The notes under the pieces are model-generated. The model searched no databases, was not told where the DNA came from, and saw only the letters and a list, made by a program, of their open reading frames with translations. Shown here piece by piece: positions 1 through 64,000 of a DNA stretch of 64,000 bases. The translations under genes and the position numbers were made by a program. The stretch is from Candidatus Aenigmatarchaeota archaeon (GTDB lineage: Archaea; Aenigmatarchaeota; Aenigmatarchaeia; CG10238-14; SCSR01). The stretch spans positions 32,001 through 96,000 of the forward strand of contig JAWCSL010000001.1 in assembly GCA_039090665.1 (NCBI GenBank), given 5' to 3'. How positions within the stretch are numbered: position 1 is the first letter of the stretch; the number at the start of each line of letters is the position of its first letter.

Positions 1-1
1 T

Positions 2-1432
2 GAAATAAATGGTTTTACTTTTTACAGTGAAACTGATACAGAAGTTATCCCAAACCTCATAGAATATGAAATGAGAAAAAATAAAAATTTTGAAGAAGCA
101 TGTAAAGATGCTTTCAAAGTTTTGGAAGGGAATTATGCAATTATTGCCATTCATGAAGACGAAAATAAAATCATAGCAGCAAGAAGCGGCTCCCCTTTAG
201 TTATAGGCGTGGGAAATAATGAATACTTTGTTGCAAGCGATATTCCATCTTTTTTAGAATTCACACCAAATGTTATCTATTTGCATGATAAAGATTTTGT
301 TGTAATTGGTGAAGAACTCAAATTCTTTAATCTTGTTGAAGGAAAAGAGGTAAAGAGAGAGATCAAAAGTGTTGAATGGAGTATAGAAGAAGTAAAAAAA
401 GGAAATTTTGAACATTACATGCTTAAGGAAATTTCAGAACAAGTTGAAACTATCCAAAGAGCCATAAATCAAGATGAAAAAATTTTAAGAGAAGTTGCTA
501 AGAAAATTAAAGAAGCTGACAGAGTTTTTTTAATTGGGTGTGGAACTTCTTACCATGCATGCCTTACAGGAAGTTACCTTTTTTCTAAGATAGCAAAAAT
601 GCATATAAATCCTGTTTTAGCTTCAGAATTCCCAAATTATGAAAACTTCCTAACAGAAAAAACCCTTGTTATAGCGATTTCACAAAGCGGTGAAACAGCA
701 GATGTTTTGGAAGCTGTAAAAACTGCGAAGAAGAGGGGAAGCAAAATAATTTCAATTGTCAATGTTATTAATTCTTCATTGCATAGAGATTCGGATCAAG
801 CTCTGTTGATGAATGCAGGCCCAGAAATTTGTGTTTTATCAACGAAAACTTATACATCTCAACTAGCCATTCTAACACTTCTAGCTTATACCTTAGCCGA
901 AAAATATGAAGAAGGTAAGAAAAAACTAAGGTATTTATGGAATTTGATTTATAATCTAACTTCCGAAAGCACAAGAGAACATATAAAGAAGCTTGCTGAA
1001 AAATTAAAAGACAAAGAACATTTGTTTTTGATAGGAAGAGGCTTGCAATATCCCACTGCCTTGGAAGCTGCCTTAAAAATAAAGGAAGTTTCTTACATTC
1101 ATGCAGAAGCTTTTTCTGGTGGTGAACTCAAGCATGGAAACATTGCTTTGATAGAAGAAAACACTCCTTGCATAGTTTTTGTTTCAGAAGAAAATGAGAA
1201 AGAAATTCTTTTAAATGCTCACGAAATTAAAGCAAGAGGAGGATATATAATTGGTGTTTCCCCTAAAAACAATGAAATTTTTGATTTTTGGATAAAAGTT
1301 CCTGAGGTAGGAGAAACCAATCCCATATGTCAAATAATACCGATTCAAATCCTTGCTTATCAGTTGGCTGTTTTAAGAGGTTACGATCCTGACCATCCTC
1401 GCAACTTGGCAAAATCTGTGACTGTAAAATGA
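2..1432 (+). CDS. glmS: Glutamine-fructose-6-phosphate aminotransferase (5'-truncated by window edge)
   Basis: Frame open from window start (SETDTEV), SIS-domain motifs SQSGET and ELKHG, C-terminal PRNLAKSVTV. Confidence 0.96.
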   Translation, partial: EINGFTFYSETDTEVIPNLIEYEMRKNKNFEEACKDAFKVLEGNYAIIAIHEDENKIIAARSGSPLVIGVGNNEYFVASDIPSFLEFTPNVIYLHDKDFVVIGEELKFFNLVEGKEVKREIKSVEWSIEEVKKGNFEHYMLKEISEQVETIQRAINQDEKILREVAKKIKEADRVFLIGCGTSYHACLTGSYLFSKIAKMHINPVLASEFPNYENFLTEKTLVIAISQSGETADVLEAVKTAKKRGSKIISIVNVINSSLHRDSDQALLMNAGPEICVLSTKTYTSQLAILTLLAYTLAEKYEEGKKKLRYLWNLIYNLTSESTREHIKKLAEKLKDKEHLFLIGRGLQYPTALEAALKIKEVSYIHAEAFSGGELKHGNIALIEENTPCIVFVSEENEKEILLNAHEIKARGGYIIGVSPKNNEIFDFWIKVPEVGETNPICQIIPIQILAYQLAVLRGYDPDHPRNLAKSVTVK

Positions 1433-1492
1433 GCCAATTTTAAAAGAACAGCAAAACATTCCATTATTTAAACATAAATCAAAAATAATTAA

Positions 1493-2428
1493 GTGGTTAG
1501 TATGAGGCCTGTGAAAGATTTTTCAATTGATAGAAAAACTTCTCTGAATGAATTATTCAAACAAATGAAAAGCTCAGGAGGCTTTAGTGCCAAAAATCTT
1601 TCAATTTCAGTAGAAATATTGGAAAGAATGATTAAAGATGAGAAATGTTTAAAATTTCTTTCTTTTCCTGCATGTATAATTGCAACAGGCACAAGAGGAA
1701 TAATAAAAGATTTTGTTAAGAGAAAATGGTTTGATGTTGTTATAACAACTTGTGGAACTTTAGATCATGATTTGGCAAGAAGCTACAAAGACTATTACCA
1801 TGGAACTTTTTTTGTTGACGACTCTGAGCTACACAAAAAAGGAATTCACAGGCTAGGAAATGTTTTCGTACCAAAAGAATCTTACGGCATGATAATTGAA
1901 GAGAAGATGAGAGAATTCTTGAAAGAAATCTATTCTCAAAAAAAAGAATTCTCAACACATGAGCTTATTTGGGAATTGGGCAAAAGAATAAACAACAAAA
2001 ATTCAATACTTTTCTGGGCCTGGAAAAACAAAATTCCTGTCATCGTGCCTGGAATAACAGATGGTGCGGTTGGATACCAGCTTTGGCAATTTTGGCAAGA
2101 TCACAAAGATTTTAAGATAAATGAATTGTTTGATGAACAGCTTTTAAGCGATATTGTGTGGAAAGCAAAGAAAACAGGAGCTTTGGTTATAGGAGGAGGA
2201 ATTTCTAAGCATCATGTAATTTGGTGGAATCAATTCAAAGAAGGTTTGGATTATGCAGTTTACATCACAACAGCAGTTGAGTGGGACGGAAGCTTAAGTG
2301 GAGCAAGAACAAGAGAAGCAATATCTTGGGGGAAAATTAAAGAGAGAGCAAAACATGTTACTGTAGAAGGAGATGCAACTGTTTACTTGCCTTTAATTTA
2401 TTCAGCTCTATTAGAAAGAATTAAATGA
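1493..2428 (+). CDS. dys: Deoxyhypusine synthase
   Basis: GGGISKHH and DGSLSGA..EAISWGK motifs. Confidence 0.95.
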   Translation: MVSMRPVKDFSIDRKTSLNELFKQMKSSGGFSAKNLSISVEILERMIKDEKCLKFLSFPACIIATGTRGIIKDFVKRKWFDVVITTCGTLDHDLARSYKDYYHGTFFVDDSELHKKGIHRLGNVFVPKESYGMIIEEKMREFLKEIYSQKKEFSTHELIWELGKRINNKNSILFWAWKNKIPVIVPGITDGAVGYQLWQFWQDHKDFKINELFDEQLLSDIVWKAKKTGALVIGGGISKHHVIWWNQFKEGLDYAVYITTAVEWDGSLSGARTREAISWGKIKERAKHVTVEGDATVYLPLIYSALLERIK

Positions 2429-3104
2429 GGCCAAGATTTTTTAGCTTGTTAACAATTTCTTCAACAATTTCATCAACTGCCTTGTTCATCCAAACTTCTA
2501 TGAAAGGAATTTTCTCTTTCTTGTAATATTCTATCAGTGGGAAAGTTTGTTGGTTGTAAATTTTGAGCCTCTCTCTCACAATTTCCGGCTTATCATCATC
2601 TCTTTGAACAAGAGGAGAGCCACACTTATCGCAAACCATATCATTCTTCGGCAAAAGTGGTGGTAATTTGTATTCTATACCACCTATAACTTTTTGAATG
2701 TTTGCTATGTTGTAATTTCCATCACATTTAGGGTTTGAACAGATTCTCCTAGCACAAATTTTTTCTACAAGAATTTCTTCATGACAATTGATTAAAATTA
2801 TGGCATCTATTTTTACCATTTCTTTCAAGGCTTCAGCTTGTTTTATTGTTCTAGGAAAGCCATCTAAAATGAAATTTTCCTTACCTTCAATTTCTTTTTT
2901 AACCACTTCTATCACAATTTCATCCGGAACTATTTCACCTTTTTTCACATAATTTTCAACCATTTTCCCAAGCAAGCTGCCTTCTTTCATGGCAGCCCTG
3001 AAAATTTCTCCTGTAGAAATTCTTTCTATACCATACCTTTCTTTCAGTCTTGAAGAGTAAGTTCCTTTACCAGAGCCCGGTGGTCCAAAAATTATAAGCT
3101 TCAT
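2421..3104 (-). CDS. adk: Adenylate kinase, bacterial/long type with Cys-containing LID
   Basis: GPPGSGKGT, LDGFPRT, QRDDD motifs. Confidence 0.93.
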   Translation of the reverse strand: MKLIIFGPPGSGKGTYSSRLKERYGIERISTGEIFRAAMKEGSLLGKMVENYVKKGEIVPDEIVIEVVKKEIEGKENFILDGFPRTIKQAEALKEMVKIDAIILINCHEEILVEKICARRICSNPKCDGNYNIANIQKVIGGIEYKLPPLLPKNDMVCDKCGSPLVQRDDDKPEIVRERLKIYNQQTFPLIEYYKKEKIPFIEVWMNKAVDEIVEEIVNKLKNLGLI

Positions 3105-3685
3105 TTCATCAATCCCACTAACTTAACTATTTCTTCAGCTCCTTTAATTGCTTGTTCAAATGGTTTTTTCTCTTTAAACCTTAAATCAATTATCTTTACA
3201 GGACATTCAAAAACACTGGCAACATCAAGAGCAACAGTTCTGTTCACAGTTTGATGCTCTTCTATTTCTTGCAAAGTTTCTATGTCTCTTTTTCTGTTTT
3301 TATCTTTTATTCTCCTTTTCAAAACATCTTTTGGATCAAATTCTAACAATATTATCATGTCGGGCTTCATGAGCTTCATAGTCTTTTCAGACAAAGCATG
3401 AAAATAACCATAAGGAGTTTTAATTGTGACATGTGTGTTTATGAACAAAACCTTATCTTTCATCTTACCAATTTTCTTAGCAACTTTTTCTTGAATTTCT
3501 CTTTGTTGCTCCAAGGTCAATTTTTTTCTAAGCTCGTCTCTATCCCTTATTCCATATTTTTTAGAAGCGATTTCAAGATATAAATCACCAGCCGTTACAA
3601 TTTTTGCTTTTGGTAACATTTTCTTAACATATTCTAAAACAGTACTTTTTCCACCACCAGGCACTGCAGTTACAAGTATCTTCAT
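3101..3685 (-). CDS. adkA: Adenylate kinase, archaeal AdkA type
   Basis: PGGGKST P-loop, RDELRK, INTH, RRxKDxxRxRD motifs; start moved to MKILVT. Confidence 0.8.
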   Translation of the reverse strand: MKILVTAVPGGGKSTVLEYVKKMLPKAKIVTAGDLYLEIASKKYGIRDRDELRKKLTLEQQREIQEKVAKKIGKMKDKVLFINTHVTIKTPYGYFHALSEKTMKLMKPDMIILLEFDPKDVLKRRIKDKNRKRDIETLQEIEEHQTVNRTVALDVASVFECPVKIIDLRFKEKKPFEQAIKGAEEIVKLVGLMK

Positions 3686-3744
3686 TAAAATCTTAAAAAT
3701 TATTTTTGTTTTCATTTAGATATAATATAACAGGCTAGTAACAA

Positions 3745-3851
3745 GCTGGCGTGGATTAGCCTGGCTAAATCGCGGCGCTCATAGCATCTATGAGCTTTGA
3801 TAAAGGATGAAAGAAACGCCGAGATCGCGGGTTCAAATCCCGCCGCCAGCA
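3745..3851 (+). tRNA. tRNA-Met(CAT), elongator type, with 32-nt intron at 37/38 (3784-3815)
   Basis: Acceptor GCTGGCG/CGCCAGC, anticodon stem CGGCG/CGCCG, CAT at 3780-3782, T-loop GTTCAAATC; G1-C72 rather than initiator A1-U72; splice motif is relaxed, not a strict BHB. Confidence 0.9.
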
Positions 3852-3920
3852 TTAGTTTTCTAAGTATCTCCCTAGTTTAGTTTAGGAACATATATAATCT
3901 TTCTCAACCAACAGAAAATT

Positions 3921-5066
3921 GTGAAAGAACCTAAAACTAGAATAGGAATATGTGAATACCATTTGTGTAAAAAGAAAACAAAAGTTTTCTTGTGTAAGTA
4001 TTGTGGAAAGTATTTTTGCAAAAAACACATACAACCGAAACCTGTTTTAAGTTTGAGACAAGTTTCCACTGCTAAAGAACCTTTAAGAAGTAAGTTGGAA
4101 AAAATATGGAGAAGTGAAAAAGGACACCCTGATTCTAATTTTACACCAATATTCTGGAGAAGGTTTGAAAAAGAAGAGAAACTCAAACTAGAAATAATGT
4201 GGGACACATTAAACAAGTTAAAAGAATTGAAAAAATTGGAAAGAGTTGATCTTATGGAAACCAAATCAGTCAAAGAAACTCGTACACAAACAAACAGTGA
4301 TATTAAAATCAAAAATACTTTGACAGTCCTAACTTTAATAATTGTTTTCATTATTTTGGCTTTGTTTGTCATAAATTTACCCACAGGAAACCTTTCTGAA
4401 AATCATACGTTCATCTCAGAAAATATAATACAAACTACTTCCACCACATTAAAGATCACATTAGAAAAGGAAGAAAGTAAAAAGTACTTTGTAGATTTAA
4501 ATTTTTCTACCCCTTTCCCCAGGCTTAATAAAACTTTTTTAATCAATAACTTTTATTCCGTTTATATTAACGATTCTCTTTTGAAAATAATAGATCCAAA
4601 TTGTACCGACTTTTGTAACAAGAGCATAGAAGCTGTCAAAAAAGCATTTAAAATATGGGAAGAAGAAATCAAATTAATCGATTTCGAGTTTGTAGGAGTT
4701 GAAAAAAATCATACAATCTATGTCGAGATAACAGCAGAAATGCCTATTGATGTAGTAGAAAAAGAATTTGTTTCTTATGCTGTAGGTTATACTATACCTT
4801 ACGGCTACGAATGTGGAAACTATGTGTTTGTAAAGGGAGGGAAGATTTACCTTTCACCTAAGAAAGAACAACACTTACTCAAAATTGCCATGCACGAGAT
4901 AGGTCATATTTTGAATCTGGCTGATGTTGGGAACAAAGATTCTATAATGTGTAAGTGGAGTGAAGAAGAAATAGTCTCTGAAGAAGAGTTGAGAAAAAGT
5001 ATAAACCAGGAAATAAAAGAAACTTTGAAAATGATTGTCAAACCAGAGTATGATTGTGGAGTTTAA
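3921..5066 (+). CDS. Membrane-anchored zinc metalloprotease (matrixin-like) with N-terminal AN1-like Zn finger
   Basis: CEYHLC..CKYCGKYFCKKH, central TM helix, HEIGHILNLAD followed by Met-turn SIM. Confidence 0.7.
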   Translation: MKEPKTRIGICEYHLCKKKTKVFLCKYCGKYFCKKHIQPKPVLSLRQVSTAKEPLRSKLEKIWRSEKGHPDSNFTPIFWRRFEKEEKLKLEIMWDTLNKLKELKKLERVDLMETKSVKETRTQTNSDIKIKNTLTVLTLIIVFIILALFVINLPTGNLSENHTFISENIIQTTSTTLKITLEKEESKKYFVDLNFSTPFPRLNKTFLINNFYSVYINDSLLKIIDPNCTDFCNKSIEAVKKAFKIWEEEIKLIDFEFVGVEKNHTIYVEITAEMPIDVVEKEFVSYAVGYTIPYGYECGNYVFVKGGKIYLSPKKEQHLLKIAMHEIGHILNLADVGNKDSIMCKWSEEEIVSEEELRKSINQEIKETLKMIVKPEYDCGV

Positions 5067-5136
5067 GGAGTGGATCTTAAAAAACAGTTGATTTTTAAAA
5101 CTTTCAAAATAAAAATAAATTAAACCGGTGTTGAGT

Positions 5137-5355
5137 ATGGTAGAGTTAACACCAGAAGAAACAAAAGTAGTTGAGGCGATGAAATCTTTGAAAGCGATAG
5201 CAGAAGACAAGATAAAAGATGCAGATCAAATAGCAAAAGCCGCGATGATGCCAAAAGGTAAAGTTGCGAACATTCTTTTGAGTTTGGTCAACAAGAAGGT
5301 CGTCAAAAGAGTTGCAAGAGAAAAGGCAGCAGGCTACTATTTACTTCAATCTTGA
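5137..5355 (+). CDS. Small winged-HTH protein
   Basis: Helix pattern DQIAKAAMMPKGKVANILLSLVNKKVV, wing GYYLL. Confidence 0.65.
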   Translation: MVELTPEETKVVEAMKSLKAIAEDKIKDADQIAKAAMMPKGKVANILLSLVNKKVVKRVAREKAAGYYLLQS

Positions 5356-5400
5356 CAAAACTTGATTTTTCAATTGAATTTTGTTTAGTGGTATTTCTAG

Positions 5401-5473
5401 GGCCAAGGTCGGGATTCGAACCCGAACAAAGGGCTCCACAGGCCCTTGTGCTAACCGTTACACCACCTTGGCC
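5401..5473 (-). tRNA. tRNA-His(GTG) with encoded G-1
   Basis: Reverse complement folds as GCCAAGG/CCTTGGC, anticodon arm AGGGC-CTGTGGA-GCCCT, C73 discriminator, G at -1. Confidence 0.95.
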
Positions 5474-5474
5474 A

Positions 5475-6614
5475 TTAATAAAATTCTATCTCAACTTCTT
5501 TTAATGCTTTTTCTATCATTTCCTTAATATTTAACTTTTCTTCAAATTTTTTCACAAGCTTAAAATTTCCGGCAGCGCTGGCATGTTTTGGTGTGAATAA
5601 GGTGCAACAATCTTCTTGCGGTTTAATTGAAATATCATAAGTTCCAATTTTTTTCGCCAAATTAATTATTTCTTCTTTATCCATTCCAATCAAAGGTCTC
5701 AAAATTGGCAAGCTCGTAACCTCTTCTATTATTTTCAAATTTTTCAAAGTTTGTGAACTAACTTGAGCTAGACTCTCACCAGTTACTATTCCTTCACAAT
5801 TTTCTTTTTCTGCAATCCTTTCTGCAATTCTTAACATCATCCTTCGATAAAGTAAAATTCTGTAGTTTGGTTCAGTGCAAGCCTTAATTTTCATTTGGAT
5901 TTCATGAAAAGGAATGAAATAAACTTTAAGTCTAGGTTGATAATTCAAGAAAATTTTTGCCAGCTCTTTAACTTTTTGGATGCTTGAATTTGAAACTAGT
6001 GGAAAGCTGTGGAAATGTAGCCAAATGTTTTCAGAACCACGCTTTGCAATCAAATAGCTTGCTACAGGCGAATCAATTCCACCAGAAATTAAAGCTAGAG
6101 CTTTCCCGCCTGTACCAACAGGCAAACCCCCCTTACCTTTTTTCTTTTTAAAGTAAATAAACCATCCTGTTTTCCTTGCTTCTAAGAACAATTCAACATC
6201 CGGCTTTTCCAAATCAACTTTTCTTTCAATCTTGCTTGCAACTTTTCTGATTATTTCTTCACTACTTTCTTTCAAATTCCCTTTCTTTAGCCTTATTGCA
6301 AAAGTTTGTTTTTTCTCTATCCATTTTTCATAATTTTCTTTAACAAATTCCAAAACCTCTTGTAAATTGCCTTCTAAAAAAATTGCCTTAGCAAACCAAG
6401 AAATCCCAAAAACATTTTTAATGATTTTCTCCGCTTTTTTTGTTTCGCTTGTTTCAACAAAAATTCTCTCTCTTGAAGGAAAAATCTTAAACTTCAATTT
6501 TGCTACTTTAAGTGAAAGGGAAATGTTTTGAATAAGCTTTTGCAGAAAAATGCTCCTAACTCTTTCAGATTTCAAGAAAAGCTCACCAAATGCTATTAGA
6601 ATTCCTTCTTTCAT
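5475..6614 (-). CDS. thiI: tRNA 4-thiouridine synthase ThiI
   Basis: GELFLKS, THUMP domain, SGGIDSPVA PP-loop, GESLAQVSSQT, DCC. Confidence 0.95.
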   Translation of the reverse strand: MKEGILIAFGELFLKSERVRSIFLQKLIQNISLSLKVAKLKFKIFPSRERIFVETSETKKAEKIIKNVFGISWFAKAIFLEGNLQEVLEFVKENYEKWIEKKQTFAIRLKKGNLKESSEEIIRKVASKIERKVDLEKPDVELFLEARKTGWFIYFKKKKGKGGLPVGTGGKALALISGGIDSPVASYLIAKRGSENIWLHFHSFPLVSNSSIQKVKELAKIFLNYQPRLKVYFIPFHEIQMKIKACTEPNYRILLYRRMMLRIAERIAEKENCEGIVTGESLAQVSSQTLKNLKIIEEVTSLPILRPLIGMDKEEIINLAKKIGTYDISIKPQEDCCTLFTPKHASAAGNFKLVKKFEEKLNIKEMIEKALKEVEIEFY

Positions 6615-6696
6615 TTTCCCAATTTAGATTAGTTTTTCTTAAATTTTAAGGTAAAGAAACCAGAAAATGAAAATTTCATTTACAAAACAAAAACAC

Positions 6697-6704
6697 TTAA
6701 ATAT
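6697..6704 (+). promoter_or_regulatory. Probable TATA box of 16S rRNA gene
   Basis: TTAAATAT about 25 nt upstream of the first structured leader hairpin (from ~6726). Confidence 0.55.
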
Positions 6705-7603
6705 ACTGAGTTATATTATTTATTTGCTCATGGGTCTTGGCGTTGGGCTTTTGATCAAGTCAAACAAGACATGAGATGAAATAGCCTATTCTGACTCATG
6801 AGATATTGGCCTGAAGTGAAAGAGCTTCAGGTAGGTTGATTGGTGAAACCTAGAGGTAGGGCCCGCCAATTCTGGTTGATCCCGCCAGAGGCCACTGCTA
6901 TCCGGCTTCGACTAAGCCATGCGAGTCGAGAGGGGAAAGCCCTCGGCGCACTGCTCCGTAATACACAGTCAACCTACCCTTAGCTGGGGGATAATCCCGG
7001 GAAACTGGGGCTAATACCCCATAGGTGCTAGGTACTGGAAGGTCCTAGCGCCGAAAGCTCCGGCGGCTAAGGATGGGACTGTGGCCTATCAGCTTGTTGT
7101 GGAGGTAAAGGCTCCACAAGGCGATAACGGGTACGGGCTATGGAAGTAGGAGCCCGGAGATGGACTCTGAGACATGAGTCCAGGTACTACGGTACGCAGC
7201 AGGCGCGAAAACTTCTCAATGCTCGCAAGAGCGAAGAGGGAAGCCGGAGTGCCCTTGCTCTGCAAGGGCTTTTGCGGTCTGAAAACGGGACCGCGAATAA
7301 GGGGTGGGTAAGACGGGTGCCAGCCGCCGCGGTAATACCCGCGCCCCGAGTGGTGGCCACGATTATTGGGCCTAAAGCGTCCGTAGCCGGTCTGGTAAGT
7401 CCTCAGTGAAATCCTCTAGCAAACTAGAGGGCTTGCTGGGGATACTGCCAGACTTGAGACTGGGAGGGGGCAGGGGTACTCCCAGGGTAGGGGTGAAATC
7501 CTGTAATCCTGGGGGGACCACCTGTGGCGAAGGCGCCTGCCTGGAACAGGTCTGACGGTGAGGGACGAAAGCTAGGGGAGCGATCGGGATTAGATACCCC
7601 GGT

Positions 7604-7682
7604 ACACGAGGTTGGGTATCTTCTGATTTAAAGATGAAGAAAAATCCCAACTCAAGCTAGGATTTCCTAACTCGTGCGGGAA
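7604..7682 (+). ncRNA. 16S BHB intron 1 (79 nt, after ~U801), D'/C' guide-like
   Basis: CCCG/CGGG helix, GTA and AAA bulges; removal restores CCCCGGTAGTCC. Confidence 0.92.
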
Positions 7683-8082
7683 AGTCCTAGCCGTAAACGA
7701 TGCCCGCTTGGTGTTGCAAGCTTCTCGGGAGCTTGCAGTGCCGAAGCGTAGGTGTTAAGCGGGCCGCCTGGGGAGTACGCCCGCAAGGGTGAAACTTAAG
7801 GGAATTGGCGGGGGAGCACACAAGGGGTGGGCGTTGCGGTTCAATTGGATTCAACGCCGGAAATCTTACCAGGGCCGACGGCAGGATGAAGGTCAGTCTG
7901 AAGGGCTTACCAGACGAGCCGAGAGGTGGTGCATGGCCATCGTCAGCTCGTACCGTGAGGCGTGCGCTTAAGTGCGTTAACGAGCGAGACCCACACCCCA
8001 TGTTGCTAACTGCTTCTCCGGAAGCAGTGCACTCATGGGGGACCGCTGGCGATAAGCCAGAGGAAGGAGTGGGCGACGGTAG

Positions 8083-8170
8083 ACAGGTAAAAGGCTCAAG
8101 ACCGATTCATGTGAAAAAAAGATGAGCATGAATATCGCCCAGAGCCGTACATGTCTTTTACCTGACCGAA
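8083..8170 (+). ncRNA. 16S BHB intron 2 (88 nt, after ~1197), H/ACA-like fold
   Basis: CGGT/ACCG helix, AGA and AAG bulges; removal restores GACGGTAGGTCCGTATG. Confidence 0.92.
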
Positions 8171-8451
8171 GTCCGTATGCCCCGAATGCCCTGGGCCACA
8201 CGCGACGCACAATGCGCGCCACAATGGGATGCGACCCCGAAAGGGGAAGCAAAGCCCCTAAAAGCGCGCTCAGTTCGGATCGAGGGCTGTAACTCGTCCT
8301 CGTGAAGCTGGAATCCCTAGTAAGCGAACGTCATCATCGTTCGCTGAATACGTCCCTGCTCCTTGCACACACTGCCCGTCAAGCCAATCGAGCGGAACTC
8401 CATCGAGGCTTGCGATGAGCAAGTCGAGTTGGAGTTCTGTGAGAGGGGCTA

Positions 8452-8557
8452 ATCTTGGGGGTCCAGAAAAAAATAATATGAAAGAATTGGCTTGACTCTG
8501 ATGTGATGATGAGATGGAGGTGAGTTGATTGCTTGTATGGACCTCCCAAGAGCCTAA
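8452..8557 (+). ncRNA. 16S BHB intron 3 (106 nt, between A1492 and A1493) containing a four-box C/D sRNA
   Basis: GGGC/GCCT helix, TAA and AAA bulges; removal restores GGGGCTAAGTCG. Confidence 0.92.
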
Positions 8558-8832
8558 AGTCGCCACAAGGTAGCCGTACGGGAACGTGCGGCTGGATCAC
8601 CTCCTTACGTGCAACCCTACCTCAGGCACCATAAACAACCCTACCTGAAAGAATTTTCCTTTTTATCAGTACCAAAGTAAAAAAAATTAAGCTCGAATCT
8701 TTACCATTATCCTCAAATTTTTCAATTCTTTTCTTAAACTGTTTTCAAAAAGCTTGTGTTAACTAAAAACTAAAATAAATGAGAGAAAAATAGCTACCGA
8801 GCTTATAAAATAATAAAAATTGGGAAACCATT

Positions 8833-10851
8833 TCAAGCAAGAATAGCATATCTAGCGATCAAAGAAGCAAAGACAGAAGCTGTTAAAGACATGACTGTTA
8901 TCATTGTGTTCAAACTTGGTCCTGCTGTGTCCTTGAAAGGATCACCAACAGTATCACCAACAACAGCAGCCTTATGAGCTTCTGAACCTTTTCCACCAAA
9001 AGCCCCTTCTTCTATCAGCTTCTTAGCATTGTCCCAAGCTCCACCAGAATTTGCCATGAAAAGAGCAAAAATTATTCCTGTGATTATACTTCCTGCTAAA
9101 AAGCCCGCTAAAGCCTCTTTTCCCAAAATGAAGCCAACAAGCAAAGGTGCAGCTATAGCAAGCAAACAAGGAAGCATAAGCTCTCTTAAAGCACCTTTAG
9201 TTGCTATGTCCACGCATTTGGCATAATCAGGTTTAGCTTTTCCTTTCATCAATCCAGGAATTTCTTTAAATTGCCTTCTCACTTCTTCTATCATACGAAA
9301 AGCATTTCTCCCTACTGCCAAAATCAATAAAGCCGAAATCACAGGAGGCATCATGCTACCAATAAAAGTCCCAACTATAACCTTAGGCTCCATCAAGTTT
9401 ATTGAAAACAAACCAGTAGTCAAATCTTTCCTTATTTCAACAACTTCAGCGTAAGCCCCAAGCAAAGCCAAAACTGTTAAAGCTGCAGCACCAATCGCGA
9501 AACCTTTTGTTATTGCTTTTGTTGTATTTCCCAAAGCATCAAGTCTGTCTGTAATTTCCAAGACTTTGCCTTTCAAACCAGCTTGTTCCGCTATTCCTTT
9601 TGCATTATCGACAATTGGACCATAAGCATCAGAAGAAATTATCATTCCAACTATTGCTAACATACCCACTGCTGCTATAGCCACACCATAAAGATTACTT
9701 ACACCGAAAGCCCCTGCAAGATGCCAAGCTGCAAGCATTGCTACACAAATTCCGATGATTGAAGGTACAATGCTCAAGATTCCATAAGAAAAGCCTGAGA
9801 GGATGTTGATAGCAGCTCCTGTTTTTGCAGCTTCTGCTGTTTTTTTCACAGGAGCTTTATCGATTGATGTATAGTAGTTTGTTGTTATTCCTATAATCAT
9901 GCCAGATATAAGTCCAGCTAAAGTTGGTAAGAGAACACCAAAAGTTTGGTTTCCAAGTTCAAGAGCTTGAATCACAAAAAATGTTAAAATTGCAAAAATA
10001 AAACAAGTGGAAAAGGTTCCAACATTCAACGCAAGATTAGGGTTCTTTTTCTTGGCCAAATTGACGAAAATTAAACCAAGAAGAGAGGAAAAAATCCCAG
10101 CAGCTGCTATCAACAAAGGCAAGAAGATAAAGCTTGGAGCAATTGCTTTCCCAATTATCATGGCAGCTATGATGCTTGCTATGTAAGAATCTATCAAGTC
10201 AGCACCCATTCCTGCAACATCACCCACATTATCACCCACATTATCAGCAATAACAGCAGGATTTCTTGGGTCATCTTCAGGAATTTCCATTTCCACTTTT
10301 CCCACCAAATCAGCTCCAATATCTGCTGTTTTAGTGTAAATGCCACCACCAGCTTTTGCAAACAAAGCCAAAGCACTTGCACCAAAGCTGAAACCCAAAA
10401 CAATCTCAGGATCTTGGTAAATTTGGTATAAAATGCTTATGCCAAGCAAAGCTATGCCAACTATCATTAAACCCATGATGGCCCCACCATAAAAACCAAC
10501 AGAAAAAGCTTTTGCTAATCCTTTTCTTGCTGCATTTGTAACCCTAACATTTGTTTTAACTGCTGCCAGCATTCCAAAGTAGCTTGCTATAGCAGTGGAA
10601 AAAGAGCCAAGCAAGTAGGCTAGAGCTATGTCTGGGCTTAAGAAGAGAAAAATAAGAGTTGTCATGATGACAACGAAAATTGCCAAATAAAGATTTTGCC
10701 TCTTCAAGTAAGCTTTTGCTCCCACTTTTATCGCTTCAGAAATTTCTTCCATTTTTTTGGTTCCCGGGCTTTGTTTGCTCACATGGAAATACAAGTAACA
10801 AGCTGTGAAGATCGAAGCTAAGCCTGCGATTGTTGGGATTGAAGCAAACAT
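8833..10851 (-). CDS. hppA: Membrane-bound pyrophosphatase, probably K+-independent H+-PPase
   Basis: [35 protein letters not shown]; Lys in GNTTKA. Confidence 0.95.
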
Positions 10852-10908
10852 GAAATCACGATATATAAAAATTTTGTTCGATGATAACTTAAATTTTAAA
10901 CCATAAGA

Positions 10909-11320
10909 TTAAGTTAAGTAGTGCCTACATATTTCTAAAACTTTCCTACATTTTTCACACAAAAAATTCTCTATCCTTAAGTTAGAAGGATTGATTGACC
11001 AAAGATATTCGACCAACTCTTCGACCTTACTATAAGGATACATTAAACACTTGTATTTGTAATCTGGCTCATAATGATGAGTCAATCCGAATTTATTTTC
11101 AGCTATTTCATGTAAAAACCCGCAACTCAAAAATCTCTTCTTGATTTCTAAATATTGATTTGAAATAAAGAAAGTAGATAAATAAATTGACAAATAACTT
11201 TCTTTATCGATTTCTAATATGTTAGAAGCTGCCCAGCTCTTAAGGCCTCTCTCAAGAAAGTGATACGGAACTTCAGATCCTTCTGTGTAAAAGAATGGGC
11301 CGTAAAGTAATAATTTTCAT
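10909..11320 (-). pseudogene. Hypothetical protein (HEIAE/Cys motifs) with apparent frameshift just after the start
   Basis: Frame of the 94-aa ORF stays open upstream to ~11313; ATG at 11320 is out of frame by one A in an A-run. Confidence 0.4.
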
Positions 11321-11347
11321 TCCACACTATTAAGTTATTCTTTTTAT

Positions 11348-11593
11348 TTATGAAAGGTAAAACCAAGTCGAAAATCTCATTAAATTACAGGAGTGTTGAT
11401 CTTCATAAGTTTCTTTTGCCAATTTCAGTATTTTTTCTTTTGAATCTAATCCATATTTTCTAAGGATTTTCCAATTTTCTTCAGTTAGATTTCCAATTGA
11501 ACTTTCTGTAAGCTGAAGAAAAATTTTCTTTCCTTCTTCAGTTTCTTTGCAATTATCGGAAATTCTAATTTCCAATTGGAAAATTATTTTCAA
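11348..11593 (-). CDS. Hypothetical or fragmentary protein
   Basis: ORF with protein-like composition only. Confidence 0.25.
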   Translation of the reverse strand: MKIIFQLEIRISDNCKETEEGKKIFLQLTESSIGNLTEENWKILRKYGLDSKEKILKLAKETYEDQHSCNLMRFSTWFYLS

Positions 11594-11786
11594 GAAGAGT
11601 TTTCTTCAAAATATCTTCTAGTTCTCCATTTCTTTTTTCCACTAATATATCAAACCTTCTCATATTTTATCTGTAATATTTCTTCTGTCAAATCATTTTT
11701 TTCAAAAAATCTATTTAGAGTAAGAAATTTTAAAAAATATAAAGAATTTAGTTTAAGTTCACAATTATTTAATACCAGCTCAAAAC

Positions 11787-11858
11787 GGGCCGGTAGATCA
11801 ATGGTAGATCGCCTCGCTTGCAACGAGGAGGCTCCGGGTTCAAATCCCGGCCGGTCCA
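11787..11858 (+). tRNA. tRNA-Ala(TGC)
   Basis: GGGCCGG/CCGGTCC with G3-U70, anticodon arm CCTCG-CTTGCAA-CGAGG. Confidence 0.97.
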
Positions 11859-11892
11859 TCAATGAAATTTTATTAAATTTAAATTCGAAATC

Positions 11893-11900
11893 TTTATAAA
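11893..11900 (+). promoter_or_regulatory. Probable TATA box of 23S rRNA gene
   Basis: TTTATAAA about 25 nt before structured leader (from ~11924). Confidence 0.6.
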
Positions 11901-11972
11901 TACAAAATACAACTTATTTATTTGCCGGTGTCAGTATGTCTGCTTAATTCGAGCATCGGCTTTCTTTATTTT

Positions 11973-12037
11973 AGCGATGAGCTTTGTCTTTCTCTGCTGA
12001 CAAAAAAGATGAAGATGTGGACACCTTGTGAGCAAGC
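11973..12037 (+). ncRNA. Putative box C/D sRNA A in 23S leader
   Basis: ATGAGCT-guide-CTGA-linker-ATGAAGA-guide-GTGA spacing; guides match 23S only with G-U pairs. Confidence 0.55.
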
Positions 12038-12080
12038 TGCATGCAACTCCTTATTGAAAGAATAAGGGGTGAAGAGTGGA

Positions 12081-12141
12081 GGTTGATGATAACATTTATT
12101 CGCCTGAAAAAAGATGAAGAGCGAACTGTCTATTTGAAACC
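12081..12141 (+). ncRNA. Box C/D sRNA B in 23S leader
   Basis: GGTT/AACC terminal stem, TGATGA, CTGA, ATGAAGA, TTGA; 8-bp guide to 16S 7293-7300 and 10-bp guide to 23S 15193-15202. Confidence 0.8.
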
Positions 12142-14181
12142 ATAAGATGACACTACCACAGGATCAAGGAGGTCACTAAGGCCTAACAAGCTGACCCCAC
12201 TTGGTGGATAGCTTGGCTTCGGAGCCGAAGAAGTACGTGGCAAGCTGCGATAAGCCTGGGGTAGCCGCATGCAGGCGTAGATCCCAGGATCTATGAATGC
12301 GAATCGCTGGCTTCGGCCAACTCCGAAAGGAGGGGGAACGCGCTGAATTGAAGCATCTTAGTAGGCGCAGGAAAAGAAATCAAATTGAGATGCCGTTAGT
12401 AGGGGCGACCGAAAGCGGCAGAGGGCAAACCGAACTGGTTGGCGAAGAGCCAAACAGGATGTGGAGTTGTAGGACCTGTGTCCTTCCTATCCTAGCCGAC
12501 CTGAAGTCTGCTGGAAAGCAGCGCCAAAGAGGGTGATAGCCCCGTAAGGGAAGGCTAGGAGGAAGATGGCAGGTATCCTGAGTACCATTTCCTGGATGGG
12601 AAGTGGGAAGCTGGGTGAATTAACATCCAACCCTAAATACTCCCGAAGTCCGATAGCGAACTAGTATGGTGACAGAAAGCTGAAAAGCACCGCGAAAGCG
12701 GGGTGAAAAGAGCTTGAAACCAAGTGGGGATAGTCAGACACGGCCCGGAAGGTGCTCCTTCGAATGAAATCCGAAAGGAGAGTAAGAGAAGGAGCTTACA
12801 GGGTCGTGTCGTCCGTGCGGAAACACGGGGCAGGGAGTTTGTCTCAGTGGTGAGGTTAACTTGCTTTCACAAGGTAGCCGGAGCGAAAGCGATTAGCCCG
12901 CAACTGTTCTTTATGGACAGTGAGGGGCAGGGTATGAAAGTGCCTGAAATCACTGGGACAAGACCCGAAGCCAGGCGATCTAACCCTGGGTAAGGCGAAG
13001 TCCCTCGAAAGGGGGATGGAAGCCTGCTACCGGTGCTGAGTTACAAATCGCTCGGGTGACCTGGGGTTAGTGGTGAAAAGCCTAACGAGCCTGGCGATAG
13101 CTGGTTCCTCCCCAAATGCACGTCAGTGCAGCCTGGTCGGAGGTAGGCAATGGGGTAGAGCTACTGATTGGAAGGTCAAGGACCGAAAGGTTCAGCCTTC
13201 CTGTCAAACTCCGAATCCATTGCCACCTGAGAAGACCGGAGTGAGGGTGCTGGGGTAAGCTCGGCACTCGAAAGGGGAACAACCCAGCCTAGGGTTAAGG
13301 TCCCTAAATGCTAGCTAAACGCTGAAGGGTGTCTGAACCCTCAGACAGTAGGGCTGTAGGCTTAGAAGCAGCCATCAGATAATAAGTGCGTAACAGCTTA
13401 CCTACCGAGGGTTCGGGCCCCGAAAATGGAAGGGACTAAGCTAGCTACCGATACCCTAGACCGCGAAAGCGGGGGTAGGGAGGCGTCCTGCATGGGCAGA
13501 AGCCTCTGCGTGAGCAGGGGTGGACCGTGCAGGATTGAAGATCCTGCCGAAAGTAACAGCAAAGTTAGGTGAGAATCCTAACCACCTGAAGCCTAAGGGT
13601 TTGCCAGCAATGTTGGTCAGCTGGCAGTTAGCCGGTCCTAAGGGTGCTCTTAACCGAAGCACTCGAAAGGGAAAGCCGTTAATATTCGGCTGCCATGGGG
13701 ATACGTGCGGCGACGCAAGCCAGTTTTCCGACGCTTCGGGATAGGCAGACGCAAGCTAACTGCCGAAGTGAGCGGAGTCTCTTAATGAGGAGAAGCTCAT
13801 GAAGGCAGGAATGGCTCCTCGTATGAGGAGTTCTGCTGATTCCTGGAGCCCGTGAAAAGGAAAACTGGAAGGATTCCCCATGACCGTACCGAGAACCGAC
13901 ACAGGTAGGCTTGCCGAGAAGGCAAAGGTGTGTTGGGAGAACCCAGCCTAGGGAAATCGGCAAGTTGGCCCCGTATCTTCGGTAGAAGGGGTGCCTGTTC
14001 TCTCGCAAGGGAGAGCAGGTCGCAGTGACAAGGGGGAAGCGACTGTTTAACAAAAACGCTGGAGACCGCAAGTCCGAAAGGATGTGTACGGTCTCTGATG
14101 CCTGCCCAGTGCCGGTGTGTGAAAGCCCGGTTCAACGGGAAGAAGCCCCGGCAAACGGCGGCGGTAACTCTGACCGTCGTA

Positions 14182-14231
14182 ACTCAAGGCGGTCATTTGA
14201 TTTAATGATATTCCGCTGCCTTGGGCGGCAT
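14182..14231 (+). ncRNA. 23S BHB intron 1 (50 nt, after ~A1927), D'/C' guide-like
   Basis: GTCG/CGGC helix, TAA and ATA bulges. Confidence 0.88.
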
Positions 14232-14360
14232 AAGTAGCGTAATCCCTTGCCGTTTAAATGACGGCCCGTCTGAACGGCTTAACGACTTCCCCACTGTCCT
14301 GGGCTGGGACCCAGTGAACTCGCCTTTCCGGTGAATAGGCCGGAGACCTCCTGTGGGAAA

Positions 14361-14391
<31 letters not shown>

Positions 14392-14545
14392 GTGTTGTGG
14401 TAAGGTTGTGACTGCATAGAGTAGGTAGGACTCGCTATTAGGCTGAGGCTTCGGCCGAAAGCTGAGAGGAAAGTGTAACACTACCCTTTCGCAACCTTAC
14501 CGCTAACTCGAAAGAGGACAGCACCAGATGGGCAGTTCGGCTGGG

Positions 14546-14631
14546 AGTCTAGAAGTCTAAATGAGGAGTCCCTTAAGTTATGATTTTTTATGATTAAGGG
14601 CATACGAACCGAAAGGCTTCTAGACCAGCAA
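14546..14631 (+). ncRNA. 23S BHB intron 2 (86 nt, P-loop, after ~G2252) containing a four-box C/D sRNA
   Basis: GCTG/CAGC helix, GGA and AAG bulges; removal restores GCTGGGGCGG. Confidence 0.93.
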
Positions 14632-14686
14632 GCGGTACGCCCTCGGTAAAGGATCGAGGGCGCCCAAAGGTCAGCTCATCCGGGTC

Positions 14687-14775
14687 ATGGTAGAGTCTAG
14701 TAAATGATTGGACCGTTCCAGAATGATCTTAATGATTTCTGAGGTAGCTGATGAGAATAGGCTCTACCACCCGCA
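14687..14775 (+). ncRNA. 23S BHB intron 3 (89 nt, after ~C2306) containing a four-box C/D sRNA
   Basis: CGGG/CCCG helix, TCA and CAA bulges; removal restores CGGGTCAGAAATCC. Confidence 0.92.
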
Positions 14776-14919
14776 AGAAATCCGGAGTAGAGTGTAAGCG
14801 CAAAAGCTGGCCTGACTGGATTCCGCAAAGCGAGGAATCCAGCCGCGAAAGCGTGGGCTAGCGATACTTCGGTTCCTCTTAATGGGGGCCGGAGGTATCA
14901 GAAAAGCTACCTCGGGGAT

Positions 14920-14973
14920 AAACTAGCTAGGGCTGATTAAATTATTTTTCTTCATATCTAGCTAGTTCCCTAA
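14920..14973 (+). ncRNA. 23S BHB intron 4 (54 nt, after ~U2449)
   Basis: GGGG/CCCT helix, ATA and AAA bulges, AACTAGCTAG/CTAGCTAGTT stem. Confidence 0.88.
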
Positions 14974-15001
14974 AATGGGCCCGTGGCCGGCGAAAGCCCA
15001 C

Positions 15002-15072
15002 TGCTCGAAGGGGTTTTTCGTCCCAAAGATAGCGAGCCTCGGGTTCTGAACTCGAGCCCTTCGCGCGGGTAA
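15002..15072 (+). ncRNA. 23S BHB intron 5 (71 nt, after ~2477)
   Basis: GCCC/GGGT helix, ACT and AAA bulges; removal restores AGCCCACATTGACCC. Confidence 0.9.
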
Positions 15073-15628
15073 ATTGACCCGGCGCGTTGGTGCGTCGATG
15101 TTGGCTCCCCCTCTCCTGGCCGTGCAGCAGCGGCCAAGGGTACAGGTGCCCACTGGTTAAAAGGGGACGCTAGCTGAGTTCAGAACGTCGTGAGACAGTT
15201 CGGTCGCTATCTACAGGAGGTGCTGGTCGTCTGACCGGAAGGAAGGGTTAGTACGAAAGGAACACCCTTCCGTGGCCTCTGGTCTACCGGTTGTCCATTT
15301 GGCATCGCCGGGCAGCCAAGCCATACGTGGATAAGAGCTGAATGCATCTAAGCTCGAAACCACCCGGAAAAATAGACGACCACTCTTGCTACTGGTGCGC
15401 AAGCATCGGTGGCAAGACGAAGGCCCCTGTAGACTACAGGTTTGATAGGGGAGAGGTGTAAGCCTCAAGCTTTCGAGCGAGAGGCGAGCCTGCTCCTACT
15501 AAAAGCCTGAGTTGTTAGGCCTTGATAAGCTCCTTGATCCTGTGGTAGTGTGAAAAAATTCTGATTCTCCCAAAAATATATACTAGAGTAGAGAAAACTT
15601 ATTTAATTGTCACTACATAGTAGTTATT

Positions 15629-16350
15629 ATGGAAATGGAAGAAGAATTCAATAAAAAACTTCGGGAAATAGGAAGGGCTTGTGGTAAGATAGCTTATGAT
15701 ATAAAAAACTTATACAAGGGTGAGGTGGAAAAAATTCTTTTTGTTGTTCCTTTGAGAGGAGGCTGGCCAATCTGGGAAGGTGTTTCTTACGGCTTGTATA
15801 AACAGTTAGGCAGTTTTGAAGCAGATGTTGTTTTTCTTCCTGCCACTTCAATAGTGGAAGAAAGAGACAAATTTATAGAAAATAGTTTGACACACTTGTT
15901 CAAAAAATTGTATCCTTGAAAGAAATTATAAGGCAGTAATAATTGTTGATGAAGCTGTAAGTGGATCTTCTTCAAAAATGGTTTTTGATAATGTGAAAAA
16001 TTGTGTGAAAAATTATAAGCCAGAGTGGAAAAGGTTTTTATTGGAAAGATTTGAGTATTGAGCTTTATTTGGTTGCAGCAAATAAAGGAGAAAAACTAAA
16101 TCCAAGAATTCGGAAGATGAGAAATGTTTTGATATACCCAATTGAAGATAAAATCATAACAACAGACAATTCTGAAATTTATCCTATGGAGTATGTAACA
16201 GAAGTTGGAAGAAGGGGTAGTGAAGATGATAAAATTTATAGAGTTGTAAAGCCAGATGTTGTTTTTGAGAAAAATGAAGTTTGGAAGGAGATTGTTAAAG
16301 AAATAGAAAGAGGTGTTGATGAATTTTTTGAAGCTCAAAACAAGAGTTAA
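15629..16350 (+). pseudogene. Phosphoribosyltransferase-like gene broken by two frameshifts
   Basis: VPLRGG in first piece; AVIIVDEAVSGSS (PRPP-loop-like) in another frame at ~15933-15971; third piece 16051-16350. Confidence 0.6.
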
Positions 16351-16399
16351 ACAAAAATTCTTCAAAATTTTTATTCTTGGTCATTGAAAGCTATCTCCC

Positions 16400-17113
16400 C
16401 TAAAAAATCGCAACAAAGCAGAATCCAGAAAGGACAAGCAAATCAATGTGAAAAGGAATAAAAGAAGTTTTTATCAAGATTTGTCTTAAAGCATCGACAC
16501 CATAAGTTAGCGGATCTAAAATAGAAGCAGTTTTCAACCAGTTTGGAGCTTGGTCCAAAGGATAGAAAGTAGCACTCAACAACATCAAAGGCATGATCAA
16601 AAAGTTCATTATCAAGCCAAATACTTCCATTGTTTTGAGAAAAGAAGCTATTATCAGGCCTATGCTCACGAGACCAAGGGAAATTAAAACCATGATAAAA
16701 ATTGATGAAAAGAATGTGGGAAAATCAAGATTTATGCCGAAAAAGAAAGACGAACACAAAATCAAAATTCCTTGAATCAAAGCTATTGTACAACCGCCTA
16801 AAGCCTTGCCCAAGAAGATCGAAATCCTGCTCACAGGCGCTACCAAAATTTCTTTCAAAAATCCAAATTCTCTGTCCCAAATCACAGAAATCCCTGTTGC
16901 TATAGAAATCCCAACTAGCGAGATTGCAACTATCCCAGGAAAAAGAAAAGTTTGGTAGTTTAGATTGCTAATTTTCACAAAGCCAAAACCACTTCCAAGA
17001 ACTATGAGAAAAAGAATTGGTTGAAGAAAAGAACTTACCACTCTAACTTTATCTCTTGTATACTTTTTAAGTTCTCTCCACCAAATCCAATAAATCGCTT
17101 CAAGCTCTCTCAT
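16400..17113 (-). CDS. ABC-2 type exporter permease
   Basis: DREFGFLKEILVAPVSR, DPLTYGVDALR, six TM segments. Confidence 0.92.
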   Translation of the reverse strand: MRELEAIYWIWWRELKKYTRDKVRVVSSFLQPILFLIVLGSGFGFVKISNLNYQTFLFPGIVAISLVGISIATGISVIWDREFGFLKEILVAPVSRISIFLGKALGGCTIALIQGILILCSSFFFGINLDFPTFFSSIFIMVLISLGLVSIGLIIASFLKTMEVFGLIMNFLIMPLMLLSATFYPLDQAPNWLKTASILDPLTYGVDALRQILIKTSFIPFHIDLLVLSGFCFVAIF

Positions 17114-18062
17114 AATTTCTTTCCCTGATTTCTTTACCAGTGTAATGCAAGAAAACATCTTCCAATCTTGGTTTTCTTATGTTTATTGAACTGACTTTTA
17201 TTCCTTCCTTTTCGGCAAAGCTGAGAAGTTTGGGAACAAACTTGTCAGCATCTTTAACTGTTATGTGGATTTTTTTCTCGAGAATGTGAAAATTTTTCAC
17301 TTCTTTCAACTCTCTTAATTTTCCCAAATTTTCAGTATTTTCGACTTCAAGAGTTATGACATCACCTTCCAAACTTTTCTTTAAATTTTCAGGAGTATCC
17401 AAAACTTTTATTTCTCCTTTGTCGATTATGGCAACCCTGTTGCAAAGGAAGTCAGCTTCTTCCATGTAATGAGTTGTTAAGAAAATTGTTATGTTTTCCT
17501 TTTCTACAAGCTTCTTTATGTATTCCCAAATATGTTCTCTTGTTTGTGGGTCTAAGCCTAGAGTTGGCTCATCCAAAAATAAAACTTTTGGGTAGTGAAT
17601 CAAACCTCTTGCTATCTCAAGCCTTCTCTTCATTCCTCCTGAAAATTTTTTCACGATTTCATTTTGCTTTTCAGCAAGACCAACAAGCTCTAAGACTTCA
17701 TCTATCCTTTTCTTTCTCTCAGCTTTAGGTACTCCATACAAGCCCGCGTGCATTTCCAGATTTTCTCTTGCAGTAAGTCTATCTTCCAAGCTAGGATCTT
17801 GAAATACTATTCCTATTGATTTTCTAACTTGATCTTTTTCCTTAATGATATCAAAACCATTAACTTTTGCTGTCCCGCTTGTTGGCTTCAATATCGTGCA
17901 AAGCATGGAGATGAAAGTTGTCTTGCCTGCACCATTCGGTCCAAGCAAGCCGAAAATTTCACCTTGATTGATTTGTATGCTCACATTGTTTACAGCTCTC
18001 AAGCCATTGAAATCTTTTGTTAAGTTGAAAGTTTCTATTGCAAACATCTTTCTCACTTTCAA
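17100..18062 (-). CDS. ABC exporter ATPase (DrrA/NodI-like)
   Basis: GPNGAGKTT, FSGGMKRR, LDEPT; start probably a few codons downstream. Confidence 0.95.
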   Translation of the reverse strand: MKVRKMFAIETFNLTKDFNGLRAVNNVSIQINQGEIFGLLGPNGAGKTTFISMLCTILKPTSGTAKVNGFDIIKEKDQVRKSIGIVFQDPSLEDRLTARENLEMHAGLYGVPKAERKKRIDEVLELVGLAEKQNEIVKKFSGGMKRRLEIARGLIHYPKVLFLDEPTLGLDPQTREHIWEYIKKLVEKENITIFLTTHYMEEADFLCNRVAIIDKGEIKVLDTPENLKKSLEGDVITLEVENTENLGKLRELKEVKNFHILEKKIHITVKDADKFVPKLLSFAEKEGIKVSSINIRKPRLEDVFLHYTGKEIRERNYERA

Positions 18063-18117
18063 TAGGAATGAATTTTTATTTTATTTAAGTTTAAAAATTG
18101 CTTCCCAAATTTATTTT

Positions 18118-18954
18118 ATGAAAATCATTTTCTCTGAAAAATGTTTAGAATATTCTGACTTTCATATAGAAAGCCCTGAAAGGGTGAGAAAAGCTTACGA
18201 AATTTTAAGAGAAGCGGGATATGAATTTCTTGAACCAGAGCCTGCATCTGAAGAAGACATTTTAAGAGTTCATACTAAGGAACATTTGGAAAGAATTAAA
18301 ACTGGAAATTTTTTTGATCCAGACACTCCTGCTTACAATAACATTTATGAGTATGCGAGATTAGCGGCAGGAGGAGCGATTCTTGCTGCAAAAGTAAAAG
18401 GCTTTTCTTTAATGCGTCCTCCAGGACATCATGCTGGCAAGAATGGAAAAGCCCTGGGTGCTTCAACTTTAGGTTTTTGCTATTTCAACAACATTGCAAT
18501 TGCTGTAAGAGCTTTGGGCAAATCAACGCTTATAATTGATATAGATGGCCATCACGGCAATGGTACTCAAGAAATTTTCTTCAAAGACCCAAAAGTTACT
18601 TACATTTCTTTACATTGTTCTCCCCTTTATCCAGGTACAGGTAAATATTCTGAAGAAAATTGCTTTAACTTTCCTTTGTCTGCAGATGTGGGAGAAAAGA
18701 AATATTTACAAACTCTTAAACTGGCTTTATCCAAAGTTGAAAAAAGAAATTTTGAGGTTATAGCAATCTCTGCGGGTTTTGATTGTCATGCTGGAGACAT
18801 AGCTTCTTTGGGTTTGACTTCTAAATCTTTCAGGAAAATTGGAGAAATGATAAAGAAATTGGAGAGACCAGTTTTTGGTGTTTTAGAGGGTGGTTACATA
18901 GGAGAAAATGTGGGAAAAGATTTAAATGAACTTTTAAAGGGATTGGAAGCTTGA
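18118..18954 (+). CDS. Histone deacetylase family protein
   Basis: ESPER, RPPGHHA, GFCYFNN, DGHHGNGTQ, LEGGY; start moved to MKIIF. Confidence 0.93.
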   Translation: MKIIFSEKCLEYSDFHIESPERVRKAYEILREAGYEFLEPEPASEEDILRVHTKEHLERIKTGNFFDPDTPAYNNIYEYARLAAGGAILAAKVKGFSLMRPPGHHAGKNGKALGASTLGFCYFNNIAIAVRALGKSTLIIDIDGHHGNGTQEIFFKDPKVTYISLHCSPLYPGTGKYSEENCFNFPLSADVGEKKYLQTLKLALSKVEKRNFEVIAISAGFDCHAGDIASLGLTSKSFRKIGEMIKKLERPVFGVLEGGYIGENVGKDLNELLKGLEA

Positions 18955-18956
18955 AT

Positions 18957-19349
18957 TCATTTCAATTCCTTTAAAGTTCTTATTCCAACAATTTCAAAAT
19001 AATCCACTTCTTCCCCTTGTTTTATTTTTTCTTTTCTTTCTTCAGGAATCTCGAGCTCAAAAACTTCAAAAGTTGTTAAATCCATGAGCTGAGCCTTTTC
19101 ACCAAGAATTGCAACAACCTGAGCTTTCTTCTTCTCCAGAATTGGAACTTCCACTGTTTCGTCAGCTGGTTTTACTATGCTTCTTCTCTTGTTGTCCAAA
19201 AGACCGATTGCTTCCACTCTAGCTTTGGCTGCCCCATGCTTGCCAGATTTGCTAACATCAACTCTCTCCACTCTACAAGGAACATCATCTATCAAAATGA
19301 AGCCATTTGGTTTAAGATCTTTTATCACGGCTGTGGTTTTTGCCATCAA
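18957..19349 (-). CDS. eif5a: Translation factor aIF5A
   Basis: SKSGKHGAAK hypusine loop. Confidence 0.96.
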   Translation of the reverse strand: MMAKTTAVIKDLKPNGFILIDDVPCRVERVDVSKSGKHGAAKARVEAIGLLDNKRRSIVKPADETVEVPILEKKKAQVVAILGEKAQLMDLTTFEVFELEIPEERKEKIKQGEEVDYFEIVGIRTLKELK

Positions 19350-19479
19350 ACTTCACCTTCATAATAATTTGAGCAAAGGAATATAAATTTCTAAGGTCTT
19401 AAAAGTTTAATTCATGATTGGAAAATTTATTGTCGCCTGTTGATAAAAGCATAAATATTTTAATGTTTCACAAATTTTT

Positions 19480-19911
19480 ATGTCAAATGAAGATTTGATT
19501 GTTATACCTATTGAGATCAATTTCCCAGATTTTTATAATAAATATTTTAGCAGTGTGCCAGATCCTAAAAAGAATGTAAAAAGAGGCCAACCATATATTG
19601 CTTATCGCGATGAAGAGAGAAATTCTTGCGAAATATCATTTACTTACATCATAAAAAAGGAAATGCGCGTGATCTTTACACTTCAGTTTGAAAAAGAAGA
19701 CAATTCATATAAAGGAAGAATTTCTCAAACAGATGTTGCTCTACTTAAAGTAGAAAGAAATAGCTTGGAAAATAAATGGAGAGGAAGCCTGGAAAAAGCA
19801 AAAAATAATCAAGAGACCAAGGATGCTGTAGAGTCTTTTCTTCATGACATCAATAAAATTAGAGAAGAGTTACAGCGACAATATTCACCTTCAACCAAAC
19901 ATTTATTCTAA
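19480..19911 (+). CDS. Hypothetical protein
   Basis: 143-aa ORF with TATA-like element upstream. Confidence 0.5.
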   Translation: MSNEDLIVIPIEINFPDFYNKYFSSVPDPKKNVKRGQPYIAYRDEERNSCEISFTYIIKKEMRVIFTLQFEKEDNSYKGRISQTDVALLKVERNSLENKWRGSLEKAKNNQETKDAVESFLHDINKIREELQRQYSPSTKHLF

Positions 19912-19940
19912 AAATTTTTTGTTAAAAGAAGGATTGCCCT

Positions 19941-20153
19941 CTATCTGATAGCCATTTGCACATCTTCTCTCCTTACAGTAACACGCTTGGCATGTCTTGC
20001 TGCAACCAAAGCATCTAAAGCAATTTTTTCAGCCATCTCAAGCATGATGTTCTTGAGCTCTATCACGGCTGACTCAGAGACCCTATCAGCCCCTACCTCT
20101 TTCCCTGCCTTTTTCAAAATCTTCTCTAATGGGAAGAGTGGAAAATCTTTCAT
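19941..20153 (-). CDS. Archaeal histone (HMf-like)
   Basis: P..P.EKILKKAG..RVS..A; ARHAKRVTVRREDV. Confidence 0.9.
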   Translation of the reverse strand: MKDFPLFPLEKILKKAGKEVGADRVSESAVIELKNIMLEMAEKIALDALVAARHAKRVTVRREDVQMAIR

Positions 20154-20197
20154 ATTAATTCTGTTTATTTTATTTTGCATTTTTATTATTTATTGTT

Positions 20198-20665
20198 ATG
20201 AGAGCAGTGCTAGATACTTCTGCAATAATTTATCTTCAAGATTTTCGAAAGTTTGATGAAATTTTCATCCCCCCTTCAGTGATAGAAGAAGTTAAAGACA
20301 AGCTTTCCACCATGAAACTTGAAGCTATGGAATCAAAAATAGTCGAGCCTGAAGAAAGTTTTGTTGAAGAAGTAAAAAGAGTAGCCAATAAGACAGGGGA
20401 TTTGGAAAAGCTTTCTAAAACAGACATTCAAGTTTTGGCTTTGGCCAAGCAAGTTGAAGCTGTTTTAGTTTCTGATGACTACAACATTCAAAATGTGGCA
20501 AAAAAGCTTGGAATAAAATACATCACACTCTTCGGCAAAGGAATCAAAAAACTCTATTTTTGGAAAAAATATTGCCCTGCTTGCAAAAAATATTTCAAAA
20601 AAGATTTGAAAGAGTGTCTTGTTTGTGGAACCAAGCTGAAAAGAGTGCCAAAAAAATCAAACTAA
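20198..20665 (+). CDS. nob1: Nob1-like PIN endonuclease with Zn ribbon
   Basis: VLDTSA, LSKTD, SDDYNIQN, CPAC..CLVCG. Confidence 0.9.
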   Translation: MRAVLDTSAIIYLQDFRKFDEIFIPPSVIEEVKDKLSTMKLEAMESKIVEPEESFVEEVKRVANKTGDLEKLSKTDIQVLALAKQVEAVLVSDDYNIQNVAKKLGIKYITLFGKGIKKLYFWKKYCPACKKYFKKDLKECLVCGTKLKRVPKKSN

Positions 20666-21114
20666 ATCAACCAAAAAATCAAACCAATCAAACCCAAAAT
20701 TATTAGCAAAATTCCAATAAATTTTGCGAGTTTTGCTACCAGAACCAAAATAATCCCAAAGATTAAAAGCAAAATAGGATTTGGAGCAATGATGCTGAAG
20801 AACACGCTTTTTATTTTATTTATTTTGGGTTGTTCTGCAAAAGCTGTCTTGTTTGAATAACCCCATTGACATTTGTTGTTTATACACTGGCAAGTTAAGT
20901 TGTAGTTCTTTGCTATGTAGCATTCTCTAAATTCACAAGTTGTTATAGTCCCTTCATTTACCCTTTCACAAACTTGTCCGCTACATCCACCCACTTGACA
21001 ATCAGAATCTTTTGAGCAAGAGCTGTAAGTGGACCAGCCGCAAAAAGGTTGAAGAGCTGTGGTTGCTTGAGTTAAAAAAAGTAATGCAATTGTAAGCATT
21101 ATCAACCTTTCCAT
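20662..21114 (-). CDS. Secreted/membrane eight-cysteine-cluster protein
   Basis: Signal peptide, FCGWST..C..DSDC..GGCSGQVC..TTCE..C.C.NNKCQW, C-terminal TM hairpin. Confidence 0.75.
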   Translation of the reverse strand: MERLIMLTIALLFLTQATTALQPFCGWSTYSSCSKDSDCQVGGCSGQVCERVNEGTITTCEFRECYIAKNYNLTCQCINNKCQWGYSNKTAFAEQPKINKIKSVFFSIIAPNPILLLIFGIILVLVAKLAKFIGILLIILGLIGLIFWLI

Positions 21115-21208
21115 AATATTGAATTTAATTTTTTTGGATATAAAGATGGGGTAGAAAAGCTTTAAAAATATAACGCCTAGATTTACTCTAAGCACAAAAA
21201 ATAAATAG

Positions 21209-22420
21209 GTGAAAAGTATGAATGTTCTGGTCTTAGGATGTGGTGCTGTAGGTTCTTCAATAATAAGGCTTTTACTTAAAGAGAAATTTATAGATGAAAT
21301 TTTATGTGTAGCAAAAGACAAAAAAACAGCAAAAGATTTCTTACTTCAAAACTTCAAGGATATAGAGTTTAAAGTCGCTGATGCTCTTGATTTCAGCGAA
21401 ATTAAAAACCTGTTACAAAAGTCAGATTTTGTGATAAATGCTTTACCAAGCTACTTGGAAGTTGCAGGTAAGAACATACTAGTTAACTTGAAAATTTTGG
21501 AATTTTGTTTGAAAGTTGGTGTCAATTACCTTGATTTTGCTTGCTATGGTGATGAAAAGAGAAAAATTGCAGAGCAACTCTTGATGGCCAAGAAATTTGA
21601 AAAAGAGAAGCTTTTTGCTTTGATAAATGCTGGAATATGCCCGGGCTTGTCCAACCTTCTTGCAAAAGAGAGTAGCGAGGAATTTGAGTACTTGGAAAGT
21701 ATAAAGATAAGGACTTTAGAAGATCAGAGAGGACTAGAATTTGTTTTGCCTTGGTCTAAAGAAGGTCTGTTTGATGTGGCTTCCAAAGTTTTGGTCTACA
21801 GAAACTACAAGTTCTTCTTTAAAGAACCTTTCACAGAAAGGGAGAATTATGATTATCCTTCTTTCGGAAAAATTTCTTGCTATTTACTTTCGCATGACGA
21901 GGTTTACACTTTACCACACTTCATCAAAGTGAGAAATGTGGATGTGAAAGGCGGAGGAAGCGATATAGAAATTTTATTTGCTCTCTACAAGCTTGGAATT
22001 TTGGAAGATGAGAAAGTTAGAGTTGGAAAGTTCAGGATTTCACCAAAGAAATTCGTTTATTCCATAGTCAAGGGCACACCAACAACAAAAGAGTTTGTGA
22101 AGATAATTGAAAGTGGAATAATAGAAGATGCTTTTTTTGGTCTATTTGTGGATTGTAAAGGATATAGAAAGAACAACAGAATTTTAGTCAGGAATTATGT
22201 CACTTTTTCTCAAAAGATGATAAACAAAAAGCTTTACGGCACAAACTACATTTCTTATCCTACAGCTCTTTCTTCCGTGATTTTCTTGAAGTCTGTCCAC
22301 AAAAGAAGGCTGTATGGAGTTTTGCCACCAGAAGCTTTGCCAAAAGCAGCGAGAAAGAAATTTTTGAATGAATTGGAGAGAAAAGACATAATACTGAATG
22401 AAGAATACAAGAAATTGTAA
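21209..22420 (+). CDS. Saccharopine dehydrogenase-like oxidoreductase
   Basis: GCGAVG Rossmann motif, NAGICPGLSN, HDEV. Confidence 0.85.
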   Translation: MKSMNVLVLGCGAVGSSIIRLLLKEKFIDEILCVAKDKKTAKDFLLQNFKDIEFKVADALDFSEIKNLLQKSDFVINALPSYLEVAGKNILVNLKILEFCLKVGVNYLDFACYGDEKRKIAEQLLMAKKFEKEKLFALINAGICPGLSNLLAKESSEEFEYLESIKIRTLEDQRGLEFVLPWSKEGLFDVASKVLVYRNYKFFFKEPFTERENYDYPSFGKISCYLLSHDEVYTLPHFIKVRNVDVKGGGSDIEILFALYKLGILEDEKVRVGKFRISPKKFVYSIVKGTPTTKEFVKIIESGIIEDAFFGLFVDCKGYRKNNRILVRNYVTFSQKMINKKLYGTNYISYPTALSSVIFLKSVHKRRLYGVLPPEALPKAARKKFLNELERKDIILNEEYKKL

Positions 22421-22424
22421 AAGA

Positions 22425-22868
22425 TTAAAAGAAGATCTTTGATGATGTTGTTATATCTTTTATTATAGTTGCCGGTTCTCCTTCTTTAATTTTATGTTCT
22501 TCAAATACAGAATAGCTAAGAAATATCGCGTTTTTTTCTTCTTTTAGTAGATCTCGGTAATACTTGATGATCCGTATGTTCATCCCCACAAGCAGACCTT
22601 CAAGCTTAACTTTGTTTTTATGTGTCAATAATTTACAATTGATAACTGGATGTAAGGATTCTGAAGTAGCTAATTTTTTGAAGAAGTAACTATTAGTTAA
22701 CATCAATTTTTCTCCAAATTCTTCATAAAGTTGTTGAATATTTTCATCTTTGAAAGTTTGGATTATTTTTTCTGTCGATTGGAACACGGAAGCAAGATAT
22801 ATTTGTGAATTTATCTTGGTCAAATCAAGTCTCATCAACAAAAAATTTGTTATTAAAAATTTTATCAA
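22425..22868 (-). CDS. Hypothetical protein
   Basis: ORF only. Confidence 0.4.
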   Translation of the reverse strand: MIKFLITNFLLMRLDLTKINSQIYLASVFQSTEKIIQTFKDENIQQLYEEFGEKLMLTNSYFFKKLATSESLHPVINCKLLTHKNKVKLEGLLVGMNIRIIKYYRDLLKEEKNAIFLSYSVFEEHKIKEGEPATIIKDITTSSKIFF

Positions 22869-22979
22869 TTTATGTTCTTTCCACTTTTAGGCTAATTTCA
22901 AAAACGATAACTTTAAATACTTATTGGTACAACATTTTTATAAGTTTTGAATTAAAGTTTCACCAAAGAGTGATAAAAA

Positions 22980-23912
22980 ATGGTAAAAAAAGCAAGAACA
23001 GGCTCAAGATGTCCTGAATGTGGTAGCCCTAACCTTATAGAAGATCCTAATCGTGGAGAAATGATTTGCAAGGATTGTGGACTTGTTTTGAAAGAAGAGC
23101 TCATAGACACTGGACAAGAATGGAGAGCTTTTGATTCAGAGCAGATGAGCAGGAGAGCAAGAGGTGGGGCTCCTTTAACTTTCACAAAGCATGATAAAGG
23201 AATGACTACAGAAATAGGAAAAGGTGTTGGTGAGCTTTACAAAGTTCCTTCCAAGAAAAGAGCCCAATATTACAGGCTAACAAAGTGGCATAAGCGCTTG
23301 ATAAAATCAAAAGACAGAAACTTGAGCTTTGCTTTGAGCGAATTGCAAAGAATTGTTTCTTTCTTGAATTTGTCCAAAAGCATTCATGAAAGGATAGCAA
23401 GGTATTATGAAGAAGCTGTTAATAAAGGGCTTGTAAGAGGAAGAAGCATAGAATCGGTCATAGCAGCTTTAACTTATGCTGTTTCAAGAGAATTTGGATC
23501 TCCCCGCACGCTTGATGAAATTTCAGAAGCTTCTGGTGTTGAAAAAAGGGAAATTGGAAGAACTTACCGCTACATAGCTAGAGAACTTGATCTCAGGATC
23601 TTACCTGCAGATCCGATAACTTTTGTTCCTCGTTTCTGCTCAATGCTTGGGTTAAGCGATAAAGTGCAAGCAAAAGCAATTGAAATTTTGAAGAAAGCAA
23701 AGAAATCAGAAATAACTTCTGGTAAAGGACCAACTGGAGTGGCAGCAGCTGCGATTTACATTGCTTCTGTTCTTGTTGGGGAAAAGAGGACACAAAGAGA
23801 AGTTGCTGACATTGTGGGTGTGACAGAAGTGACCATAAGAAACAGACAAAAAGAGCTTGTAGAGAAGCTTGGGATTGAAGAGGAAGTGGAAAAGAAAGCT
23901 AGGGAAGAGTAG
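22980..23912 (+). CDS. tfb: Transcription initiation factor IIB
   Basis: CPECG Zn ribbon, EWRAF B-reader, two cyclin repeats, VTEVTIRNR. Confidence 0.97.
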   Translation: MVKKARTGSRCPECGSPNLIEDPNRGEMICKDCGLVLKEELIDTGQEWRAFDSEQMSRRARGGAPLTFTKHDKGMTTEIGKGVGELYKVPSKKRAQYYRLTKWHKRLIKSKDRNLSFALSELQRIVSFLNLSKSIHERIARYYEEAVNKGLVRGRSIESVIAALTYAVSREFGSPRTLDEISEASGVEKREIGRTYRYIARELDLRILPADPITFVPRFCSMLGLSDKVQAKAIEILKKAKKSEITSGKGPTGVAAAAIYIASVLVGEKRTQREVADIVGVTEVTIRNRQKELVEKLGIEEEVEKKAREE

Positions 23913-25014
23913 GCGATTTTGATCTTAGCTTTTCAAGGACATTTTCACCTTTAAGCAAATTCAATCCCTTTTCCGTGATTTTCCATAGTCTTGTTTTGCT
24001 AGTAATTTCTCCCCTTTCTACCAAGCCTTGTTTTTCTAAAATATAAAGAGCTTCTGTTTTTACTGTATCTGGAGATCTATTCAACAATTTGCCCAATTCT
24101 TGCCTTGTTCTAGGCTTTTCAGAGAGAAGTTGCAAAACTTTTAATCTCAATTCACCTTTTCTTGATTGCACAACTTTAAAATTTGAAATACCTTTTTTGA
24201 AATCATTTTGTTTTTCGGGTTGCAAAACACACAAATTCCATTTTTCAATAAGTTTAAAGTTGGACAAGCCTGTGATTAAGACGCATTCTTGTCCAGGTAT
24301 TTCTTTATCTTTATCTGGAATGATTTTTAATTTGAATAATAGTTGTCGAATAAAATCTCTTTTCGATTTTTCTTTTCCAGCTATGGTTATTTCTCTTAGT
24401 TTATTTTGGACTGGTAAAAGACTTACGTTTGCTTCAGAAGCAATTATACCTCTTAATATGCCAGCACAAAAAAGTTCATTTGAAAATAACAGTGGTTGCA
24501 AATTATCAAATAACAAATTCAAAATTAAACCAAGCAACGTGGAATTTATTTTAATATCTATTATCGGTTTATTCCTTCTTTCTAAAATTCTAGTTTTATA
24601 GAAATTTTTCCTAGGAATACTCAATTCTCTTGAGATGTTAGATTCAATTTCTTCCAATTTGCTGGATAAGCTTGGTGGCATTGTTATGGCGACTCTAAAT
24701 TCTTTTGGCTCAATCCCAAAACTTTCTTTAGTAAATTTCAGAAAATACTTTATAAGCTCTAAGTTGGTATTGGAGAATCCATATACTTTGGGTAACCCAG
24801 CTTGCAATTTTATTCCATCCCCAAATCTTAGTCCCAAACCCTCGAAAAGCAATTCATTTATTTCAATAAATCTCTTGATCACAATCGGCTCAGCATTACC
24901 ACCTCTTGCTGAATTTTTGTCCACATAAACTTCAATTCTCTCAGGATCGACTTGCTTCCAAAGAATTTTCTTCCCACTAGGTAAAGCAGGAGGAAGCAAT
25001 TTAACAACATCCAC
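23899..25014 (-). CDS. Double-motif LAGLIDADG-like protein with C-terminal winged HTH
   Basis: EGLGLRFGDG and AGILRGIIASEA motifs, FSNTNLELI, C-terminal TRQELGKLLNRS..LEKQGLV..WKITEKG. Confidence 0.7.
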   Translation of the reverse strand: MDVVKLLPPALPSGKKILWKQVDPERIEVYVDKNSARGGNAEPIVIKRFIEINELLFEGLGLRFGDGIKLQAGLPKVYGFSNTNLELIKYFLKFTKESFGIEPKEFRVAITMPPSLSSKLEEIESNISRELSIPRKNFYKTRILERRNKPIIDIKINSTLLGLILNLLFDNLQPLLFSNELFCAGILRGIIASEANVSLLPVQNKLREITIAGKEKSKRDFIRQLLFKLKIIPDKDKEIPGQECVLITGLSNFKLIEKWNLCVLQPEKQNDFKKGISNFKVVQSRKGELRLKVLQLLSEKPRTRQELGKLLNRSPDTVKTEALYILEKQGLVERGEITSKTRLWKITEKGLNLLKGENVLEKLRSKSPTLP

Positions 25015-25102
25015 AAATTTCTTCCCATCTCGAATGAACTATCACACCTTTCACATTTTTTAGAATTGCAAGAAATGTATATGTAGATTTAGAACTCACT
25101 CA

Positions 25103-25444
25103 GTGAGTGAAAAAATCAAAAAGTTTTTATCTTATCTTTTGTTAAACTTTTTTATGGGATTGTTTGATGTTGTGTCAGCAAATTTCAAATGTCCTTATTG
25201 TGAATACAAAGAAAAAGAGCACGATTGGCAAACAAAATCTTTGCAGCGCGCTCTCAAAACTTATAGGGTTGGTGAAGTTCTTTCTCTTGAAGATTTTGAA
25301 AGCAAGCTGTTGATAAAAGAAGGTTATTTTGAAATTCACACTGTTTGCAAAAATTGTAAAAAGCCCGTAAGCGCAATGATAGAAGTTAAAGATTCTAGAA
25401 TAACTGGAAAGATAAAATATGAAAAGTTAAAACACAAAAGCTAA
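25103..25444 (+). CDS. Small Zn-ribbon protein
   Basis: CPYC..WQTK..CKNC; true start probably MGLFD at 25154. Confidence 0.6.
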   Translation: MSEKIKKFLSYLLLNFFMGLFDVVSANFKCPYCEYKEKEHDWQTKSLQRALKTYRVGEVLSLEDFESKLLIKEGYFEIHTVCKNCKKPVSAMIEVKDSRITGKIKYEKLKHKS

Positions 25445-26173
25445 AGAATAAATTAGCAAAATTCCAAGCAAGAAAACACCAAACTCCACTAAAGATCTTT
25501 TAATACTGGCTTCCTTTCTTATCTCTGGTATCAAATCGCTAGCTGCTATGTAAATGAAGTTGCCAGCAGCAAAGGGAAGCAAAATCTTCAAAAAATATTC
25601 AGAAGGGATGAAATAGCTTATCAAGCCACCAAAAATAGCAATCAAGGCTGAAAGGAAATTGAAAAATAAAGCTTTTCTTTTGCTGAAGCCTGAATAGACT
25701 AAAACACCAAAATCACCAATTTCTTGAGGAATCTCATGCAGAATTACAGCCAAGCTTGTGGTCAAGCCTAGCTTGAAACTTGATATAAAACTTGCAGCTA
25801 TTATTAAACCGTCAATAAAGTTGTGGATTCCATCTCCAATTAAATTGATATAGCCAAAACTGTGAAATTTGCATTTTGCTTCATGACAGTGACGCCAATG
25901 GATTATTTTTTCCAAAAAGAACAAAATTATGAATCCCAACAAAGTGAAAAAAGAAATTTCTCCATAAGATAAAAATTCTGAAGCTTCTGGAAGCAAATGG
26001 AAGAAAGAATTTCCCATCAAAACTCCTGCTGAAAGTGCGATAAGAACCAAAAGAACCTTTTTCACTAATTGCTTTTCCATCAAAAAAGTTAAGATGCCAA
26101 TGAAAGCTATTAAGCTTACAAAAAAAGTTGAAAGCAAGATTAAGAACAAAGTAAACATGTTAATATTTTTCAC
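25427..26173 (-). CDS. ZIP family metal transporter
   Basis: HNFIDG, HEIPQEIGDF, DLIPE. Confidence 0.93.
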   Translation of the reverse strand: MKNINMFTLFLILLSTFFVSLIAFIGILTFLMEKQLVKKVLLVLIALSAGVLMGNSFFHLLPEASEFLSYGEISFFTLLGFIILFFLEKIIHWRHCHEAKCKFHSFGYINLIGDGIHNFIDGLIIAASFISSFKLGLTTSLAVILHEIPQEIGDFGVLVYSGFSKRKALFFNFLSALIAIFGGLISYFIPSEYFLKILLPFAAGNFIYIAASDLIPEIRKEASIKRSLVEFGVFLLGILLIYSLAFVF

Positions 26174-26679
26174 TCGTGAGATATATTTTCTTTTAGCTTT
26201 TTTGCCTTTTTATCACACCAAAGCTTGAGTTTCATCTTTTTCTCAATTTCTTCATCTTTAAGTTTGTGGTGTTGAATTCTTTCTTTGTCAAAAATGTGAA
26301 ACACTTCAAAATCATTCTCTGCTAAAACATTTGCTATGTATCTTCTATGACAACGCCACCACAAGAGTTCAGCGCAAAGTATTGCTACTGTCTTTTCTTT
26401 TGCAATTTCTACCAACTTTTCTATTGCTTCAGAAAATTCTTTGCTCTTGCTGAAATTTTCATAACCTTCTTTTCTATATCCACCAAGCTCAGGAAAATGA
26501 ATATATTCTATTTCATTTTTTTCTAATTCTCTTTCCAAATTTTCTTTGTTGAAATGAGGAAATTTTTTACTAGAAGGAAATTTGCGCACATCAACTACAC
26601 ACTTGATCTTGAAGCTCAAGAGGATTTCCAAAAATTCTTCCAAGCTTCTGGTGCTATGACCCAAAGTGAAAATTTTCAT
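26170..26679 (-). CDS. DUF488 family protein
   Basis: TLGHSTR, DVRKFP, LCAE..WWRCHRR. Confidence 0.88.
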   Translation of the reverse strand: MKIFTLGHSTRSLEEFLEILLSFKIKCVVDVRKFPSSKKFPHFNKENLERELEKNEIEYIHFPELGGYRKEGYENFSKSKEFSEAIEKLVEIAKEKTVAILCAELLWWRCHRRYIANVLAENDFEVFHIFDKERIQHHKLKDEEIEKKMKLKLWCDKKAKKLKENISHE

Positions 26680-26689
26680 GAATAATTTT

Positions 26690-27199
26690 TTAGTTTAGTC
26701 CATAAAATGTGTTGATTATTTCATTTCTATAACTTGGGTCAAAAACTTTATTCCCGAGTTTATGGTAAACACCTTCAAATCTTGCCCTTAAATTGCCGTA
26801 AGCATCTTTAGCATACCCGGTTAATTTTTTTGTTAACCAAGAAACATAACCCTCTTCCACATCTTTTGGAAGATTAAATCTTTCTAAGAATTTGTGCACT
26901 AATTCGTGATAAATAAGCGGAATTCTTTCGCTTCTTTCTCTTATTTTGTCTATGTTTAAGTAAATTCTGTTTTTCAATTTATCAAATGCTCCGCCTATTT
27001 CAGCAACAACTTTATATACAATTCCTCTCAAAGGATCAATGATATAGCTTAAAATTTTTGGAAACTTTGTTAGCTTTATTTCAGGCATGTTTGGAGAATA
27101 TTTGAAAATTTTTGAAAGATTCTCGTGAGCTTCATTCAATTCTTTATTCAAATCAAAAGGGCTTGTATCATAAAGCCTTGATAGCAAACTTTCAAACAT
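26690..27199 (-). CDS. Zincin-like HExxH protein
   Basis: YHELVH followed by EEG. Confidence 0.55.
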   Translation of the reverse strand: MFESLLSRLYDTSPFDLNKELNEAHENLSKIFKYSPNMPEIKLTKFPKILSYIIDPLRGIVYKVVAEIGGAFDKLKNRIYLNIDKIRERSERIPLIYHELVHKFLERFNLPKDVEEGYVSWLTKKLTGYAKDAYGNLRARFEGVYHKLGNKVFDPSYRNEIINTFYGLN

Positions 27200-27246
27200 T
27201 TGATTGAATTTGAGTTTTTTATAGATTTAAGCTTTATTAAATCAAT

Positions 27247-27807
27247 ATGGAGCTTTCAGCTTGTCCTGTTTGCAAAAACCAAAGTTTAGTGTTTTCAAGC
27301 ACAACAACAGAAATCCCTTACTTTGGAAAGATTTTGATTTTAAGTTTAAAATGCGAAAGTTGTGGTTTCAAGCACAACGATGTTTTAAATTTGGAGATAA
27401 AAGATCCTTTGAGCTATAGAATCGAGATTGAAGAAGAGAAAGATTTAACTGCAAAAGTCGTGAGGGCTTCTTCAGGCACAATCATAATTCCTGAGCTTGG
27501 TGTTAAAATCGAGCCAGGATCCCAAGCAGAGGGCTTTATAACCAATGTTGAAGGAGTTTTGGAAAGAATTGAAAGAGTTTTGAAATCACAAATAGAAGTA
27601 CAAAAAGACAAGAAATTGGAAAAAGTGAAAGAACTTTTAGAGAAAATTGGAAAGATGAGAGAAGGAAAAGAAAAGTTCACTTTGATCTTGAAAGACCCTT
27701 TTGGAAATTCAGCAATAATTTCTCCAAAAGCTAAGAAGAGAAAATTGAGCGAAAAAGAGTTGAAAAAACTTAAAACAGGAATGGTAATTCTCGAGTTGAA
27801 AAAATAG
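27247..27807 (+). CDS. ZPR1 zinc-finger protein
   Basis: CPVC, IPYFG, CESCG, EGFITNVEG, DPFGNS. Confidence 0.92.
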   Translation: MELSACPVCKNQSLVFSSTTTEIPYFGKILILSLKCESCGFKHNDVLNLEIKDPLSYRIEIEEEKDLTAKVVRASSGTIIIPELGVKIEPGSQAEGFITNVEGVLERIERVLKSQIEVQKDKKLEKVKELLEKIGKMREGKEKFTLILKDPFGNSAIISPKAKKRKLSEKELKKLKTGMVILELKK

Positions 27808-27838
27808 CCTTTATTTTTTATTTTTATGAATTTAAATT

Positions 27839-28417
27839 ATGTTGAGCTTAGTTCAAGGAGAAAAACTCGTAAGACTTGCAAGGAAAGCTGTTGAAAAGAG
27901 AAAAGTTGAAAAGGAGTTTGATGAAGATCTAAAAGTCAAGAAAGGAGTTTTTGTGACAATAGAAACTTATCCTGATAAAGAGTTGAGAGGATGTATAGGC
28001 TTTCCTTATCCAATTTATCCTTTAGGCGAAGCAGTGCAAAAAGCTGCAATAGCGGCAGCTTTTGAAGACCCCAGATTTTCACCTCTAGAAAAAGAAGAAT
28101 TGAGCAAAATTGTTTTTGAAGTTTCAATTTTAACTGAACCTGAGCTCATTCAAGTTAAAGAACCGAAAGAATATTTCAAAAAGATTGAAGCTGGTAAAGA
28201 TGGTTTGATTTTGAAGAATGGGCCTTTTTCTGGTTTATTCTTGCCACAAGTTTGGAATTACTTCAAGACAAAACAAGAATTTTTGGAAAACCTTTGCTTT
28301 AAAGCTGGACTTACCCCCGATTATATTTATGATAAGAATACAAAAATTTTCAAGTTTAGAGCGCAAATTTTTGCTGAAGAGAAGCCGAATGGAAAAATTG
28401 TTGAAGTTAAGCTTTAG
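27839..28417 (+). CDS. AMMECR1 domain protein
   Basis: GVFVT, LRGCIG, DPRF, FLPQV. Confidence 0.93.
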   Translation: MLSLVQGEKLVRLARKAVEKRKVEKEFDEDLKVKKGVFVTIETYPDKELRGCIGFPYPIYPLGEAVQKAAIAAAFEDPRFSPLEKEELSKIVFEVSILTEPELIQVKEPKEYFKKIEAGKDGLILKNGPFSGLFLPQVWNYFKTKQEFLENLCFKAGLTPDYIYDKNTKIFKFRAQIFAEEKPNGKIVEVKL

Positions 28418-28438
28418 CTTTCTCTTCTTATCATCAAG

Positions 28439-28918
28439 TTTAAACACTTAATTTCAATCTGTATCTTTTTTCTATTTCTTGAAATCCAAAAGATTCTAGC
28501 ATCTTTTTAGAAATTTCATTAAAAGGTGAGATTACTGTTTCTATGATTTCCACTTTGTTTTTCTTTACCCCATGCAATAAATTTGTTTAGCAACTTCTTA
28601 CCAATTCCTCTATTTCTGTAAGATTCTTCCACGTGGATGAGCCAAATAAAGCCATATTTTTTCTGAGCATAAATTGGGGGATATTTTTCAATTTTTCCGT
28701 TTATAAATCCAACTAATTTACCATCACTCTCTGCACATAATACTTCCATCTCTTACTTCTAAAAGTTCTATCTACAAATCGCCTTCCCCATTCTCTTGCT
28801 TTCTCACTCTTTTCATCAAGTCATCAAATTTGTTTTTTAAATAAAAATTGAAGAACTTCCAATTCATCTCTTTTATTTAGTTTAAGTCTTTTTTAGTAGC
28901 TTCTCTTATTTTGAGCAT
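28439..28918 (-). pseudogene. GNAT acetyltransferase, fragmented
   Basis: MLKIREATKKDL start then stop; IHVEESYRNRGIGKKL acetyl-CoA motif in a later piece. Confidence 0.7.
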
Positions 28919-28969
28919 AATTTATTTATTTTCCTATAAATTTTTATTAAAAAGGAAGTGGAACAATTT

Positions 28970-30136
28970 TTATTTTTCTTCTTCCACTCCTTTTTCCTTC
29001 AAAACTCTAGCCAAATCATGAATAAGCCTTCTCACATGCTCCCTCATCTCATAAACATCCTTATCAGGAATTTCCGTTATTTTCTTCTCGTCAGCAAGCT
29101 TCTTCATGTTCACGATTTTAGACCACACTTCAGCATAGTAGGGATCTATTAACTTAGAATCAATAAACTCTCTCTTAAAAGCTAAAGCAACTTCTTCCTC
29201 TTTTTCAGGCATTTTATTCAAACTCTTTAATGCAGTTATTGCAGCTTTGTGCATGACTTCATAAGTTCTTTCCAAAATCTTTTCTCTCTTTCTTATCTCC
29301 AAAGCATTTAATAAGCTAAACATTTTGTTGACAAATTTTTCCGCTTTTTCAATCCACTCGTCCACAAACTTTCCTTCAACATCCATAAGTTCTTTGTGCT
29401 CTATTTTCTTCCTTATTTCAATTATTTCTTTCAGCCATTCAGCATATTCCGGTTCAAGAATCCCAGGTTCAACCAAAAACTTTTTCACATCATCATAAGC
29501 TTTACTTGGTACAGGAGGAGCCAAGCCCATGAACATCAAAACAGCTTGAGCTGTGTTGAGCATAGCATAATAACAATCTTCTGCAAGCATTAGCAACTTT
29601 ACAGTTTTTGCTCTCATTAGCTTCTTGGGGGCACCTTCCATATAACTTTCTATTGCTTCTCTTGTTGCAGGTATTTTTCCCATTTCAAGAAGTCTTTTGA
29701 TTGGCAAGAAGAAACCTGTATCATAAATAGCTATACCTTCTTTAATGAAGTTGTATATTATTGGGTGACAAACTCTTGCATAGTCCCAGAATTCAGTTAA
29801 AGTGTAGCTTGGTTGGATCGAAAGCTTGTCAGAAATCTTTTCAGCAATTTTTTCTAAATCCTCATCAATTTTTTCTTGAAGTTCTGTAGTGATTTCATGA
29901 GTTGTGTCGTCCAAAACAACAAAAATATCAATATCACTTTTTGGCTTGAATTCGTCCCTTGCTACAGAGCCCATCATGACTATGCATTTTATGTATTTTC
30001 CATATTTTTCCAAAACCTGCTTTGCAAATTCTTCCACTTCTTTAAGCCTTTGCTCCCTAGTTTCTGGCTTTTCTTCTTTTTTTGCTTCATCTTCCATTTT
30101 TCCCACCATTCTTTTTCTCTTCAACAACTTTAGCAA
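28970..30136 (-). CDS. Pol-beta-like nucleotidyltransferase + HEPN domain protein
   Basis: GSVAR..SDID; CYYAML helix; RKKIEH (RX4H). Confidence 0.8.
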   Translation of the reverse strand: MLKLLKRKRMVGKMEDEAKKEEKPETREQRLKEVEEFAKQVLEKYGKYIKCIVMMGSVARDEFKPKSDIDIFVVLDDTTHEITTELQEKIDEDLEKIAEKISDKLSIQPSYTLTEFWDYARVCHPIIYNFIKEGIAIYDTGFFLPIKRLLEMGKIPATREAIESYMEGAPKKLMRAKTVKLLMLAEDCYYAMLNTAQAVLMFMGLAPPVPSKAYDDVKKFLVEPGILEPEYAEWLKEIIEIRKKIEHKELMDVEGKFVDEWIEKAEKFVNKMFSLLNALEIRKREKILERTYEVMHKAAITALKSLNKMPEKEEEVALAFKREFIDSKLIDPYYAEVWSKIVNMKKLADEKKITEIPDKDVYEMREHVRRLIHDLARVLKEKGVEEEK

Positions 30137-30599
30137 TTTCTTTCTTTATATAATAAAGTGATTCAATGGGTAAGTTGGAAACCAGGGAAGAATAAGATGA
30201 GCTTATTTCGATAAAAATGGCATCGGGATCACGAATACCTCTTTTATAAATTTTTTCTATTTCACTCCTTAAATCCAATGGTTTGTAAGAATCTTTTTTT
30301 TTTGGAGTTTGTAAAAACAACTCAACTAACTTACTTGAATTGTTTGAAGTTGGCAAAGCTTCATACTCTGAAATTTTTTCCAAAAAAATTTCTCTAGCTC
30401 TTTTTTCTTCTTCAGCCAGTTTTTCAACAATTTCTTCCAAATTTAAGTTCTTTGCTTTTTCATTTTCCAACTCTTCTCGTAATTTATTATATCGCTTTTT
30501 TGTATCTTCCAAATCTTTTTGAAATTTTTCAGCAGCTTCAACTTTCTTTAAAAATTCTTCTACTAAACTCATTTCACTCAACCTCTGGCAATTCCTCAC
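30087..30599 (-). CDS. Coiled-coil hypothetical protein
   Basis: E/K-rich heptads; overlaps both neighbours. Confidence 0.55.
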   Translation of the reverse strand: MRNCQRLSEMSLVEEFLKKVEAAEKFQKDLEDTKKRYNKLREELENEKAKNLNLEEIVEKLAEEEKRAREIFLEKISEYEALPTSNNSSKLVELFLQTPKKKDSYKPLDLRSEIEKIYKRGIRDPDAIFIEISSSYSSLVSNLPIESLYYIKKEIAKVVEEKKNGGKNGR

Positions 30600-31428
30600 T
30601 CTTTAATTCTTCTGGAAGCAACTGCTTAAATCTATCTATTATTTCTTTTGTCAACTTGAGAGCCCTCTCAAGATAAGCAGCATCCACTTCTTTCACAATC
30701 TTGTGATCAATATCTTTCCAAAGCTTGTCAAGCTCTTTGAATTTCTCTATGTATTCTTTCTCCAGTTTTTTCTCTTCCACCAGCTTTTCCAAAAATTCTG
30801 GTATTGCCTTTTGGTCTGGTTGGGCTTTGTAGTAGTGCATGACAACAGCTTGAATGATATCAGTGGCAGCATATCTCAGCTCGAAGATCATGCTCTTCAA
30901 GTCAGCTTTTATTTTTCTATACCTCACTTCTCCTGCTTTTGCTTTCAGTTTTATGGTTTCTTCGCTTGGTGGCAGCAATCCCATTTGAAGCATTCTCTGA
31001 ACAGGTTTGATGAAACCAGTATCGTAAATCGGCAAACCATACCTCAAGAAGTTAACAAGCTCAGGCGAGCCAGCCCTAACCCATTGCCAGAATTCCGTCA
31101 ACAAAGTGATTTGAATGTGAAGATCCTTGAGCTCATGAGCTATCAAATAAAGCTGAGAGCTTACTTTGTCCAAATCTTCTGAGCTTTTTGTTGCTGTGTC
31201 GTCAAGTATAACCCAAACATCAGCATCACTACCCTTTTTCATAGTTCCTTTCACAACAGACCCGAAAATTAGCACTGATTTAATCAAATTACCATACTGT
31301 TTCCTAGCTTCATTAGTGAATTTCACAACTTTTTCTATAACTTTTCTTTGTAATTCTGCCTGTTCTTGGTCTTCTTTCTTTGCTAACTCAACATCTTCCA
31401 ATTCATCTTCCAAATTTTTTATGTCCAT
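30574..31428 (-). CDS. Paralogous nucleotidyltransferase + degenerate HEPN protein
   Basis: GSVVK..SDAD, LTEFW, YDTGF shared with 28970-30136; WKDIDH lacks the Arg. Confidence 0.78.
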   Translation of the reverse strand: MDIKNLEDELEDVELAKKEDQEQAELQRKVIEKVVKFTNEARKQYGNLIKSVLIFGSVVKGTMKKGSDADVWVILDDTATKSSEDLDKVSSQLYLIAHELKDLHIQITLLTEFWQWVRAGSPELVNFLRYGLPIYDTGFIKPVQRMLQMGLLPPSEETIKLKAKAGEVRYRKIKADLKSMIFELRYAATDIIQAVVMHYYKAQPDQKAIPEFLEKLVEEKKLEKEYIEKFKELDKLWKDIDHKIVKEVDAAYLERALKLTKEIIDRFKQLLPEELKSEELPEVE

Positions 31429-31473
31429 ACTTATTTATCTCCTTACTATAATACTTATATTGTAGTATTCTTT

Positions 31474-33291
31474 CTACCTAAACTTTTCTCTTTTCCACTC
31501 TTCTATTTTTCCCTTCTCCACTGCAGCTCTTCCAAGGAAGCCATGTGTTTCTTCTGGAACCATTAACAATCCTCTTAAAGGATCGTAAGCGTGTTCTTTT
31601 ATCACAGTTCTCTGTCTTTCTTCTGATGCTACTTCCTTTACATCTATACCGAAAAATTCAGGGTATTCAATTAGTTTTTCTGGAGGTATATCTTTTTCCA
31701 AAAACTTGATAATCAATTGCAATGAAATCACTGATTGTTGAAAACTTTCTGGTCCACCTCTTTCAAAAATTATGTAACAATCTTTATCTTTACCAAAACC
31801 TTTTTGCCTTAGTTTGTAGTACATTTCATACAAGTATTTTTGTTGGTCTGAACCAACTTCTATTGGTAAGTGGGCTGGGGCTAAAGTTGAAGGCCAACCT
31901 GCGTGTATTACTCTAACATATTTGCCTCCGTCTTCCGGAAGCAATTCTATAACTTTTCCCGGATCTATTCTTAAGCTAAGCATGTGTTCAAAATCCATAG
32001 CAATTGCAAAAATATTTTTTCCTGCTTGTTTATTTGCTTCTTCAACCAAAAAGTAATACTGATAAGGATTAGCCAACCTAAGCCACTCTTCTATTCCTCT
32101 TCCTCCCATTGGTGATTCTAAAGCGAAAATCATTCCATCTTCGTCCAAATATTTTTTCGGATCTTCATACTCTTTTCTTGTTGGGAAAAAATGGCCATAA
32201 ATGTATCTTGCAGAAACAGCAGGAACCCAAATCTCATAAACTGTCCTAAAGTTGCCATCTTCTATCGTAAGCCTTTCTGGGCTTATCCCTTTTTTCTTCA
32301 TCCATTCCTCTACGCTTATACCATCCCTTTTAGCAAAAAATCTTATGCTAGCATTCACTATTTTTTCCCACAAAGGATCTTTGTTTTCTTCCATCCATTT
32401 TGCAACGAAATAGTAAGCCCATCTCTCTGGGCCATAATGCAAATCTCTCGATTGAACCAGCGAAACAACATAATCCACAATATCAACAAAAGTTATTTCC
32501 AAAGATCTTCTTATTCCTTCATCAATCATATTTTTCAAAGCTTCTTCAGCTTCAACATACTTTTTCCCTCTGGATATTTCTTCACTTTGCACCCTGTTCA
32601 TTATCCTATCTTGCAAATATTCTTCAAAAGTTCTTCCTCTCAAGAGCTCGAGCCAGAAAAAATTTTGCGGTTTTATTCCTTTTTCCCTGAAAGCATTTTC
32701 TATATCTTTTTTGTCTATTTGTCCTGTCTCTTTCCCTTTTTCTTTCCAAATATTCATCAAAATCTCAATCATTTCTTTTGATTTGTTTTCTTTGTTTCCG
32801 CTAATCAACCAATTTAAAAGCCAATTATTTTGAGTTAGAAATTCCCTGAAAGGATTTCCTTGAGGATCGACCAAATCACAAGACTGTAGAGTTCTTTCTA
32901 AAAGCCTGAAAGGTTCTGATTCAGAAGAATGAACTAAAACATATTTTGCTCCTATATCTTTTGAATGTTTCAAAATCAAAATGAGTCTTTCATGAGCCCT
33001 CTCATATTCCATCTTTATCGCAGAATCGAGCTCAGCAGCTTCAACACCAAAAGCTCTTGTTTCGCTATGAATTCCAAATTCTATTCCAAGTTTTTCCTTA
33101 ATATCTTTTTTCATCTTCTTTTCCAGCTCGGGCTCTTCAAATTCCGAAAGCGACTCTAAATCAAGCTGAACAAACTTCACACCTTTCGTTATTCCTGCTT
33201 GAGCTTTCTTGAACAATCCAGCTAGTTGAGGCTTTTCTTCCCCACCAGCAACCCCAAAAGCTCCGGTTGAAACCCCTAAGATATAACCCAT
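31474..33291 (-). CDS. Large TIM-barrel metalloenzyme (xylose isomerase/AP endonuclease 2-like) with helical insertion
   Basis: GIHSE, LVHSS, ALESP, MDFEH, IHAG, AHLP, IFERG. Confidence 0.6.
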   Translation of the reverse strand: MGYILGVSTGAFGVAGGEEKPQLAGLFKKAQAGITKGVKFVQLDLESLSEFEEPELEKKMKKDIKEKLGIEFGIHSETRAFGVEAAELDSAIKMEYERAHERLILILKHSKDIGAKYVLVHSSESEPFRLLERTLQSCDLVDPQGNPFREFLTQNNWLLNWLISGNKENKSKEMIEILMNIWKEKGKETGQIDKKDIENAFREKGIKPQNFFWLELLRGRTFEEYLQDRIMNRVQSEEISRGKKYVEAEEALKNMIDEGIRRSLEITFVDIVDYVVSLVQSRDLHYGPERWAYYFVAKWMEENKDPLWEKIVNASIRFFAKRDGISVEEWMKKKGISPERLTIEDGNFRTVYEIWVPAVSARYIYGHFFPTRKEYEDPKKYLDEDGMIFALESPMGGRGIEEWLRLANPYQYYFLVEEANKQAGKNIFAIAMDFEHMLSLRIDPGKVIELLPEDGGKYVRVIHAGWPSTLAPAHLPIEVGSDQQKYLYEMYYKLRQKGFGKDKDCYIIFERGGPESFQQSVISLQLIIKFLEKDIPPEKLIEYPEFFGIDVKEVASEERQRTVIKEHAYDPLRGLLMVPEETHGFLGRAAVEKGKIEEWKREKFR

Positions 33292-33301
33292 TTATTCACC
33301 T

Positions 33302-35032
33302 CTATGGAGCACCAAATGAAGATTTTATGAAGTTTACTATCATACCCCAGGCCGCTGCTACTTCACGTAAATAGTATTTTGTTATTCTCTCTTTGAGAGC
33401 AAATTCATAAGGAATTTTATAAGGAACTTTTGCTCTGAAGAAATTCAATTCTAAACCAAAGAACTCGAAAAATTTTTCAAAAATTTTAGTTATCCTTTCA
33501 ACAGGATTCTCTCCTTTCTCCTTTACTTTTTCCTTTCTTTCTTCTTCAAACTTTTTTGTATACTCTTTCACAAGCTCATCGATATCAACAATTTCTATTC
33601 TCTTCTTTCCCCCATCTTCTTTTTCCAAAACTCCAGCCTCACCTAACATTTGTTTCAAATAAAGTTCAATCTTTTTGTCTTTTACTTCAAGCTCTATCAA
33701 TCTACCTATTATTATATTTTGAGTTTCAAGCCAAGCCGTTAGTCTATCAAACATTAAATCTTCAATTTCAGTTCCATTTGGCAAGCGAATAACAGCTCTT
33801 ATTACAGGAATTTCAAAGAACATGAAGTACGGACTAAACACCCAAGCTTCATAGTCTGTAAGACCTGAAACAGATTTTTCAAATCTATTGACAAGTCTTT
33901 CTCTTGCTTTAAAAATCTCTTTAGCAGTAATTTTTATTCCTTTATACTCACTAGAGTTTTCTATAGCTTTAATTATTTTCCTTACAACCTCATCTATAGA
34001 AGGCTCTACAGGTAAAGCTTTAACCATCCCATCTTTATCTAACAATCCTTCTTCTTTCAATTCTTCTATTTCTTCTGGCGTGAATCCTGCCTCTTCAGCA
34101 GGAATTTTGTCTAAAGGAGTTTCTCTCACAGCTTTGTACTTATCTGGAGCTGCAAAAGGTTTCCAGGCCCAAATGGTAGCAATATCTAAAGACATCGCTT
34201 GAGATTCAGGCTTCCAGAAAGCAGCTCTCTCAAGAAGAGAAGCTATTGCAGGATCGCTAAGTCCATCAACTATGGATTTATATCTTCTTAATGTAGGTTT
34301 AAGCATCTCTTTATATTCTTCATAAGATTTTTTTCTCGCTTCAACTAATCCGATCAAGCTTTTAAACCTTTCTTCCACAGCTTTCTTGAAAAGCTCGTCT
34401 CTCCATTCCTTATAAAGTTTGTTTTTTGTTGCTAGGATTACAGCTTCTGCTTCAGAAACTTTGTGTTTTTCTGCTATTTTCTTTGGTTCAACATCTTCAT
34501 CATCAAGCTTCATGAAATCTGCAATAATTGTCGGCCATCTTGCAGCTATAGACCTCAAAGCAATTGGCTGGTTTGGTAAGTCTGTATGAGCATCAACTTG
34601 ATCTATGAAAATTGCTTTGAGAGATTGCTCACCTTGTAATCTAAGCTTATCATCTTTCTTTTTCTTACCAACTTCTATCATCTTGTAATAATCCATGAAC
34701 TCCTTGTATTTTCTCAAATCATGTCTCAAGAGCTCTAAGTCCGAAAAAGCTGTGGCTATACTTGCCAAACCAGCTTTTATTATTGCTTCCAACTCTTCTT
34801 TTTGTTTCAGCGTTAGTTGGTAGTATTGTTGAAAAACTGGGCTCACTACTATTTTTTCATCAATTTTTACTCTTTCAAATCCCCACTTTGGAAGCTGGAA
34901 AATTAAAGCCAGAAGAACTCCAGAAGCTTTACCAAGATTTGAGTCTATATCAAGAAAAATGTTACAATCTTTTAGTTGAATGTTAAGGCCGCATCCTGGA
35001 GGAATTTTATCATCTTTCGGATATTCAACCAT
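33302..35032 (-). CDS. Conserved-looking helical hypothetical protein
   Basis: 576-aa ORF in a tight operon. Confidence 0.7.
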   Translation of the reverse strand: MVEYPKDDKIPPGCGLNIQLKDCNIFLDIDSNLGKASGVLLALIFQLPKWGFERVKIDEKIVVSPVFQQYYQLTLKQKEELEAIIKAGLASIATAFSDLELLRHDLRKYKEFMDYYKMIEVGKKKKDDKLRLQGEQSLKAIFIDQVDAHTDLPNQPIALRSIAARWPTIIADFMKLDDEDVEPKKIAEKHKVSEAEAVILATKNKLYKEWRDELFKKAVEERFKSLIGLVEARKKSYEEYKEMLKPTLRRYKSIVDGLSDPAIASLLERAAFWKPESQAMSLDIATIWAWKPFAAPDKYKAVRETPLDKIPAEEAGFTPEEIEELKEEGLLDKDGMVKALPVEPSIDEVVRKIIKAIENSSEYKGIKITAKEIFKARERLVNRFEKSVSGLTDYEAWVFSPYFMFFEIPVIRAVIRLPNGTEIEDLMFDRLTAWLETQNIIIGRLIELEVKDKKIELYLKQMLGEAGVLEKEDGGKKRIEIVDIDELVKEYTKKFEEERKEKVKEKGENPVERITKIFEKFFEFFGLELNFFRAKVPYKIPYEFALKERITKYYLREVAAAWGMIVNFIKSSFGAP

Positions 35033-35057
35033 AATTTAAATTAATTTTTTTTCTGTA

Positions 35058-35219
35058 TTAAGTTTTCAACAAGTAAATCCCAACAGCAATCAAACCAAAG
35101 CCTAAGATAACTCCAGTGAAGCTAATTTGTTCTGGTTGGTAATCTTTTATTTCAGGAAAGAACATAACTGTCAAAATTCCTCCAAGTAGACAAACTGCAC
35201 CCAAAATTTTGTTTAACAT
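35058..35219 (-). CDS. 53-aa two-TM microprotein (not in ORF track)
   Basis: MLNKILGAVCLLGGILTVMFFPEIKDYQPEQISFTGVILGFGLIAVGIYLLKT. Confidence 0.7.
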   Translation of the reverse strand: MLNKILGAVCLLGGILTVMFFPEIKDYQPEQISFTGVILGFGLIAVGIYLLKT

Positions 35220-35363
35220 CTATTTAATTAATTGAATTCCCAATCCTAAAAAAATTGGACCAAGCAATAGCTGTACTAAAAAAGAATCGTAATCTTCCAC
35301 CCTACCACAATTAAAAGTAAAAACTAAACCAAGAAATATCAAAACCGCACCCAAAACTTTCAT
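35220..35363 (-). CDS. 47-aa two-TM microprotein (not in ORF track)
   Basis: MKVLGAVLIFLGLVFTFNCGRVEDYDSFLVQLLLGPIFLGLGIQLIK; stop abuts the next ATG. Confidence 0.6.
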   Translation of the reverse strand: MKVLGAVLIFLGLVFTFNCGRVEDYDSFLVQLLLGPIFLGLGIQLIK

Positions 35364-35432
35364 GTTTATTCTTTAAGACAAAGGATTTTAAATCTTTTTA
35401 TTTTCTACCCATTAAATAAATTATGTGGTTGA

Positions 35433-35966
35433 ATGCCGGTTTTTGCTAGAACAAAGCTTGTAATTCAAGATGATTGTTTGGTCCCACAAGCTTCTTTTGC
35501 CACAATAGAATACAAGGGCCCAAATCCCCAAAACCTTTACAATAAAATTAAAGAATTGCTTGTCACAATTTGGAGAGTAGATCCTGGGGATGTTCAAGAG
35601 AGAGAATTCAGCTGGGATAGAAGCTCAGGAACTGAAAAATTCAGGGTTAGGTTTGAAGCTGTTAAAGACCTTGATACTTTCAGTTTTTTCTTCATAAGGA
35701 TAAATTTAAGTGGAGAAGCAAAGCATAGTAGAGAATTTGGAAGAGAAGGAAGTGCAAAAATCGAGCTCGACACTTGTCTTAGAACAGAATATCCTCAAGA
35801 CACGATTTGGCAAAGAAGCTTGATTTATGAAATGTTTAGGATGCTTTGGCATAAAGCAATTTATCAGAACACAAGGCTAAGATACTTACAAGAGTGTAGG
35901 GAGCTCTCACATAAGTTTTTAGAAGAAATAAAATCTTTTCTTAACGCTTTACCAAAAAGTTATTAG
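35433..35966 (+). CDS. Hypothetical protein, paralog of next gene
   Basis: Shared DD..I.YKG.NP, ER.F.W, EG..LRTE. Confidence 0.75.
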   Translation: MPVFARTKLVIQDDCLVPQASFATIEYKGPNPQNLYNKIKELLVTIWRVDPGDVQEREFSWDRSSGTEKFRVRFEAVKDLDTFSFFFIRINLSGEAKHSREFGREGSAKIELDTCLRTEYPQDTIWQRSLIYEMFRMLWHKAIYQNTRLRYLQECRELSHKFLEEIKSFLNALPKSY

Positions 35967-35974
35967 TGTAAATT

Positions 35975-36490
35975 ATGCCGAGTTGGATTGTTGAAGACGA
36001 TATTCTTGCACCAAGGAATAAGATTGAAATAAATTACAAAGGATTGAACCCAATTCAATTTTACAAGAAACTTGATAGCAATTATTTTCAAACAAGATTT
36101 GAAGTTGGAGGTACAGACTATATGGAAAGGGATTTCAGATGGAGTGCTGATAGCGAACCACACCCTTTTTTCATAAGAGTTTTTGTTCACAAAGGCTATG
36201 ATAACTACACTGAAGCGTGGTTCGAAATTCTATTTCAAGGAGTTCAACCTTCTGATCCAACAAAAGAGGGAAACGTGAAGATAACAATAGGCGGGAACTT
36301 GAGGACAGAATTCAAACTTAAAACAGGCTTCCAGCAAACTCCTTTGTACAAAGCTTTGCTTTGGCTTTACATAAAAATTTTCTATGCAAATGTGAGGAGA
36401 AGCTATTTGAAAGATGCACAAAAAAGGATTGAGTTGCTTGTGAAAGAAATAAGAGAATGGGCAGGAATGCCGGAGGTTGTTTATGTTTAG
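35975..36490 (+). CDS. Hypothetical protein, paralog of previous gene
   Basis: Same shared motifs. Confidence 0.75.
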   Translation: MPSWIVEDDILAPRNKIEINYKGLNPIQFYKKLDSNYFQTRFEVGGTDYMERDFRWSADSEPHPFFIRVFVHKGYDNYTEAWFEILFQGVQPSDPTKEGNVKITIGGNLRTEFKLKTGFQQTPLYKALLWLYIKIFYANVRRSYLKDAQKRIELLVKEIREWAGMPEVVYV

Positions 36491-36698
36491 TTGGTTCAAG
36501 AAAAAAGAGAAGCCTTTGCCACCAGAATCTCTTAAGCCCTTGGAGCCTTTAGAACCTTTAGAACCTAAACCTGAAGTAAATAAAATCCCGACAGAGCAAA
36601 AAATTGAATTGCTTTTAGCGCAAATTGAAGCGATGAATGAAAGATTGAAGAATATTGAAAGAATGGTGGAAGAAATTTATAAAATAGCAAAGGGTTAA
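36477..36698 (+). CDS. Small Pro-rich/coiled-coil protein
   Basis: PLEPLEPLEP linker, C-terminal heptads, GGAGG upstream. Confidence 0.65.
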   Translation: MFMFSWFKKKEKPLPPESLKPLEPLEPLEPKPEVNKIPTEQKIELLLAQIEAMNERLKNIERMVEEIYKIAKG

Positions 36699-36723
36699 TT
36701 CTCTGTCTTTTCAATATAGAATT

Positions 36724-37878
36724 ATGATAATTGGCATTTGTGGAAAAACAAATGTGGGTAAATCAAGCTTTTTCAAGGCAGCCACTTTAATTGATGTTGA
36801 AATTGCAAATAGGCGCTTTGTTACAATAAAACCAAATTTTGGAATAGGTTATGTTATAACCGATTGTGTTTGCAAAGAGTTTGGAGTAAAGTGCAATCCG
36901 AAAAATAGCATTTGTAAAAATGGGAAAAGGTTCATTCCAATACAGCTTGTAGATGTTGCTGGTTTAATTCCAGGAGCTCATGAAGGAAAAGGTCTTGGGA
37001 ACAAATTTCTTGACGATCTGAGACAAGCTTCTGCTTTCATTCATATAGTTGATGCTTCTGGCTTGACAGACCAAGAAGGGAATCCAACTAAAGGTTATGA
37101 TCCGAGCTTTGATGTAAAATTTGTTAAGGAAGAGATAGAATTGTGGTTTGCTGATGTAATAAAAAGAGCTTTGAGTAAAATTGTGAAAGCTCAATCTAGA
37201 ACTGAGCTAGTTCAGCTTTTGACAGAACAGCTTAGCGGGCTTGAAATCAGAAAAGAGCATATAGAAGCAGCTTTGGAAAAAGTTTGGATAAGTGATGTTG
37301 AGAAGTTTGCAAAGGAAATAAGGAAGATTTCTAAACCAATGCTAATAGCTGCCAACAAGATTGATTTACCGGAAGCTCAAGAAAATTTGGAAAAATTGAA
37401 AAAAGAATTTCCAGACTTGATGATAATTCCAACTTCAGCTGACTATGAGATTGCTTTGAGGAAGGCTGCTGAAGCTGGGCTGATAGATTATTTGCCTGGT
37501 AATGGTTTTAAGGTTCTTGATGAAACCAAGCTGAGCGAAACACAAAAGAAAGCTTTGGAAAAGATAAAGGCTTTGATTGAAAAGTATGGTTCTACAGGAG
37601 TACAAGATTGTTTGAATAAAGCTGTTTTTGATTTGCTTGGCTACATTGTGGTTTATCCTGTTGAAGATGAGAACAAGCTTTGCGATAAGCATGGCAATGT
37701 TTTGCCTGATGCTTTGTTGATGCCAAAGGGTTCTACTGCTTTGGATTTGGCTTTCAAAATTCATACAGAAATTGGTGAGAAATTCATTTGTGCGATAGAT
37801 GCTAGGAGCAAGAGAAGGCTTGGAAAAGATTATGTTCTTAAGGATAAAGATGTGATAAGGATAATGGTGGCAAAGTAG
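36724..37878 (+). CDS. ychF: YchF/Ola1-family OBG GTPase/ATPase with TGS domain
   Basis: GKTNVGKS, DVAGL, GLGNKFLDDLR, NKID. Confidence 0.9.
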   Translation: MIIGICGKTNVGKSSFFKAATLIDVEIANRRFVTIKPNFGIGYVITDCVCKEFGVKCNPKNSICKNGKRFIPIQLVDVAGLIPGAHEGKGLGNKFLDDLRQASAFIHIVDASGLTDQEGNPTKGYDPSFDVKFVKEEIELWFADVIKRALSKIVKAQSRTELVQLLTEQLSGLEIRKEHIEAALEKVWISDVEKFAKEIRKISKPMLIAANKIDLPEAQENLEKLKKEFPDLMIIPTSADYEIALRKAAEAGLIDYLPGNGFKVLDETKLSETQKKALEKIKALIEKYGSTGVQDCLNKAVFDLLGYIVVYPVEDENKLCDKHGNVLPDALLMPKGSTALDLAFKIHTEIGEKFICAIDARSKRRLGKDYVLKDKDVIRIMVAK

Positions 37879-37958
37879 ACTTTTGCCTATTGTGAATCAA
37901 TAGAAGTGTAAGAAGAACCTAAAGGTAAATAATTTCTAAAATCCAAATTACTTATTGA

Positions 37959-38072
37959 ATGGTTGTACTCAAGAAAAGGTTTCGTGGCGTTAGACAAAGC
38001 TTAAAAAGAGCAAGAGCTTACTTGGATAGAAAAATTTACAACAAGTTTTGGAGGTACTTGAGGAGGAAGTGA
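37959..38072 (+). CDS. 37-aa highly basic peptide directly upstream of ku (not in ORF track)
   Basis: MVVLKKRFRGVRQSLKRARAYLDRKIYNKFWRYLRRK; TGA abuts the ku ATG. Confidence 0.5.
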   Translation: MVVLKKRFRGVRQSLKRARAYLDRKIYNKFWRYLRRK

Positions 38073-38867
38073 ATGCCGAGGGCAATCTTCACGGGAGCAA
38101 TTTCTTTCGGCCTCGTTCATATTCCGATCAGAATTTACACTGCTACTGAATCAAAAGAAATAGAGTTTCACAATTTGTGTCCTGAATGTCTTTCGCCTTT
38201 GGAATACAAGAGATGGTGTCCAAAATGTCAGAAAGAAGTTGCTTGGCAAGATGTAAAGAAAGGGTTCAAGATTTCAAAAGAAAGATGGGTTGTTCTTGAT
38301 AAAGAAGAAATAGAAAAGCTCAAGCTACCAAGCACGAAAGCCTTAGAAATTCAAAGCTTTATTGATGTTTCTCAAATAGACCCAATTTTCTTCCAGAAAG
38401 CTTACTATGTTGTTCCTGAGGAGGGAGGAGAAAAACCTTATTCTCTGCTTGTAGAAGCTCTAAGGCTTGCGAACAAAGCAGCAATTGGCAAAGTGGTTTT
38501 GAAGAATAAGGAATACTTAGTTTGCTTGAGGCCTTTTAAGAAAGGGTTGGTCATGCACTTGCTTTACTTCTTGCGTGAAATTAAAGATATAGAAGAGTTG
38601 CCCGAACTTAAGAATTTGGTCGTTGTTAGCAAAGAAGAGCTCGAGTTGGCAAAAGCTTTGATAAGCAAGCTTACAGAAGAAGAGTTTGATGCCAGCAAGT
38701 TTAAAGATGAGTATACTGAAAAACTGAAAGAACTGATAAAAGCTAAGGCTGAAGGTAAGGAAGTTGAAATCAAAGCTGAAGAGAGAGTAGCGGAAGCTAA
38801 AAGTCTTATGGAAGCCTTGAAAGCAAGCGTTGAACAAGCGAAGAAGAAAAAAGTTGAAGAGAAATAA
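38073..38867 (+). CDS. ku: Prokaryotic Ku DNA end-binding protein
   Basis: GAISFGLVHIPI, IDPIFF..YY, FKDEY, SLMEALKAS. Confidence 0.95.
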   Translation: MPRAIFTGAISFGLVHIPIRIYTATESKEIEFHNLCPECLSPLEYKRWCPKCQKEVAWQDVKKGFKISKERWVVLDKEEIEKLKLPSTKALEIQSFIDVSQIDPIFFQKAYYVVPEEGGEKPYSLLVEALRLANKAAIGKVVLKNKEYLVCLRPFKKGLVMHLLYFLREIKDIEELPELKNLVVVSKEELELAKALISKLTEEEFDASKFKDEYTEKLKELIKAKAEGKEVEIKAEERVAEAKSLMEALKASVEQAKKKKVEEK

Positions 38868-38869
38868 TT

Positions 38870-39841
38870 ATGAGCCTTTGGAATAAAACGATAAAACCAA
38901 TGCTTGCTGAAATTGCTAAGCCTTTTAGTGATGAGAAATTCTGCTTTGAGATAAAGTTTGATGGTACTAGAACAATAGCTTACATAGACAAGCAGAAAAA
39001 AGAAGTAAGGTTTTTAAATAGGCGTGGCATATGGTTTCAAGACCGCTACCCCGAGATGAAAGAGCTTTGGAAAGATGTGGAAGCAGAGCAAGTAATTCTT
39101 GATGGTGAGCTTGTTGTTTTTAATCAAGGAAAGCCTGATTTTTACCTTTTGGCTGAAAGGGAGCATGTTGGAAGCAAAGCTAGAGCTGAAATTTTATCAA
39201 GGCTTAATCCTGCCACGCTTGTTGTTTTTGATGTTTTGCATTTGGATGGAAAAGATTTAGTTGATCTTCCTTTGATTGAAAGAAAGAAGATTTTGGAGAA
39301 AATTGTGAAAGAGAGTGAAAGAGTTTTGATTTCAGCTTATGTTATTGGTGAAGGTGAAAAATTTTTTGAAGAAGTTAAGGCTAAAGGTTTTGAGGGTGTG
39401 ATGGCAAAGAGGCTTGATTCAAAGTATGAAATTGGAAGAAGAAGCAAGAATTGGCTGAAGATCAAAGCTTTAAACAGCTTGGATGCAATAATTTGTGGTT
39501 ATACTTTAGGTGAAGGTAAGCGCGAGAAATACTTTGGGGCTTTGTTGCTCGGAGCGATACATGAAGGCAAGCTTAGGTACATTGGACGCGTGGGCACAGG
39601 CTGGCAGGAAAAAGATTTGGAAGAGCTAACTCAAAAACTTAAAAAAATTGAAATTGAGAAAAATCCTTTTGATGTTTTTGAAGAAGAGCCTTCTATTCTT
39701 GAAAAAGTTAAGTGGGTAAAACCAAAGCTTGTTTGTGAAGTTCAGTTTTTAGAGCTAACAGAAGATTTGAAGCTGAGAGCACCAAGCTTCAAGAGGTTGA
39801 GGGAAGATAAAGCTGCAGAAGAATGTAGCTTAGAAGTTTAA
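38870..39841 (+). CDS. ATP-dependent DNA ligase (LigD/LigC-type ligase domain only)
   Basis: EIKFDG, LDGE, FDVL, EGVMAK, WLKIK, VGTG, LRAPSF..LREDK. Confidence 0.93.
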   Translation: MSLWNKTIKPMLAEIAKPFSDEKFCFEIKFDGTRTIAYIDKQKKEVRFLNRRGIWFQDRYPEMKELWKDVEAEQVILDGELVVFNQGKPDFYLLAEREHVGSKARAEILSRLNPATLVVFDVLHLDGKDLVDLPLIERKKILEKIVKESERVLISAYVIGEGEKFFEEVKAKGFEGVMAKRLDSKYEIGRRSKNWLKIKALNSLDAIICGYTLGEGKREKYFGALLLGAIHEGKLRYIGRVGTGWQEKDLEELTQKLKKIEIEKNPFDVFEEEPSILEKVKWVKPKLVCEVQFLELTEDLKLRAPSFKRLREDKAAEECSLEV

Positions 39842-39920
39842 AAAAATAATTAATTTACTTCGTTAGGTTTGTAGAGAAAATAGCCTATATGCTTTTAAAT
39901 TCAGAAAAGAAAAATATCAC

Positions 39921-40409
39921 TTAAGATTTTTTCAGTTTTTTGAAAATCAGGAAAACCACAACTATACAAATTGCTATACTCGCAATCAAAATTACATATT
40001 GGTATAAAGGAATACTTTTTGTGGGACATCTTAACCTTCTATCAACTACACACTGGAAAGAGTTTCCATTAGGGTATGTTATGCTTATATTCCATGTATA
40101 GTTAGCATCAGAACTTACAGAAGCTTCAGCAAAACTAAAGCTTCCTGTAAAATTACATTCAAATTCTTTTCCAACGTCCCATCGATCAACTAAATAATTG
40201 CAAGTGTAGTTTTTAGTTTCCCACCAATTCTTATCAAGTGGTTTGTTTACACCTATTCCAAGCCATCTTAAGTAGGGGTCGTCAGTACCTAGAATTTTAA
40301 CTTTTACACTAGAAGCTGTGGTTGATCCATTAACTAAAGAAAGAGGTAAAACAATTAGAAGAAAAATAATGATACTTATAACAACTTTATTTTTTATCTT
40401 TTTTATCAT
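39921..40409 (-). CDS. Secreted, C-terminally anchored protein
   Basis: Signal peptide, C-terminal TM plus basic tail. Confidence 0.65.
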   Translation of the reverse strand: MIKKIKNKVVISIIIFLLIVLPLSLVNGSTTASSVKVKILGTDDPYLRWLGIGVNKPLDKNWWETKNYTCNYLVDRWDVGKEFECNFTGSFSFAEASVSSDANYTWNISITYPNGNSFQCVVDRRLRCPTKSIPLYQYVILIASIAICIVVVFLIFKKLKKS

Positions 40410-40446
40410 TAATTATTAATTATGTTCAGCCCAATAAATAATAAAT

Positions 40447-40853
40447 AATTTACTTCACAAGGAAGCCGCTTTTTTATAGCATCAACCCAATCTTTTTTAC
40501 TCATCCAGTGTTTGAATTCAAATTCAATTTTTTCTTCTTTCCCCTATGACAAATAAGTTACAACAATCTTTTGCCATGAGAGCAGTTTCGTGCCTATATG
40601 TTCTACATTTCTAATATTTTCAAGTGGTATAGAAACACTGTCTTTTGTTTCTCTTATCAATTTTTCCATCTCTTCTAGTGAAATTTTTCCTCTAGCTAAA
40701 AGTCTGTGAGCAAGTTCACCTCTACCGAAGAAAAACATTTGTGCTTCTTTGTGAGGGGCTACCCACACTAGCCTTTTATTTGTCAAAATCAAGTGACCTG
40801 GTCTTAAAGTTAGCGCACCAATTCTTTCTAATAATTTCTCCTTCTATTTTCAT
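40447..40853 (-). pseudogene. Fragmented hypothetical gene
   Basis: 82-aa ORF with coding-like flanks in other frames; limits approximate. Confidence 0.35.
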
Positions 40854-40883
40854 CACCCTATTCAAGCGATTAAAGTAGTGATA

Positions 40884-41292
40884 TTATAATTTTTTTTTCA
40901 AGATCATTGGAAGAAAAACTATTCCGATTACTGCCCCAATTACTATTCCGACTAGTGTTGCAACTACAATTATTCCCAACGCTTTCCCCATGGAGACTTT
41001 ATGTAAGATTGAGATGCCTATGAGCATTATGTAAATCCCATACAAAATTCCTACTATGTTGACAAAAGGTATCCATCCCAGTAGGAATGAAGGAGTAGAA
41101 GAAATAGCAACTGCTGTCATGGTAGAAGGAAAATTTCCCTCCCCACCAAATATTTTGATAAATATATGGAGGTAAAGAGCTCCTATAATAAAGCTTATCA
41201 ATAAAATAAGGATTACTCCCAAAAAAGAAAAATACACCTAATCCCATCAAAATTTGTAAGAACCTAAATCCTAATAATCCTCCTATAGCCAT
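40884..41292 (-). pseudogene. Yip1-like membrane protein, frameshifted
   Basis: LHIFIKIFGGEGNF, P.FLLGWIP motifs; start piece in another frame. Confidence 0.55.
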
Positions 41293-41570
41293 ATTGGTAA
41301 GGATTGGTTAATAAAACTGTGTATATAAGAGAAAAGATGGTAATGTATACCAAAGCCAAAGAGTCTACTATAGAAGGTTTAATTCGACTAAATAGTTGTG
41401 AAGGAGAAAGAATAGCATCCCTTACAGTTGAAACAAAATTCTCTAAGATGTTGTCTCAAAATTAACTCATTCTAAACACAAATTATAAGTCTAGACAGGT
41501 GTGTAGAGGAGGTATCCACTATGGTACTAGATGGAATTTTGTAATTTCTACCTTGATTACATTATCAGTA

Positions 41571-42338
41571 TCATTCACTCACAGTTGATGGTAGTTCAAA
41601 TTCGGTATCCGGTGGCGCCTCTAAAATAAACTTAGTTGTACTTGCTGTTACTTTGCTTGTGACCAAACTTTCTTTACCCTCTTCTATCAGTTTGACAGAA
41701 ATTTCTGCTATTGTTTCCAAAACTAGACTGAATTCTTTATCCACACATTCTGTGACAAGATATTTTTCATACTTTACCTGATTTCCAGTAATTTCAAACA
41801 CCTTGAGTAAGGAATTTACAACGTTCGTGAAATCCATTTTATGACAAACACAATTTCTTTTTGACACTTCTTTTTCCCAAGTATTAGTTATTGGAATTTT
41901 CTCCACATATTTTTCTAAGAAAGTTTCTGGAATTTTGTTAACTTTCTCTATTGTTTTTTCAATACCTTCCGACATTCCCACGAATTTACAAGACCAAACT
42001 TCCTCTATTTTCTCACACTTATAAATCTTGTTGCCAATCCAAAAAGAGCAACTCTCACTCATATCTGGTAATATTTCGCATATTTTAAGTTTATCACCAT
42101 TTCTAATGATTTTCTTTTTCACATTTAAGTAATTGAAGCTGAAAAGATTCCAATACAATTCTTCCTTTCCACCTACATCACCTTCAATTTTTTCTTCTGT
42201 CTCCCACTGAAATTTTTCAGGAAAATTTACTTTTTTCATCAATCCTTCTGAGAAAATGTGAGGTTTAGTTAAGACAATATATGTAGCCAAACCTGTTACC
42301 AAAAGAAGCCCAATTATTATCAATAGTACTATTCTCAT
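41571..42338 (-). CDS. N-terminally anchored extracellular protein
   Basis: N-terminal TM, paired Cys, C-terminal PPDTEFELP. Confidence 0.65.
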   Translation of the reverse strand: MRIVLLIIIGLLLVTGLATYIVLTKPHIFSEGLMKKVNFPEKFQWETEEKIEGDVGGKEELYWNLFSFNYLNVKKKIIRNGDKLKICEILPDMSESCSFWIGNKIYKCEKIEEVWSCKFVGMSEGIEKTIEKVNKIPETFLEKYVEKIPITNTWEKEVSKRNCVCHKMDFTNVVNSLLKVFEITGNQVKYEKYLVTECVDKEFSLVLETIAEISVKLIEEGKESLVTSKVTASTTKFILEAPPDTEFELPSTVSE

Positions 42339-42412
42339 TGTTTATTTAATTTATTTTTGATTTGAATAAATAAATACTAACATTAGTTCCAAATTAGAAC
42401 GAAAAATTCAAA

Positions 42413-42830
42413 TGTTCTTATATAGAACTTATCTGGAAATCTTAAAACTTCTTAATAAGTTGGTGGGAAAGTGGTGAAAATCAAAGGAAAAAGCACGTGA
42501 GTACAAGAGAAAGGTCTTCGAGAGTGCGAAAAAGACATTTTTCAATTACAGACAAATTCTCCTTTTGAATGGATTACGCAGAAGAGGAAAGACTACTATC
42601 ATTTTTCAATTAATAGAAGAGATCGACTTCTTGAAGTTGAATGATAAGTTTTGCCAATAGAAGTAAAGGAAAAAGAGACTATAAACAAAAAAGATATTGC
42701 AACATTGCTTTATTTCATGAAAAAATTCGAAGTAAGTAAAGGAGTAGTTGTATAATGGAAAAGAAGAAACTATAGAGATAAATAAAAGAAAAATAATACT
42801 TTTGCCGATACACAAACTTCTTTTCAATTT
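42413..42830 (+). pseudogene. Remnant of an AAA+ ATPase/DUF4143-type gene
   Basis: Scattered pieces WWESG, GLRRRGKTT, EEIDF, LPIEVK with stops and a large internal deletion. Confidence 0.6.
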
Positions 42831-42926
42831 CAGCTTGGCAACTTCGAAAAAAATTGTGGAGCTTTTTGACAATTTTCGATAAGCAGTGGTCAAAAGAATT
42901 TTATTGTAAAAATTCAATTAATAAAT

Positions 42927-43796
42927 ATGAAGACAAAACACTTAATTCTTTTACCAATTGTTTTGCTGCTTTTAAGTCCTGTTGTTGCTCAAACCGAAAT
43001 AGCTATTCCGATTGAAGCGATCAAAACAAGAACGGAAGAAATTCCAACACAAGCAACAAAGCCAATAGAAATTGATATAAGAAAAGCAGAAGAAATTAAA
43101 TCCTTGCCAGCTGGTTGTAAAAATTTGTGTGGTGATGGAACATGTCAAGAAATAGTTTGTCTTGCAATTGGTTGCCCTTGTCCAGAAACTAAAGAAAGTT
43201 GTCCTCAAGATTGTGGAGCTATAGAAAAAACAGCTCAGCCTATAATAACATTGCCAACGGAAGCTAGCATCAAGATCTCTCCTGTTGCCGAAAAACCTGT
43301 GCTGATTGAAGATAGGCCAGTTGAATTCAAGGGTGTGGAAGAAATTCCTTTGATCTCAATTGAAGTTAAGCCTGTTTTGCTTGCCTTGCCTTCCCAAGTT
43401 TCAAGCTTAGCAAGACCAGAAGTTAGTGTTAAAGTTGATATTGATGAAAAAGAAAAAATAACAAAATTGGAAGTTGGAGGTGTAGTTGCAGTGACAAAAG
43501 AAACTTTGAAGTTTGAAAATTCTTCCTTGAAAATTGAAACTCCGAAAAAAGAAGTTTTTGTCAACATCATGCCAAATTTAGCCGAACAAATCACACTCTT
43601 CAATGAAAAACAAAAAATAGAAAAAATGGAATTAAAAAGCGAGGAAGATAAAGCAGTTTATGAAATTGAGGGTAAGAAAGAGGCCAAGTTGCTTTGGATA
43701 ATTCCGGTAACAATTCCCATCAAAACTGAAGTTAATGCTGAGAATGGAAAGATAGAGGGAATTGAAAAGCCTTGGTGGAGCTTTTTAGCAATTTAA
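42927..43796 (+). CDS. Secreted protein with Cys cluster and PepSY-like C-terminus
   Basis: Signal peptide, CGDGTC..SCPQDC, VYEIEG..VNAENG..KPWW. Confidence 0.7.
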   Translation: MKTKHLILLPIVLLLLSPVVAQTEIAIPIEAIKTRTEEIPTQATKPIEIDIRKAEEIKSLPAGCKNLCGDGTCQEIVCLAIGCPCPETKESCPQDCGAIEKTAQPIITLPTEASIKISPVAEKPVLIEDRPVEFKGVEEIPLISIEVKPVLLALPSQVSSLARPEVSVKVDIDEKEKITKLEVGGVVAVTKETLKFENSSLKIETPKKEVFVNIMPNLAEQITLFNEKQKIEKMELKSEEDKAVYEIEGKKEAKLLWIIPVTIPIKTEVNAENGKIEGIEKPWWSFLAI

Positions 43797-44104
43797 TCCA
43801 TGCCTTTTAATTTTTGTTCTTTGTAAGTTGGCTTTTGAAGAACAAAAACAGACTTTAAAGCTTTTTTGAATCTGTATAGTGTAATTGGGTCTGTGATAAT
43901 AACACCATCAACTTCAAATTCTCCTCCCACAACTTTTTCACCTTTTTGATAAAGTGTTTTATCAACTATGTAGAACAAATTTGTCCCTTTTGACCTAAAC
44001 CATTTTCTCTCTCTACAATAAACAAAATTTATTGATCCAGATTTTTTGGGCATAATTTCTTGAATTTTTTCCGCATCTTCAGGAATGTAACTTTCTAATC
44101 CCAA
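43793..44104 (-). CDS. Hypothetical protein
   Basis: ORF only. Confidence 0.4.
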   Translation of the reverse strand: MGLESYIPEDAEKIQEIMPKKSGSINFVYCRERKWFRSKGTNLFYIVDKTLYQKGEKVVGGEFEVDGVIITDPITLYRFKKALKSVFVLQKPTYKEQKLKGMD

Positions 44105-44537
44105 TTCTTTATTCTTCTTTCAAATTCACCAAAAAGTTTATTTAAGTCAGAATATATTTCTAGCTCTTTTAATCCAAAAACAGTTTTGCCAGAAAAAGAG
44201 AATTCTGCTTTAATTGGTCTCAAAAAGTAAAAGGAAGTTTTTCATTTTGTTGATCATATAAAATTAGAAGAAGTTTAAATGTTTAAGCTTTTTGAGTTAA
44301 AGATTTAAATTCAAACTCTGGCTATTGTATTAGGAAAAACAGAGTTCAAAACCTTAACCAATTTCCTAGCTTTTCTTCTGTTTTTTGTGGAAATAGTTCC
44401 TTCCAGCTTAAATTCTTCACATCTAAGCTTTCCGTCTTTTTTACACAATTTCCTTTAATTTTATACGACTTCCGCATCTTTTGATTTAAGCCAATACCTA
44501 TTGATTTGATAAACAACAGAAGGATCTTCTGATGGTA

Positions 44538-45050
44538 TTAATCTTTAATTTCTAAAACAGCTTCTTCAAAACTTTTCACCTTCTTCTTTGCAGGCTTTTC
44601 ATCTGGAAAACCCAAGCCTATATTAGCTAAAACTCTGTACTTGCTAGGAATTCCTAAAAGCTTCCTAACATAATCTTCCCTCTTTTGGTCTTCTGGTGAG
44701 TAAACAGCATTCCAGCATGTGCCTAGGCCAAGCTCTGTTGCTTTAAGCATTAGCAGCATTATTGCGCAGCTCAAATCTTCTACCCAGTGTCTTGGGCTTT
44801 TGCTTTCTTCTGCCAGTGCTACTATCACCACAGGAGCATTAGCCAAAAAAGCCGACCAAGGCTGGGTCTTGCTCAAAGCCAGAATTTTCTCTTTATCTTT
44901 TACAACAACAAACTTCCATGGCTGAGAATTGTGAGCAGAAGGGGCAAAGCAAGCAGCTTCTATGCATTTCTTGATCAAATCATCACTTGGCACTTCTTTC
45001 TTATACTTCCTTATGCTTCTTCTTTTCTCAATAGCTTCAGAAAGTTCCAT
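44538..45050 (-). CDS. Nitroreductase
   Basis: RRSIRKY, APSAHNSQPW, GLGTCW. Confidence 0.93.
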   Translation of the reverse strand: MELSEAIEKRRSIRKYKKEVPSDDLIKKCIEAACFAPSAHNSQPWKFVVVKDKEKILALSKTQPWSAFLANAPVVIVALAEESKSPRHWVEDLSCAIMLLMLKATELGLGTCWNAVYSPEDQKREDYVRKLLGIPSKYRVLANIGLGFPDEKPAKKKVKSFEEAVLEIKD

Positions 45051-45073
45051 AATTCTTCTTTTAAATTTTGACT

Positions 45074-46108
45074 TTAAAGCTTTTCCAAAACAAAAACATG
45101 TGGATACAAACCACCAGACTCTATTACTCTTTCTTCCACAACTTTAAACTTTTTTGTTCTGCAAACAAAAGTTCTGAAAGAGTCAGCTCTTAAAGTTAAA
45201 GCTACAATCCTTCCAGAATCTTTCAAGACTTCATAAGAAGAAGTCAAAAATTTCTCGTAAAGAGATTTCAAGTTTTTTCTCTTCATCCTTACCCCATAAG
45301 GTAAGTCTGTGATTATTTTATCAATTGAATTTTTGGGGAAAGCTTCTTCAAGCTTTGTTGCATCAGCAACTTTGAACTCTATGAATTTTTTCAAACCATT
45401 AGCCTTAGCATTTTTAATTGCACCTTCAACAAACTTTTTGTTTATATCGCTTCCAAAAATCTTTACTTTGTTTTTGAACAAGTCAGCTAACTCCAAAAGG
45501 ATTGTTCCACCACCACACATCGGATCAAGGACCATTTCTTCTTCTTTCACATCAGCTATCCTTATTAAACCATAAGCTATAGTTGACTTTATTGCCGCTG
45601 GATGAACAAATGGAAGTTTAAATCTCTTGTACAAAGATTCTTTTGTTAATTGAGATGAAACTAAAACATCTTTTCCGAAAACATCAACTCTCAAGTTAAC
45701 ATCAAAATTTTCAAGATCAACTTTCAACTCGTATTTTTCTTTTATAACTTGGCCAACAACTTTTTGGATTTCAATTGAAGTGAAGGAATGCAAGCCTATC
45801 CTTTGTGAAGTAATTCTGAAGCTTTTTTTGTTTCTGAAAATCTCTGAAAGGTTTATTTTTTCAATTTTTAAGGCTATCTCTTCCAGAGCATTTTTATCAA
45901 GACTTGAAATTTGGAAAGAAGATATAAGCTTTGCTATGTGGTGAATTGATCTGAAAGAAAACAATTTTCTTGAAGATTCAGCTTCGATTAAAACTTTTCC
46001 CGGCAAATTTTTGAATTTACCCAAAAATTTTGCGCTTTTTATTTTTTCATTTAGCTCTAGCTTTACTATATCTTCAAAACCTGGGTCGCAAGTAAGGATG
46101 AACTTCAT
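45074..46108 (-). CDS. THUMP-domain RNA methyltransferase (Trm14/TrmN-like)
   Basis: THUMP domain, HPAAIK, DPMCGGGT, DLPYG. Confidence 0.85.
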   Translation of the reverse strand: MKFILTCDPGFEDIVKLELNEKIKSAKFLGKFKNLPGKVLIEAESSRKLFSFRSIHHIAKLISSFQISSLDKNALEEIALKIEKINLSEIFRNKKSFRITSQRIGLHSFTSIEIQKVVGQVIKEKYELKVDLENFDVNLRVDVFGKDVLVSSQLTKESLYKRFKLPFVHPAAIKSTIAYGLIRIADVKEEEMVLDPMCGGGTILLELADLFKNKVKIFGSDINKKFVEGAIKNAKANGLKKFIEFKVADATKLEEAFPKNSIDKIITDLPYGVRMKRKNLKSLYEKFLTSSYEVLKDSGRIVALTLRADSFRTFVCRTKKFKVVEERVIESGGLYPHVFVLEKL

Positions 46109-46329
46109 GTTTTTCTCTGATTAAATTCATTTCCTTGAGGAGTTATAAAGCTGAAGAATTTGAGAATTTTTTTTGGTTTTGCTATTAATGTAGCAAGAAA
46201 AATGAAAAGAATTATCTTGTGGAAAAATTCAAAGAAAGTTGTTATAAACCATAATTTTTGTGTTTTTTTCCCATCAATTAGGTTCTTAGAAGAGAAACGG
46301 TATTAATTTTAAAAACTTTAATAATAATC

Positions 46330-47091
46330 ATGTTCCAAATAGAAAGAGTTAAAACTTTGATTCCTGGATTTGATGAGTTAGTGAAAGGAGGAATCCCAAA
46401 AAGAAATATAGTACTGCTTTCAGGAGGTCCGGGAACAGGAAAAAGTATATTTGCACAGCAATTTATCTTCAATGGCTTAAAACAAGGTGAAAGAGGTGTT
46501 CTAGTAACTTTAGAAGAACATCCTGTACAATTGAGGAGGAACATGCTTGCTTTTGGTTGGGATGTAAAAAAGTTTGAAGAAGAAAACAAGTTTGCTATTG
46601 TCGATGCTTTCACAGGAGGAGTGGGAGAAACAGCGAAAAAGGAAAAATATGTGGTAAGAAGCACTGATGATATACCTGAGCTATTAGATGTTATAAGACA
46701 ATCCATTAAAGATATAGGAGCAGAAAGAATTGTAATAGATTCTATTTCAACCCTCTACCTTACAAAACCTGTTCTGGCTAGAGGTGTTTTAATGCAGCTT
46801 AAAAGAGTTATTTCAGGTTTAGGTGCAACAGCCATTTTTGTTTCTCAAGTGAGTGTAACTGAGAGAGGATTTGGTGGGCCTGGAGTTGAGCATGCTGTCG
46901 ATGGAATAATAAGATTAGATTTAGATGAAATTAATGGAGAGCTTGTTAGATCTTTGATAATATGGAAGATGAGAGGCACTGCTCATGATATGCACAGAAG
47001 ACCTTTTGAAATAACAGACAAAGGTATAATTGTTGATTCAAAAAAGATTGTGAAGATGAGAGGAGAATTTTCAAAAATTTTGGAGGGATGA
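46330..47091 (+). CDS. Single-domain KaiC/RecA-superfamily ATPase
   Basis: [19 protein letters not shown]. Confidence 0.92.
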
Positions 47092-47492
47092 ATATGGATG
47101 AAATACCTTTAAAGCCTGCAGGAAAGGAAGAAATAAGAAAGCTGGAATTATCTTTGATTTTAGGTACTTTATTCAGGCCAGATGTTCTTGAAAGTATAAG
47201 AATGGCAAGCGATAAGGTAACTTGGTTAGATTCTTTAATAGTTGCTGCAGGAGCTTTGGCAAGAGAAAGGGCTGGAATGACTGCATCTAAAATAGCTGAA
47301 GAATTGGGAAGAACAGAACAAACTATAAGAAATCATTTGAATGAGAAAACAGAAGCAGGAAAACTTGTTAAAGCAACTTATAAAAGTTTCTTGAAAGGAG
47401 AAAAGTTAGAAGTTCTAATAACTTCAGAGGCAGAAGAAAAGTTGAAAAAAGTGAAACAAAAGCTTGAAGAAATACTCAAGGAAATTTCTTGA
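47088..47492 (+). CDS. KaiC-associated HTH regulator
   Basis: [30 protein letters not shown]. Confidence 0.85.
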
Positions 47493-47708
47493 ATTGGCTT
47501 TTCAATTTTTGCATTTTTTAAGTTTAGCTTGGTCACATTTTTTAAAACTTGAGTTGCAGTAAGGATGAACTTTAGGCTCATTATTCAAATTTTTCTTCAG
47601 TTTAAGGTCTAGAGTTTCAGAAAGCTCCTGGTTTAGTTCTAAAAAATATAAATAGTTTTTTAGGAAGAAAAATTCATAAGGAAGTTATTGCAATCATAAT
47701 TTTTGTGC

Positions 47709-48142
47709 TTAAATGGATTTTTTCAATTCACAAATTTCTTTCTCCTTTTTCCTCAAGAGATCTTTGAGTATGTAGTTCAGGTTGTAATCTTTTGGCACTT
47801 TACCTATAACGCGGTTTCCTTTTGGTTCAGCTATGTTAACTATCAATGTTTCTATATCTTTTAAGTACCTAATTTTTTTAATTTCGAAATATAACAAACT
47901 TATCCCATTTTCCAGCATGTCTATCTCTTAAGTGCCATCTTATTCTCCCATGGAGATTTTTGGTTAATCCAACATAGTAAAGTTCATCCCCCTTGTAAAG
48001 AGCATAGATCCCAGAATATCCTTTCATCAATTCTTTTAATTTTTCTTCAAATATAGGATCTTCGAGAATACTGCTTGGTAATTTTTTAGACATTCCTTTT
48101 ATTAGAGCACCTTTTGTGCTCTTTTTGTTTTCTTTTTCCCAT
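47709..48142 (-). pseudogene. GIY-YIG nuclease, frameshifted
   Basis: GIYALY..LYYVG..R..H; continues in a second frame (YLKDIETL); start piece in a third frame. Confidence 0.75.
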
Positions 48143-48231
48143 CAATTAAAATTAATTCCAAAATAAATATCAATTTTTACTACTCTCAAGAGTTCTAAAG
48201 TTTAATTTTTCTCCTTTGCTAGGTTTGAAGT

Positions 48232-48870
48232 ATGTTTATAAAAGATTTTAGGAAAGAGGATAAACCTTTAGAAAGACTTGTAGAAAAAGGACCGGAAGCT
48301 TTAAGCAACACTGAACTTTTAGCTATAGCTTTATGGAAGCTTAATAATTGTTCTGTTTTTGAAAAAGCGAGCGAAATTTTAAAGAAGCAAAATGTTAAAA
48401 GACTTTTTGAATGTTCTGTTGGTGAGTTGGAAAATTTGATTGGAGACAAAATTAAAGCTTGTCAAATTGCTTCATGTTTTGAATTGGCTAAAAGAGCTTT
48501 CTCTTATGTTGAAGAAAAGCCTTTGATTGAAAGTCCAGAAGATGTTTATAGAATTTTAGGCCCGGAAATGCAAGGGTTAAAGCAAGAAGTGGTTAAAGTT
48601 GTTTTGTTGGATTCAAGAAATAGGTTAATTAAAATTGAAACTGTTTCGGTAGGAAGCTTGAATGAAAACTTGGTTCATCCTAGAGATGTTTTTAGAAAAG
48701 CTATAGAAAACAATGCTGCTTCTATTATTTTAGTTCATAATCATCATTCAGGAGATGTTGAAGAGAGCGAAGAGGATATAAAAGTTACTAAAAACATAAT
48801 AAAAGCTGCATACTAGGAATAGAAGTAAAGGATCATATTGTAATATGAGGTAATAGTTTTGTGTTTTTCA
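48232..48870 (+). pseudogene. radC: RadC/JAB-domain gene with damaged 3' end
   Basis: PLERL..GPEALSNTELL, VHPRDVF, HNHHSG; LGIEVKDHIVI lies out of frame after 48813 and is followed by TGA. Confidence 0.8.
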
Positions 48871-49012
48871 AAAGATTACGAATATAATTTTTTCTAAGGA
48901 GAATATTAGTGAAATATCACTCAAAAGAAATAAAAATGATACGAAAATACTGGAAAAATAATCTCGACTTAAATTTTGATAAGTTTTTTAATTTTAACTT
49001 ATCCACATAATC

Positions 49013-51034
49013 CTTTCAATCCTACATTAATCTGATTTTAACGAAAAAACAGTTATATCACTGTTGCGATGACAAAAATCTTTCAATCCTACATTAGTCT
49101 GATTTTAACATTTTGATATTATTGAAATTTTTGATGAAAAGGAAGTCTTTCAATCCTACATTAGTCTGATTTTAACTCACAACTGCAGCAACTGCCACGA
49201 AAGCAAGTGGATCTTTCAATCCTACATTAGTCTGATTTTAACTACTGATTGGCAAACAGGAGAACTTTTAGGAAAGTACTTTCAATCCTACATTAGTCTG
49301 ATTTTAACCGTTCAAGTCTCCAGCCTCTGCTTTCACCGCATTCTCATCTACTTTCAATCCTACATTAGTCTGATTTTAACTAATCTATAAAAAGTGGTAA
49401 AAATAACTCTAGGTCTCTAGATCTTTCAATCCTACATTAGTCTGATTTTAACATAAATCTCATGCTTTGGTCCAAGTCAAAACGAAAGATCTTTCAATCC
49501 TACATTAGTCTGATTTTAACTGGCTTTTCTGTTTAAGAATATAATTTGGCTTGCAATAGCTTTCAATCCTACATTAGTCTGATTTTAACTAGTAAAATTG
49601 GCGAGAGAAATGCTTTATGAAGAAAATTCTTTCAATCCTACATTAGTCTGATTTTAACAATATATCTGGAGAGGAAGGCCTGCTTATGCAATCAGCTTTC
49701 AATCCTACATTAGTCTGATTTTAACCTTTTTATCCTATTGCTAAGCAGCTTTTAAATTGGGTCTTTCAATCCTACATTAGTCTGATTTTAACAAGCAATG
49801 TGAATGTCACGCCAATATTCACTTTAACAGCCTTTCAATCCTACATTAGTCTGATTTTAACTATTTCACAATTAAGTGCGGAATGGAAATTGAAGTTTTC
49901 TTTCAATCCTACATTAGTCTGATTTTAACAAGTATTTCTTTGCGGGTTTTCATCCCGCAAAACTACTCTTTCAATCCTACATTAGTCTGATTTTAACTAA
50001 AGTGACAAAGCAATGGTGGCTGGGTGATTGGTAAACTTTCAATCCTACATTAGTCTGATTTTAACACTGTTTTTTGGAAGTAGACTGGCGACAACTTTGT
50101 CTCTTTCAATCCTACATTAGTCTGATTTTAACCACATCAGACTGATTGGTTCATCATGAAGATAATAAACTTTCAATCCTACATTAGTCTGATTTTAACC
50201 TATGTTTTTCTTTCCAACTTTTCTGACCCAATCTTGCATGACTTTTTCTTTCAATCCTACATTAGTCTGATTTTAACCCTTTGTAAGTTCAGCTCTTTTG
50301 CCAGCTCATCTAACTTGCTTTCAATCCTACATTAGTCTGATTTTAACTGGCAGTATGGAGAGAGAAATGAAAGTGAAAACTATAAACTTTCAATCCTACA
50401 TTAGTCTGATTTTAACTTTGGATTTGGATACCACATTCATCACACCTTCCATTCTTTCAATCCTACATTAGTCTGATTTTAACAAAAATCATACTGGAGA
50501 TTGATGAATTACTTGCAACATATTGCTTTCAATCCTACATTAGTCTGATTTTAACGTTGTATTTTAGGTTTCCAACTTCTGCAATCAAATTATCTTTCAA
50601 TCCTACATTAGTCTGATTTTAACTAATCAAGAGATGAATATGCTATTCCAACCACATGTGGTCTTTCAATCCTACATTAGTCTGATTTTAACTGTGGAAG
50701 GAGATTTAGATTCTGATGCAGAACTTGATAACTTTCAATCCTACATTAGTCTGATTTTAACTTGTTTGGTGTTTATTATGTGTGTAGAATTCTTGACTCT
50801 TTCAATCCTACATTAGTCTGATTTTAACCTTTGATACAAACAAACAACACGCAAATACAGTTTAAGTTCTTTCAATCCTACATTAGTCTGATTTTAACAA
50901 AACTCGAACAAGGCCTATTCTCTTACTGCTATAAACTTTCAATCCTACATTAGTCTGATTTTAACTTGAAAAAATCCATCATTGTGTATAATAAAGTTTA
51001 AATACTTTCAATCCTACATTAGTCTGATTTTAAC
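49013..51034 (-). CRISPR. CRISPR array, 30 repeats / 29 spacers, repeat GTTAAAATCAGACTAATGTAGGATTGAAAG
   Basis: 30-bp repeats, spacers mostly 36-42 nt; single mismatch in the 49013 copy marks the trailer end. Confidence 0.99.
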
Positions 51035-51132
51035 CCAGCCCGAAAGCCAAAATTTTTTCGATTAAAGCCGATTCCTTATATTTAAATCATCATGGATTTA
51101 TAAAAAGCTATTTGTTTATAAAGATCCACAAC
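51035..51132 (-). promoter_or_regulatory. CRISPR leader
   Basis: AT-rich segment between cas2 and first repeat with TTTAAATATAA on the minus strand. Confidence 0.75.
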
Positions 51133-51396
51133 TTAGATAACCAAAGAAGGCTCTGCCTTTTTTATGCCTATATGTTCTTTTTGTAATACCTTGTCTGTTT
51201 GAAGTTGATAGATAATAACTGAATCCTCATTTGCGTCTATTCTTTCTTTAATTCCAATTTCAACTTTCTTTAGTTCACTTTCAGTCAATTCTCCTTCAAA
51301 AACAGAATTTTGAATCCAATTCAAATATTGTCTTAGAAATTGACACACTTTATTAACTCTTTCCACCGAAACATCATAAACTATGATTACATACAC
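51133..51396 (-). CDS. cas2: Cas2
   Basis: IIVYDV, WIQNSVFEG. Confidence 0.97.
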   Translation of the reverse strand: MYVIIVYDVSVERVNKVCQFLRQYLNWIQNSVFEGELTESELKKVEIGIKERIDANEDSVIIYQLQTDKVLQKEHIGIKKAEPSLVI

Positions 51397-51397
51397 T

Positions 51398-52405
51398 CTA
51401 CCACCAAATTACAAATGGTTCATATTTTTTAACTCCAAGCAAATGTTTTATGAGCTTATAACACTCTAGTCTAATTAATCTTTGAAAAGATACACTTCTT
51501 CCCAAATCTCTGTGTTTTATAGTAGTTTTAAGTTTTTCGTCATAGTGCTGTAAAAAAATCTTCTTTCCATTATTGTTAAGAAGAGTGTAGTTCAATTCCT
51601 TCATAAAATGTTTTTCTTCAATTATTCGTTTGTTAATTAGCTTGAAGATAACCCTATCCGCTAATAAAGGTTTGAAAATTTCACTTAAATCTAAAGCTAA
51701 AGAAAATCTCCTTTCGAATGGTTCATGTAAATAACTTATGGTTGGATTTAATTGTGTGTTGTAAATTTCTGTTAATATTGTGGAGTAAACCAAAGAATTG
51801 CCAAAGCTAATTAAGCAATTTATCATATTTTCCGGTGGCCTTTTTGTTCTTTTATCAAAATGGAACTTTTCAGGAAAAATTTTGTTAAAGCTTTGGTAAT
51901 ATGTATCCCAAATATTTCCTTCTATTGCCATAATTGCTGGAATATCATTCTGTTTTTCCAGTTCATTTAAAAGAAATTTAATTTTTTCTATTTCATCTTG
52001 CAATTCTCCTTTTGTTCTTTCATAATATTGTAAATTTTTCACAATATTCTGCCCGCAACCCTCAACAAATTTCTTTGCTAACTCTAACCTTTTCTCCTTG
52101 TTTAAATAATACTCAACTTGTTTTACTAGTAAATATCCCGAAACCAAAGTTTCTCTTGGATATAAACTACCTTCATAAAAGCCATATTTATTAAAGAAAT
52201 GAATCGGCACACCATACTTTGAAAGATAAGAAACTACGCCAGAAGAGAAAGTTACTCTTCCGTGAGCAAAAATTGCATAAATCTTGTTTATCGGCAAAAT
52301 TTTCTTTTCTACCTCACCATTTTCATTCTTTTTAATAAAATAAACTGTGTTTTGTTTTCTTTTTAAAATTCCATTGCTAGTAATATAGTAATTTACCTTT
52401 CCCAT
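51398..52405 (-). CDS. cas1: Cas1 (I-B-like)
   Basis: IEG, N.LISFGNS, YLHEP, LDLSEIFKP. Confidence 0.97.
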   Translation of the reverse strand: MGKVNYYITSNGILKRKQNTVYFIKKNENGEVEKKILPINKIYAIFAHGRVTFSSGVVSYLSKYGVPIHFFNKYGFYEGSLYPRETLVSGYLLVKQVEYYLNKEKRLELAKKFVEGCGQNIVKNLQYYERTKGELQDEIEKIKFLLNELEKQNDIPAIMAIEGNIWDTYYQSFNKIFPEKFHFDKRTKRPPENMINCLISFGNSLVYSTILTEIYNTQLNPTISYLHEPFERRFSLALDLSEIFKPLLADRVIFKLINKRIIEEKHFMKELNYTLLNNNGKKIFLQHYDEKLKTTIKHRDLGRSVSFQRLIRLECYKLIKHLLGVKKYEPFVIWW

Positions 52406-52428
52406 TTAATTGTTTATAAGTTTGTTAA

Positions 52429-52992
52429 CTATTTATTAATCCAGCATAATTCAAAGTAGCTACATTTTCTACAATACTTTTTCTTTTCTGGTTTTGGTGG
52501 TTTAGGTAAACAAACTATTCTTTTAATTTCTTGAAAAAGTTTTTGTAATTCATTTTCTTTCTCCGGAGTTAGCTTGACTTCAACAATTTTTCTTTTAGAT
52601 GGATAATTGATTATTCCTTCTGCGTTTTCGATCCCTTTCTCATGCTTAAGGTAGTAAAGATAATAAAGCATTTGATAATAGTGAGCCTCTTGAAATTTAT
52701 CAGATTTTTTAATGTCATGAAGAATAAGTTTATCTCCCTTTTTGATAAAATCTATAGATATCTTCTGATCTATAAGTATGTCTTTCTCTATATCTTTAAA
52801 TGCAATTTCATGTAATATTTTACCTAAAATTACAAGCTCAGATTCATGTTCCTGTGTAACATAATGAGAAAAATACCAAAGTTGTGTTTTACAATGAATG
52901 AAATAACTCACCTGAACTCCTGTAAACAAAGCCTCTTCTTCAAATATTTTCTGAGAGTTTTGAGAAAAATTGTCTTGCTTCACTAAATCCAT
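52429..52992 (-). CDS. cas4: Cas4
   Basis: CKTQLW, DIKKS, QMLYY, C..CSY..LC. Confidence 0.95.
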   Translation of the reverse strand: MDLVKQDNFSQNSQKIFEEEALFTGVQVSYFIHCKTQLWYFSHYVTQEHESELVILGKILHEIAFKDIEKDILIDQKISIDFIKKGDKLILHDIKKSDKFQEAHYYQMLYYLYYLKHEKGIENAEGIINYPSKRKIVEVKLTPEKENELQKLFQEIKRIVCLPKPPKPEKKKYCRKCSYFELCWINK

Positions 52993-53950
52993 ACACTTTT
53001 CTTGTTTTTTCTTTAAGCTCATATGATATTTTTAAATTTACAAGTTTATCTAGTAGTTCTCCGTTTACATATCCATTGAGAAAATAATATAAAAACTTAT
53101 TCAAAAGAGAAGATGACAATTCCCTGTATTGTTTATCTTGAATATATGTAGAAAAAATGAATTTTACAATGAAAGGGTAATCTTCTCTTCCAGTTAAATA
53201 ACCTCCATACCATTTTGAAATAAAACTTTTCAATTTTGGAATAAAATACATTTCTTTTTTCTGTTTTGGAAGGTAACAAATTACTAATGTAACATCATCT
53301 CTTATGCCAATTTTTTCGAGTAAGGAGGGTATTCCCAGTTCTTCAACTTGTTTTTTCCAATTTTCTATTCCAAGAGATTCTTTTTTTATCCATGTAACAA
53401 ATGATGAAATAAGAATGAAGGAATAAATAAATTCGTTAAGAAGAGGCAAAACCTTTATGCCAATATTGTTCATTATTTTTTTTAAATCAATACCCCCTTT
53501 TTCTTTACCACTTGGAAAAATTAATAGTTCTTCATTAATTAGATATTCTCTAAATTTACTCCTTATTCTTTCATCCACATTATCTAAATTTACTATGTAT
53601 TCACCGCTATAAATTCCAGAAATTATAAGATATAAAAATCTATAAATTTCGTCTTCACTCGGATTTTCTTTTCCAAGGTAGAAATTTGGTGCTTGGTCTG
53701 GAGATATTATTGTTGGTATGAGCGACGCATCATATTTTTTATCTTCCTTTACACACTTTTCTATCAGTGATTTAAAAATATTTAGCATATTCTTTTCTAA
53801 TTCACTCTCATGAACTTTCATTTTCCCTTTAATAATGTAATAACCTTTTCTTAATCTCTGTTGTAATAATCTTCTGACTATTGGTAGAGCATAACTTCTA
53901 TTACTTTTTTCCTTTAAGAAATTTTCTAAAAGTTCTTTATAGTTTGTCAT
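52940..53950 (-). CDS. Probable short Cas8 large subunit
   Basis: Position between cas3 and cas4; PNF loop (SPDQAPNFY); no other large-subunit candidate. Confidence 0.55.
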   Translation of the reverse strand: MTNYKELLENFLKEKSNRSYALPIVRRLLQQRLRKGYYIIKGKMKVHESELEKNMLNIFKSLIEKCVKEDKKYDASLIPTIISPDQAPNFYLGKENPSEDEIYRFLYLIISGIYSGEYIVNLDNVDERIRSKFREYLINEELLIFPSGKEKGGIDLKKIMNNIGIKVLPLLNEFIYSFILISSFVTWIKKESLGIENWKKQVEELGIPSLLEKIGIRDDVTLVICYLPKQKKEMYFIPKLKSFISKWYGGYLTGREDYPFIVKFIFSTYIQDKQYRELSSSLLNKFLYYFLNGYVNGELLDKLVNLKISYELKEKTRKVYGFSEARQFFSKLSENI

Positions 53951-56049
53951 ATTATTTCACTCCCTACTTCTCTAAAACCATAAAAACTATTGTAAATTTT
54001 GTCTTTTAAATCTACTATTGGAAGAGCTTTTCTTTCTTCGTCTCTTAAGTATTTGCGAACCCACCATATTGGAACCGGAACACTAACTTCTTTAAATTCT
54101 GCTAATAATTTTCTTCTTTCATTAAAATTTTTATTTTTGAAGTCCTGACATAGAAGCTCTTCTATACATTTTTTAACTTCTTCGTCCTCTACACATTCAG
54201 GAGAAGGTATGATTAAAGTAGTGAAGCTATCCCTGTAACTTAATATTTTCGCCAATTCTTCTTCTGAAATATCAAGCGAAAAGAAAAATTGAAGGAGTTC
54301 TTCAAATTGCTCCAAATTAACTTTTTTAGTCTCTCTTTGCAAAATTTCCAATAATTTATCATAAGTATATATTTCATCAAGATTTTTTAAAAGGTCAAAC
54401 TCACTTTTTAAGTTATTACTTAATTCTTCAACTATTTTCTTAGCAATACATAATTCATCAGATGTATATGGATAGTATCGCTCATTCTCAATTTTTGGCT
54501 TAAAAATTTTCACATTTACTTCTTCTGTTTTCACACCTCTTCTATTTACCCTTCCAAATCGTTGAATTAAAGAGGGAAGAGGGGCTAATTCTGTAAACAT
54601 AAAATCATAAGAAACATCTAATGAGACTTCGCATACTTGAGTTGTTATAAGTATGTGGGGTTTTTCTTTTAATTTTTCTATCTCATCCTCTTTTCTTTTT
54701 CTATCTTTATACATAAACCTTGCATGCAAAAGTAAAACATTTTCTTTTCCCACTTCTTTCACCAATTTTTCTGCAATTTCAATGGATTTTTCAACTGTAT
54801 TTACAACAACGATTACTTTCTTACCATCTTTAAAATTCTTAACTATATCATCAATATGGAGATCTAAGTCTTCGTCCAAATACTCGAACAATGCTCTCCT
54901 TTTTGCTTTATATCCATAGGAGAAATCTAGAAAAGAATTCTGAGTTAAATTTAGCTCACTTGCTAAGTATTTTTCTAAACCTTTCGAAAGAGTTGCAGAC
55001 ATAAATAGAACTTTGAAACTGTATATATTTTGAAATTTCTTAAGAAAGTACGTTAGAAGACTTAACATTAGTGGATTTAATAAATGTACTTCATCTAACA
55101 CTATACCTGAATTTCTAAACATTACACGCTTTGTATAATATTTTCCAACCTGTAAAAATGATAGGAGAAATTGATCTACGGTAGTTATTACAAAGGGTTT
55201 TATGAAATTTTCTATGAAAAACATGTTTTGTAAAAGATCTAAATCTTCTTTTACTTCAGTATCATAGAAATAGAAGTATTTTATCACATTCCTCCCAAAA
55301 ACGTTTTGAAGTTTTTGATAGAATTTATTTATGGCTGTAATAGTCGGAAATAAGTAAAATATTTTGCTAACATCTTTATTTTTGAAAAACAAGAGAGAAA
55401 CGTCAGTTTTACCCCAGCCTGTATAAGCTCTTAATACACCAGGACTCTGAAGATTACATAGTTGCTGTTGTTCCAACCATCTATCAATATCTAATTGAAA
55501 ATTAGATTTATTATTTTTTAGAATATTTTTAACATCTTCGTCACATACAGCTGGTTTTTTTAGTTCTATACTTTTATTCTCTGCTGAGCACACATCCGCA
55601 ATCTTGAATAGGCCAAAAGCATCGATGAGATTCGTTATATAATTAAAATCTAAGGTTTTAATTATTTCCTTAACTTCTTCTACTAAATATTGCATCGCAA
55701 TGCCCTTAATATTTTTAGTAAGAGGAGAGTGATGCTTATAAATCAAATACCATAAAACGAATGTAATTTTTTTATCTTCAGGCAAGACTTTATACTCCAT
55801 TAAGTATTTTACGGATAGAGGGGCATGATCCGGATTTTTTTCATTCCTTATATTCCACATTTTATGTAGTTTACCAAAGTCATGATATTTCACTATATAT
55901 TCCAAAGCATTCTCTATTTCTTTTGGGAATGAGTAAAATTTTAGAAAAGTTGAAAAAATGTTTTCTACTTCATTTATATGAACTTGAAGGGGCTTATTCG
56001 GATGACTTTCCTTTAATAAATCTTCCCACTCATCATTTATTTCCTTCAT
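53947..56049 (-). CDS. cas3: Cas3, fused HD nuclease + helicase
   Basis: YHDFGK, HH, TGWGKT, DEVH, MSAT, QRFGRVNR. Confidence 0.96.
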   Translation of the reverse strand: MKEINDEWEDLLKESHPNKPLQVHINEVENIFSTFLKFYSFPKEIENALEYIVKYHDFGKLHKMWNIRNEKNPDHAPLSVKYLMEYKVLPEDKKITFVLWYLIYKHHSPLTKNIKGIAMQYLVEEVKEIIKTLDFNYITNLIDAFGLFKIADVCSAENKSIELKKPAVCDEDVKNILKNNKSNFQLDIDRWLEQQQLCNLQSPGVLRAYTGWGKTDVSLLFFKNKDVSKIFYLFPTITAINKFYQKLQNVFGRNVIKYFYFYDTEVKEDLDLLQNMFFIENFIKPFVITTVDQFLLSFLQVGKYYTKRVMFRNSGIVLDEVHLLNPLMLSLLTYFLKKFQNIYSFKVLFMSATLSKGLEKYLASELNLTQNSFLDFSYGYKAKRRALFEYLDEDLDLHIDDIVKNFKDGKKVIVVVNTVEKSIEIAEKLVKEVGKENVLLLHARFMYKDRKRKEDEIEKLKEKPHILITTQVCEVSLDVSYDFMFTELAPLPSLIQRFGRVNRRGVKTEEVNVKIFKPKIENERYYPYTSDELCIAKKIVEELSNNLKSEFDLLKNLDEIYTYDKLLEILQRETKKVNLEQFEELLQFFFSLDISEEELAKILSYRDSFTTLIIPSPECVEDEEVKKCIEELLCQDFKNKNFNERRKLLAEFKEVSVPVPIWWVRKYLRDEERKALPIVDLKDKIYNSFYGFREVGSEII

Positions 56050-56078
56050 TTTTTTTACCTTTTTCTTTTACATTTTTA

Positions 56079-56738
56079 TCAACTTTCAAGATAATAGAAC
56101 TTTTCCAAGGGAAAAACACCTATACCATCTACAGCCAAAACCGGGTGTTTAAGCTTTAATTTTCCTTTGAAAATAAAACAAAAGTTTGGGTTGGTTGAAA
56201 ATTTATGCTTAACTGGCAAAATTTGAAGTTCCGTACCTTCATTCCATTCTATTTTTTCTATAAGATCCTGGGGAGCATAATTTTCGATTGAATAATTTTC
56301 TTCTACATCCATCTTTCCTTGGACCTCTATATCTTCAGCAAAAAAATCATTCTGTCCACCATAAGGAAAGTAAGCTATTTTATCTTTTATTTTAAGATAA
56401 AACTCATCAATCTTTTCGTTATCAGCAACCAAAGCCATCGTATAGGTTGGGTGATTTAGAATTACACTAACCGTAACACCTCTTATACGTTTTCCAGTTT
56501 TATGCTGAATGTAAGTCGTGTTTTCTGAACAAGATCCTTTATACTTTAAAAGTTTAGCGCCGAATAAACAGTTTTTAAACTCTTCAGTTACTGCTCTTCT
56601 TTCTATTCCTAGCATTGCTCCAAATATTCCCGCTACAGTTGTTGGTAACGGAATAAGATAAGTTTGTCGAAAGCCTTTTGTATGGTGTGCTTTAAAAAGA
56701 GCCTCAGAAAATGTTATTCTCACTACAATTGCCTTCAT
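56079..56738 (-). CDS. cas5: Cas5
   Basis: TYLIPLPTTVAGIFGAMLG, PYGGQND. Confidence 0.92.
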   Translation of the reverse strand: MKAIVVRITFSEALFKAHHTKGFRQTYLIPLPTTVAGIFGAMLGIERRAVTEEFKNCLFGAKLLKYKGSCSENTTYIQHKTGKRIRGVTVSVILNHPTYTMALVADNEKIDEFYLKIKDKIAYFPYGGQNDFFAEDIEVQGKMDVEENYSIENYAPQDLIEKIEWNEGTELQILPVKHKFSTNPNFCFIFKGKLKLKHPVLAVDGIGVFPLEKFYYLES

Positions 56739-56748
56739 TATTTTAACC

Positions 56749-57678
56749 CTAAAGGAATTCAACTATTTCGCCAATAACTGGAGCTACACTAGTTACTTTT
56801 ACTATTTCGTTTGGTACCTCGTTTATCTCCCCTTTATAATCTATTAGGAAAATTTTTTGCATATTTCTCCTTATTTCATTTCTTTCCATCATTTTCTTTA
56901 ACCTCTCTATATTTATTTCATTTTTCTCAAAGTCATAATTTAAATACTGAAAAACTGGAACCGGTCCTTTTTCTGAAAGTACAACCAATCCTGCTATATA
57001 TTCTGGAATGTTTAATGAATTTGTTGCACGAGGAAGAACATATAAAGGTGTAAGAAATACATCACAAAAAGCTTCTATTCTTTTCTTTCTTTCCTCTTCA
57101 GTTAATTTTTCAGGCACTTCTTCTAGGAATTTTTTCGCTTCTTCATTATCTTTAATGCTTTCAGCTACTTTTCTATCTACAGCAAAATTACCAACGTAAT
57201 CATACATAATACAATTTATTTTTCCAATAAACTCTGCTACTTCTATTTCAAAAGGTGCTGGATTTTCTTCTTTACCCCATGGCCTAGGAAATCTTGCTGC
57301 AAATTCAGCTTTAATTGGAGTATCTTTTAATGCTTTAAAATAGGAAAGAGCTATTGGTGCTTGCCTTTTTAATGCCCTTTCTCTTTCCAAAGTTCGCATA
57401 TAGCCGAAAATATCATTGTCAATATATTTGTTGGGTCTAGCGCTATCGCTAAGTCGAAAAGTTTCTTCTGGATTCACATAAAAAGGATCTACTTCAAATC
57501 CTTTCTCTTTCAAAGCTTTTCTTATTGCAAATTTTATGGCTCTAGCTGAAACAAAGGGTAAAACTTCACCTCCTGAAGAATACATTTTTTTCAAAGTAAT
57601 TCTAGTACCTATCACTTCGTCTGCATTAACATTTCCCGCTATTTTACCTATTATTGAAATTTGGACAACTTTACTCAT
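56749..57678 (-). CDS. cas7: Cas7 (DevR/Csa2-like)
   Basis: LKKM, PFVSARAIK..IR, DIFGYM, KRQAP. Confidence 0.9.
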   Translation of the reverse strand: MSKVVQISIIGKIAGNVNADEVIGTRITLKKMYSSGGEVLPFVSARAIKFAIRKALKEKGFEVDPFYVNPEETFRLSDSARPNKYIDNDIFGYMRTLERERALKRQAPIALSYFKALKDTPIKAEFAARFPRPWGKEENPAPFEIEVAEFIGKINCIMYDYVGNFAVDRKVAESIKDNEEAKKFLEEVPEKLTEEERKKRIEAFCDVFLTPLYVLPRATNSLNIPEYIAGLVVLSEKGPVPVFQYLNYDFEKNEINIERLKKMMERNEIRRNMQKIFLIDYKGEINEVPNEIVKVTSVAPVIGEIVEFL

Positions 57679-57689
57679 TTTTATCCACC

Positions 57690-57974
57690 TTAAGTAGCTA
57701 ATGCGTCTGTTAAACCTGCAATAATTGCAGACTTCATATAATAAAATTTATCTCCCTGCCATTTAACTTTGAATAATTCTGGTTTAATAGAAACATCTAA
57801 TGCTATATTTTTATTTGTTTTGTATTCAGATAGTCTATTTGATAATTTTTCCAAGAATCTTCCAGGTGTTTCCTCTGCACGGATATCAAAGATCAATCTC
57901 CTCACAAGTTCGCTATTTTTCTCTTTTATTGTCATTCCTATAGCATAAGCCCAATTCCATATTTCATCAAACAT
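57690..57974 (-). CDS. Probable Cas11 small subunit
   Basis: 94-aa all-helical ORF directly upstream of cas7. Confidence 0.6.
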   Translation of the reverse strand: MFDEIWNWAYAIGMTIKEKNSELVRRLIFDIRAEETPGRFLEKLSNRLSEYKTNKNIALDVSIKPELFKVKWQGDKFYYMKSAIIAGLTDALAT

Positions 57975-58006
57975 AATTTTAATTCATTGCCCGAAGTATT
58001 TAAAAG

Positions 58007-58756
58007 TTATTTCATCACATTCATAAACCCAAATCCCAAACTATTTCTCTCTCCAAACCCACAATCAATCCCAAACTCTAATATTTTTTTCTGTTGTTTA
58101 CTTAAATAACTAAACATAAATTCCCATATACTCCCAATCATCTTATATTCAATTCCACCAATGATAACATGAGAAACTACAGGTTTTTTAAACTTAAATT
58201 GTTCAAATATAGGAAATTCCTCCACATTTGTTTTATAAAATTCATTATATTTTTTAAACAAATTTTCTTCAAGTTGCTTAACAAAAGCTTCAAAAGCATA
58301 TTCTGGACGCCAATAAACATATCTTTTCTTTTTCTCTTTTATCCCATATTTCTCATAATTTTTCTCCGGAATTCTTATTATAATCGGAGTTGCTGAAATT
58401 ATTCTACAGTTTTTTCTTAACCTTGTTTTCAGTAATAAAATATCTCTGATTTTGAATGACATTTCACCTATGTTTATGACTTTATTTTCGTCTATCAATC
58501 CTTTAAGTCTACTTTCTAAAGTTTTAATAAATAATCTATCAGGAGAAGAAATGAGCAAATTTCTTTTATCCCCAATTTTCATTTCACCTATAGGAAAGAT
58601 GTTTGAAAAGCAAAAAAATTTATATCCAACTTTATCGTGAAGAACACTATATTCACTTTCTTTGAGTAAGCTATAAACAAATCCTTGCAATTTATGAAAA
58701 TATTTTAAATCATATTCACAATTTTTCCTAGCCTCCAATTTTAGGAGTACTCTCAT
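58007..58756 (-). CDS. cas6: Cas6
   Basis: LHD..YKFFCFS, TPI, GFGERNSLGFG. Confidence 0.96.
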   Translation of the reverse strand: MRVLLKLEARKNCEYDLKYFHKLQGFVYSLLKESEYSVLHDKVGYKFFCFSNIFPIGEMKIGDKRNLLISSPDRLFIKTLESRLKGLIDENKVINIGEMSFKIRDILLLKTRLRKNCRIISATPIIIRIPEKNYEKYGIKEKKKRYVYWRPEYAFEAFVKQLEENLFKKYNEFYKTNVEEFPIFEQFKFKKPVVSHVIIGGIEYKMIGSIWEFMFSYLSKQQKKILEFGIDCGFGERNSLGFGFMNVMK

Positions 58757-58814
58757 TATTTAGATATACTTATTTTTAACTTGATTATTTTTATGAAAAC
58801 AATTAATTTAATCT

Positions 58815-59636
58815 TCAACTCAAATGCAGCTCAACCACATCTTTATCTTTAAGCAAGTAATTCAACCCCACTCTTCGACCAGAAAATTCACTCTCATCAA
58901 AAATTCTTGCAAACTTGAAGCTCTTTAACCAATTCTTGTTTATCTTTTCAACCAAATCTTTCAAGCTGCTCCCTTTCTTCAAAACCAAAGCTTTCTCTTC
59001 TCTAGGCTTTCCTATCGGCTTTGTGAAAACTCTCACAATTTCCGCTTCTTCCATTATCTTCTTAAGCAGCTGCTCATAATCTTTCTTGTCGATTGACCAA
59101 AAAACTTTCTTCTTTTCTATCTTGTGCTCAGCAAGAATTCTCTCAACTTCAGCCTTTTCTTCTTCACTGTTAGCCAAAACCAAAATCAAGTCAGAAGAAT
59201 GAGCTAAGCTCATGTGCTTAGGCAAGAAGAAAGAAGGAATCTCAACAAACTGAATAGCTACACCTTCAAAAAAGCAAATTCCAGTTACAGGCTCTTTTGT
59301 TGTGTATGGCAAAGAGCTAACTTCAGCTTTAGCGTTTGTCAAAGCATTCAGCAGAGAGCTTTTGCCGCTTTTGGTCAAGCCCAAGATAGCAACAAGCAAG
59401 TCGCCAGATTTTTTGATAGAAGCTTGTTTTTTTCCCGGCTTCCTAGCTTTCTTCTCAAGCTGGTCTTCAAGCCTTGCTAGCCTTTTCCTCAGCTCAGCTA
59501 AAAGATTTTCTGTACCTTTGTGCTTTGGCGTTGCTGAAATGAGCTTTTTCAAGAGCTCTATTTTTCTCTCCAAATTTCTTTCTTCCAAGTATTCTTTCTC
59601 GATTGCAAACCATTCAGCAGGCAAGTTAGCAGGCAT
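58815..59636 (-). CDS. Shortened DRG/OBG-family GTPase with TGS domain
   Basis: MPANLP, PKHKGTE, GLTKSGKS, PYTT, L.DKDVVELH. Confidence 0.85.
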   Translation of the reverse strand: MPANLPAEWFAIEKEYLEERNLERKIELLKKLISATPKHKGTENLLAELRKRLARLEDQLEKKARKPGKKQASIKKSGDLLVAILGLTKSGKSSLLNALTNAKAEVSSLPYTTKEPVTGICFFEGVAIQFVEIPSFFLPKHMSLAHSSDLILVLANSEEEKAEVERILAEHKIEKKKVFWSIDKKDYEQLLKKIMEEAEIVRVFTKPIGKPREEKALVLKKGSSLKDLVEKINKNWLKSFKFARIFDESEFSGRRVGLNYLLKDKDVVELHLS

Positions 59637-59761
59637 AATTATGAATTTGTGAAGGAGTGATAAAATTTGATTATTATTTTCAAACTATACATAAAAACGG
59701 CAAGAATGCAACTATGTATTTCCAATTTTTGAAAAGTTCCGGCCTTTCGTTGTTTTACTTA

Positions 59762-60736
59762 TTAAACAGGTACTAACATGCAAACATTGTTAACGCATTT
59801 TATTCTTAAATTACCAGCAATTCCTGTACAAAAGTCTGGACACTGTTTTGAAGTATCAATAAAAATTTTATTTCCATAAGCACATTTTCCAGTTTGTTTA
59901 TCTACTCCACATGCACAATCTTCGTCACTATTGCAGGCCATTTTTTGAATTTCTGAAGGTAATCCTGGAATTTCACTTTCACAAGCTTTTAAATCATCCT
60001 TGGTGAAATTCGGTAGGCCTCCGTCCATTCCAAAATTGGTTAAAGTAATTGATCTTTTTGTTTTGTCAATTGTTTCACTATTCATCACAAGATAAGTCGG
60101 CACTTCTCCTGAAAGCCAAAGTTCATTGATGATTTTATTTCCTTCAAAAATAGTTTCTCTTCTAAATTTGTAAACTTCGATTTGTTTCCCCGATTCTAAA
60201 GTTATTTTTTCTTTACTCACAAAATTCCATTCAGAAGTATCAACACTATATTCATTTTCTAAATTCTTTCTAGAAAATTCTTCATAAGGTAAGCCACTAA
60301 TAGTTGCTGGCAATTGTTTTGAACAAACAATCGGAGCTCCCTTTATTTTCATTAGATAAATTGTTTCATTTTTTTCTGGATGTAACAAAAGGGCAAATGT
60401 AAAGCTCTCAATACCACTTTCCTCTTTTCCATCTAACTCGATTCCAATATGTTCTTCACCTTGAATTGAAAGAGAAATAAGCTTAACTAACAATTTCCCA
60501 ATTTTTTGAGTTGTTGTTCCCCCTTCAATTTTTACACCATACCCTTCAATTTTATATTCCGACCAAGCTTCTCTTTTGAAACCAACTCCCTTAATTTTAA
60601 GAATATTTTCTGGTGTTATGCTACCTTCTAGAGGTATATACTCCTTGTCTCTTTGAGCCCCTTTAAATAAAAAAACCACTCCTATCAATGAAAGAGCAAT
60701 TATTCCAATTAAAATTAAAACGAAATTTTTAAACAT
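59762..60736 (-). CDS. N-anchored surface protein with C-terminal Cys cluster
   Basis: N-terminal TM; CNSDEDCACG..CPDFC..CVNNVC. Confidence 0.7.
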   Translation of the reverse strand: MFKNFVLILIGIIALSLIGVVFLFKGAQRDKEYIPLEGSITPENILKIKGVGFKREAWSEYKIEGYGVKIEGGTTTQKIGKLLVKLISLSIQGEEHIGIELDGKEESGIESFTFALLLHPEKNETIYLMKIKGAPIVCSKQLPATISGLPYEEFSRKNLENEYSVDTSEWNFVSKEKITLESGKQIEVYKFRRETIFEGNKIINELWLSGEVPTYLVMNSETIDKTKRSITLTNFGMDGGLPNFTKDDLKACESEIPGLPSEIQKMACNSDEDCACGVDKQTGKCAYGNKIFIDTSKQCPDFCTGIAGNLRIKCVNNVCMLVPV

Positions 60737-60790
60737 ACTATAGATAATTACTTGTCAAAATTTAAAAATTTATTCAAGTGGGGAAAAATT

Positions 60791-62056
60791 TCACTTTTCT
60801 TCCAAAAGCCACTTCCACAAAGGCTTGAAAACAATTTTTTTATTCTTCACTTTTAACTCATCTTCATAATCCCAAGTTATTATCAAAAGATCTTTACATT
60901 TCAATTCTTCACTTGCTTTAATCAAAGCCTTTATTTCCCTTTTTTCAATCTCATCTTTTCCAGAAGCATAAGTAACTTGAATCAACTGCTTTATTTTCAA
61001 TCCCTCCTTCAACACAAAATCAACTTCCCCACTCAAAGCACTAAAATAATAAATTTCACAATTCTTAAACCTTCTTTTAAGTTCAAGAAAGACAACATTT
61101 TCCATCAACCTCCCCCAGTCTGTAGAAAATCTTGGAGAAAAGAATTTTATTAAACCATTATCCACAACATAAACTTTTTTCTGTGTTTTTATAGTTTCTT
61201 TTACTTTTCTTTCAAACTTTTCAACAGAAAAAATCAAGAAAACGTCTTCCAGCATTTTTATAAACTCTATTACAGTATTTTTTGAAATTTTAATCCCAGA
61301 AGATGTTAATATGTTTTGCAGCTTGGAATAAGTGTAGTAAGAAGAAAAATTTGAAACCAAAACTTTTGTCAAGAATTCAAGCGTCTTAATTTTTTTCACT
61401 TTAAACCTTTCAACTATATCCTTGTAAAAAACACCATCTTTTATCGAAATTAGTAAATCTTGATGAAGATGTGGCTTAAGAACAGTTTCTGGAAAACCTC
61501 CTTTTTCAATATATTCGTTTAGCATTTTAAGCAAACCCCCCCTTTCGGTATAAATTGAAAACTTATCTTCTTTAAATTTCTTGGCTCTGAGAAATTCCTT
61601 GAAAGAAAAAGGAAAAACAAAAACACTTACAGCCCTTCCCCTCAATTGAGTAGCAATTTCTTTGCTCAAAAGCTTTGAAGAAGAACCTGTGAGAAAAATT
61701 CTGTAGCCTTTGTCATAAAGTTCTCTAATACCAATTGGCCAATCTTTCACAACTTGTATTTCATCCAAAAACAAATTTTTTGGTTTTTCTCCATAAAGTT
61801 CTTGATATGCAGCAATCATATCATTGAAATTTTTGGCAGATGCGCCAATTAAGTTTCCTCTTTCAAAATTTATGAAAAGGCAATCTTTCTTACCCATTTC
61901 CTTAATTTTTTGATAGAGCAAGTAAGTTTTTCCACTTCTTCTAGGCCCAACTATTGTTACAAGGTTATGCTCAGGAATTTCTATTTCCCTCTCTACCAAA
62001 TCAGGAAGTTCAGATTTTTCGAATTCTGCTATAGCCGCCTTGAATTCCTCTTTCAT
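60791..62056 (-). CDS. AAA+ ATPase with DUF4143/PD-(D/E)XK-like C-terminus
   Basis: GPRRSGKT, LDEIQ, TGSS, GGFP, ENVV, EVDF. Confidence 0.9.
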   Translation of the reverse strand: MKEEFKAAIAEFEKSELPDLVEREIEIPEHNLVTIVGPRRSGKTYLLYQKIKEMGKKDCLFINFERGNLIGASAKNFNDMIAAYQELYGEKPKNLFLDEIQVVKDWPIGIRELYDKGYRIFLTGSSSKLLSKEIATQLRGRAVSVFVFPFSFKEFLRAKKFKEDKFSIYTERGGLLKMLNEYIEKGGFPETVLKPHLHQDLLISIKDGVFYKDIVERFKVKKIKTLEFLTKVLVSNFSSYYTYSKLQNILTSSGIKISKNTVIEFIKMLEDVFLIFSVEKFERKVKETIKTQKKVYVVDNGLIKFFSPRFSTDWGRLMENVVFLELKRRFKNCEIYYFSALSGEVDFVLKEGLKIKQLIQVTYASGKDEIEKREIKALIKASEELKCKDLLIITWDYEDELKVKNKKIVFKPLWKWLLEEK

Positions 62057-62346
62057 AATGTATAGTATAGTGGACAAATATTTAAATTTTTGTCTAATAT
62101 ATTATTAGGTTATTTCTCTTCCAAAAGCCACTTCCACAAAGGCTTGAAAACAATTTTTTTATTCTTCACTTTTAACTCATCTTCATAATCCCAAGTTATT
62201 ATCAAAAGATCTTTACATTTCAATTCTTCACTTGCTTTAATCAAAGCCTTTATTTCCCTTTTTTCAATCTCATCTTTTCCAGAAGCATAAGTAACTTGAA
62301 TCAACTGCTTTATTTTCAATCCCTCCTTCAACACAAAATCAACTTC
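60798..62346. repeat. 230-bp identical direct repeat (60798-61027 and 62117-62346)
   Basis: Base-by-base reading shows identity over the 3' ends of the two ATPase genes. Confidence 0.93.
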
Positions 62347-63423
62347 ATTCTGCTGATAATCTTTAAAATAGAAAATCTCCACCAAGGGATTTATAAAACT
62401 TTGTTTTTTAAGTTCAACAGCTACTAAATTCTCAATTATTTTTCCAATATTTTCACTAAACCTCAAACCTATTGCATTTGCTAATCCTATATCAGTGCAA
62501 TAAACTTTTCTTGGAGATTTTTCTACTTCTTTAACCTTTTTAGAAAATCTTGAAACAAAAAATATCAAAAAACTTTCTTCCATGTAGCTGGAGAATTTTT
62601 CTATTGTATCTGCTGTTATCTTTAAAGAATCTTCTAGTGAGGTATATGTTATTGGATTAGAAATGTTAGTAAGATAAAATCTTGCCAAGCTTATAAGTTC
62701 TCTAACTTTTTTAATTCTGTATCTTAAAACAATATCCTTTGTTATTATATCTTCAAAATAGTTCAATAAAATTTCTTTCTTGCTTGTTGAAAGTACAACT
62801 TCGGGAAAGCCACCAAACTCACAATATTCTCTTACTAAAGATTTTATTTCAATTTTCTTATTAATCAAATCCAACTTATCTTTTATCTCTAAATTTTTAA
62901 AGCTGAGAAATTCTTTGAAATCCAAAGGAAAAATTATTAAGTCCAAATGCCTACCAGTTAGCAAGCTTGCTAAGCTACTTTTCAAAAGTTTTGATGTTGA
63001 CCCAGAAATTATAATTTTACATTTTCGCAATTCTTGAAATGTTCTTACCCATCTTTCCCAATTTTCAACTTTATGCACTTCATCCAAAAAAATATATGGC
63101 TTGGACTTTGGTTTAATAAATTCTAAATAAGTTTCAAAAATCTCATCTAAAAGTTCTATCGAAAAATCTGTAAATCTTCTGTCCTCGAAGTTCACTATTA
63201 GAATTTCTCTTGGGTCTATTCCTTCTTCAATTAAATTCTTTGCTATTTGCATCATTAAAAAGGATTTACCTGCTCTTCTCACACCTATTAAAGCAATTAC
63301 CATATTCGTTTTAAGAAATCTTTTAACCTTTTCTAAGTATTTTTTTCTAAGTATACCAGTATCCATATCTTTTTTCCAGAAGTTCCAGTCCATTAAAATT
63401 TCCAAAATTTCTTCTTTTTTCAT
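62110..63423 (-). CDS. AAA+ ATPase with DUF4143/PD-(D/E)XK-like C-terminus
   Basis: GVRRAGKS, LDEVH, SGST, GGFP, ENLV, EVDF. Confidence 0.9.
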   Translation of the reverse strand: MKKEEILEILMDWNFWKKDMDTGILRKKYLEKVKRFLKTNMVIALIGVRRAGKSFLMMQIAKNLIEEGIDPREILIVNFEDRRFTDFSIELLDEIFETYLEFIKPKSKPYIFLDEVHKVENWERWVRTFQELRKCKIIISGSTSKLLKSSLASLLTGRHLDLIIFPLDFKEFLSFKNLEIKDKLDLINKKIEIKSLVREYCEFGGFPEVVLSTSKKEILLNYFEDIITKDIVLRYRIKKVRELISLARFYLTNISNPITYTSLEDSLKITADTIEKFSSYMEESFLIFFVSRFSKKVKEVEKSPRKVYCTDIGLANAIGLRFSENIGKIIENLVAVELKKQSFINPLVEIFYFKDYQQNEVDFVLKEGLKIKQLIQVTYASGKDEIEKREIKALIKASEELKCKDLLIITWDYEDELKVKNKKIVFKPLWKWLLEEK

Positions 63424-63510
63424 ATACCTAACTTATTAGTCAAAATATTTAAATTTTGACGAGTATGAAAGGTAAAATTTAGTAACTCTTTTTTATCTCT
63501 CATTGAAAAT

Positions 63511-63601
63511 TCTATTTTTCTTTCCAAATTTCTTTCTTCCAAATATCCTTTCTCGATTACAAACCACTCAGCAGGCAAGTTTGCAAGCATAACTATGAAT
63601 T
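63511..63601 (-). pseudogene. Duplicated 5' fragment of the DRG-like GTPase gene
   Basis: Near-identical to 59557-59647; encodes MLANLPAEWFVIEKGYLEERNLERKIE then diverges. Confidence 0.85.
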
Positions 63602-63732
63602 GTTGAATGAAATGTTAATTTCTTGTAGTCTTTAAAAGAGCCTGCGGATTCCTCCACGGATTCCCTCGCTCCCCTCCTCTTCTATGGGAGATGTTGGTTT
63701 AAGATATATTTTGCAATAAATTTCTTCGGATT

Positions 63733-63990
63733 TTAAGGATATACATATGGAACACTATCTTCTCCAACATTATGGTAAGCATCAAATTCCATTCCACTAA
63801 TTTTATGAATTATATGTTGTATTGGCTTCTCTTGAGGAATAATCTTTATTCCTTTCTTTCCATCTAACATTATCCACATTTTTTGCTCAGGAACTATCAT
63901 CAAATACATATTTAACTGGTCAAGTAAATTTTTCGCTCTTTCTAACTCATCATCATAGGAAACTACGAATTCAGCAAGCTTGTAATCCAT
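63733..63990 (-). CDS. Hypothetical protein
   Basis: 85-aa ORF at window edge. Confidence 0.45.
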   Translation of the reverse strand: MDYKLAEFVVSYDDELERAKNLLDQLNMYLMIVPEQKMWIMLDGKKGIKIIPQEKPIQHIIHKISGMEFDAYHNVGEDSVPYVYP

Positions 63991-64000
63991 ATGATCCCAC

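Follow-up and report, generated by a model that had tools for sequence, protein, structure and literature searches.

The 32-nt intron of an elongator tRNA-Met gene in a Candidatus Aenigmatarchaeota archaeon is probably a half-size C/D guide RNA with a single K-loop, which would direct the 2'-O-methylation of C34 in its own precursor before splicing. The gene lies in the window, a stretch of 64,000 nucleotides, and the host genome comprises 620 kb in 15 contigs, with 34% G+C and about 90% completeness. A self-guiding function had originally been predicted for this intron from the letters of the window, and the comparative evidence, which reaches well beyond a single intron, supports such a function. 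The evidence consists of the anatomy of the intron, its conservation, the covariation of guide and K-loop, a constant register on the target, two competing folds and the genes for fibrillarin and Nop5.

The tRNA-Met(CAU) gene, intron included, occupies positions 3745-3851 of the + strand (Rfam RF00005, 53.1 bits). It was missed by ARAGORN at default settings; with introns allowed, the program recognised a 32-nt intron but mislabelled the tRNA as Ser, and the intron borders, 3784-3815 after position 37, were set by hand. A reading of the cloverleaf by hand gave a 5' exon (3745-3783), a 3' exon (3816-3851), an acceptor stem (3745-3751 with 3844-3850), an anticodon stem (CGGCG 3773-3777 with CGCCG 3817-3821) and an anticodon loop in which C32, U33, C34, A35, U36 and A37 correspond to 3778-3783 and A38 to 3816, all on the + strand. 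The molecule is an elongator tRNA-Met, neither an initiator nor a tRNA-Ile2, because its sequence has G1:C72 and a normal T-loop and lacks the GGG/CCC anticodon stem, because TiaS (PF08489) gave no match in the genome in a search that was positive in four control archaea, and because a tRNA-Ile(UAU) gene is present (contig C8, 29712-29804).

The borders of the intron (3784-3815, + strand) agree between ARAGORN and homologous introns, and a shift by one nucleotide to 3783-3814 leads to an identical mature tRNA. The first element on the same strand is a spacer, GCAUC (3784-3788), which caps a guide hairpin in the calculated folds and varies in sequence and length among relatives. It is followed by the guide UAUGAGC (3789-3795; N+8 to N+2, counted upstream from the D'-like box), a single spacer base U (3796, N+1), the D'-like box UUGA (3797-3800), a loop UAAAGG of variable sequence (3801-3806) and the C'-like box AUGAAAG (3807-3813), which begins with the R-U-G-A core and places its bases 5-6 opposite bases 2-1 of D'. 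The guide is the exact complement of the target strand GCUCAUA, tRNA positions 31-37 (3777-3783, + strand), and G3784:C3788 is able to give the hairpin an eighth base pair. U3796 has no partner in the target and a possible one in base 7 of the C'-like box; the base at N+5, G3792, pairs with C34 (3780). At the 3' end, two A residues and A38 make up the splice-site bulge (3814-3816, + strand), and G3813 (n-2) can pair with C32. The intron tail, AAGAA/A with the slash at the splice site, is common to most canonical-position introns of the host genome. On re-reading of the sequence, the intron and box positions of the original prediction were all correct, as were the claimed complementarity of TATGAGC to GCTCATA and the placement of the fifth base upstream of TTGA opposite C34. 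Terminal boxes C (RUGAUGA) and D (CUGA) were found neither in the intron nor in about 45 nt of each flank, and Rfam placed no C/D family on the intron at E-values up to 10.

The complementarity to the anticodon loop is not merely the helix of the splicing motif. A bulge-helix-bulge fold with the correct splice sites in 3-nt bulges takes advantage of other pairings, namely C32:G3813, U33:A3812 and 3785-3788:3806-3809, with two mismatches between U33:A3812 and the last helix. This fold is calculated at -6.1 and, under constraint, at best -7.9 kcal/mol, compared to -11.4 to -12.4 kcal/mol for the guide hairpin and -14.6 kcal/mol for the unconstrained optimum that contains the hairpin. The two structures are mutually exclusive. 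The splicing fold draws on part of the C' box. The helix between positions 31-37 and the guide buries the 5' splice site and is not the 4-bp helix with two 3-nt bulges of the splicing motif. An intron between positions 37 and 38, a guide against its own anticodon arm and a guide pairing that excludes the bulge-helix-bulge fold thus occur together in this gene.

Boxes and guide are kept among relatives. A DNA search with the tRNA-Met gene gave a match in 98 of the 117 genomes of the order, and the 30 best loci (L006-L035), which represent seven families of the order and were picked by likeness to the query, were compared. The guide-box module is present in all 30, in introns of 29-40 nt. Throughout these loci the guide reads ATGAGC, except for GTGAGC in L008 and ATGAGT in L032, the latter being matched by A31 and U39 as a compensating change. 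The N+1 base is T in 29 introns and C in one. The D'-like box reads TTGA in 23 loci, TCGA in three, CTGA in two and ATGA in one, and the deviant intron of L022 has lost the upstream GA (AACATGA). Leaving this intron aside, the GA of D' is kept everywhere, the UGA core of the C'-like box is kept in 30 of 30, and drift in sequence and length is seen in 5' spacer, loop and tail. Fully canonical boxes are found in L035 (CTGA with ATGATGA); L025 and L026 have TTGA with ATGATGA, and L023 and L030 have TTGATGA. In three congeners (L010, L013 and L014, from genomes G080, G086 and G083), the tRNA-Met gene is interrupted not only by the K-loop intron but also by an insertion that separates D-arm and anticodon stem, and ARAGORN wrongly takes the three for Phe genes with an intron of 35-58 nt.

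As judged by its guide and boxes, the tRNA-Met intron belongs to a family that spans at least eight tRNA types. In the host genome, six introns contain the module: those of Met, Lys(UUU), Gln(UUG), Leu(CAA), Trp(CCA) and Cys(GCA). Loci of relatives add introns of Arg(UCU) and Glu(UUC). The isoacceptors with C34 in the host genome, Lys(CUU), Gln(CUG), Glu(CUC) and Arg(CCU), are intronless according to ARAGORN. Forty further loci were taken from BLAST matches to the 3' half of the Met intron and are therefore selected by likeness. For the analysis of the register, 65 of 75 sequences were parsed (Met 29, Arg 15, Lys 9, Gln 5, Glu 5, Leu 1, Trp 1), leaving out the Cys intron of the host genome, L022, L041, L050, L054, L056, L065, L070, L073 and L075. 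In all 65 introns, for which the parser demanded at least 5 bp in register and which stem from relatives that are not mutually independent, N+2 lies opposite position 31, and hence N+5 opposite position 34, across seven tRNA types. The distance from guide to D' is fixed at one base in the same 65 introns, and the guide duplex measures 6-10 bp. Pairing between guide and anticodon loop was scored in 430 of 455 cells in register, compared to 145-215 when the register was shifted by -1 to +4. The pair at position 34 is U:A in 34 introns and C:G in 31; positions 31, 34, 35 and 36 display 2-6 pair types each, with three Watson-Crick types at position 35. In its predicted pairing, the guide covaries with its own anticodon loop from one tRNA type to the next. 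The Lys and Arg duplexes extend by 2-3 bp into the intron at its 5' end and would therefore be specific for the pre-tRNA.

The tRNA-Trp and tRNA-Cys introns of the order were inspected separately. Matches to tRNA-Trp were obtained in 49 of the 117 genomes, and 29 of 30 loci could be parsed. These introns, 25-48 nt in length, share the guide TGGAGC and the same single-K-loop module, with D' mostly CTGA, CCGA or TTGA and C' AUGAAGA or AUGAGGA; the shortest of them (25-26 nt), like some Arg introns (26-27 nt), hold little beyond spacer, guide and K-loop. Matches to tRNA-Cys were obtained in 28 of the 117 genomes. Of the 16 loci looked at, three were unparsed, 12 have the module, and the intron of the remaining one (L103), 18 nt long, is unrelated. 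The partner of the Cys guide consists of the last two intron bases and positions 38-43, and N+5 faces C39; position 39 is also the second site of the known tRNA-Trp intron guide (PMC4033218, available part). Family f1 has GTTGGTCT against AGACCGAC and family f6 has ACTGGTGT against ACACCGGT, so that two compensating double changes distinguish the guide duplexes of the two families. Each intron has one K-loop and one guide, and the bipartite two-guide form (C34 and U39) was not encountered.

Other insertions in tRNA genes differ from this pattern. A tRNA-Tyr(GUA) gene (G000:C11:20207-20320) contains a 42-nt intron of another kind, outside the module, with a GUGC/GCAC hairpin between CUGA and GGUGA and the 3' end CAGA. 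The genes for tRNA-Arg(UCG) (C9:6248-6333) and tRNA-Ser(CGA) (C4:13015-13108) have introns of 11-12 nt that lack boxes and end in the AAGAA/A tail, which suggests that the tail of these box-less introns is a shared 3' splice-site context. In tRNA-Thr(CGU) (G000:C12:15936-16020), a 12-nt insertion, GCTGAGATGAGC, is located 5' of the anticodon stem and has CTGA directly abutting GATGA.

The K-loop was tested on 119 sequences, from which 106 distinct introns were parsed and counted once each; L075, L099, L100, L101 and L103 failed. C' was defined as the first UGA after D', without any choice of the best fit. In the 106 introns, among which kinship remains, the pair D'1:C'6 is U:A in 76, C:G in 22, A:U in one, U.G in six and C.A in one. 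It is thus paired in 105 of 106, 99 of these being Watson-Crick pairs, as against a mean of 87.3 after shuffling, and none of 5000 shuffles reached 105. N+1 and C'7 are pairable in 85 of 106 introns. Pairing of D'2 with C'5 occurs in 71 of 106, a count that 539 of 5000 shuffles reach as well and that does not exceed chance. The D' variants are TTGA, CTGA, TCGA, ATGA, CAGA, CGGA and CCGA, in which GA is constant except in L022; most D' boxes read UUGA, not CUGA, and most C' boxes deviate from the canonical form by lacking U5 and G6. The gap from the A of D' to the UGA of C' measures 2-9 nt, most often 7-8. D' and C' form an internal K-loop with tandem G.A pairs and a short loop, and their predicted pairing is the pattern of the non-canonical stem of a K-turn, with two G.A pairs, a variable third pair and then Watson-Crick pairs. 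The tRNA-Met intron can also be read with an alternative C' box, AGGAUGA at 3804-3810, and the covariation of D'1 with C'6, which came out clean in the first-UGA register, favours the box ATGAAAG that had been proposed before. A register xxGATGA for this covariation was tried and rejected, as it is undercut by family f3, in which ATGA stands beside TGATGA.

How far these features are from chance depends on their combination. A scan of the genome that counted G.U as a pair finds 177 sites where some NNGA is accompanied, in the register of the intron, by a complement of 7 bp or more, and a loose D'-loop-C' pattern occurs 283 times; because of these numbers, a complement with an NNGA box is weak evidence by itself. 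The pattern CTCATN{4,16}ATGAGYNNNGAN{2,9}GATGA gave a match in 91 of 370 genomes of the phylum, some of them in families outside the order, and the reversed-pattern control for the strict module pattern gave none in the 370 genomes. As a sequence pattern, the composite of guide, D', loop and C' in the tRNA-Met intron is far from chance.

A separate guide for tRNA-Met did not emerge in a convincing form from genome pattern scans of limited reach. A strict full-length C/D sRNA pattern yielded two unconvincing matches genome-wide, and among the 177 chance-level genome-wide matches for a trans guide to C34 none but the intron itself has boxes. The genes for fibrillarin (C3:7968-8627) and Nop5 (C3:8902-9543) are adjacent. 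Fibrillarin is present in 114 of the 117 genomes of the order, a distribution too nearly universal to be informative in a comparison with that of the module. L7Ae (TIGR03677) was not found in this approximately 90%-complete assembly; all 24 relatives searched, the seven congeners among them, gave scores above the cut-off of the same model. A PF01248 match was considered as L7Ae and rejected, as it is L30e, located between RNA polymerase and NusA-like genes. In three congeners, L7Ae lies 10-12 kb downstream of fibrillarin (G082:C1:201502-201852; G083:C1:91285-91635; G086:C2:12704-13054), and the matching position in the host genome falls past the low end of the 25-kb contig C3. An assembly gap is likely to be the cause of the missing gene, because synteny with fibrillarin points beyond the end of this contig. 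The host genome has a single EndA of 191 aa. Elp3 (TIGR01211) was not detected in the approximately 90%-complete genome, the controls being positive in four archaea. It may be, speculatively, that the usual xm5U34 route is missing from this reduced genome, in which case a ribose methyl group at U34 would gain importance. One PP-loop ATPase (PF01171) is encoded at C1:109601-110134.

Together, these features lead to a simple scheme for the putative guide. The K-loop would be made up of UUGA (D'-like) and AUGAAAG (C'-like) with the short loop between them, and the 7-8-nt guide directly upstream of it would pair with the anticodon loop of its own pre-tRNA. L7Ae would bind the K-loop and Nop5-fibrillarin would then dock and add a 2'-O-methyl group to the ribose opposite the fifth guide nucleotide upstream of D', converting C34 into Cm34. 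Sister introns would target U34 or C34 of Lys(UUU), Gln(UUG), Glu(UUC), Arg(UCU), Leu(CAA) and Trp(CCA), and C39 of Cys. Splicing would afterwards require refolding into the weaker bulge-helix-bulge structure, which uses part of the C' box; methylation is placed before splicing because of this necessary change of fold. Protein binding, methyl transfer, the order of events and the action of the guide on its own molecule are what we infer from the sequence patterns. Several features count against a guide. One is the absence of terminal C/D boxes, which would make the RNA a natural half-mer, and work in vitro has found both halves to be necessary for efficient C/D methylation. Another is the length of the Met duplex, only 7-8 bp compared to the usual 10-12 nt. 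The non-canonical bases of most D' and C' boxes, the chance-level pairing of D'2 with C'5, the lost GA of L022 and the L7Ae gene missing from the assembly also weigh on this side.

Engineered half-mer C/D RNAs consist of one K-turn and one guide and are bound by L7Ae, Nop5 and fibrillarin. These are laboratory constructs with a stem-closed C/D K-turn, whereas the introns described here have a natural, conserved K-loop inside a precursor. Artificial RNAs without a K-loop are mentioned as well (PMC7994747). The closest natural parallel is the pre-tRNA-Trp intron (Haloferax volcanii; sR50 in Pyrococcus), which, in the available parts of the sources, also resides after position 37, guides 2'-O-methylation of C34 (and U39) in its own tRNA and displays competition between guide pairing and the splicing motif (PMC4033218, PMC4090602, PMC7994747). 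Cm34 and Um39 of tRNA-Trp are both attributed to this intron (PMC4033218). Unlike the introns of this order, with a single K-loop, one guide, 25-40 nt and eight tRNA types, the known Trp intron comprises an entire sRNA with boxes C, D', C' and D, two guides and a median length of 65 nt (PMC4090602). The target C34 of elongator tRNA-Met and the predicted product Cm34 are shared with sR-tMet, whose product is Cm34 in haloarchaeal tRNA-Met (PMC4033218), and with a Pyrococcus sRNA (PMC7994747); as far as these sources were available, both are encoded by separate genes, have a full C/D architecture and act in trans. Pyrococcus C/D sRNAs are aimed at position 34 of tRNA-Leu(CAA), Leu(UAA), Met and Trp, one of them being the Trp intron (PMC7994747). 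Um34 in tRNA-Gln(UUG) of S. acidocaldarius is a predicted C/D target, and Cm34 limits pairing to G (PMC7668247). Human SNORD97/SCARNA97 likewise guide Cm34 of tRNA-Met(CAT) (PMC6601510), but these are eukaryotic, full-size snoRNAs encoded outside tRNA introns. In the accessible part of a 2014 review, the Trp intron guide is called 'a unique example' (PMC4090602), and no description of single-K-loop tRNA introns was found in the literature searched, which covered few subscription journals.

Other functions of the module have to be weighed against guided methylation. It is decidedly unlikely that the K-loop is real and binds L7Ae without any methylation, so that the protein and the anticodon-masking hairpin would be a device for the folding or timing of splicing or a protection of the precursor. 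Covariation in the K-loop is silent on fibrillarin, the terminal C/D motif is absent and the C' box is part of the splicing fold, serving as h' helix in Met and, in the short Arg introns, as H strand, so that L7Ae binding could gate splicing. What such a device leaves unexplained is the fixed one-base distance between guide and D' in 65 of 65 parsed introns, the register on position 34, or 39 in Cys, both known C/D targets (PMC4033218, available part), and the occurrence of the module in wobble-sensitive tRNAs. Very improbable is a K-loop with no function at all, in an intron family that spread between tRNA genes and whose anticodon complement is a helix needed by a relaxed splicing endonuclease. 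Pairing between anticodon and intron is common in pre-tRNAs, and the AAGAA/A tail is present even in the box-less 11-12-nt introns. The lone 191-aa EndA would also fit the alpha4-type endonucleases of DPANN archaea, which are associated with disrupted tRNA genes (PMC5829648, available part). Such a helix would, however, put the 5' splice site into a stem and compete with the only fold that gives correct sites; box cores are fixed while adjoining bases drift, D'1:C'6 covaries, and no splicing motif requires the pairing predicted in Cys, between the guide and the 3' half of the anticodon stem.

The timing of the reaction may be viewed differently as well. Rather unlikely is a guide that becomes active only after excision, when the 32-nt intron, probably circular, would act in trans on another pre-tRNA-Met or on mature tRNA-Met. 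Action in trans has been reported for the tRNA-Trp intron guide (Singh 2004, as cited in the available parts of PMC7994747 and PMC4090602), and archaeal tRNA introns are known as circles (PMC7994747). On the other hand, the Lys, Arg and Cys duplexes take in intron bases, because of which the substrate must retain its intron, and mature tRNA-Met leaves 7 bp only. Action in trans is a variant of the preferred reading, guided methylation of C34, and no alternative to methylation as such.

If the intron is indeed a guide for its own precursor, a one-sided C/D particle suffices in living cells, which would challenge the requirement for a two-sided C/D and C'/D' particle, and the smallest natural methylation guide would be a functional RNA of about 20 nt with a single K-loop. 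Self-guiding introns have so far been described, in the available part of the review, for one tRNA (Trp) and with a full-size guide (PMC4090602). A broader proposal, for and against which the balance appears even, is that the whole lineage has swapped stand-alone tRNA guides for 25-40-nt introns made of guide and K-loop, each methylating position 34 of its own tRNA, in all tRNAs that read purine-ending split-box codons, with C39 of tRNA-Cys in addition. If this were true, tRNA introns would gain a reason to persist, it would be understood why genomes of 0.5-1 Mb retain them in particular tRNAs, and Nm34 would be predicted in eight tRNA types of an uncultured lineage. The module could also provide a compact, programmable scaffold for site-specific RNA methylation.

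Units of similar design are seen in the rRNA genes. A noisy, uncontrolled scan pointed to more D'-loop-C' units within the LSU rRNA and the spacer that separates it from tRNA-Ala (14566-14605, 11983-12024, 12090-12130 and 12120-12160). In the same scan, an example of the form ATGA...ATGATTA has a perfect 10-bp complement to the SSU rRNA near 7797, and another of the form TTGA...AAGATGA has 11 bp (two G.U) to the LSU rRNA near 14532. In the SSU rRNA, the tip of helix 44 measures 130 nt (8408-8537), compared to 36 nt in the model, and contains a unit at 8484-8520 with canonical CTGA, a TGTG loop and ATGATGA. Upstream of this CTGA, 11 nt (GTCAAGCCAAT) are a perfect complement of the decoding-site strand at 8378-8388, about 100 nt upstream, with A8381 as the partner of N+5. 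From its sequence, this unit looks like the one-K-loop guide design inside an rRNA.

Follow-up and report, generated by a model that had tools for sequence, protein, structure and literature searches.

A putative box C/D guide RNA of the sR13 family in a 16S rRNA intron at the decoding site of an Aenigmatarchaeota archaeon

The 16S rRNA gene and its decoding-site insert

The window, i.e. the whole stretch of 64,000 nucleotides analysed here, comes from the genome of a Candidatus Aenigmatarchaeota archaeon (DPANN), a tiny hot-spring archaeon (genome of 620,606 bases or 0.62 Mb in 15 contigs, 90.6% complete). Its presence in hot-spring samples is shown by four DNA runs (X1-X4). A 16S rRNA gene was found on its forward strand at 6869-8605, as revealed by the Rfam model RF01959 (1297 bits). 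The match was 1737 nt long as compared to 1478 positions of the model, and it contained three inserts. The gene was single-copy in the assembly, the stretch 8180-8451 matching the genome once. The 23S rRNA gene was placed by Rfam at 12179-15522, and the 16S-23S spacer (8606-12178) is about 3.5 kb long, with a tRNA at 11787-11858 inside it.

One of the three inserts, 106 nt in length (8452-8557, forward strand), was left unaligned by Rfam in the 3' strand of helix 44 (h44), directly 5' of AAGUCG. Relatives without the intron show GGGGCTAAGTCG at the insertion point, and removal of the 106 nt restored exactly this sequence, with three equivalent placements of the insert (8451-8556, 8452-8557 and 8453-8558). 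We take the insertion point to be A1492/A1493 (±1) in E. coli numbering. DNA contigs of two other studies covered 8424-8575 with zero differences; since these contigs span the intron, it is not an assembly artefact. The insert occurred as one copy in the whole genome. Three congeneric genomes retained a copy of the intron at the identical 16S site, and 11 of 37 16S 3' ends of relatives were without the guide-bearing insert.

The two other inserts of the gene are also short (about 7604-7683 and about 8083-8169). The former has a D'/C'-like CTGA...GATGAAGA motif at 7623 and, ahead of it, GGGTATCT, the complement of the adjoining exon sequence AGATACCC. The latter contains TCGCCCA, complementary to the exon immediately upstream. 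Neither gave a C/D match in a permissive Rfam scan, and boxes C and D could not be clearly made out in them.

The MFE fold of 8436-8572 (z = -3.1) placed the ends of the 106-nt insert in a motif resembling the bulge-helix-bulge (BHB) of archaeal introns. An outer helix pairs 8439-8442 (GUGA) with 8560-8563, and a central 4-bp helix pairs the exon strand GGGC at 8446-8449 with the intron 3' strand GCCU at 8552-8555. The 5' splice site is predicted within a 3-nt bulge (UAA, 8450-8452) and the 3' splice site within the unpaired AAAG at 8556-8559, which faces GAG. The latter is a 4-nt/3-nt internal loop and thus the relaxed form of a BHB rather than a clean 3-nt bulge. Within the intron, 8453-8465 pairs with 8538-8551 to form an inner helix. 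The consensus fold of ten introns of relatives (site A) had the same layout, with the central helix paired in 10/10 of them; six pairs were altered on both sides, and the five of these that lie in the inner helix are compensatory changes. Cleavage at a BHB takes place inside the bulges, and by this rule the splicing endonuclease EndA would be inferred to cut within the two unpaired stretches. Profile searches showed that EndA (94.8 bits; G000:C12:23832-24110) as well as the RNA ligase RtcB (547 bits) are encoded in the genome. From six RNA runs, each with at most 0.21 of the sampled words, two were aligned; they covered conserved exon parts only and yielded no joined reads, and none covered 8404-8543.

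Boxes, guides and targets of the intron sRNA

The initial annotation had described a complete dual-guide box C/D sRNA within the intron at A1492/A1493, and every element that it listed was found exactly where it had been placed. Box C, AUGAAAG, lies at 8478-8484. It is followed by a spacer of 13 nt (8485-8497) carrying the 11-nt D' guide ATTGGCTTGAC (8486-8496), by box D' (CUGA, 8498-8501), and, after a D'-C' loop of 4 nt, by box C' (AUGAUGA, 8506-8512). The second spacer (8513-8524) is 12 nt long and carries the D guide GGAGGTGA (8516-8523; in RNA, GGAGGUGA), and box D, UUGA, closes the unit at 8525-8528. All of these are on the forward strand. For box C', GTGATGA at 8503-8509 had been proposed; that sequence is indeed present, but the overlapping ATGATGA at 8506-8512 makes the better box, and we prefer it because it stands exactly 12 nt from TTGA and is conserved in relatives (38/52 copies).

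Comparison was made in an alignment of 52 distinct copies obtained after removal of duplicates, 51 from Aenigmatarchaeota and one from Nanoarchaeum equitans. The boxes and both guides run invariant throughout this alignment, and the boxes, the 12/13-nt spacers and the two guides of the intron sRNA are all conserved in it, which bears out the initial description. The RUGA of box C was kept in 52/52 copies. Box D' was CTGA in 49/52 copies and CCGA in 3/52, and the D'-C' loop measured 3-4 nt in 43/52. The C-D' spacer was 12 nt in 40/52 copies, 13 nt in 11/52 and 14 nt in 1/52. TTGA stood 12 nt 3' of box C' in 39/52 copies; in 2 copies it came one base later, CTGA or GTGA was found there in two more, and 7 copies had TTAA or TTTA at the box D position. 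Boxes C and D of the intron sRNA are non-canonical. The family norm is AUGAnAA for box C and UUGA for box D, and the pair AUGAAAG/UUGA departs from RUGAUGA/CUGA by replacing the G6-C1 pair with A6-U1, the tandem G·A positions being kept. Across the 52 copies this C6-D1 pair was A-U in 46, G-C in 1 (N. equitans) and C-G in 1 (L040). A terminal stem beside the boxes, seen by eye in many relatives, is absent from this copy. The Rfam C/D family sR18 (Pyrococcus) gave a sub-threshold match over 8474-8530 when 481 bases were searched, with E 0.003 and 24 bits where the gathering score is 45. Fibrillarin (289.8 bits), Nop5 (Nop, 215.3 bits) and L7Ae (62.4 bits) are all encoded in the genome, with scores above the Pfam cut-offs. 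The L7Ae match (G000:C11:28733-29011) contains one in-frame TGA.

The leader between the tRNA at 11787-11858 and the 23S gene holds two candidate box C/D sRNAs, at 11973-12040 and 12086-12137, with Rfam C/D matches that remained sub-threshold (18.6 and 23.3 bits). The candidate at 12086-12137 reads AUGAUAA, 11 nt, CUGA, GAUGAAGA, 12 nt, UUGA, and it has an 8-bp match to 16S at 7293-7300 and a 10-bp match to 23S at 15193-15202. Its boxes, AUGAUAA ... UUGA, were counted in favour of the box variants of the intron sRNA.

Read as its reverse complement, the D' guide matches 8378-8388 exactly; this stretch lies in the 5' strand of h44 (16S 1405-1415). The D guide is in the same way the reverse complement of the anti-Shine-Dalgarno end at 8597-8604, which we take to be 16S 1532-1539 in E. 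coli numbering. Both targets are on the forward strand. By the fifth-nucleotide rule, which fixes the methylated position (as given in the consulted part of PMC5389701), the 11-bp pairing predicts 2'-O-methylation at 8381 (A1408) and the 8-bp pairing at 8600 (C1535). The D' 11-mer had 2 occurrences in the 64-kb window, namely guide and target, as against 0.02 expected, and 0/100 shuffles reached 2. With GGAGGTGA, 3 matches were found in the window as against 0.92 expected and 4/100 shuffles reached 3, and this match is by itself weak evidence.

Covariation in relatives, which the initial annotation had suggested looking for, was found for the D' guide. Among the 36 genomes in which both the D' guide and its 16S target were readable, with pairs counted by hand, the pair at 16S 1410 was G-C in 29, G·U in 4 and A-U in 3, with no mismatch; all three genomes with A1410 carry U in the guide. 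At 1414 the pair was A-U in 7, U-A in 4 and G-C in 1, with 24 mismatches, so that pairing past nine base pairs is optional. In the genus studied here, guide pairing reaches 11 bp, more than most relatives have, and the guide follows the target at 1414-1415. The D guide and the anti-Shine-Dalgarno end are invariant and pair over only 8 bp, and therefore give no covariation signal either way. Box spacing puts the predicted D site at 1534 in N. equitans, at 1535 in the present copy and at 1536 in copies with a TTAA box. As the predicted site drifts among lineages, exact methylation there may matter less than the pairing.

Relatives of the sRNA and their host introns

When 60 relatives were searched with 8300-8610, 43 were matched, and the core of the insert was matched outside 16S as well. 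Scanning 185,579 species genomes for the pattern gave 86 stretches. The compact matches came from Candidatus Aenigmatarchaeota MAGs, one N. equitans and one short contig binned as Hadarchaeum; the remaining stretches were loose bacterial matches with long gaps and no boxes. The N. equitans match is NeqsR13, as checked against supplement file 1 of PMC4644070.

NeqsR13 and the intron sRNA are alike in several respects. Both are dual-guide C/D RNAs with the D' guide on 16S 1405-1415 (Am1408) and the D guide on the anti-Shine-Dalgarno end, their whole cores can be aligned, and RsmA/Dim1 is missing in the host. They differ in that NeqsR13, in the sections of Dennis et al. 2015 (PMC4644070) that describe it, is encoded by a stand-alone gene in an intergenic region, its boxes being near-canonical (AUGAUGU ... 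CUGA) and its D site A1534, whereas the present sRNA lies inside a 16S intron, has AUGAAAG/UUGA boxes and a predicted D site at C1535. Judged by sequence, the intron sRNA is a homologue of sR13 of Nanoarchaeum equitans, and hence a member of a guide family with known targets. In N. equitans 16S, MALDI-MS and RiboMeth-seq located Am1408, Am1409 and Am1534 and the sites were methylated stoichiometrically, the D' guide of NeqsR13 being assigned to 1408 and its D guide to 1534 (Seistrup et al. 2017, PMC5389701, in the portion consulted). The targets predicted by the initial annotation, about 1408 and about 1535, thus gain comparative support, the mapped Am1408 and Am1534 belonging to the homologue (same portion of PMC5389701). 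Ignicoccus hospitalis sR56 is likewise reported to direct 2'-O-methylation of 16S 1408 with its D' guide; it differs in having its second guide at U1380 and in the presence of RsmA, and no intron host is stated for it in the accessible text (PMC5389701).

The distribution of the family was determined with a model, R1, built from the 52 distinct copies. In the order, 78 of 117 genomes were positive, including 29 of the 34 high-quality ones. A total of 80 copies were found, one per genome in nearly all cases, two in two genomes, and one in the genome studied here. All 80 are intron-borne: 36, one of them cut by a contig end, lie in the anticodon-loop intron of tRNA-Ser(UGA), and 44 lie in four 16S sites between nt ~1492 and ~1525. 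The 5'-strand site of h45 hosts 21 of the latter, and one further cut copy lies either there or at the next site. The site near 1500 hosts 11, the 1492/1493 site 10 and the 3'-strand site of h45 a single one. The four rRNA host sites are all situated between the two guide targets. No copy was found elsewhere in 16S or in 23S among the 80, despite the two further introns in the present 16S gene.

tRNA hosts occurred in all five families with matches, and rRNA hosts in two families and as one second copy in a third. Three different rRNA sites occurred within one genus (G085, G086 and G012), two of them on contigs of 215 kb and 786 kb and the third at a coordinate above 158 kb; as these contigs are long, the site differences are not all binning errors, although mis-binning may affect some short rRNA contigs. 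When introns were allowed, ARAGORN called tRNA-Ser(UGA) at 6/7, 14/16 and 2/5 of the loci tested, as compared to 0/7 host tRNAs detected under default settings. Its miscalls were at loci with a second intron or truncated at a contig end, and the other tRNA contexts were assigned from the T-arm motif only. For the tRNA-hosted copies of family f4 no convincing box C could be placed. Other orders of the class gave weaker R1 matches, many of which span only the C-to-C' half of the model. Out of 14 such loci, one (on an 875-kb contig) is at 1492/1493 and one in h45; most of the remaining ones have flanks like those of a tRNA-Ser intron, ARAGORN confirming Ser(UGA) in only 3.

No clear tRNA-Ser(UGA) was found in the assembly of the genome studied here. 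An intron-free tRNA-Ser(UGA) that had been considered for it (ARAGORN call C3:12564-12650) was dropped, as the call is not a credible tRNA-Ser and the search had cross-matched other tRNAs. In this genome the host tRNA has its closest relative at G000:C4:13014-13108, which reads Ser(CGA) and has an 11-nt intron. An intron-bearing tRNA at 3745-3851 of the window has an intron of about 32 nt with ATGAGCT...TTGA...GGATGAAAG, which looks C/D-like at first sight.

Further introns were seen at the ~1500 site of related 16S genes. In L025 (G024:C1) an intron of about 640 nt with an ORF, which may be a homing-endonuclease intron, follows AAGTCGCCAC at this site, and the guide intron lies separately in h45. 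Four 16S genes of family f5 (L026, L027, L034 and L049) have a second small intron there with AATGATGAT and a hairpin, which may be another kink-turn or C/D element.

Proposed role and competing explanations

We consider it very probable that the 106-nt insert is an archaeal intron of the bulge-helix-bulge type whose cargo is a functional sR13-family box C/D sRNA. Removal of the intron would be needed to rebuild the decoding-site adenines A1492/A1493; after cleavage by EndA, RtcB would ligate the exons and would probably circularise the intron. L7Ae would bind the C/D kink-turn and the D'/C' K-loop, and Nop5-fibrillarin would then methylate the 2'-O of A1408 and C1535. The decoding site would be blocked for as long as the intron splits the 3' strand of h44 while its 5' strand and the anti-Shine-Dalgarno end are engaged by the guide. 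Such a block may delay folding of the 3' minor domain, in the way proposed for NeqsR13 in the consulted part of Seistrup et al. (PMC5389701). Guide and rRNA would be made one-for-one, so that the guide could act on its own precursor or in trans.

RsmA/KsgA/Dim1 is a near-universal enzyme, and it has earlier been reported missing in Nanoarchaeota. In HMM searches, which were run on incomplete MAGs, it was not found in 40/40 genomes of the order, the present one included, and was detected in 14/14 controls. PF00398 gave partial matches only in the 40 genomes, with at most 37 bits and over the SAM-binding part, and the best PF00398 match of the present genome is a GCD14-type tRNA methyltransferase. 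With TIGR00755 the best score was 23.9 bits against a cut-off of 171. By these profile searches, the absence of RsmA/Dim1 would fit the idea that the sRNA serves as a checkpoint. N. equitans is also without RsmA/Dim1, and NeqsR13 has been proposed to stand in for that checkpoint (PMC5389701, in the portion consulted).

That proposal has its equal here in an explanation that overlaps with the preferred one, namely that the RNA serves chiefly as an antisense chaperone or checkpoint replacing the RsmA/Dim1 step, with methylation being secondary. The failure to detect RsmA/Dim1 in 40/40 genomes, the persistence of D-guide pairing while its site drifts over 1534-1536 and the location of every rRNA host site between both targets would agree with it, as would the precedent set by NeqsR13. 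On the other hand, a methylating RNP needs just such strict 12-nt spacers and intact D'/C' boxes, the N. equitans sites are methylated stoichiometrically (in the part of PMC5389701 consulted), and the absence of RsmA itself derives from HMM searches of incomplete MAGs. We regard this explanation as possible, with the odds somewhat against it. More doubtful still is a wider scenario in which a mobile intron carries the sR13 guide as cargo. The intron would have moved repeatedly from the anticodon loop of tRNA-Ser(UGA) to 16S and among 16S sites, always landing in the 35-nt stretch bracketed by its guides, with the site chosen by pairing of the excised intron with rRNA (through reverse splicing or template switching). 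It would then act as a built-in, one-per-molecule checkpoint in which the decoding site and the anti-Shine-Dalgarno end are unavailable until methylation and splicing are done, thereby replacing the RsmA/Dim1 step.

Two further explanations would deny the sRNA a present function or its identity. The copy in this genome could be a decaying, non-functional relic, given that its C and D boxes are non-canonical, its first spacer is 13 nt instead of 12 nt and its terminal stem is absent. We hold this to be very unlikely: the AUGAnAA and UUGA variants are the norm of the family, the perfect 11-mer guide is longer than that of most relatives and tracks its target at 1414-1415 in the genus, the copy is the sole one in the genome, and the identical site is kept in three congeneric genomes. 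The complementary stretches could also be part of a splicing structure, or GGAGGTGA could be the left-over Shine-Dalgarno of a lost homing-endonuclease gene, as had been raised in the initial annotation itself as a point against the guide. GGAGGTGA is not significant on its own, an ATG lies downstream at 8537, and the ORF-bearing intron of L025 lies nearby in a related 16S. This explanation is nevertheless almost certainly wrong, since both stretches together with the boxes recur in 36 tRNA-Ser introns, which do not have 16S in cis and are too small to hold an ORF, and both are present in the stand-alone N. equitans gene too. The splicing helices, moreover, are formed by other parts of the intron. 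In particular, the GGAGGTGA guide is kept in tRNA introns of 58-70 nt that are devoid of an ORF, and the relic Shine-Dalgarno thus falls away.

Guide RNAs encoded in introns are characteristic of eukaryotes, where box C/D snoRNAs that guide rRNA methylation are, as is proposed here, processed from an intron of the host gene. Those introns are spliceosomal, lie in protein-coding or non-coding hosts and release the snoRNA by debranching and exonucleases, not by EndA; to our knowledge they never lie in rRNA itself. In euryarchaea, the guide in the pre-tRNA-Trp intron is freed by the tRNA-splicing endonuclease and targets C34 and U39 of that tRNA. This system (Haloferax volcanii; Pyrococcus sR50) resembles the present one in that the body of a BHB intron is a guide modifying its host RNA (PMC7994747, in the portion consulted). 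There the host is a tRNA, whereas here 16S rRNA is host as well as target; in relatives the host is tRNA-Ser(UGA), yet the D' target is still 16S. We know of no Thermoproteales 16S intron at 1492/1493. The 16S introns of Thermoproteales are similar in being short or ORF-bearing, in occupying conserved sites and in being removed through a bulge-helix-bulge, but guide-RNA cargo is not mentioned for them in the accessible text of PMC4496867. A 2021 review, in its consulted part, cites only the tRNA-Trp intron case for archaea (PMC7994747), and our literature search, which did not extend to most subscription journals, found no description of a C/D sRNA lying within an rRNA intron. The guide and its targets are known; by these searches, novelty lies in the rRNA-intron host and in the moves between introns.

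If the preferred reading holds, i.e. a BHB-type intron with a working sR13-family sRNA, the decoding centre of an rRNA gene would be split by an intron that itself carries the guide for modification of the opposite strand. It would also be an example of an intron retained because its cargo is needed, and a testable case of RNA-based control of late 30S maturation without RsmA/Dim1. The five different intron hosts among close relatives may serve as a natural system for how archaeal BHB introns move. On the practical side, regions near the 16S 3' end that are used for universal primers and probes are interrupted in these DPANN archaea.

Apart from the introns, this part of the 16S gene differs from the archaeal consensus at positions which we presume to be ~1400 and ~1498-1499. 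At 8373 of the window U stands in place of C (the Rfam alignment reads CACUGCCCGUCA), and at 8563-8564 CC stands in place of UA (the Rfam alignment reads AAGUCGCCACAAGG). In relatives, positions 1498-1499 are CC, UC or CA.

Follow-up and report, generated by a model that had tools for sequence, protein, structure and literature searches.

Introns close to position 1927 of the archaeal 23S rRNA gene are known from Crenarchaeota, where they are spliced through a BHB motif, run to hundreds of bases and often carry homing-endonuclease genes, or carry nothing. The 23S rRNA gene of a Candidatus Aenigmatarchaeota archaeon, a tiny organism of hot springs, contains an intron of the same site class that is probably likewise spliced through a BHB motif, but at 50 nt it is far more compact and contains a K-turn with a putative guide. 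In the excerpt used here, a 2013 review treats noncoding RNAs from rRNA introns as an open question (PMC3608112), and our literature search found no published report of guides in archaeal rRNA introns. The sole archaeal precedent that it returned is the pre-tRNA-Trp intron of Euryarchaeota (Haloferax, Pyrococcus; Clouet d'Orval et al. 2001, via the relevant portion of PMC7994747), which is also a BHB intron and also a guide for its own host transcript. In both introns the guide and splicing forms are mutually exclusive and the predicted enzyme is L7Ae-Nop5-fibrillarin; the tRNA-Trp intron, however, is described in that portion as a complete C/D RNA that has two guides, retains both pairs of motifs and resides in a tRNA (PMC7994747), whereas the 23S intron has a single K-loop, one 8-bp guide and a plain stem that replaces the terminal motif.

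This reduced layout resembles MMG5, an engineered one-sided K-loop guide in which, as in the intron, one guide is followed by one K-loop (Wang, Yang and Ye 2022, PMC9670817). According to the excerpted text of that paper, a single-K-loop, one-sided guide with L7Ae modified 8- to 11-bp substrates in vitro at the expected site and with strict specificity, and plain stems can stand in for C/D motifs in Nop5 binding (PMC9670817); an excerpt of older work describes single-motif complexes as active yet unspecific (PMC1635284). MMG5 is presented as an artificial RNA whose 5' guide is free (PMC9670817), whereas the natural intron keeps its guide locked into a hairpin within the pre-rRNA. Compact intronic K-loop RNAs with an L7Ae-family binder have also been described in humans, as kink-loop RNAs bound by 15.5K (bioRxiv 10.64898/2026.08.03.742641); the part of the preprint considered here places them in spliceosomal introns, as orphans that inhibit host-intron excision, whereas the 23S intron has a clear antisense target. 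That target, helix 69 (H69), appears in the cited portion of PMC4644070 as a hotspot of 2'-O-methylation in hyperthermophilic archaea. In bacteria C1920 of this helix is methylated by TlyA, characterized in the excerpt of PMC7317525 as a protein-only, FtsJ-fold 2'-O-methyltransferase, and the same nucleotide and chemistry are predicted here. The parallel with TlyA is one of convergence on a target nucleotide, not of kinship.

A 50-nt BHB intron downstream of H69

The window that we analyzed is a stretch of 64,000 nt from the forward strand of contig JAWCSL010000001.1 (assembly GCA_039090665.1). The insert that follows position ~1927 of its 23S gene, 3 bases downstream of H69, is a real archaeal BHB intron (Table 1). 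Alignment to the Rfam LSU_rRNA_archaea model leaves ~52 surplus bases where the intron sits, and because intronless relatives read GACCGTCGTA joined directly to AAGTAGCG the intron is fixed at 50 nt. Among 23 related genomes with the region recovered, 15 are intronless with exactly this junction, 7 (our own genome counted) carry the same type of intron and 1 has an unrelated hairpin intron. Excision restores the conserved mature rRNA, GUCGUA followed by AAGUAGCG in the 15 intronless relatives. The initial annotation had singled out ~G1925 and ~A1929 in the spliced flank, which these relatives reveal to be a trait of the whole lineage.

The splice sites were placed by the BHB cleavage rule and fall one each into two 3-nt bulges on opposite strands with a 4-bp helix between them; at the 5' site, a one-base shift inside the run of A gives an identical product. 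All 4 pairs of the central helix form in this register in 74 of the 82 unique site-1927 introns, whereas slid registers reach this in at most 8 of 82, and the exon and intron strands covary (GUCG with CGGC, GUCU with GGAC, CUCU with GGAG). Where the strict hBHBh' form has an outer exon-exon helix, 14175 and 14233 form a C.A mismatch, which by eye leaves 14174-G14234 and 14173-U14235 as the sole possible pairs; the motif resembles a relaxed form whose inner helix is strong. We rejected the guide arm described below as a candidate for this outer helix because it competes with the central helix.

Metatranscriptome contigs that cross the site have low depth and 1 to 4 odd letters between the two sides, and they probably derive from relatives. 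One RNA contig terminates exactly at 14181. The contigs contain no clean spliced or circular form of the intron's own sequence and cannot show the absence of one. A splicing endonuclease (PF01974, 94.8 bits) is encoded on contig C12 of the assembly, and RtcB (PF01139, 547.2 bits) on contig C14.

Table 1. Features of the 23S intron and adjoining exon, in window positions; a slash within a bulge marks the splice site.
Feature	Position	Strand	Basis or remark
Mini-intron, 50 nt	14182..14231	+	Rfam alignment; intronless relatives
Helix 69 of 23S rRNA, stem GGCGGU with ACCGUC, loop AACUCUG	14160..14178	+	Rfam LSU_rRNA_archaea alignment
Exon stretch GGCGGCGG, H69 5' strand and foot of the helix	14157..14164	+	Pairs with 3' arm in cross-paired form
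Predicted target UGACCGUC	14171..14178	+	8 bp with guide arm; C14174 opposite N+5
BHB central helix, exon strand GUCG	14176..14179	+	Pairs with CGGC, 14226-14229
5' bulge UA/A	14180..14182	+	BHB geometry; 5' splice site between 14181 and 14182
Intron stem, 5' strand, 11 bp (BHB inner helix)	14183..14193	+	Pairs with 14215-14225; centroid fold
Putative guide arm GGCGGUCA, N+9 to N+2	14188..14195	+	Antisense to H69 3' strand and loop
One-base spacer U (N+1)	14196	+	Between guide arm and UUGA
D'-like box UUGA	14197..14200	+	GA is half of the tandem sheared G.A pairs
Loop of K-loop, UUUA	14201..14204	+	Replaced by a mini C-stem in some relatives
C'-like box AUGAUAU	14205..14211	+	G14207 and A14208 pair with A14200 and G14199
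3' arm CCGCUGCC	14213..14220	+	Partner of guide arm in hairpin; also complementary to GGCGGCGG
BHB central helix, intron strand CGGC	14226..14229	+	Pairs with GUCG, 14176-14179
3' bulge AU/A	14230..14232	+	3' splice site between 14231 and 14232

The intron body is a K-loop hairpin

Between the splicing signals lies an 11-bp hairpin with a K-loop at its tip (UUGA...AUGAUA), which from its sequence reads as a plain lower stem, an antisense arm of 8 to 9 nt, then a D'-like NNGA and a C'-like AUGA separated by a short loop, and finally a return strand. The elements T (14196), TTGA (14197-14200), TTTA (14201-14204) and ATGATA (14205-14210) occur in the order given by the initial annotation. Sequence and covariation together identify a C'/D'-type K-loop or K-turn, and the motif is present in 42 of the 43 members of the intron class described below. 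In 11 of the 42 unique members the two GAs are separated by a mini-stem of 2 to 4 bp, and these compensatory mini C-stems take the forms GACA with UGUC, AAC with GUU, GAG with CUC, UC with GA under a GCAA loop, and, in 7, GC with GC. In 39 of 42 unique members, the trinucleotide ahead of the second GA has U as its last base.

In the intron's own genus an ordinary tip helix, UCAU with AUGA, competes with the K-loop reading. We rejected this helix as a replacement for the K-loop, since it leaves the first conserved GA and the mini C-stem variants unexplained. A terminal C/D motif pair is absent from both the linear and the circularized intron, with no RUGAUGA or CUGA at the expected places, and a search of 14140-14260 with the Rfam C/D families at E values up to 10 gave no match, the rRNA model alone matching there. 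A strict C/D scan of the whole genome yielded 0 matches and a loose one yielded 54, which are mostly noise. One of the loose-scan matches, on contig C2 (19689-19740), comes near an anti-H69 guide with a one-base shift, but it lies inside a 491-codon open frame and we attribute it to chance.

An intron arm antisense to H69

The 5' strand of the hairpin includes an arm complementary to H69, a helix that we take, by alignment to the E. coli sequence, to span E. coli positions 1906-1924. As the initial annotation proposed, GGCGGTCA (14188-14195) pairs with TGACCGTC (14171-14178), forming 8 bp with one G-U at 14189/14177, and counting from the TTGA box places N+5 at G14192, opposite C14174 as it had predicted; on the same alignment of H69, C14174 is presumably C1920. 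The duplex thus occupies N+2 to N+9 of a D' guide with N+5 on C14174, at 8 bp where the usual length is 10 to 12. The second pairing that had been put forward, CCGCTGCC with 14157-14164, was traced to an arm at 14213-14220 that forms 8 bp with GGCGGCGG, again with one G-U. Because this 3' arm complements the 5' arm, it automatically resembles the 3' strand of H69, and the two arms are not independent.

Allowing at most one G-U and an exon range of 60 nt on either side, a complementary site turned up for 451 shuffled arms and for 121 random 8-mers from the window, out of 20000 each. The 8-mer match is therefore unusual but does not settle the matter by itself, and we rely mainly on the comparative data. 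Chance might explain the match if an ordinary hairpin intron, rich in G+C, happened to adjoin a G+C-rich hairpin of similar low complexity (GGCGG), given that GGC repeats permit several registers, that the two arm matches amount to one coincidence and that the single-sequence shuffle test gives ~0.6-2%. We nevertheless consider chance complementarity very unlikely, as RGUCA and its spacing are conserved family-wide, independent canonical guides in relatives hit the same nucleotide and the same geometry recurs in two further introns of the window.

Conservation among introns at site 1927

The motif RGUCA is present in 43 of the 81 unique mini-introns at the site, with GA exactly 3 nt after it in 42 of the 43, counts that apply to a K-turn intron class selected partly through the string TCA-NNN-GA. 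At arm positions outside this selection, -4 is G in 41 of 41, -5 is G in 39 of 41 and -6 is a C or U able to pair in 41 of 41. Pairability with H69 extends over positions -4 to -8 (41, 39, 41, 39 and 35 of 41) and then drops (14, 24, 17 and 8 of 41 beyond -8). The arm is also conserved more than the intron strand that it pairs with, as at position -5, where 40 of 42 members have G but the base opposite varies (C in 28, U in 11, unpaired in 3). Part of the arm conservation could reflect shared descent, and because H69 does not vary among the 43 members, the arm and its target offer no compensatory changes to observe. At the level of genomes, the K-turn intron occurs at site 1927 in 14 of the 117 genomes of the order, with 0 control matches.

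Canonical sRNAs directed at the same cytidine

Reading the arm as an H69 guide made a prediction that is borne out by sRNAs of intronless relatives, which target the same cytidine. In relatives that lack the intron we found canonical C/D sRNAs with a D' guide of the form ..ACGACGGUCA-N followed by CUGA, CGGA or CAGA and antisense to UGACCGUCGU. Such sRNAs are present in 15 of the 117 genomes of the order (a backwards-read control pattern matched 6 times), with 10 Watson-Crick base pairs to UGACCGUCGU and N+5 on C1920; their best Rfam match, to snoPyro_CD, scores 32.3 bits against a cut-off of 45 bits. They are hosted by stand-alone genes or clusters, by one tRNA intron and by a 23S intron at another site.

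The canonical sRNAs and the intron share the core GGUCA, the one-base spacer, a D'-type box and the predicted target C1920, and the GGUCAUCUGAU..AUGAU core is nearly identical in the sRNA of one relative and the intron of another. The sRNAs additionally possess C (AUGAUGA or AUGAAGA), C' and D boxes, a second guide and a spacer of 12 nt that allows a perfect 10-bp duplex, whereas the intron keeps the middle part alone, flanked by BHB elements, and its duplex is 8 bp with one G-U. Judged by sequence, the H69 guide of the intron has homologous canonical guides in sister lineages. The proposal of the initial annotation, an anti-H69 mini-guide predicting Cm1920, gains support both from these guides to the same cytidine and from the conserved K-loop, arm and spacing; the methyl group at C1920 is predicted, as is the activity of a natural single-K-loop guide.

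The distribution of the two forms is suggestive. The site-1927 K-turn intron occurs in 0 of the 15 sRNA genomes and 0 of the 4 with off-consensus matches, and two genera of a single family differ in the same way: the sRNA is present in 6 of 7 genomes of g21 and 0 of 9 of g26, the intron in 0 of 7 of g21 and 4 of 9 of g26. This non-overlap across the 117 genomes is to be set against ~2 overlaps expected by chance among relatives that are not independent. In nine genomes of the intron's own family for which the H69 region is recovered, the intron is absent and no sRNA was detected.

The same comparison bears on whether the intron is in decay, the remnant of a whole or half C/D sRNA that was captured beside its target and is now a mere spliced passenger. 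Its missing terminal C/D motif, the reduction of the guide from a perfect 10 bp to 8 bp with a G-U, the loss of the D' GA in one member (UUAA) and the plain hairpin introns without a K-turn that other lineages have at this site (38 of the 81 unique) all point that way. We think such decay improbable, however, in view of the K-turn and compensatory mini-stems kept across 42 unique variants in at least three families while loops and outer stems diverge freely, and of an arm conserved beyond its partner strand, which splicing alone does not demand; no canonical replacement guide was found in the intron-bearing genomes of the 117-genome comparison.

Proposed guide mechanism and protein machinery

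We favor, with moderate confidence, the interpretation that 14182-14231 is a BHB intron of Aenigmatarchaeota-type DPANN whose body acts as a one-sided box C/D-type methylation guide. The energies predicted at 37 C are -31.7 kcal/mol for the cross-paired form, -29.4 for H69 plus hairpin and -25.4 for the BHB form. A concern of the initial annotation was that the guide arms might be locked in the intron stem, and these predictions suggest otherwise, the cross-paired form being at least as stable as the hairpin forms. The stems of the intron hairpin and H69 are nearly identical in sequence, so that they could swap partners in the pre-rRNA without energetic cost. The guide arm needs the same GUC (14176-14178) as the BHB central helix, and guide pairing and the BHB form therefore exclude each other.

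For protein binding, methyl transfer and the order of events we infer the following scheme. The intron hairpin and H69 of the pre-rRNA would exchange pairing partners, and the 5' arm of the intron would anneal to UGACCGUC of H69. L7Ae bound to the K-loop would then bring Nop5-fibrillarin, leading to ribose methylation opposite N+5 (C1920), and refolding to the BHB form would allow removal of the intron by the splicing endonuclease and RtcB. The excised intron might act in trans too.

The genome encodes fibrillarin (289.8 bits) and Nop5 (215.3 bits), according to profile matches. No L7Ae gene was found in the 15 contigs of the ~91%-complete (90.6%) assembly, where the sole PF01248 match, first taken for L7Ae, is the L30e gene between rpoA'' and nusA; a search of 19 relatives found L7Ae in every one, which makes an assembly gap the likely reason. 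When we looked for a TlyA-like enzyme, a check that the initial annotation had suggested, no FtsJ/TlyA match passed the cut-off, the best PF01728 match in the 90.6%-complete genome scoring 22.2 bits against 24.1 bits and covering profile positions 10-82.

The conformers also lend themselves to an account without methylation, in which the antisense and K-loop element is a built-in folding chaperone or splicing timer and the L7Ae-bound hairpin and arm hold H69 open or delay the BHB until an assembly stage. Arm and central helix compete for GUC 14176-14178 in exclusive forms, three conformers lie within ~6 kcal/mol, human intronic K-loop RNAs with 15.5K reportedly suppress host-intron excision (bioRxiv 10.64898/2026.08.03.742641, in the part cited) and a chaperone role in rRNA folding has been proposed for C/D sRNAs (PMC6009581, as excerpted). 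A chaperone would not need the fixed 3-nt distance to GA, however, and the exact N+5 register in 42 of 43 members, identical to that of the canonical sRNAs of sister lineages, together with the encoded fibrillarin and Nop5, leads us to regard a chaperone or timer as unlikely.

Similar arms in other introns of the window

The initial annotation had likened the intron to the first 16S intron and the tRNA-Met intron of the window, and the likeness holds: both have an 8-nt arm, 3 nt and GA, with arms antisense to the adjoining exon from N+2 to N+9. The arm of the first 16S intron, GGGUAUCU, matches AGAUACCC over a perfect 8 bp. The tRNA-Met intron arm pairs with GCUCAUAG and by eye places N+5 on C34, listed as a C/D target in Pyrococcus in the relevant portion of PMC7994747. 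Intron-bearing tRNAs were missed by ARAGORN and detected by Rfam.

A broader scenario, which we offer only tentatively, joins host switching of the H69 guide module, guide-directed intron gain and the keeping of introns as guide carriers. On this scenario the module would have been hosted within the order by a stand-alone gene, a tRNA intron and a distant 23S intron, and then by an intron 3 bases from the target. A guide paired with H69 may have been ligated into the rRNA at the spot where it was bound, a guide-directed intron gain. The scenario would extend to the rRNA operon as a whole, whose mini-introns and spacers would for the most part be guide RNAs.

Implications

If the guide interpretation is correct, methylation guides can reside in archaeal rRNA introns, for which the known cargo has been homing endonucleases or none at all, and nature uses a single-K-loop guide with a plain stem for the terminal motif, a design demonstrated until now with engineered RNAs alone. 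This would bear on the minimal box C/D enzyme and its evolution, and it would give methylation guides a new home and a new minimal form beside their own predicted target nucleotide. One guide in four hosts within one order would constitute a testable system for guide movement and BHB intron gain. C1920 of H69, at the subunit bridge, would be ribose methylated, the same mark for which bacteria use TlyA. Should the broader scenario also hold, the reduced genomes of these archaea would retain introns for the sake of the guides that modify their rRNA and tRNA, which would make these introns the archaeal equivalent of those that host snoRNAs and would provide a natural single-K-loop guide.

Structure and predicted splicing of the 23S intron adjoining helix 69

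In the Rfam alignment, ~52 bases directly after helix 69 (H69) of the 23S rRNA remain unaligned. Of the 23 related genomes in which this region was recovered, 15 are intronless, reading GACCGTCGTA joined to AAGTAGCG, and their junction therefore sets the intron boundaries at 14182 and 14231; seven, counting the organism's own genome (G000), carry a homologous insert, and one carries an unrelated 35-nt hairpin insert. The G1925/A1929 flank pointed out in the initial annotation is, judging by the 15 intronless relatives, a trait of the whole lineage. Splice sites were placed by the bulge-helix-bulge (BHB) cleavage rule, and the geometry of the intron fits a BHB (see table). Searching public metagenomes with a pattern whose only anchors were the H69 loop and the 3' exon yielded 116 stretches, of which 115 were parsed; with the genome loci these give 81 unique introns (82 unique combinations once flanks are counted). 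All four pairs of the central helix form in 74 of the 82 combinations, compared with no more than 8 of 82 for a slid partner, and the helix covaries between exon and intron (GUCG/CGGC, GUCU/GGAC, CUCU/GGAG).

Coordinates of features in the window (slashes mark splice positions)
Feature	Position	Detail	Basis
tRNA-Met(CAU)	3745-3851		Rfam
C/D-like RNA, 16S leader	6771-6819
16S rRNA	6869-8605		Rfam
First 16S intron	7604-7681	78 nt, BHB
16S intron near 3' end	8453-8556	104 nt
C/D-like RNA within it	8478-8528
16S to tRNA-Ala/23S interval	8606-11786	~3.2 kb
tRNA-Ala	11787-11858		Rfam
C/D-like RNAs, tRNA-Ala/23S spacer	11977-12031, 12086-12137
23S rRNA	12179-15522		Rfam
H69-adjoining 23S intron (site ~1927)	14182-14231	50 nt
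BHB central helix	exon 14176-79 with 14226-29	GUCG with CGGC	pairing
BHB bulges		UA/A and AU/A	pairing
Inner helix	14183-93 with 14215-25	11 bp	pairing
Second 23S intron	14546-14631	86 nt
Further 23S intron	14687-14776	90 nt
C/D-like RNA within it	14704-14754
Hairpin insert, domain V	14920-14973	52-54 nt
Skipped segment, domain V	15002-15072	~71 nt

The metagenome runs that contain the window DNA are labelled hot-spring and sediment. Metatranscriptome joins across the site are of low depth, with 1-4 odd letters between the two sides, and probably derive from relatives; a clean spliced form of the organism's own sequence was not found among the metatranscriptome contigs, and one RNA contig terminates exactly at 14181. 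Elsewhere in the operon, contigs of two runs join 15528 back to 12178/12196 (23S 3' end to 5' end), some with 17-18 letters in between, a pattern expected of the circular intermediate in archaeal pre-23S processing. Over the interval between the 16S rRNA and tRNA-Ala/23S, RNA contig depth is near zero and DNA depth is even.

Predicted pairing of the intron with H69

The 5' arm of the intron, GGCGGTCA (14188-14195), pairs with TGACCGTC (14171-14178) with one G-U and is followed by T, TTGA, TTTA and ATGATA; CCGCTGCC (14213-14220) pairs with GGCGGCGG (14157-14164), again with one G-U. Every string and coordinate that the initial annotation gave for this intron is present in the sequence, and its N+5 assignment holds as well: G14192, counted from TTGA, faces C14174, which we take to be E. 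coli position 1920 from our own alignment to the E. coli H69 sequence. The 3' arm resembles the H69 3' strand by virtue of being complementary to the 5' arm; its match to the exon is therefore not independent, and the two matches count as a single fact. A comparable match within 60 nt of exon arose in 451 of 20,000 trials with shuffled arms and in 121 of 20,000 with random 8-mers from the window.

The arm is also paired within the intron hairpin, but the intron stem nearly duplicates H69, so that the two can exchange partners without loss. For 14150-14245, the predicted minimum is the cross-paired form (-31.7 kcal/mol at 37 C, -11.0 at 70 C), compared with -29.4 and -8.9 for H69 plus the hairpin and -25.4 and -6.7 for the BHB form. 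Locking of the arms in the intron stem, which had been named as an outcome that would speak against a guide, is thus not what the folds predict.

Older in vitro work describes single-motif complexes as active but not site-specific (PMC1635284). In a later account, L7Ae together with one-sided guides bearing just one K-turn or K-loop modifies 8-11-bp substrates with strict specificity, and plain stems are described as able to stand in for C/D motifs in Nop5 binding (PMC9670817). H69 is reported as a 2'-O-methylation hotspot in hyperthermophilic archaea (PMC4644070), a Gm is described at E. coli position 1909 in Haloarcula H69 (PMC2584109), and bacterial Cm1920 is attributed to TlyA (PMC7317525).

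A K-turn and a conserved arm in the site-1927 intron family

Within their first 28 bases, 43 of the 81 unique site-1927 introns contain RGTCA, and 42 of them have the next GA at a distance of exactly 3 nt downstream (AA takes its place in the remaining one). Beyond a short loop comes a second GA, preceded by a triplet that ends in U in 39 of 42 (GAU 18, AAU 11, UAU 5). In 11 of 42 the GAs enclose a small 2-4-bp hairpin, whose stem varies (GACA/UGUC, AAC/GUU, GAG/CUC, UC/GA with GCAA closure, and GC/GC in 7). This predicted layout is that of a K-turn (non-bulged-strand GA, C-stem, 3-nt bulge, GA), of which our intron appears to be a K-loop version (UUGA, loop UUUA, AUGAUA). An ordinary helix UCAU/AUGA at the tip is possible in the organism's own genus; it was rejected, as it leaves the first GA and the stem variants unexplained.

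Alongside the putative K-turn, the arm is conserved. The class used for position counts was picked by TCA-NNN-GA, which makes positions -1 to -3 and the spacing circular there (the 42 of 43 figure for RGTCA-to-GA spacing is not). At positions -4 to -8, which are free of this selection, pairing with the H69 target is possible in 41, 39, 41, 39 and 35 of 41 introns, dropping beyond -8 to 14, 24, 17 and 8 of 41. When introns are folded alone, the arm is more conserved than its partner strand: position -5 is G in 40 of 42, opposite C (28), U (11) or no partner (3), and position -3, one of those set by selection, is U in 42 of 42 opposite G (25) or A (17). Since splicing requires merely a helix, this asymmetry points to an outside partner for the arm. 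The same H69 3' strand, CCGTC, adjoins all 43 members, so that compensatory change between arm and target is not observable, and arm conservation may partly reflect shared descent. At one relative's locus (L004; genome G005 contig C29, minus strand), the H69 loop itself holds a second mini-intron of ~27 nt (following GGUA), just upstream of the site-1927 intron; H69 is thus interrupted twice within 15 nt there, with the predicted target UGACCGUC intact.

Predicted guides to C1920 in other hosts

If C1920 is guided in this lineage, genomes without the site-1927 intron are expected to carry a guide elsewhere, and among the predicted guides this expectation held. Two such genomes have an intron of 82-86 nt elsewhere in the 23S (corresponding to ~13392 in the window) with a C-like box, guide ..GACGGUC.., D' box CUGA/CGGA, K-loop and D-like box, and with N+5 on C1920. 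On both strands of 60 rRNA loci, the arm in the same register occurs only in the 1927 introns and these two; by our own estimate ~2 random matches are expected over the ~360 kb, and the weight therefore rests on the location of the matches and their conservation between two genera. A guide pattern including the C box matched 9 of 40 relatives (backwards-read control, 1 hit) and 19 of 117 genomes of the order (control, 6 hits). The consensus (A/C)ACGACGGUCA-N plus CUGA/CGGA/CAGA is found in 15 of the 19, its guide forming 10 Watson-Crick pairs with UGACCGUCGU and placing N+5 on C1920.

Hosts of these anti-H69 sRNAs are stand-alone genes or clusters, one tRNA intron and the other-site 23S intron. 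The tRNA gene (127 nt; locus L206 1453-1579, genome G025 contig C11) scores 61.7 bits in Rfam and is not called by ARAGORN, and its intron is a C/D sRNA aimed not at the tRNA but at 23S H69 (N+5 on C1920). One anti-H69 sRNA reaches 32.3 bits against the Rfam Pyrococcus C/D model, under the 45-bit cut-off, and the sRNAs of two genomes bear a second guide, GUAUCUAAUCC, antisense to the 16S 790 loop.

The site-1927 K-turn intron is present in 14 of the 117 genomes (control 0), and none of the 117 has both intron and sRNA. In genus g21 the sRNA occurs in 6/7 genomes and the intron in 0/7; in g26, of the same family, the counts are 0/9 and 4/9. Chance alone would give ~2 overlaps and relatives are not independent, so the non-overlap fits replacement without proving it. 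Neither form was detected in 9 genomes of the organism's own family with H69 recovered.

Guide-like introns elsewhere in the window

The architecture had been likened to that of the tRNA-Met intron and the first 16S intron, and the likeness is borne out: all have 8-nt arms, separated by 3 nt from a GA and antisense to the adjoining exon. The tRNA-Met gene is found by Rfam and missed by ARAGORN; its ~32-nt intron carries arm CUAUGAGC, UUU and GA ... GGAUGA, the arm pairing with anticodon-arm GCUCAUAG from N+2 to N+9 and placing N+5, by eye, on C34. Position 34 of tRNA-Met is listed among Pyrococcus C/D targets (PMC7994747). The first 16S intron, with homologues in several relatives, has a canonical CUGA...GAUGA K-loop on a UCUU/AAGA stem, and its arm GGGUAUCU forms 8 perfect bp with AGAUACCC in the 790 loop just upstream in the adjacent exon (N+5 at 7595).

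The 16S and 23S rRNAs both exceed the length of their Rfam models, and the longer introns and spacers contain fuller C/D-like RNAs with 10-11-bp rRNA matches; much of the guide set seems to reside in the rRNA operon. The 16S intron near the 3' end, with homologues at the loci of 7 relatives, holds a full C/D-like RNA (in order AUGAAAG, guide, CUGA, UGUG, AUGAUGA, second guide, UUGA), whose D' guide matches 16S over 11 perfect bp (N+5 at 8381) and whose D guide GGAGGUGA is complementary to UCACCUCC at the 3' end of 16S. The 86-nt 23S intron is common to only 2 other relative loci, and in two runs RNA contigs pass directly from 14545 to 14632; the arm GUCCCUUAAGUU ahead of its AUGA forms 10 perfect bp with 16S ACUUAAGGGA (N+5 at 7797), a target of which the intron's 3' arm is a copy. 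For the 90-nt 23S intron an RNA contig joins 14686 to 14777, and the C/D-like RNA within has one guide to 23S AGCUACCUCGG (11 bp, 1 G-U, N+5 at 14908) and another to CUGGG/GCGGU, which spans the exon junction left by removal of the 86-nt intron (10 bp, 2 G-U). The RNA at 12086-12137 matches 23S UGGGCAGUUCG (11 bp, 2 G-U, N+5 at 14532). The domain V hairpin insert (ACUAGCUAG...CUAGCUAGU) is skipped in RNA contigs and one DNA contig, and the segment at 15002-15072 in one RNA run; both are further mini-introns or variable regions.

Processing and methylation machinery

G000 (620,606 bases, 15 contigs) encodes fibrillarin (289.8 bits) and Nop5 (215.3 bits) in adjacent genes, as well as the splicing endonuclease and RtcB. 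A PF01248 search found no L7Ae gene in the 15 contigs, the sole match being L30e, between rpoA'' and nusA; L7Ae is strongly matched in 19 of the 19 relatives searched (91-110 bits), and the G000 gene therefore probably lies in an assembly gap. The proposed check for a TlyA-like enzyme gave no FtsJ/TlyA above the cut-off in this 90.6% complete genome (best 22.2 bits versus 24.1).

Classification of the intron

The closest published case is the pre-tRNA-Trp intron guide. The openly accessible papers searched did not describe methylation guides within rRNA introns of archaea, and the question of noncoding RNAs derived from rRNA introns is left open in a 2013 review (PMC3608112). The terminal motif is one of the defining features of box C/D sRNAs, and because our intron lacks it we do not file it as a standard C/D sRNA; the comparisons support a BHB intron that would work like, and be homologous to, a one-sided C/D guide. 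The observation on the intron itself is confirmed, and comparative evidence supports its reading as a mini-guide of single K-loop form, with predicted methylation of C1920.

Follow-up and report, generated by a model that had tools for sequence, protein, structure and literature searches.

A spliceable intron in the 23S rRNA P-loop of a DPANN archaeon probably encodes a double-guide box C/D RNA for 16S rRNA

Introduction

Archaeal rRNA introns are usually viewed as selfish elements or empty remnants. Whether they give rise to functional non-coding RNAs is a question left open in the accessible part of a 2013 review (PMC3608112). A mini-intron in the 23S rRNA gene described here raises this question at a functionally critical rRNA site, the P-loop. 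A sequence-only reading of the locus had proposed that the intron encodes a dual guide that acts in trans and across subunits, on 16S rRNA. We examined this proposal in the window (the whole 64,000-nt stretch of DNA analysed), in the source genome (620 kb, 34% G+C, 90.6% complete) and in related genomes and metagenome contigs. DNA of the window was found almost solely in hot-spring metagenome runs.

Results

Organization of the rRNA genes

Three inserts in the 16S rRNA gene and at least two in the 23S rRNA gene (Table 1) make both genes longer than their Rfam models. Between the 16S gene and the tRNA-Ala/23S unit lies an opposite-strand gene for an H+-translocating pyrophosphatase, so that the two rRNA genes are unlinked despite being adjacent and their rRNAs are almost certainly separate transcripts. 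Any guide carried by a 23S intron must therefore reach 16S rRNA in trans. On this point the sequence-only reading was right, and the case is stronger than it had stated.

Table 1. Features of the locus and associated genes. Positions refer to the window unless a prefix is given.
Feature	Position	Strand	Basis or remark
16S rRNA gene	6869-8605		archaeal, rRNA model match
16S target of D' guide	7793-7803	+	predicted 2'-O-methylation at U7797 (E. coli 912)
16S target of D guide	8172-8182	+	predicted 2'-O-methylation at U8176 (E. coli 1203)
H+-translocating pyrophosphatase, 672 aa	8833-10851	minus	Pfam E 5e-246; between 16S and tRNA-Ala/23S unit
23S rRNA gene	12179-15522		archaeal, rRNA model match
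Splice motif, 5' half	14537-14546	+	sequence and fold; cut after 14545
Bulge-helix-bulge intron, 86 nt, 23S P-loop	14546-14631	+	Rfam 23S alignment, splice motif, RNA joints
Closing stem, 5' strand	14547-14557	+	11-bp outer helix of splice motif
Box C, AUGAGGA	14561-14567	+	sequence, alignment of 10 homologues
D' guide, 12 nt	14568-14579	+	11 bp with 16S 7793-7803; UCCCUUAAGUU invariant in 10/10
Box D', AUGA	14580-14583	+	invariant in 10/10; A1 pairs with U6 of box C'
Linker, UUUUUU	14584-14589	+	3-6 nt in relatives, sequence varies
Box C', AUGAUUA	14590-14596	+	UGAUUA in 10/10; first base A in 7, G in 3
D guide, 12 nt	14597-14608	+	positions 3-11 and 1 pair with 16S 8172-8182
Box D, CCGA	14609-14612	+	CUGA in 7/10 homologues, CUAA in 2
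Closing stem, 3' strand	14615-14625	+	11-bp outer helix of splice motif
Splice motif, 3' half	14626-14635	+	sequence and fold; cut after 14631
L30e-type gene, 94 aa	C11:28733-29011		sole good L7Ae-family match in the source genome; between rpoA2 and nusA
EndA (splicing endonuclease)	C12:23832-24110
RtcB ligase	C14:31340-32644

A bulge-helix-bulge intron in the P-loop

Alignment to the Rfam 23S model revealed an insert of 88 positions after model position 2344; mapped on E. coli 23S, the intron site lies between G3 and G4 of the P-loop GGGG. The limits of the intron were derived from a canonical bulge-helix-bulge motif by reading the sequence against the fold. All of its elements are present: an exon helix (14537-14539 with 14633-14635), a central 4-bp helix (14540-14543 with 14626-14629), two 3-nt bulges (GGA, 14544-14546, and AAG, 14630-14632) and an outer helix (14547-14557 with 14615-14625). 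Both ends are presumably cut after the second nucleotide of the bulge, which yields an intron of 86 nt; it contains no ORF. The resulting exon junction, GGCUGGG/GCGGUAC, is identical to E. coli 23S and to the Rfam consensus, and the universal P-loop sequence is restored. It falls between G2250 and G2251 of the aligned 2902-nt E. coli 23S, which would be G2252/G2253 with the GGGG at 2250-2253 in standard numbering. Pairs of the exon and central helices are unchanged in all ten homologues described below, and the outer helix doubles as the terminal stem of the putative guide RNA.

Contigs from three RNA runs join 14545 directly to 14632, a joint absent from the DNA run. In one hot-spring RNA contig both 23S introns are missing, and over 128 nt its sequence departs from the exons of the window by one letter and one gap. 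These joints fit splicing at the predicted sites. They are no proof of it, because intron-less relatives share the springs and RNA libraries can hold DNA, either of which could give the same joint; an intron-less relative in the same communities was seen at the end of one DNA contig. Cover by RNA contigs was zero over 14552-14614 in three runs, and assembled contigs cannot reveal a small or circular RNA.

Box C/D architecture of the intron

The coordinates that the sequence-only reading had assigned to boxes and guides all proved correct. Box C (7 nt), a 12-nt guide, box D' (4 nt), a 6-nt linker, box C' (7 nt), a second 12-nt guide and box D (4 nt) follow one another in a 52-nt core, with a UGA in box C, a GA in box D, the exact 12/12 spacing of archaeal C/D RNAs and a short C'/D' linker. 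The layout 7-12-4-(3-9)-7-12-4 arose in 25 of 200,000 shuffles of the intron.

In the source genome the boxes AUGAGGA and CCGA are off consensus (RUGAUGA and CUGA), which we counted against the guide reading. They are more than degenerate boxes: the deviations compensate one another, and box D is CUGA in seven of the ten homologues. In a C/D kink-turn, position 5 of box C faces position 2 of box D, and position 6 faces position 1. The first of these pairs is intact in all ten sequences, as G-C in the source genome (AUGAGGA/CCGA), A-U in eight and G-U in one, and the second is G-C throughout. Between C' (AUGAUUA) and D' (AUGA) the U-U pair is kept, and the usual G6-C1 pair is replaced by U6-A1 in 10/10. 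The D box CUAA in two homologues and the C box AUGUAGA in one speak against the guide reading, since each is without the second of the tandem G-A pairs in the kink-turn.

No Rfam family scored above threshold on the P-loop intron. The best matches were to CD-box families (E 0.65-1.7), which made up three of the four sub-threshold hits and aligned box to box. A strict regular expression for the canonical double-box pattern (RTGATGA ... CTGA), which is not a full C/D search, found no instance in the source genome.

Complementarity to two sites in 16S rRNA

Both perfect matches to 16S rRNA claimed for the guides were reproduced. Positions 1-11 of the D' guide pair with 7793-7803 over 11 bp, and positions 3-11 of the D guide pair with 8174-8182 over 9 bp, with position 1 paired in addition. 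In each duplex the fifth nucleotide from D or D' is paired. The reading had placed the predicted 2'-O-methyluridines at about 912 and 1203; our alignment to E. coli 16S gives precisely 7797 = 912 and 8176 = 1203 for these candidate sites, and 7800 = 915. As had been noted, the second site lies just past 16S intron 2, which interrupts the gene between E. coli 1197 and 1198, and U8176 is 6 nt beyond its 3' end. The numbers 912 and 1203 and the helix names are absent from the available portion of the main text of PMC4644070.

We compared these matches with several chance expectations. Within the window, the 11-mer AACTTAAGGGA has two occurrences, one in 16S (7793-7803) and one on the strand opposite the guide (0.10 matches expected by chance, two matches reached in 1 of 100 shuffles), and so has the 9-mer CGTATGCCC, in 16S (8174-8182) and opposite the guide (0.02 expected, 0 of 100 shuffles). 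In all 620 kb of the genome, 16S is the one place where the 11-mer target occurs; the D guide 9-mers are not unique and also match three unrelated places. When the guides were shuffled and compared with 16S and 23S together, the D' guide reached 11 bp in 10 of 3000 trials and the D guide 9 bp in 115 of 3000, and both matches were never reached together (0/3000). A reversed-guide control over half-units genome-wide gave 11 bp in 1 of 610 and at least 9 bp in 23 of 610. Chance is thus a poor explanation of the layout combined with the double 16S match. Other 10-11-bp matches to rRNA from the half-unit scan, again not a full C/D search, were rejected, since they lacked a second box pair and lay in coding-like context.

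Pairing of the D guide differs somewhat among genomes. In the source genome the uninterrupted duplex is just 9 bp long and position 2 is mismatched; in G030, G146 and contig C29 of G005, the D guide forms 10-11 contiguous bp with the 16S of the same genome (10-12 bp in relatives). The guides also have a potential partner within the intron: CCCUUAA of the D' guide is complementary to UUAAGGG at the junction of C' and the D guide, and together with the near-palindromic D' and C' boxes this gives a predicted internal hairpin at 14570-14600 (predicted energy -42.8 kcal/mol, z -4.06). Such a hairpin could be a competitor of protein binding, and some of the conservation could be due to the hairpin itself; possibly it is a self-masking form of the free RNA.

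Homologous introns in relatives

The sequence-only reading had pointed to homologous introns in relatives as a check, and nine further distinct homologues keep both guides and all four boxes. The set of ten, with the window, comprises five genomes and five metagenome contigs taken from the matches listed. The exact guide and D' pattern is present in 5 of the 370 genomes of the class, which belong to three genera of one family, and always inside a P-loop intron. Metagenome homologues were sought with a 15-mer pattern spanning guide and D'. Among the matches listed, most were chance hits in unrelated bacteria, and a locus was retained only if it had the second guide too; 11 of the 12 filtered matches listed were real. 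Locus L276 was discarded as a chance 15-mer match.

Distribution of the intron is patchy. A 23S stretch was available in 40 of 60 related genomes, and four of the 40 (the source genome, G005, G017 and G030) match across the P-loop intron. Among 29 related 23S loci that include the site, four have an intron of 83-86 nt, one (in G036) has an intron of ~660 nt and 24 have none. The ~660-nt intron (locus L021, contig C11 of G036, from another family of the order) contains a LAGLIDADG-like ORF and is inserted 2 nt downstream of the mini-intron site, which marks the P-loop as an intron hot spot. A similar ORF-bearing intron is present in the 16S 3' domain at locus L047. No free-standing copy of the P-loop guide was found in intron-less genomes of the family by a pattern search allowing two mismatches, because matches were as numerous as in the reversed control and the three one-mismatch matches, on examination, lay in unrelated sequence.

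Among the ten homologues the linker varies in length and sequence, and guides and boxes are nearly invariant. The D guide GGGCAUACG is kept in nine; the tenth has a C-to-U change that retains a G-U pair with the target. Nothing within the intron pairs with its six bases CAUACG, which 9/10 sequences nonetheless retain. Overall, the bounds of conservation follow the guide-target duplexes, ending where the duplexes end, and not the internal hairpin. In the structure that we specified for the ten sequences, 209 of 209 cells are paired and six pairs have changed on both sides. None of 500 shuffles was as good, and controls in which the structure was slid along the alignment gave 19-46% paired. The closing stem alone has changed on both sides at 5 of its 11 pairs and remains 100% paired in the ten homologues.

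Both 16S targets are intact in all four operons that have the intron and a readable 16S. The sequence-only reading had further suggested covariation between the guide and an unusual base in 16S. This argument is weak, because the base, G915 (in AAGGGA), is clade-wide: it occurs in 26 of the 27 16S loci of the order that show the site, with or without the intron. Guides and targets are moreover invariant, with no compensatory change from genome to genome, and we rejected per-genome covariation as evidence. The guide fits the 16S of its lineage.

Some 16S targets border on introns. In the window (16S intron 2, 8083-8170) and in contig C29 of G005, a 16S intron ends 1 nt before target 2, and in the latter (loci L328/L334) another 16S intron follows directly after AACTTAAGGGAA, target 1. 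The G005 bin, 1.7 Mb in size and with several rRNA operons, is probably a mixture. In G030 and G146, both of which retain the two guides, neither target site has a 16S intron.

Protein machinery

Most of the enzymes required are encoded in the source genome. Genes for fibrillarin and Nop5 adjoin each other on contig 3, and EndA and RtcB were located (Table 1). L7Ae was not found in the 90.6%-complete assembly, where the only good match to its family is an L30e-type gene that lies between rpoA2 and nusA, as L30e usually does. A separate L7Ae (E about 1e-30) and an L30e-type gene are both present in each of the 24 relatives searched. Most likely, the absence of L7Ae reflects the missing tenth of the assembly.

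C/D layouts elsewhere in the rRNA genes of the order

The second 23S intron (~14687-14776) contains, from 14704, the boxes and spacers ATGATTG, 12 nt, ATGA, 5 nt, ATGATTT, 12 nt, ATGA. The D guide of this intron forms 9 bp with 23S 14905-14913, and evidence for covariation of this guide with its target is equivocal. For its D' guide there is no rRNA target of at least 8 bp, and complements in the genome with up to two mismatches are scattered chance matches. An intron occupies this site in 21 of 26 related loci, with a strict 12/12 C/D layout in 18 of the 21.

Within the third 16S intron (~8453-8558), a C/D unit at 8478-8528 has the canonical C' box ATGATGA. One guide matches 16S 8378-8388, on the decoding-centre strand, over 11 bp and would direct 2'-O-methylation to A1408; the other forms 8 bp with the 3'-terminal anti-Shine-Dalgarno sequence. 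This unit occurs in 14 of 28 related loci of the 16S 3' domain, in introns at three or more insertion points, which suggests a mobile or repeatedly captured cassette. Introns 1 (7606-7683) and 2 of 16S contain isolated C- and D-like motifs (CTGA, GATGAAG, ATGAGCA), and no complete 12/12 layout was found in them by eye or by regular expression.

Upstream of 23S, the leader that follows tRNA-Ala (11977-12137) holds two or three C/D-like units just before the processing stem. That at 12086-12137 has a 10-bp match to 23S 15193-15202, and the others are without a good target. Genome-wide we counted 43 relaxed C/D layouts, seven of them in the rRNA region and all seven on the sense strand. Intron-hosted C/D RNAs look like a habit of this lineage, and the layouts in two other rRNA intron families therefore raise the prior for the P-loop case.

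Discussion

What, then, is the P-loop intron? We consider it likely, from the sequence and its comparison with relatives, that it is a spliceable double-guide C/D sRNA, released by EndA, probably circularized by RtcB, and directing methylation of U912 and U1203 of 16S rRNA in trans. Splicing endonuclease would cut the 3-nt bulges at 14545/14546 and 14631/14632, where the motif is in place. By analogy with known archaeal introns, RtcB would then join the exons, restoring the GGGG-CGG of the P-loop, and probably close the intron into a circle. The 11-bp outer helix of the splice motif would become the terminal stem of the guide RNA, the C/D boxes would form a kink-turn and the C'/D' boxes a kink-loop, and these may recruit L7Ae, Nop5 and fibrillarin. 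Each 12-nt spacer could then pair with the separately transcribed 16S rRNA, so that the nucleotide paired at the fifth position from box D' or D (U912 or U1203, respectively) would be presented to the active site of fibrillarin and 2'-O-methylated. One guide RNA for 16S would thus come from each 23S precursor that is transcribed and spliced.

Other explanations attribute less, or something different, to the same features. The intron might pair with 16S, as a C/D-type RNP or an antisense RNA, in order to assist folding or assembly as a chaperone and not to guide methylation, for example by holding the 912 switch region and helix 34, or by timing the splicing of neighbouring 16S introns. The mismatch at position 2 of the D guide in the source genome could be read in this way, and so could the proximity of targets to 16S intron sites in some operons (target 2 in the window, both targets in contig C29 of G005). 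A function tied to those introns is hard to reconcile with G030 and G146, which keep both guides with a 16S that is intron-free at both sites; moreover, the spacing puts position 5 within both duplexes, as methylation requires, and fibrillarin is encoded. We regard a chaperone as unlikely. It is very improbable, in our estimate, that the locus is an ordinary structured rRNA intron whose interior is kept as a long hairpin for splicing or stability, its C/D likeness and 16S matches being coincidental. TGA motifs are common at 34% G+C, as the 43 relaxed layouts illustrate, one reversed-guide control likewise reached 11 bp, and the D' guide can fold onto the junction of C' and the D guide. Such coincidence would nevertheless have to produce a layout seen in 25 of 200,000 shuffles and a double match seen in none of 3000. 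It would also leave unexplained the pairs that compensate from box to box, the conservation of guide bases outside the hairpin up to the duplex ends, and the recurrence of the C/D layout in two other intron families of the order.

As a further alternative, the intron could be a relic in decay, a once free-standing C/D sRNA gene that was captured into, or turned into, a mobile intron and no longer guides in the source genome. That genome has the least canonical D box of the set, CCGA, and the weakest pairing of the D guide, and the patchy distribution of the intron at a hot spot also occupied in G036 would suit a mobile element. Decay is difficult to square with guides that are invariant in ten distinct sequences from three genera, and the changes particular to the source genome preserve pairing, of G5 in box C with C2 in box D and of guide position 1 with its target. 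This alternative therefore seems quite improbable to us, and a functional double guide remains our preferred reading.

If the P-loop intron is such a guide, archaeal rRNA introns gain a selectable function, and EndA together with RtcB offers a ready route to circular C/D sRNAs, whose origin and role are left open in the accessible text of PMC7994747. The economy of placing a snoRNA in an intron would then exist outside eukaryotes, in a 0.6-Mb genome with unlinked 16S and 23S genes. More tentatively, it is possible that rRNA genes throughout this DPANN order come with modification guides of their own: introns, and possibly the 23S leader, would be the main and perhaps the only home of C/D sRNAs, EndA and RtcB would deliver them as circles, and a 16S guide supplied by 23S would couple modification of the small subunit stoichiometrically to transcription and splicing of the large-subunit RNA. 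Were this wider view true, intronic snoRNAs would have a counterpart in archaea that might serve as a model of their evolution, and the persistence of ORF-less mini-introns at critical rRNA sites would be explained.

Comparison with known systems

The closest precedent comes from Euryarchaeota (Haloferax volcanii; sR50 of Pyrococcus), in which the tRNA-Trp intron is a box C/D guide according to the parts of PMC7994747 and PMC7714728 available. This intron, credited there to Clouet d'Orval 2001 and Singh 2004, is the only one in archaea known to have a function once excised. Like it, the P-loop intron would be a bulge-helix-bulge intron that is also a double-guide C/D sRNA, released by the endonuclease and acting in trans. 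Whereas the tRNA-Trp guide is hosted by a tRNA and modifies that host (C34 and U39), the P-loop guide is hosted by 23S and has its targets in the separately transcribed 16S.

Free-standing double-guide C/D sRNAs of Pyrococcus, Sulfolobus and Pyrobaculum, as far as they are described in the accessible text of PMC4644070 and PMC6009581, resemble the P-loop guide in core size, 12-nt spacers, position-5 rule, rRNA targets and protein set. They are independent genes or lie at gene ends, whereas the P-loop guide is intronic and has the A/U-rich boxes AUGAUUA/AUGA with compensating changes. The only intron hosts of archaeal C/D sRNAs named in the available portions of PMC6009581 and PMC7994747 are tRNA introns. 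In the open-access literature, which was our scope, no paper turned up that describes a C/D guide hosted by an rRNA intron in archaea.

As with the intron-encoded C/D snoRNAs of vertebrates (PMC7994747, in the part accessible), the guide would be a by-product of splicing, its output tied to transcription of the host gene. Unlike eukaryotic intronic snoRNAs, it resides in an endonuclease-cut intron of the rRNA gene itself and is probably released as a circle. With archaeal rRNA introns such as that encoding I-DmoI in Desulfurococcus 23S (PMC3608112, in the part available), it shares a bulge-helix-bulge motif at a functionally critical rRNA site. Where those introns carry a homing-endonuclease ORF, the P-loop intron has no ORF and would carry a guide RNA as its cargo. 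The novelty lies in the host, in the cross-subunit arrangement in trans and in the box variant; guides of this class, and the way they act, are known.
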